Source: Candidatus Hadarchaeota archaeon (lineage in GTDB: Archaea > Hadarchaeota > Hadarchaeia > Hadarchaeales > Hadarchaeaceae). Taken from it: a stretch of DNA of 17,031 bases. The notes beneath the pieces are model-generated. The model was not told the DNA's origin. It made no database searches and saw only the letters and a list, made by a program, of their open reading frames with translations. A program made the position numbers and the translations under genes. The DNA lies in assembly GCA_040755315.1 (NCBI GenBank), contig JBFMBF010000025.1:1-17031 (forward strand). The letters are read 5' to 3'. Shown here piece after piece: positions 1-17,031 of the stretch (its first letter is position 1; every line of letters starts with the position of its first letter).

Positions 1-85
1 TGGGCCCGCGGGGATTCGAACCCCGGTAACTACCGATCCCAGACTTCTTGTGAGGGTAGTGTCTTAACCACTGGACCACGGGCCC
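1..85 (-). tRNA. tRNA-Val(CAC) with 13-nt intron at canonical position 37/38 (intron 36..48)
   Basis: Reverse complement folds as acceptor GGGCCCG/CGGGCCC + A73, D stem GTC/GAC, anticodon stem CTACC/GGTAG, loop CT-CAC-A[AGAAGTCTGGGAT]C, T arm CGGGG-TTCGAAT-CCCCG. Bulge-helix-bulge: CTCA pairs with intron TGGG, with 3-nt bulges CAA and ATC. Confidence 0.95.
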
Positions 86-106
86 AAAATCAACTTGTGG
101 CGTTGG

Positions 107-114
107 TTATAAAA
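107..114 (-). promoter_or_regulatory. TATA box of tRNA-Val
   Basis: TTTTATAA on the minus strand, 22-29 nt upstream of the tRNA 5' end. Confidence 0.6.
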
Positions 115-132
115 TTGGAGGTGCTAGAAGCG

Positions 133-1101
133 CTACTTCATCCGCGCGGCCACGAGTCCGAAGTGCGCGAGCATTGCCTCCAGTTGTATCCTCTCGTTCG
201 CCCCCTGAGTGAGTCTGAATGAGAACTCGCCGAGCCTGTCCACCAGCTCAACCTTTGCACGTTCCGGCAACTCCATACTGAATATCACCCTGTGAACCTG
301 ATCGATCACATCCTCGCCCGCCAGCCCCTGATCAATCAGAAGAGTCTGAAGTTTTTCCCTAGCCTCCAAGAACCTTCCTGAGAACGCGAGTTCAATCATT
401 CTCCTGACATCCTCCGGCTTGGCGGCTGAGCTCACGTCATAGACACTTTTTTCAGTCACCTTCTTCCCGACGGCTGCGGCGGCCTGAAGGACATTCACTG
501 CCTTTCTCATGTCGCCGCCGCTCGCCTGGATCACCGCCTTCATCCCCTCCGGAGCCAACGTGAGCTTCTCGCCCCTGCCAATCTTGCTCAGCATTTTCTT
601 GATGTCTTCCTCGGAAAGTCTCTTAAACTTGAAGACGGCGCACCTCGACTGGATTGGTTCTATGATGCGGCTTGAATAGTTGCAGTCAAGGATGAACCTG
701 CACGTGTGAGTGAACATTTCCATTGTCCTGCGGAGGGCGTGCTGGGCGTCGGATGTCAAGGCGTCGCTCTCGTCGAGAAGAATTATTTTATGGGGGATGT
801 CACCAATGGGCCTCGTGCGTGCGTAGTCCTTGACCTTCGTCCTGATAGTGTCTATCCCGCGCTCGTCGCTGGCGTTGAGCTCGAGAAGGTTCTGCCTCCA
901 CCCGTCGCCGAAGAGCTCGCGCGCTATGCAGAGGGCTGCCGTGGTCTTCCCGGTCCCGGCTGGCCCGGCGAAGAGCAGGTGGGGCAGCGACTTCTTCGCC
1001 ACGAAGCTCTCCAGCCTCGACACCACCTCTTCCTGCCCGACCATCTCGGCAAGCTTCTTGGGCCGGTACTTCTCGACCCAGATTTCCTCGGTCTCTTCCA
1101 T
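133..1101 (-). CDS. rfcS: Replication factor C small subunit
   Basis: WVEKYRP, Walker A GPAGTGKTT, LELNASDERG, Walker B IILLDESD, SRC motif (PIQSRC); 322 aa, no intein. Confidence 0.97.
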   Translation of the reverse strand: MEETEEIWVEKYRPKKLAEMVGQEEVVSRLESFVAKKSLPHLLFAGPAGTGKTTAALCIARELFGDGWRQNLLELNASDERGIDTIRTKVKDYARTRPIGDIPHKIILLDESDALTSDAQHALRRTMEMFTHTCRFILDCNYSSRIIEPIQSRCAVFKFKRLSEEDIKKMLSKIGRGEKLTLAPEGMKAVIQASGGDMRKAVNVLQAAAAVGKKVTEKSVYDVSSAAKPEDVRRMIELAFSGRFLEAREKLQTLLIDQGLAGEDVIDQVHRVIFSMELPERAKVELVDRLGEFSFRLTQGANERIQLEAMLAHFGLVAARMK

Positions 1102-1159
1102 GCACTCCCTTCAAGGCTCCTCCGCCAGCTTCTAAACACTTTCGGATGTTTCCCGCAGA

Positions 1160-1166
1160 TTTTAAG
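1160..1166 (+). promoter_or_regulatory. Probable TATA box of ileS in the divergent rfcS/ileS intergenic region
   Basis: TTTTAAG ending 27 nt before the ATG at 1193. Confidence 0.45.
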
Positions 1167-1192
1167 GGGTGGGCGTAAATTAGGTTGGAACC

Positions 1193-4100
1193 ATGATACA
1201 ACCTGCGGCGAAGGTTTATGGCGCCATGAAGGCGGAGAAGGAAACTCAGGAGTGGTGGGAATCCACAAAAATCTACGAGAAGGTGAAGGCGCTCCACTCT
1301 GCTGAAAAGCCCTGGTATTTCCTTGACGGCCCACCTTACGCCAGCGGCTCCATCCACCTCGGCACTGCTTGGAACAAGATAATAAAAGATGCAATCCTGC
1401 GCTACAAGACGATGTGCGGCTTCAACGTCCGCCGCCAGCCAGGGTGGGACTGCCACGGCCTTCCGATCGAGGTGAAGGTCGAGGAGAAACTCGGCGTGAA
1501 GACAAAGAAGGAAATCGAGGAAAAAATCGGGGTCGAAAAATTCATCCAGAGCTGCAAGGACTGGGCCCTCGAACACGTCACGATAATGACGGACCAATTC
1601 AAGAAGCTCGGTGTCTGGATGGACTGGGATGATCCTTACATCACTTTCAAAAACGACTACATCGAGTCGGCCTGGTGGACAGTCAAGAGGGCCTACGAGA
1701 GGAACCTGCTCAGGAAGGACCTCCGCGTCATCCACTGGTGCCCAAGGTGTGAGACGGCACTGGCAGAGCACGAGGTCAGGGGGGAGTACTACGACGACCG
1801 AGACCCATCTATTCACGTCCGCTTCAGGCTGCGCGACCGGCCCAACGAGTACCTTTTGATATGGACAACCACACCATGGACCCTGCCAGCCGATGTCGCC
1901 GTCTGCGTCCACCCAGAACACCCCTACGCGAGGGTGCAGGTCGGTGAGGATATTTACATCCTGGCCGAGGCGCTGGCAGACAAGACGATGTCGGAACTGG
2001 AGCTCAAAGATTACAAGATCATCGAGAGAAAGAAAGGTGCTGAACTTGAAGGGCTGAAGTACGAGCACCCGTTGCTTGAGGAGGTCCCAAAACAAAAGGA
2101 GTACATCGAACAACACCGCGTGATCTGCGGAGACCACGTCACCCTGGAAGAGGGGACGGGCTGCGTACACACAGCACCGGGCCATGGAGAGGAAGATTTT
2201 GCCATCGGTTCAAAATACAACCTGCCGGTCTTCAGCCCGGTCGGAGCGGACGGGAAGTTCACCGCGGACGCCGGCAAATACTCCGGGATATTTGTCAAGG
2301 CCGCCGACTCTGTGATTACAGAGGACTTGAAGAAAAAGGGGACGCTCATGAAGCACGGGATTGTCCTCCACTCCTACCCCCACTGCTGGAGGTGCCAGAC
2401 GCCGCTGATCTTCCGGGCGACCGACCAGTGGTTCCTGATCGTGAAGGAGATGAAGCCCCTCATCCTTGAGAAGAACTCCAAGGGGGCAAAGTGGGTGCCC
2501 GACTGGGTCGCGACGAGATATTCAAACGGGGTGGAGTCTGTCGGAGACTGGTGCATCTCCCGCCAGCGGTACTGGGGCATCCCGATTCCAATCTGGGTCT
2601 GCGCAAGTTGCGGCGACATCGCGGTGGTGGGAGGGCTTGAAGAGCTCCAGAAGCTCTCGGAGAAACAGCTGGGAGAGCTGGACCTGCACCGCCCGGGAGT
2701 AGACGCAGTCACGACAAAGTGCCAGAAGTGCGGCGGGGAGTCAAAGCGGGTCCCCGATGTGCTCGACGTCTGGTTTGATTCTGGGGTGGCTTCATGGGCC
2801 AGTCTGAAGTACCCAAAGGCGGAAGATGATTTCAAGAAGTTATGGCCCAGCGAATTCATCACGGAGGGGGAGGACCAAGTAACAAAGTGGTTCTACAGCC
2901 AGCAGGTCCTCTCGGTTGTGGCGCTGGAGGACGTGCCTTACAAGAATGTTCTGATGCACGGCTTTGTACTGGACGAAAAGGGACGGAAGATGTCAAAGTC
3001 TCTTGGCAACGTGATAGATCCTGGGGAAGTCGTGGAGAAGTACGGTGCTGACGTTCTTAGGTTTTACATGCTGTCCACCAACCCGCCCTGGGAAGACCTG
3101 AAGTTCAGCCGGACCGGCATCGACATCGTGAACAAGATGATAAACGTCCTGTGGAACGTCCATGTCTTCACGACAAACTACATGGCGCTGGACATGTTTG
3201 ACCCGAACTCTGTGGACATCGGGATTGTGAGGGAGAACTTCTCGAAGGAGGATCTCTGGCTTCTCTCCAGAGTGAGCAACCTCGCGAGCGAAGTCGGGCA
3301 GGCCATGGAGGCGCTGGACCTACACAGGGCGACGAGGGCCATCTCCACCTTCATACTTGAGGATTTGAGCAGGTGGTACATCCGCTTGATTAGGGAAAGA
3401 GTATGGATAGAAAGGGATGACCCAAAAAAGCTGGCGGCCTATGTTGCTCTTTACCAGACCATGCACGTGCTCATGAGAGTTATGGCGCCCTTCACGCCCC
3501 ATGTCACGGAATTCATCTACAGGGACCTGGTAAGGGCCGTCTTCAAGGATGCTCCGGAAAGCGTGCACATGCTTCCGTGGGTCTCCTCCGACGAGCTTTC
3601 AACAGATCAAAATCTGGAAGAGGGGATGGAAGCTGTCAGGAAGGTTGTGGAAGTCGCCGCCAAGCTCAGGCAGGACGCGGGGATAAAGCTTAGGTGGCCA
3701 GTCAGCAGTGCTTTGATAAAAGTCTCGGACGAGGCGACAATCAAAAAACTGGCGGGGCTGGAGAGGCTGCTCCAGAGCCAGCTGAACTGCAAGGAACTCC
3801 GCCTCCTCCTGCCCAGTGAAAACATGTTCGGGCAGAAACTGAAGCCGAGCGAGAAAAAGCTGAAGGAAAATTTCGGCGGACTGGCGCCCTTGGTGGCCGC
3901 CGCTGTCATGAGGCTCGGAGTGGACAGGGTAACAGAGGCAATCAAACACCAGGGTTTCGTCGGGCTCAATGTTGGCGGGAGAAAAATCCAAGTCCCGGCG
4001 GATGCCGTAAGTTTTGAGGAAGAAGTAGAAGAAGGTTTCGCCATGGCGGACACTGAAGTGGGGAAGCTGGCAATTGACACAAAAATAACACCTGAGCTAA

Positions 4101-4375
4101 AGGCGGAGGGCCTGGCGAGAGAACTCGGGCGGAGGCTGCAGATGATGAGGAAGGAGATGGACCTGGGGATGGAGGAGAGGGTCGATGTCGTGATCGGCGT
4201 CCCAAGCGGCGAGGAGCTGAAGCTGCTGGCTGGCCAGAGGTCCTACCTCACAAGAGAAGTCAGGATAAATCTTCTCAAGATCTGCCTGCAGAAGGAGGTT
4301 TCCGGGGAAGGGCAACTGAAGGACTGGAAAATAGACGAAAACAACTTCAGGCTTTTACTGAAGCCGCTGGACTAG
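1193..4375 (+). CDS. ileS: Isoleucine--tRNA ligase (archaeal/eukaryote-type IleRS)
   Basis: DGPPYASGSIHLGT (HIGH motif), GWDCHGLPIE, WTTTPWTLP, GTGCVHTAPGHG, WCISRQRYWG, KMSKS, several CxxC zinc knuckles; 1060 aa. Confidence 0.98.
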   Translation: MIQPAAKVYGAMKAEKETQEWWESTKIYEKVKALHSAEKPWYFLDGPPYASGSIHLGTAWNKIIKDAILRYKTMCGFNVRRQPGWDCHGLPIEVKVEEKLGVKTKKEIEEKIGVEKFIQSCKDWALEHVTIMTDQFKKLGVWMDWDDPYITFKNDYIESAWWTVKRAYERNLLRKDLRVIHWCPRCETALAEHEVRGEYYDDRDPSIHVRFRLRDRPNEYLLIWTTTPWTLPADVAVCVHPEHPYARVQVGEDIYILAEALADKTMSELELKDYKIIERKKGAELEGLKYEHPLLEEVPKQKEYIEQHRVICGDHVTLEEGTGCVHTAPGHGEEDFAIGSKYNLPVFSPVGADGKFTADAGKYSGIFVKAADSVITEDLKKKGTLMKHGIVLHSYPHCWRCQTPLIFRATDQWFLIVKEMKPLILEKNSKGAKWVPDWVATRYSNGVESVGDWCISRQRYWGIPIPIWVCASCGDIAVVGGLEELQKLSEKQLGELDLHRPGVDAVTTKCQKCGGESKRVPDVLDVWFDSGVASWASLKYPKAEDDFKKLWPSEFITEGEDQVTKWFYSQQVLSVVALEDVPYKNVLMHGFVLDEKGRKMSKSLGNVIDPGEVVEKYGADVLRFYMLSTNPPWEDLKFSRTGIDIVNKMINVLWNVHVFTTNYMALDMFDPNSVDIGIVRENFSKEDLWLLSRVSNLASEVGQAMEALDLHRATRAISTFILEDLSRWYIRLIRERVWIERDDPKKLAAYVALYQTMHVLMRVMAPFTPHVTEFIYRDLVRAVFKDAPESVHMLPWVSSDELSTDQNLEEGMEAVRKVVEVAAKLRQDAGIKLRWPVSSALIKVSDEATIKKLAGLERLLQSQLNCKELRLLLPSENMFGQKLKPSEKKLKENFGGLAPLVAAAVMRLGVDRVTEAIKHQGFVGLNVGGRKIQVPADAVSFEEEVEEGFAMADTEVGKLAIDTKITPELKAEGLARELGRRLQMMRKEMDLGMEERVDVVIGVPSGEELKLLAGQRSYLTREVRINLLKICLQKEVSGEGQLKDWKIDENNFRLLLKPLD

Positions 4376-4761
4376 ACCTTCACCATCTTTTGGACTTTCT
4401 TCAGCATGGCCTTCTCGTATTTGTCAAGCAGAACCTTGCGGGCGCGCTCGAGCCGCCTTATCTTCACCACGATTCTGTGCACGAACACCGCGGTGATCAT
4501 TACTGGAACCGCCATGGCGATTATTATCAGGGGGATCCACACGCCGTGGGTGTTGAACAGTATATGGAAGCCTGTGAACACCATCACCCCGAACAGGAAC
4601 ATCAGGAGGCCTACCAACCAGGAGGCTATGCCCATCTTCATCATGTTCTTGGCGAAGATCCACTGGGTCCTCCTCAAGTGATACAGGTCACGCTCGATTA
4701 TCTGGAGTTCCCGCTTTGCATCCCTGGCCTTCGTGGCTTCTTGCATACAGTTGATTTTCAT
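4372..4761 (-). CDS. Hypothetical membrane protein (two TM helices flanked by charged helices)
   Basis: Fills the ileS-hmgA gap. Two long hydrophobic segments (GIASWLVGLLMFLFGVMVF; VWIPLIIIAMAVPVMITAVFV). Start moved to ATG 4761 (4746 also possible) to avoid overlapping the divergent gene; stop overlaps the ileS stop by 4 nt. Confidence 0.75.
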   Translation of the reverse strand: MKINCMQEATKARDAKRELQIIERDLYHLRRTQWIFAKNMMKMGIASWLVGLLMFLFGVMVFTGFHILFNTHGVWIPLIIIAMAVPVMITAVFVHRIVVKIRRLERARKVLLDKYEKAMLKKVQKMVKV

Positions 4762-4808
4762 GGAAGAACGATTTATAGCTAATGATTGAATGTTTAAGGG
4801 GTGAAATT

Positions 4809-6083
4809 GTGAAGACATCCGAACTGCCCGGGTTTTACAAGTTGACGCCGCAGGAGAGGCTGAAGCTGGTGAAGGAGTTTGCCGGGCTGACTGACCTTGA
4901 GGTGGAGCTGCTCCAGGGCACCGGAGCTCTCCCGCTTGACCAAGCCAACAGGATGATAGAAAATGTGATTGGGGCCACTCATTTTCCTCTTGGCATAGCC
5001 ACCAACTTCCTGATCAACGGGAGGGACTACCTCATCCCGATGGCGACTGAAGAGCCTTCGGTCGTGGCCGCGGCTTCAAACGCGGCGAAGATTGCCCGGG
5101 CTAAAGGTGGATTCATGACCGAAAGCACCATTCCAGTGATGATTGGGCAAATTCAGCTGACGGGGGTTAAGGACAGATATTGGGCAAAGCAGAGAATCCT
5201 GGGTGCAAAAGAGGAACTACTGAAGATGGCAAACCAGAGGGACCCTGTCCTAGTGAAGTTTGGGGGCGGGGCGGTAGACCTTGAAGTAAGGGAGCTGGAG
5301 ACCCAAAAGGGGCCGATGATTATCCTGCATCTGCTGGTGGACGTAAAGGACGCTATGGGGGCAAACGTCGTGAACACCATGTGCGAGGCGATCTCACCTG
5401 TCGTAGAGGAACTTACGGAAGGAAAGGCATTCCTCAGGATAGTCTCCAACCTGGCAGTACACAGGCTGGCCTCCGCCAAGGCAGTCTTTTCAGCTGAAGC
5501 ATTGGGGGGGGAGGATGTTGTTGATGGAGTCCTCCAAGCTTATGCATTTGCCGCGGCAGACCCCTACCGCTGCGCCACCCACAACAAGGGGGCGATGAAC
5601 GGGGTCATCGGGGTGGCGCTTGCGACCGCGAACGACACCCGCGCCCTGGAGGCCGGGGCGCACGCTTACGCTGCCATAGAGGGGGCTTACAAGCCACTCA
5701 GCGAATGGACGAAAACTTTGGATGGGGATCTCGTTGGCAAGATCGAGATTCCGGTGGCCCTCGGGATAATCGGCGGCGCCACGGCCGTCCACCCTATAGC
5801 AAAAATATGCAGGAAGATTCTTGACGTGAAATCAGCACGGGAACTTGGAGAGGTGATGGCTGCTGTGGGATTGGCAAACAACCTGGCGGCGATGAGGGCG
5901 CTGGCGACGGAAGGGATTCAAAAGGGTCACATGAAGCTGCACGCTCGGAACATCGCGGCAATGGCAGGGGCGGAGGGAGACCTTGCGGACGCTGTGGCGG
6001 CCAGGCTAGCCAAGGAAGGAAACATCAGGATTGACCGGGCGAAAGAAATACTGGATGAATTAAAAAAGGGCGGGAAAAAGTAA
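4809..6083 (+). CDS. hmgA: Hydroxymethylglutaryl-CoA reductase, class II (bacterial/degradative type)
   Basis: MIENVIG, PMATEEPSVVAAAS, DAMGANVVNT, ATHNKG, GIQKGHMKLH. GTG start at 4809 is preceded by the SD-like GGGGTGA. Confidence 0.95.
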   Translation: MKTSELPGFYKLTPQERLKLVKEFAGLTDLEVELLQGTGALPLDQANRMIENVIGATHFPLGIATNFLINGRDYLIPMATEEPSVVAAASNAAKIARAKGGFMTESTIPVMIGQIQLTGVKDRYWAKQRILGAKEELLKMANQRDPVLVKFGGGAVDLEVRELETQKGPMIILHLLVDVKDAMGANVVNTMCEAISPVVEELTEGKAFLRIVSNLAVHRLASAKAVFSAEALGGEDVVDGVLQAYAFAAADPYRCATHNKGAMNGVIGVALATANDTRALEAGAHAYAAIEGAYKPLSEWTKTLDGDLVGKIEIPVALGIIGGATAVHPIAKICRKILDVKSARELGEVMAAVGLANNLAAMRALATEGIQKGHMKLHARNIAAMAGAEGDLADAVAARLAKEGNIRIDRAKEILDELKKGGKK

Positions 6084-6091
6084 CAAAAGGA

Positions 6092-6104
6092 TTTTTCAGT
6101 TTTT
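6092..6104 (+). terminator. Probable oligo-T terminator after hmgA
   Basis: TTTTTCAGTTTTT about 9 nt after the stop codon. Confidence 0.45.
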
Positions 6105-6128
6105 AGGGAATACTTTCGGCCACCTCTT

Positions 6129-6144
6129 CAAAAAAACCTTTAAG
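6129..6144 (+). promoter_or_regulatory. BRE/TATA promoter of the rpa-radA operon
   Basis: A-rich run followed by CC-TTTAAG, ending 30 nt before ATG 6174. Confidence 0.55.
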
Positions 6145-6173
6145 TGTCTGGGTTAGTTGTTTCGAGGCTGGCA

Positions 6174-8225
6174 ATGGATCTTGAACAGATGGTCCAAAAG
6201 ATCTTGGGCGCGGGAATAACCCGTGACGAGGCGATGGTCAGGATAAGGAAAAAACAGGAGGAGTTTGGACTTCTCACCCCCGAGGGGGCGGCGTCGATAG
6301 TGGCCCGCGAGCTGGGGGTGGTAATAGAAAGGGAGGAGACAGAAGTAAGGCCTTTGTATATTGGGGATTTGGTTCCACAGATGTCAAAAGTGGACATCGT
6401 CGGGCGTGTGGTGAGGGTTTACGAGCCGAAGGAATTCCCAAGGCAAAGCGGGAAGCCGGGGATGAGGGGTGGGCTGCTCCTCCACGACAGCACTGGCGCC
6501 ATCAGGCTGGCGCTTTGGGACGAAAAGACCGACCTCATAAAGGAAGGGATGATTAAAAAGGGAGACGTGGTCAAGGTTGTTAACTCTTACGTCAGGCGGG
6601 GGGTGGACAAACGGCTTGAGCTTTCCCTGGGGATGCGCGGCAACATCACTGTCGACCCAGACGACCCGCGGGTCCAGGAGCTCCCCCCGTTGGTAGAAGG
6701 AGTTGTGAGGCTTGTGGATTTGAAGCCCGAGATGAGGGAGGTGGATGTCGTCGGGAGAGTGGTGTCGACGAGCGAGATGAGAAGCTTTGAAAGACCTGAC
6801 GGGACGCAGGGGAAAGTATCATCAGTAATTTTAACGGACTCAAGCGGGAGGGCGGTCAGGGTTTCTCTCTGGAATGGCTGGGCGGAGGCCGCGAAGGACC
6901 TTGGACGCAACGATCTGGTGAAGCTTGAAGCAGCGTTCGTGAAGCCGGGGATGAGGGGGCAGGCGGAGCTGAGCCTTGGGTCCCAGGGACGCCTTGTCAA
7001 GAATCCGCAGGTTGAAGTGGAAATCCCTGAGGTGCCGCTCAGACCCTTGAAGATAAGCGAGGTGGAGGCTGGCGTGCCTTCCTTTGACTTGGCCGCAAAA
7101 GTCAGGAGAAAGCTGCAGCCGGTTGAGTTCAAGCGGGCCAACGGCAGTCTCGGGCGGGTGGTGAGCCTGATCCTTGCAGACGAGAGCAGGACAATCAGGG
7201 CCTCATTCTGGGACGCGGCAGTCGAGTTGGTCCAGAATGTTCGGGCGGGGGATACCCTGCTGGTCAAAAATGCATATTCAAAGGTCGGGATTGGCGGAGC
7301 CGTCGAGGTTCACGTGGGCAATTCCGGCGGTGTTGAAATAAACCCGGTAGGAGTCGACGTCGGGGAGCTCAGGCCGATGATGATGAAGCTGGAGGAGCTG
7401 GGACCGAACATGGAATGCATTGAGGTCGTCGGAAGGGTTCTGGATGCTTCTCGGCCACGAGAGTTCACGAGGGCGGACGGGAGTAGGGGGATGGTTTCAA
7501 CTTTGAAGATTTCAGACGGGACTGCCCAGACCAGGGTATCGCTTTGGAACGAGCTGGCCGGGGTGGCGGAGAAGGTTAAAATCGGGGATGTCGTCAGGCT
7601 TGTGGACGCATACAGCAGCCCTGGGCAGTTTGAGTCTATTGATCTGCACCTCGGGAGGGCCGGGCGGGCTGAGGTGAACCCGCAGGGGGTGGATGTGCCG
7701 CCGCTGGATGAACTGCAGTTCAAGAAACCTGCCGCAGACAGGAAAACAGTGGCTGAGCTGGACAGGGAGGGGATCAGGGGAGAGGTGAGAGGCACGATCG
7801 TCCAAGTTTTCCACAGGCGGCCGGTCTTTGATGTCTGCCCCAACTGCGGGAGGGGCCTCGGAAGTTCCGACGCGAACCCCATCTGCGGAGAGTGCGGGAA
7901 GGCTGTGGTTCCTGAACAGAGGGTCGTGCTCAGCTTCCTGCTGGATGATGGGACAGGCAACATCAGGGTCGCTATCTTCGGGAAAGCGGTGGAGCAGCTG
8001 TTGGGGATGGACGGGCAGAAGCTGTTCCAATTGTTCAAGACCACCCCAGACTTGGCGAAGTTTTACGATGGGCTGGGGATTGTGGGGCGGGAGGTGGTGG
8101 TAACCGGGGTGACCCGCCATGACAAGTACTTTGATCAGCTTGAGTTGCGAGGCTACGGGGTGACTGCCGCCGAGCCTGAGGAAGAGGCTGGGCGACTGCT
8201 CAAATGGATAAAAGGGGAGACATGA
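6174..8225 (+). CDS. rpa: Replication protein A (multi-OB-fold ssDNA-binding protein with zinc finger)
   Basis: Four repeated OB units (DIVGRV/DVVGRV/DLAAKV/EVVGRV ... D-x-S/T ... LW/FW) plus a C-terminal OB fold with CPNC-x11-CGEC and LDDGTGNIR; directly upstream of radA. Start chosen at ATG 6174 from the TATA position. Confidence 0.92.
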   Translation: MDLEQMVQKILGAGITRDEAMVRIRKKQEEFGLLTPEGAASIVARELGVVIEREETEVRPLYIGDLVPQMSKVDIVGRVVRVYEPKEFPRQSGKPGMRGGLLLHDSTGAIRLALWDEKTDLIKEGMIKKGDVVKVVNSYVRRGVDKRLELSLGMRGNITVDPDDPRVQELPPLVEGVVRLVDLKPEMREVDVVGRVVSTSEMRSFERPDGTQGKVSSVILTDSSGRAVRVSLWNGWAEAAKDLGRNDLVKLEAAFVKPGMRGQAELSLGSQGRLVKNPQVEVEIPEVPLRPLKISEVEAGVPSFDLAAKVRRKLQPVEFKRANGSLGRVVSLILADESRTIRASFWDAAVELVQNVRAGDTLLVKNAYSKVGIGGAVEVHVGNSGGVEINPVGVDVGELRPMMMKLEELGPNMECIEVVGRVLDASRPREFTRADGSRGMVSTLKISDGTAQTRVSLWNELAGVAEKVKIGDVVRLVDAYSSPGQFESIDLHLGRAGRAEVNPQGVDVPPLDELQFKKPAADRKTVAELDREGIRGEVRGTIVQVFHRRPVFDVCPNCGRGLGSSDANPICGECGKAVVPEQRVVLSFLLDDGTGNIRVAIFGKAVEQLLGMDGQKLFQLFKTTPDLAKFYDGLGIVGREVVVTGVTRHDKYFDQLELRGYGVTAAEPEEEAGRLLKWIKGET

Positions 8226-8237
8226 AGGGTGATGGTG

Positions 8238-9215
8238 ATGGCGCAAAAGGACGTTAAAACTATTCAGGACCTGCCAGGGGTCGGGGAGGCCACGGCTGAG
8301 AAGCTGATGGACGCGGGCTACCGGACGGTGGAGTCGATCGCGGTTGCCAGCACCACAGAGCTCTGCGAGGCGGCTGAAATAGGGGAGGCAGTGGCAAAGA
8401 AGATAATCGCCGCCGCCAAGGAGGCGGCCGACGTGGGGACGTTTGTCACGGGCGACAAGGTCCTAGAGCAGAGGAACAGGATAGGGCTGATAAAAACCGG
8501 GAGCCAGAAGCTAGACGAACTGCTGGGGGGTGGGGTGGAGACACAGTCGATAACAGAGGCTTTTGGGGAGTTCGGTTCGGGAAAGACACAGATTGCGCAC
8601 CAGCTTTGCGTCAATGTTCAGCTGCCCGAGGGGAGCGGAGGGCTTGACGGGAAGGCCATCTACATAGACACCGAGAACACTTTCCGGCCCCAGAGGATCT
8701 CCGACATGTCAGTGGGATCGGGGCTCGATCCGCAGAAGGTGCTGCAGAACATTTATTACATGAGGTCGTTCAACACAGACGTCCAGCTGCTGGCGGTGGA
8801 GAAGGCGGAGGAGCTGGCGGAGAAGGAGAAGATCAAGCTCATAGTTGTGGACTCCCTGACCTCCCACTTCAGGGCGGAGTACCAGGGGAGGGGCAGGCTG
8901 GCGGACAGGCAGCAGAAGCTGAACAGGCACATGCAGGCGCTCATGAGGATTGCCACCATGCATGACCTTTCGGTCTTTGTGACAAACCAGGTCCAGGCCA
9001 CTCCAGATATATTCTTCGGCGACCCGACGAGGCCGGTCGGGGGGCATGTGGTGGCCCACCTCGCTACCACCAGGATCTACCTGAGAAAATCAAGGGCTCC
9101 TAACAGGATAGCCAGAATCTACGATAGCCCCAACCTCCCGGAGGGGGAGGTCGTCTTCCAGATCACAGAGCAGGGGATAAGGGACGCTGTTGAGAAGGCC
9201 AAGGGCTCAAAGTAG
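8238..9215 (+). CDS. radA: DNA repair and recombination protein RadA
   Basis: N-terminal HhH ([13 protein letters not shown]), [49 protein letters not shown]. Start could be 8229, 8232 or 8238. Confidence 0.98.
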
Positions 9216-9227
9216 CCGGGCGTCGGG

Positions 9228-9926
9228 GTGGGGGAATTGATCAAGCTGATAATGACTGACGTTGACGGGACCATCTCCTTTGAAGGCAGGGAACTCGACC
9301 TCAAGGGGGTGGAGGCCTTGCGGAGGGCCGAGAGTTCTGGCATCCCCGTTGGCCTTGCGACTGGGAATATACTTCCATTTGCGGAGGCCGCGGCCGTCCT
9401 TACAGGGTTGTCGGGGCCAATCATAGCCGAGGATGGTGGAGTGATTTTTGACCAGGTCACCGGAAGGAAAGAGGTGCTGGGGAGCAGGGCCGAGGCGGAC
9501 AGAGGGCTGGCGGCTCTTGAGGAGGAGTTTGGGCCGCTGAAGCAGACAAAGAACTCTCCAGAGAGGCTGACGGGGCTTACCCTTGAGAGGGAGGTTGCCG
9601 TTGAGGATGTAAGAAAAGCTCTCAAGCGGAAGGGATTTGATTTAGTCGCGGTCGACTCTGGCTTTGCAATCCACATCAAGAGTCCGGAGGTCAACAAAGG
9701 CGGCGCCCTCCGGAGGCTGGCCAAGATGATGGGCATCCCGCTGGACCATATTGCAGCCATCGGGGACGGACAGAATGATGTGGAGATGCTGCGAGCGGCT
9801 GGGGTCAGCTTTGCCGTGGCTAACGCATCTGATGAAGTGAAAAAAGCCGGCAAATTTGTGACGAAAGGTTATCACGGGGGAGGGGTCGCCGAGGCTGTGG
9901 AGAAAATCCTCAGCTCTTTTCGCTGA
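9228..9926 (+). CDS. HAD-superfamily (Cof/IIB) hydrolase, archaeal phosphoglycolate phosphatase family
   Basis: Motif I DVDGT, motif II LATGN, VNKG, motif IV IGDGQNDVEM, AVANA. Confidence 0.9.
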   Translation: MGELIKLIMTDVDGTISFEGRELDLKGVEALRRAESSGIPVGLATGNILPFAEAAAVLTGLSGPIIAEDGGVIFDQVTGRKEVLGSRAEADRGLAALEEEFGPLKQTKNSPERLTGLTLEREVAVEDVRKALKRKGFDLVAVDSGFAIHIKSPEVNKGGALRRLAKMMGIPLDHIAAIGDGQNDVEMLRAAGVSFAVANASDEVKKAGKFVTKGYHGGGVAEAVEKILSSFR

Positions 9927-10626
9927 CCCTGAAGTTGAGCGCCAGCCTCTTGAACTCCATGGCGGACGTTGACTTCGGGCTGTGAGTCACCACCGGCTCG
10001 CCTATTGAGGCCGCATGCCTTACGGCGGCGTCCTCGGGTATTGTCGCGAGGACTGGGAGATCAAGCGTCGCCGAGACCTGCTCCTCCGGGATGTCCGAGT
10101 CGCCTCCTTTGGCCCTGGTGACGATCACCCCCAGCAGCTTCAGGCCGAGTTTCTCCGCGATGAGCTTTGTCTTGATGGAGTTGGAGAGGGCAGCGATGTC
10201 GGGCGTGACGACCAGCACTAGGTGGGTGGCCAAGCTCATGGCTGTGATGGCGTCCCTGTCCAGGCCAGACGGGACGTCCACGAGCACATACTCAAACTTT
10301 TTCTCAAGGAACTGGACGACCTGCTTCAGCCGCTCGAGCTTCGCCTTCCTGACACCCTCTAGGACAACGCCTCCCGGGACCACCCTCACCCCCTCGGGGG
10401 CGCGGTGGATGGCCTTGGAGACCTGAGCCTCGCCTGCGAGGACATCATGAAGTGTTGTTTTCTGCCCCTCGAGGCCGAGCATCAGCCCGAGGTTTGCCAT
10501 CATCACGTCGGCGTCTAGGATGACCACGTTCTTGCCGAGCCGCGACATCGCAACCCCGAGGTTCACGGTCACGGTGGTCTTGCCCGAGCCTCCCTTGCTG
10601 CAGCCGAAAGCGACGATGTGTGACAT
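9910..10626 (-). CDS. minD: MinD family ATPase (archaeal type)
   Basis: Deviant Walker A KGGSGKTT, LDADVMMANLGLMLG, TLHDVLAGEA, LVDVPSG, IPEDAAVR; SD GGTGA upstream. Confidence 0.9.
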   Translation of the reverse strand: MSHIVAFGCSKGGSGKTTVTVNLGVAMSRLGKNVVILDADVMMANLGLMLGLEGQKTTLHDVLAGEAQVSKAIHRAPEGVRVVPGGVVLEGVRKAKLERLKQVVQFLEKKFEYVLVDVPSGLDRDAITAMSLATHLVLVVTPDIAALSNSIKTKLIAEKLGLKLLGVIVTRAKGGDSDIPEEQVSATLDLPVLATIPEDAAVRHAASIGEPVVTHSPKSTSAMEFKRLALNFRVSEKS

Positions 10627-10709
10627 TATTTCACCATGCGGGTTTGCCCGATAGTTGATTGACCAAACAAACTAAAAAGCTTGAGAAGGGGCGGGTTGCG
10701 GGTTCCGGC

Positions 10710-11075
10710 TCACCGCGCGGACAGGACGGACTTCACCCTTTCCACTAGCTCCTGCGGCTCAAATGGTTTGGTCATGTAGTCGGAGACGCCGAGCTCGTCC
10801 ATGGTCTTTCTGGATTCAGACTCCATGGTGACGGCCGTGATGAAGAGGACCTTTTGTTTCTTGTTTATTTTTCTCACCCGCTTGTATACCTCCCAGCCGT
10901 CCATGCCGGGCATCATGACGTCGAGCATGACGAGATCCGGCTTTTCCTTCCCATATTCCTCGAGGAACTCTTGGCCACTGTTGTAGCCCTTGACCTTGTG
11001 GCCGGCCTTTTTCAGGATTTTTTCTATGAGCTTCACTATGTCTGGCTCGTCATCAACCGCTATGATTTTCGCCAT
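10710..11075 (-). CDS. Stand-alone response regulator receiver (CheY-like) protein
   Basis: IIAVDDE, phosphoacceptor LVMLDVMMPGMDG, FITA, YMTKPF; 121 aa from ATG 11075, no output domain. Confidence 0.92.
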   Translation of the reverse strand: MAKIIAVDDEPDIVKLIEKILKKAGHKVKGYNSGQEFLEEYGKEKPDLVMLDVMMPGMDGWEVYKRVRKINKKQKVLFITAVTMESESRKTMDELGVSDYMTKPFEPQELVERVKSVLSAR

Positions 11076-11143
11076 ACTTCCATGGTATATCTTCTCAGGG
11101 GTATTAACTTTTACTGATTGAGGGGGATTTTTAGGCGAATGAC

Positions 11144-11833
11144 ATGACAAAGATAGCCCTGATAGCAGACCCACATTCAAATCTACTGGCGCTGGAAGCG
11201 GTCTTCAAAGACATGCCTGGGGTGGATCGGGTGGTATGCGCTGGCGACCTGGTTGGGTATGGGGCGGAGCCGAACGAGGTCGTGGGGCTGTTGAAGTCAA
11301 AGGGCGTCCAGACTGTGAAGGGCAACCACGACCAAGCAGCTCTGACGAGGGACGTCGGCGACCTCAACTCTATTGCGGCGGAGGCTGCCCTCTGGACATC
11401 CCGGAAGCTTTCACAGGAGAGCCTCCGCCACCTCTCCGGCCTCGCAACGGAACTCAGGCTCAAGATTGGGAAGAGCAGGATTTACGTCGTCCACGGGAGC
11501 CCGCGCGACCCCATGAACGAGTACATTTTTCCAGACATCTCAAACCAGGAGCTGGCGAGGCTTGTCGAGGGGGTGGAAGAAGACATCATAGTGCTGGGGC
11601 ACACGCATATTCAGATGAAGCGGATGATTCTCGGGAAGCTGGTCGTAAACCCCGGCGGCGTTGGGCAGCCCCGCGATGGGGATCCGAGAGCCAGCTATGC
11701 CGTCCTGACCATCGAGGAAGATGTCAAGGTGGAGTTCAGGCGGGTGGAGTATGACGTTGCCGCTGCTGCCGAAAAAATAACTGCTGCGGGGCTTCCTGAG
11801 GAACTGGCCTCAAGGCTTTCTCTCGGGTGGTAG
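11144..11833 (+). CDS. Metallophosphoesterase (calcineurin-like, YfcE/MJ0936-related)
   Basis: DPHSN, GDLVGYG, GNHD, VHGSP, GHTH, NPGGVGQPRDGDPRASY. Confidence 0.92.
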   Translation: MTKIALIADPHSNLLALEAVFKDMPGVDRVVCAGDLVGYGAEPNEVVGLLKSKGVQTVKGNHDQAALTRDVGDLNSIAAEAALWTSRKLSQESLRHLSGLATELRLKIGKSRIYVVHGSPRDPMNEYIFPDISNQELARLVEGVEEDIIVLGHTHIQMKRMILGKLVVNPGGVGQPRDGDPRASYAVLTIEEDVKVEFRRVEYDVAAAAEKITAAGLPEELASRLSLGW

Positions 11834-12139
11834 CGGGGCCGGCTCGGCGGGCCCGGCCTGCTTGATTGGCGGAGGAGTTTTCAGCTGCTGGATGGCCAAC
11901 ACCCGCTCGTTGACTATGATGAAGTCCCTGATGGACATCACGGCTGAGAATGGAATCATGACGTTGCCGTCCGGGTCCTTGGGGATTCCCGTGAGAGACT
12001 CCCTTGAGATCGGCTTCACGACCAAGGAGAGTATCTTCCCATCCTTTTCATCGAATGTCATGTCGGCCAACCTCCCTATCTGGAGCCCGCGGTCGGAGAC
12101 CACGCCTATTGCCCGGAGCCTGCTGGCCAATATTTGCAA
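11810..12139 (-). CDS. PRC-barrel domain protein, CdpB-like cell-division candidate
   Basis: ILASRL...VVSDRG..IGRL.DMTFDEKDGKILSLVV...IPFSAVMSIRDFIIV matches the PRC-barrel pattern. TTG start with GAGGT SD; Pro-rich C-terminal tail. Confidence 0.85.
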   Translation of the reverse strand: MQILASRLRAIGVVSDRGLQIGRLADMTFDEKDGKILSLVVKPISRESLTGIPKDPDGNVMIPFSAVMSIRDFIIVNERVLAIQQLKTPPPIKQAGPAEPAPLPPERKP

Positions 12140-12181
12140 GTTATGACCTCTGCCATAAGTTCGGCTTCACCCATATAAAAC

Positions 12182-14437
12182 TTAATAGTGCATCTTTGTC
12201 GTCTCTTCCGCCGCCCGCTTCACCCGCCTCTCCGAGAAATTTTCATACGCGCTATTCAGCTCGGCTGTGATGGATGGCCTGACAGACCCCATGGCCTCGC
12301 GGAAGTTGGAAAGCTTGACCTCCTTCCCCTTTATGTCCTTTCGAAGCACCAGCATTGCGGCCTCCCTGCATAGGGCGGCTATGTCCGCGCCGGAGTAGCT
12401 CTCCAGCTCCTTAGTGAGCTGCTTGATGTCAACATCTTTCGCAAGCGACATCCCCTTCGTGTGGATTTTCAGGATTTCCAGCCTGGCGTTTTCATCCGGT
12501 GCCGGAACTAGTATCAGCCTGTCGAACCTGCCTGGCCTGAGGAGGGCCGGGTCAACGAGGTCCGGTCTGTTGGTTGCGCCGACCACGACTATATTTTCCA
12601 GCTTCTCGAGGCCGTCCATCTCGGTGAGGAGCTGGCTTATGACCCTCTCGGTCACGTGGGAGTCGCCGAAACCAGAGCCGCGCCTCGGCACCAGGGAATC
12701 TATCTCGTCGAAGAAGATGACGGTCGGGGCGGCCATCTTTGCCTTGCGGAAGACCTCCCTGACCCCGCGTTCAGATTCCCCTACCCATTTGCTCAGCAGT
12801 TCTGGCCCCTTGATTGAGATGAAGTTTGCCTCGCTTTCGGTCACCACGGCTCTCGCCAGGAGGGTCTTGCCGGTTCCGGGGGGGCCGTAGAGGAGGATTC
12901 CTCGCGGCGGCTCTATTCCTAGCCTCTTGAAGGCGTCGGGGTGCTTCAGGGGCCACTCCACGGCCTCGCGAAGCTCCTGCTTGGCTAGGTCGAGGCCGCC
13001 TATGTCTTCCCAGCGGACGTCTGGAACCTCTATCAGGACTTCCCTCATGGCGGATGGCTCGGCCACCCTCATGGCGTTGTCGAAGTCGTCTTTCGTCACC
13101 TGTAGCTTTTCAAGCACCTCTGCCGGGATCTCCTTCTCCTCCAGCTTTATCTCGGGGAGGATTTTTCGGAGGGCGCTCATGGCGGCCTCCTTGGCCAGGG
13201 CCTCGAGGTCGGCGCCGACGAAGCCGTGTGTGATGCTGGCGTAGCGGTCCAGGTCGACATCCTTGGCCAGCGGCATCCCCCTCGTGTGGATCTGGAGGAT
13301 TTCCTTCCTGCCGTCCCTGTCGGGGACGCCTATCTCAATCTCGCGGTCGAACCTGCCCGGGCGGCGGAGGGCCGGGTCAAGGGAGTTCACGCGGTTGGTC
13401 GCACCGATGACGATCACCTTCCCCCTGGCCTTCAGCCCGTCTAGGGCGGTGTTCAGGGTGGCCACCACTCTCCTCTCGACCTCTCCCGTCACTTCCTCTC
13501 GCTTGGGGGCGATGGCGTCGAGCTCGTCGATGAACACTATCGAGGGGGCGTTCTTCTCGGCCTGCTCGAAGATTTCCCTTAGCCGCGCTTCAGACTCGCC
13601 GTACCATTTGCTCATTATTTCAGGGCCGTTGATTGAGGTGAAGTTGGCTCCGGACTCGTTCGCAACTGCTTTAGCTATAAGCGTTTTTCCAGTGCCCGGA
13701 GGGCCGTGGAGCAGCACCCCCTTCGGCGGCTCAATCCCCAGCCTGTCGAAGAGCTCTGGGTGCTTGAGCGGGAGCTCTATCATCTCCCTGACCCTCTGGA
13801 GCTCGTCCTTCAGCCCGCCTATGTCCTCGTATGTCACGGCCGGGACTTTTGCCTCCTTCACCTCGACGGCTTCCGGGAGAACCTCCACCTCTGTCGCCTC
13901 GGTGATCAGGACTATGCCGGCGGGGTTGGTGGCTGTGACGACGAATTTCAGCTCGCCCAGCCCGAATGGCCTGAGCACTGCACCGAAGCCGCCGAAAAGA
14001 TCTTGGAAGATGGATTCTTCGGGGGAGGTGGTGGCAATCAGATCCCCCTTTGTCAGGGGCCTTCCTAACAAGTTCCGGCTTACTTCCTCGCCGACCCCCT
14101 CCGGGTTCATGAATTTTATGTGGGGGTCAGCCGGGGCGATTGTCACCCTTTTGGCCTCCTTGACATCTGCCTTCCTCAGGGTCGCCTTCTCCCCGATGGA
14201 TGTCCCGGCGTTGTGGCGGATGAGGCCGTCTATCCTGACGATGGCCGAGCCCTCGTCCTGCGGGAGGCCCCTGATGGCCACCGCACCAGTCGGGCGGGAG
14301 CCTGTTATCTCGACGATGTCTCCCTGCTTCAAACCGAGCTTTTTCATTGTAGACTGCTCGATAAGGGCGAAGCCGCGGTTGACGTATGCCTGGTGGCGGT
14401 TCTCCGCCACGGTGAGCTTGAAATCTTTTTCTGACAT
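12182..14437 (-). CDS. cdc48: CDC48/VCP family AAA+ ATPase
   Basis: N domain plus two AAA modules (GPPGTGKT twice, [28 protein letters not shown]). Start reset to ATG 14437 (MSEKDFK) behind SD GGAGGAGTGA. Confidence 0.97.
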
Positions 14438-14439
14438 TT

Positions 14440-14706
14440 TCACTCCTCCACCCTGAACCTGAACCATTTCAGGTGCTCGTCGAACTCCTTAAAGATTTTT
14501 TCGACCATTCTGGCGTACTCCTCTTCTATCATGATGACGCTCTGGCTCACGCGCTCCCAGACATCGTCGGGGATCTCGTCGAGGATGCCGTTGGAGTGGC
14601 TTCTGCCCGATATCGTCTCGTAGTTGTAGCCGAAGAGGGCGCGGTAGAATGACGTCGCCGGGGTGCCGCGCGACTTCACGTCCCACACGATGAGGATTTT
14701 TGGCAT
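14440..14706 (-). CDS. Small hypothetical protein, Cas2/VapD-like ferredoxin-fold candidate
   Basis: 88 aa with TATA box upstream; stop 2 nt before the cdc48 ATG. N-terminal ILIVWDV and internal RVSQSVI resemble Cas2 motifs (fold call by eye only). Confidence 0.75.
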
Positions 14707-14713
14707 CGCTCTC

Positions 14714-14765
14714 TTGTTATATTTATAACAACTCCTTTTAAAGCTTTTGTTATATTTATAACAAC
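14714..14765. promoter_or_regulatory. Two identical palindromic operator-like sites flanking a TATA box
   Basis: TTGTTATATTTATAACAAC at 14714-14732 and 14747-14765 (8-2-8 perfect inverted repeat, 33-bp period); minus-strand TTTAAAA at 14736-14742 between them. Confidence 0.85.
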
Positions 14766-14930
14766 GATCCCGCGCCTTTACAAAGCCGGGTCGCCCAAAG
14801 TTTGGCCGGAGGCAGCGGGCCCCGTGACGTGACTAGTATTTTTCTGCAAATATTTCAAGTGTTTCAAGAGCCTCAGAACGAATATTTTCATCCTTTAAGA
14901 AGGGGGTCCGCCCAAAGGTTTGGCGAGAAG

Positions 14931-15404
14931 ATGAACGTCAAATTGGTGGCCGCATTCATCATCGCGATTGCCGCTGCATGCTCGGCCGTTGGCCATGTCG
15001 TGGTAAATTCACCTGCGCCTAACAAAGCCGGGGCGGCGCAGGCTTCGGCCCACATCGAGAGGACGGAGGCCGTGGACCACGTTGTGGACGGCGACACGAT
15101 TTACCTGGTTGGCGGGGAAAAAGTCAGGATGGTCGGGGTTAACACTCCGGAGACCTACCCAACTCCGGAGCTTGGGAGCCTAGAGGCGAAGGAGTTCACT
15201 AAAAGTGTCTGCCAGCCTGGAGCCGAGGTCGGGCTGGATGTCGACGACCTGGAACCGAAGGACAAGTACGGCCGGACGCTGGCGATAGTCTACGTAGAGG
15301 AAAATGGCGGCTGGATGAACCTGAACGCCGAGCTGCTGAGAAGAGGGCTCGCGGAAGTCCTGTACATCCCGCCGTCGGAGTTCAACCCGTACGCGTGGGT
15401 GTGA
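14931..15404 (+). CDS. Thermonuclease (staphylococcal nuclease homologue) with N-terminal signal/anchor
   Basis: VVDGDT, VRMVGVNTPE, DKYGRTLA, NLNAELLRRGLA; hydrophobic N-terminus MNVKLVAAFIIAIAAAC. TTTAAG about 30 nt upstream supports ATG 14931. Confidence 0.9.
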   Translation: MNVKLVAAFIIAIAAACSAVGHVVVNSPAPNKAGAAQASAHIERTEAVDHVVDGDTIYLVGGEKVRMVGVNTPETYPTPELGSLEAKEFTKSVCQPGAEVGLDVDDLEPKDKYGRTLAIVYVEENGGWMNLNAELLRRGLAEVLYIPPSEFNPYAWV

Positions 15405-15419
15405 AAAAATTACGAGTCT

Positions 15420-15466
15420 TGTCAAACGTTTGACATCCCTCAAACACGCGTGATAAACGTTTGACA
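15420..15466. repeat. Tandem 16-bp palindromes in a convergent intergenic region
   Basis: TGTCAAACGTTTGACA (15420-15435, perfect palindrome) and TGATAAACGTTTGACA (15451-15466, 14/16 identical), 31-bp period; extra partial half-site TCAAAC at 15440-15445. Confidence 0.85.
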
Positions 15467-16324
15467 TCACAAAATTCTGACGACCGCGCCAGCCAAGAAC
15501 GCCAGCAGCCCCAACGCCATCCCGACCTTGCAAGCCAGCGACGCTCGCCCGGCCGACCTCTTGCCTCCAGCAATAATCAAAACTGCGGCTATAAACGCGG
15601 CAATTGAAACCGCGACAAGCGCCAGGTACGCCCACCCAAAAATCCCGAGGAAGTATGGCACTGGGGAGACCGCCACCGCCGCCAATATGAAAACAATCGC
15701 CAGCGCCGCCGCCTTGCGAGCTCCGTGCTCGAGCGGAAATGTCTTCAGCCCCATCTTCTTGTCCCCCGGCATATCCTGTATCCCCTTTATCAGCTCCCGC
15801 CCCACCGTGGAGAGGCCCGCCATCAGAGCGAGGACGGAAAGCTCGGCCGAAATCAGAGGCGTCCCGAAAAGGAAGTTCGCCGCAAAGCTGCCGAAGAGAA
15901 AGGTTGACCCAGTCAGGTAGCCGATTGCCAGGTTCCCAACGAGGCCTCGCCGCTTGAGCCTCCAGGAGTAGGCGACAAGCACCAGCGAGTTGGCGGCGGC
16001 GAGGGCAAGCGCGAAAAAGCCGAGGAATGCAGATAGAAACACTCCGACTGCAAAAAGGGCCTGGGCCCTCTTCAGCGCTTCTTCTGCTGTGAGTCTGCCG
16101 GAAGGGATTGGCCTCCCCGGCCTATTCACCTTGTCTATCTTCCAGTCAAAATAATCGTTTATCGCGTTGCCCCCGGCGGCGACAATCGCGGCCGCCATGA
16201 ACGGGATAATCAGCGGCCAGAAGAGGACGCGCAGGGGGCCTATGGCAACAGCGGAGCCTATGACAACCGCCAGCCCCGTGATGGCGCAATTCAGTGGCCT
16301 TGCTAGCTCGAGAGTCGGAGACAA
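15467..16324 (-). CDS. Digeranylgeranylglyceryl phosphate synthase (UbiA prenyltransferase family)
   Basis: ARPLN, GNAINDYFDWKIDKVNRPGRPIPSG, YSWRLK, GLVGN, RELIKGIQDMPGD; multiple TM helices; TTG start. Confidence 0.9.
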   Translation of the reverse strand: MSPTLELARPLNCAITGLAVVIGSAVAIGPLRVLFWPLIIPFMAAAIVAAGGNAINDYFDWKIDKVNRPGRPIPSGRLTAEEALKRAQALFAVGVFLSAFLGFFALALAAANSLVLVAYSWRLKRRGLVGNLAIGYLTGSTFLFGSFAANFLFGTPLISAELSVLALMAGLSTVGRELIKGIQDMPGDKKMGLKTFPLEHGARKAAALAIVFILAAVAVSPVPYFLGIFGWAYLALVAVSIAAFIAAVLIIAGGKRSAGRASLACKVGMALGLLAFLAGAVVRIL

Positions 16325-16532
16325 ACGGATGTTTCCACCCGCTACTGACAGATGTGGGTCACCTCAAAAGGTCTTCGGACGGACTTTCACGCAGACCAGC
16401 GAATACTTTCGCCCACGCCCAATATTGAAAAACAGTATAATGGCTGCAATTTCCCCCTTTTCCGAGTTTTTAAGCAGCTTTTAAACAATACTTTAGCTGA
16501 CCTCTCTCCCCAAAATCGGCTTAAATCGCACC

Positions 16533-16683
16533 GCCAATGAACGGGGCAGAGGATGAAAATGTCCGCCATCTGCAAAATAAAAAAAGCACGGGTGTGCAAC
16601 CCACTCCTCATCAACTCCTCTGTGGGGGAGGAGAGGTGGGCGGCAGGGTTCGATTCCCTGCGCTGGCAAACCACGCGCCGCTT
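16533..16683 (+). ncRNA. Putative structured tRNA-like RNA element or leader (not a canonical tRNA)
   Basis: Perfect T arm GCAGGG-TTCGATT-CCCTGC (16643-16661), preceded by a long hairpin (16600-16640) and smaller hairpins; no canonical cloverleaf spacing. Confidence 0.45.
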
Positions 16684-16698
16684 TAACCGGAGGATAAA

Positions 16699-17031
16699 AT
16701 GATATCTTCAATAGTGTCCGCCAGCCGGGAAATAGACGGCGGCCTTGATGACGCGCTCGCAATTATTACCGAGCGAATACTACAACAACGAGAAAGAAGA
16801 CAAAAGATCGCTGAAACGCTTGAAGGATTGAGCAAGATTAACTTGAATGTTGATGGGCTTGCCGAACAGTCCCTCGTTAACGAGGTTGAGATGCACCCGC
16901 TCAAGGAAACCGCGGTGGCTGGGGTCGACGGGGGACTGCTTGAACAGCAACTCCACGGCCTTGACCTCATCATGGTCCGGGCACTCGCCGTGATATTCCA
17001 CTACCGCGACGCCAAGCTCGAAAAAGCAGAG
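16699..17031 (+). CDS. nurA: NurA family nuclease, 5' part (runs off the window; absent from the ORF track)
   Basis: SD GGAGG at 16689-16693, ATG 16699, open to the window end (111 codons): MISSIVSASRE...TAVAGVDGGLLEQQLHGLDLIMVRALAVIF. VAGVDGG matches the first catalytic Asp motif of NurA. Confidence 0.75.
   Translation, partial: MISSIVSASREIDGGLDDALAIITERILQQRERRQKIAETLEGLSKINLNVDGLAEQSLVNEVEMHPLKETAVAGVDGGLLEQQLHGLDLIMVRALAVIFHYRDAKLEKAE

Follow-up and report, generated by a model that had tools for sequence, protein, structure and literature searches.

In this report, we describe a gene for an 88-residue protein at positions 14440–14706 (minus strand) of a 17,031-nucleotide stretch of DNA from a Candidatus Hadarchaeota archaeon; this entire stretch is referred to below as the window. 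From its translation, its homologues, and a structural model, the gene product is predicted to be a ferredoxin-fold (Cas2/VapD-like) protein and likely an operator-binding repressor. In the account that we consider probable from the arrangement of the DNA, the protein would act as a homodimeric repressor that binds palindromes at its own promoter and holds down the operon that it shares with cdc48.

The cdc48 locus and its upstream palindromes

The translation contains ILIVWD (ending in D9), FYRALFGY...GIL, and RVSQSVI, as was stated in the first-pass annotation of this DNA. The gene on its 3′ side (12182–14437, minus strand) was identified by a profile match (TIGR01243; 1087 bits relative to a cutoff of 803) as cdc48, which encodes a 751-residue AAA ATPase of the CDC48/p97/VAT type and is the likely co-transcribed target. 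The junction reads GTG GAG GAG TGA AA ATG, which confirms that the cdc48 start codon (14437) lies 2 nt past the stop codon. The Shine-Dalgarno-like GGAGGAGTGA (14440–14451, minus strand) overlaps this stop codon at a distance of 2 nt from the start of cdc48, and motifs of the GAGGTGAT type occupy the equivalent spot before cdc48 in the orthologues. An alternative upstream start for cdc48 at 14467 was ruled out by comparison with these orthologues.

From the 50 genomes with a match to the 88-residue gene, 45 loci were examined. In all 45, cdc48 is found downstream on the same strand, directly in 43 cases and after an intervening Hsp20-like gene in the other two (G007 and G042). The resemblance of the intervening gene to Hsp20 is weak (24% identity to the Hsp20 of the source genome and an E value of 5e-4 to NF041800). 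The translational coupling that had been proposed is consistent with the gaps of ~2–20 nt between stop and start codons in most genomes of family f1. It does not extend to the eight loci of family f3, where the gap is ~25–100 nt and contains a further palindrome in six of the eight, or to the two loci with the Hsp20-like insertion.

The neighbors of the gene in the window are cdc48 and an SNase-like gene, and no cas gene was found among the eight other window proteins that were scanned. No antitoxin-like partner is conserved at the locus, since the next gene is cdc48 or the Hsp20-like gene in the 45 loci. The earlier statement that cas1 and a CRISPR array are absent was found to hold for these window proteins but not for the genome, where a separate cas1 and canonical cas2 pair is located at a contig end (L200, contig C24 of the source genome). 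The pair is followed by an open reading frame that we take, from reading of the sequence, to be cas4-like. A repeat scan of the source genome assembly detected no CRISPR array.

Two exact copies of an 18-bp palindrome, TTGTTATA-N2-TATAACAA, were found upstream of the gene, in agreement with the palindrome noted earlier, with one copy on either side of a BRE/TATA-like element. The element (14735–14749, minus strand) consists of a BRE-like purine run and a TATA-like box (TTTAAAAG, 14742–14735) that is 36 nt before the ATG. The proximal palindrome (14714–14731) is located after the TATA-like box and before the start codon and covers the presumed transcription start, and the distal copy (14747–14764) abuts the BRE-like run. 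This putative promoter was assigned from its position and conservation, and TATA-like boxes are found ~40–46 nt before the start codon in most orthologues. In a shuffle test, 0 of 200 shuffled sequences gave a match to the palindrome, even when two mismatches were allowed.

At least one upstream copy of the palindrome was found in 42 of the 45 orthologue loci, and the three misses are explained by a contig end, a mis-set start, and a truncated gene. In a largely overlapping set of 39 loci, 38 have at least one copy and 19 have two. It is the proximal copy, on the start-codon side of the TATA-like box, that is almost always retained. Among 68 sites, variation is seen at the two central bases, and the outer arms (TTGTT/AACAA) are almost invariant. 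No palindrome was detected downstream of the gene in the 37 loci outside f3. A role as an RNA hairpin is unlikely, since the loop would be only 2–4 nt and the pairing is not kept by the central changes. Further upstream, a 34-nt imperfect direct repeat (14775–14808 and 14892–14925) was observed, each copy with a TATA-like box followed by CCCAAAG-N-GGCG. This leader motif also precedes several of the cassette genes described below and some genes for secreted or membrane proteins, and it is possibly a promoter class or another binding site.

A profile search detected orthologues in 50 of 66 Hadarchaeota genomes, and none of the cdc48-linked matches contains a stop codon. The palindrome pattern, which also catches the palindrome of a related family, was found in 48 of the 50 genomes with the gene and in 4 of the 16 without it; in one of these four (G028) the 5′ part of cdc48 is missing at a contig end. 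Completeness is at least 90% in 26 genomes; of these, 18 contain both the gene and the palindrome, with one gene cut by a contig end and one truncated, and the other 8 have neither. Both are also missing in all six gene-less genomes in which an intact region upstream of cdc48 was read. In these genomes cdc48 follows an Hsp20-like gene or what is presumably, from reading of the sequence, a deoxyhypusine synthase gene. Within genus g17, one genome (G057) has an intact cassette, one (G059) has an N-terminally truncated gene and a decayed proximal site, and one (G058) has neither. Because the genomes are kin, the co-occurrence represents approximately three independent absences (within g11, within g17, and in family f5), and a Fisher p value overstates it. 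The conserved linkage to cdc48 supports this part of the earlier interpretation.

The cdc48-linked proteins form one clade (44 rows, support of 100/100, short branches, with a bootstrap that had not fully settled), which includes one protein of unknown genomic context (P0034) and is represented by a single copy per genome. A search of 185,579 species genomes gave 39 loci, which are by title 37 of the Hadarchaeota type, one Methanobacteriota, and one bacterial. A whole cassette, with two operators, the gene, and a frameshifted cdc48, was found on a 303-kb contig of a genome labeled as a Terriglobia bacterium (L274); this occurrence is probably mis-binned or chimeric.

Predicted fold and relationship to Cas2 and VapD

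Searches of Pfam, NCBIfam, and PDB sequences returned no family for the 88-residue protein (P0001) or for its alignment, which agrees with the earlier suggestion of a possibly undescribed module. The profiles PF09827 and TIGR01573 matched neither P0001 nor any of 63 clade members at an E value of 0.1. The 26 close homologues are 67–88% identical, and all of those with a named taxon are from Hadarchaeota. A HMMER search of 1.84 billion representatives gave 10 matches, of which one is an unrelated repeat protein and one covers the C-terminal 36 residues only. The ESM Atlas gave unnamed clusters without a usable named match, namely the protein's own cluster (0.96), one rich in Nanobdellota (0.90), and one rich in Aenigmatarchaeota (0.89). 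No longer or fused form was found among 7999 longer candidates, which is weak evidence, and viral contigs gave a 13-residue match and nothing more. Searches of an open-access library listed no paper whose title or abstract opening describes the family; tables of archaeal dark matter or of Cas classification could list it.

The AlphaFold model, calculated with a 63-row alignment, has a pLDDT of 94.9 and contains, in order, a strand, a helix, an inserted β-hairpin (residues 26–39), a short helix, two strands, a helix, and a strand. A ferredoxin-like fold is well supported by this model. In Foldseek searches with both models, Cas2 structures were the top matches but were weak (best E values of 0.006 and 0.014; TM scores of 0.53–0.58). 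Using VIA-align with the first model, the best match was an uncharacterized ferredoxin-fold protein (Z of 7.9, rmsd of 2.0, 67 aligned residues), and Cas2 was not singled out, with Z scores of 6.1–6.5. Papillomavirus E2, EBNA1, and PaaX were absent among the Foldseek and VIA-align matches listed, and this absence excludes none of them. No helix-turn-helix was found by a domain scan or in the AlphaFold model, which shows a single-domain protein that lacks the winged helix and the C-terminal domain of PaaX. The Cas2/VapD-like fold proposed earlier stood as to the ferredoxin-like topology and the top rank of Cas2; the scores are weak and no Pfam match was obtained. From the model, kinship of the protein with Cas2/VapD is likely but not proven, and for the cdc48-linked clade it is drawn from the weak structural scores and the motif spacing, with no sequence match.

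In the alignments, D9 is invariant across 27 orthologues, and in a set of 20 diverse relatives both D9 and S56 are retained in 90% or more. The two residues occupy positions like those of D7 and S43, the residues given for VapD activity in the portion of PMC3351183 used here.

Related cassettes and dispersed palindromes

Five further small Cas2-like genes were found in the source genome, on contigs C8, C30, C42, C1, and C18, each with a different palindrome. The cdc48-linked gene thus belongs to a wider set of palindrome-bracketed cassettes, which the first-pass annotation had missed. A uniform test detected a repeated palindrome at all six Cas2-like genes. Of 1224 other genes called by a crude predictor, 2 were positive, and the palindromes at these two are copies of those found at the six genes. 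C42 and C1 were discovered as genes enclosed by pairs of palindromes, and the remaining four comprise the starting gene and three detected through protein similarity (C8 and C30 directly, C18 from C42). Palindromes lie on both sides of five of the six genes, and the cdc48-linked gene has them upstream only. For the C8 and C30 palindromes, all four copies of each (with at most one mismatch) sit at the cognate gene.

Group I comprises the 88-residue gene, C8, C30, and a form of 180–200 residues, and group II comprises C42, C1, and C18. PF09827 or TIGR01573 was matched by 15 of 21 group II proteins at an E value of 0.05, and C18 is narrowly above the Pfam cutoff for Cas2 (24.0 versus 23.8). A profile comparison of group I with group II gave a probability of 4%. 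Since the two groups are not linked by profile, their common origin is suggested by the motif spacing and the shared layout of the cassettes.

The subfamilies keep their own palindrome at fixed offsets despite differing genomic contexts. An automatic test of full-length paralogue reading frames detected a repeated palindrome at 11 of 23 in group I and at 19 of 22 in group II, with some of the misses stemming from the strictness of the test. No palindrome was found at three copies in genome G050 or at a glmM-linked subfamily. In G050 (L035, contig C24), three group I relatives without repeated palindromes are spaced ~2.2 kb apart among PIN-like and HTH-like genes. Relatives of 180–200 residues with an extra C-terminal region were observed at L064:884–1495, L091:1406–1963, and L084:1341–1904. 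The palindromes of this longer form are close to the cdc48 type, and in G056 it is located upstream of an Hsp20-like gene. In several genomes, the C42-type gene is preceded by a 107-residue gene (L073:163–483 on contig C42 in the source genome), which has no match in Pfam or NCBIfam and is a possible partner or cargo. The sequence GCTAAA[CT]ACGTAC recurs near many cassettes of different subfamilies (L135, L138, L165, L170, L177, and L181).

Dispersed copies exist for three of the palindrome families in the source genome. Two more exact copies of the cdc48-type palindrome were found, one 138 nt upstream of dnaG and one at the junction of two lipoate-ligase genes. Both positions recur in other genomes, for dnaG in several genera, but among 26 further dnaG loci a clear palindrome was found in only 4, and no fixed regulon is therefore shown. 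A global heat-shock regulon in the source genome was rejected, since a weight matrix gave four strong sites followed by a gap from 32.7 to 17.5 bits; the canonical hsp20 of this genome has no palindrome site. Within the window, two dispersed copies (15420–15435 and 15451–15466) of a different palindrome, TGTCAAACGTTTGACA, are found between the convergent SNase-like and UbiA-family genes, and the cognate Cas2-like gene is the one on contig C42. This palindrome occurs 15 times genome-wide (at most two mismatches), mostly in intergenic clusters of one to three. Many dispersed copies of the cdc48 type and of other families, whether solitary or grouped in small arrays, are located just past a stop codon or in the gap between two convergent genes, and up to 42 matches to the palindrome pattern were counted per genome. 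The one Y1 transposase of the source genome is located elsewhere, with its own hairpins. On contig C15 (L212), an IS200-type transposase gene has a short duplication at its 5′ end and an apparently broken frame.

Proposed function and comparison with known systems

The six palindromes differ, and each goes with one protein subfamily and disappears when that subfamily is lost; this is explained most simply if each protein binds its own. A palindromic site implies a dimer, as in Cas2 and VapD, and the positions of the palindromes at cdc48 point to autorepression of the operon. The predicted homodimer of the 88-residue protein would bind the palindromes flanking its own TATA-like box. Bound proximally, it would obstruct the start region; bound distally, it would overlap with the TFB element. 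The reading element is presumably helix 1 (residues 11–25), with the motif GxPATxFYRAL, which hardly varies within the cdc48 clade and differs in those relatives whose palindromes are different. The DNA-binding domains of papillomavirus E2 and EBNA1 are dimeric and ferredoxin-like and read palindromes via helix 1; these proteins are viral and would serve by analogy only as a precedent for this mode of binding. We know of no Cas2/VapD protein that binds double-stranded DNA in a sequence-specific manner. The 88-residue gene likely descended from mobile palindrome-bracketed cassettes and would have become fixed beside cdc48 early in Hadarchaeota. The first-pass annotation suggested three roles, of which that of an autoregulator is supported, as a prediction, by the operator position and the co-occurrence of gene and palindrome. 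Nothing was found in support of an adaptor or substrate of Cdc48, and the paralogues have their own palindromes with no cdc48 nearby; nor was support found for a stress-nuclease partner.

One point against a repressor is that palindromes after stop codons or between convergent genes make no sense for repression of a promoter. The palindromes could instead be mainly mobility sites, with the protein a site-specific nuclease or recombination factor that copies the cassette and seeds solo palindromes in a manner like REP/RAYT, and the copy at cdc48 an old insertion that simply supplies the cdc48 promoter. The paralogue cassettes are indeed patchy across the 66 genomes and occupy unrelated loci, with neighbors that differ by genome, and stops were found inside 7 of the best 23 C8/C30-type matches. 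Palindromes extend over start and stop codons, and local arrays reach six copies separated by unrelated spacers. The trpS-atpB junction is occupied by the C30 cassette in the source genome; in G031 it has a solo palindrome that belongs to a different subfamily, and in G030 it has no palindrome. Genome G049 has ~20 copies with the same asymmetric center, two of which bracket a 186-residue relative. The acidic residue after strand 1 is also kept. We nevertheless regard mobility as a rather unlikely main function, since no HUH or catalytic-tyrosine transposase motif is present in the alignments, the cdc48 clade is single-copy and lacks the downstream palindrome outside f3, and mobility alone leaves unexplained the phylum-wide retention of sites on both sides of the TATA-like box. 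It would still require that the protein bind the palindrome and so overlaps with repression. A broader and tentative proposal, improbable as a whole, is that bare Cas2-like proteins are minimal selfish elements in which a dimer reads its own palindrome, controls itself, and nicks or copies the palindrome or cassette via the conserved Asp. Such elements would resemble REPs but lack a transposase and would be candidates for the origin of the pairing of Cas2 with palindromic repeats in CRISPR, and one member would have been domesticated as the cdc48 regulator of Hadarchaeota.

It is quite unlikely that an unrelated regulator or recombinase binds the palindromes and that the 88-residue protein is a co-transcribed RNase, toxin, or Cdc48 adaptor or substrate. 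The stop-start overlap and the conserved synteny would fit a physical partner, and the conservation of D9 and S56 would fit a nuclease as well; Cas2/VapD proteins are reported as RNases or DNases in the portions of PMC11980593 and PMC3351183 used here. However, an outside binder would not predict six palindromes, one per paralogue, that travel with their own subfamilies, and near-complete genomes without the gene are also without the palindrome. In addition, cdc48 is not found near the paralogues, and the cdc48 locus lacks a conserved antitoxin-like partner. Binding of the palindromes by the protein could also lead to activation, or to a switch in which the distal site activates and the proximal site represses. 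Archaeal activators use positions immediately upstream of a TATA-like box, and this is where the distal copy at cdc48 and the sites before dnaG and in the lipoate-ligase region are located. Activation is very doubtful for the operon, since almost every orthologue retains the copy on the start-codon side of the TATA-like box and only about half of the loci have two copies.

By the features tested, the 88-residue protein is outside the HSR1/Phr family, Cas2 proper, PaaX, and RAYT. HSR1 (Archaeoglobus fulgidus) and Phr (Pyrococcus furiosus) are winged-helix proteins, whereas the 88-residue protein is predicted to be ferredoxin-like and is without a helix-turn-helix. The HSR1 operon presumably also holds cdc48. 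In the part of a review on archaeal heat shock that was available (PMC9133787), Phr and HSR1 are the transcription regulators named, and Phr is reported to block the polymerase from a site over the transcription start. As described there, these systems have a small autoregulatory gene heading a chaperone operon and an operator at or near the start site; the arrangement here is similar, with autoregulation as a prediction and a putative operator assigned by position. The hsp20-type gene that comes next in two examined genomes recalls HSR1, and the palindrome differs from CTAAC-N5-GTTAG and from the Phr site (PMC9133787, same part).

Relative to Cas2 and VapD, with which it shares the predicted ferredoxin-like fold and, in the case of Cas2, an Asp after strand 1, the 88-residue protein adds a β-hairpin and a cognate DNA palindrome and is without a Pfam or NCBIfam match. 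Its locus has no cas1, array, or antitoxin, and the cas1 of the genome has its own canonical cas2. VapD modules have an adjacent VapX, VapY, or VapW antitoxin, which is not found here, yet stand-alone VapD exists. In PaaX, a Cas2-like central domain (PF20803) is part of a repressor, and the likeness is that of a Cas2-like domain in a regulator; the 88-residue protein consists of the Cas2-like domain alone, the winged helix and the C-terminal domain both being absent. As with RAYT and REP in the portion of PMC2817692 used here, the genes are flanked by their own palindromes, the cognate palindrome differs by subfamily, and extra copies occur in intergenic clusters, often directly past stop codons. 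In contrast to that description, no HUH/tyrosine transposase and no GTAG head were seen, and the palindromes are nearly loopless (14–18 bp), number from 4 to ~40 copies, and include sites over promoters.

We have thus identified a candidate regulator of a chaperone operon that is built on a scaffold other than that of HSR1 and Phr. If binding of the palindrome is true, a stand-alone Cas2-type fold would read double-stranded DNA by sequence without a helix-turn-helix, and this would bear on the roles of Cas2/VapD proteins before CRISPR. The six protein-palindrome pairs found in a single genome would then provide a natural set of very small orthogonal repressors.
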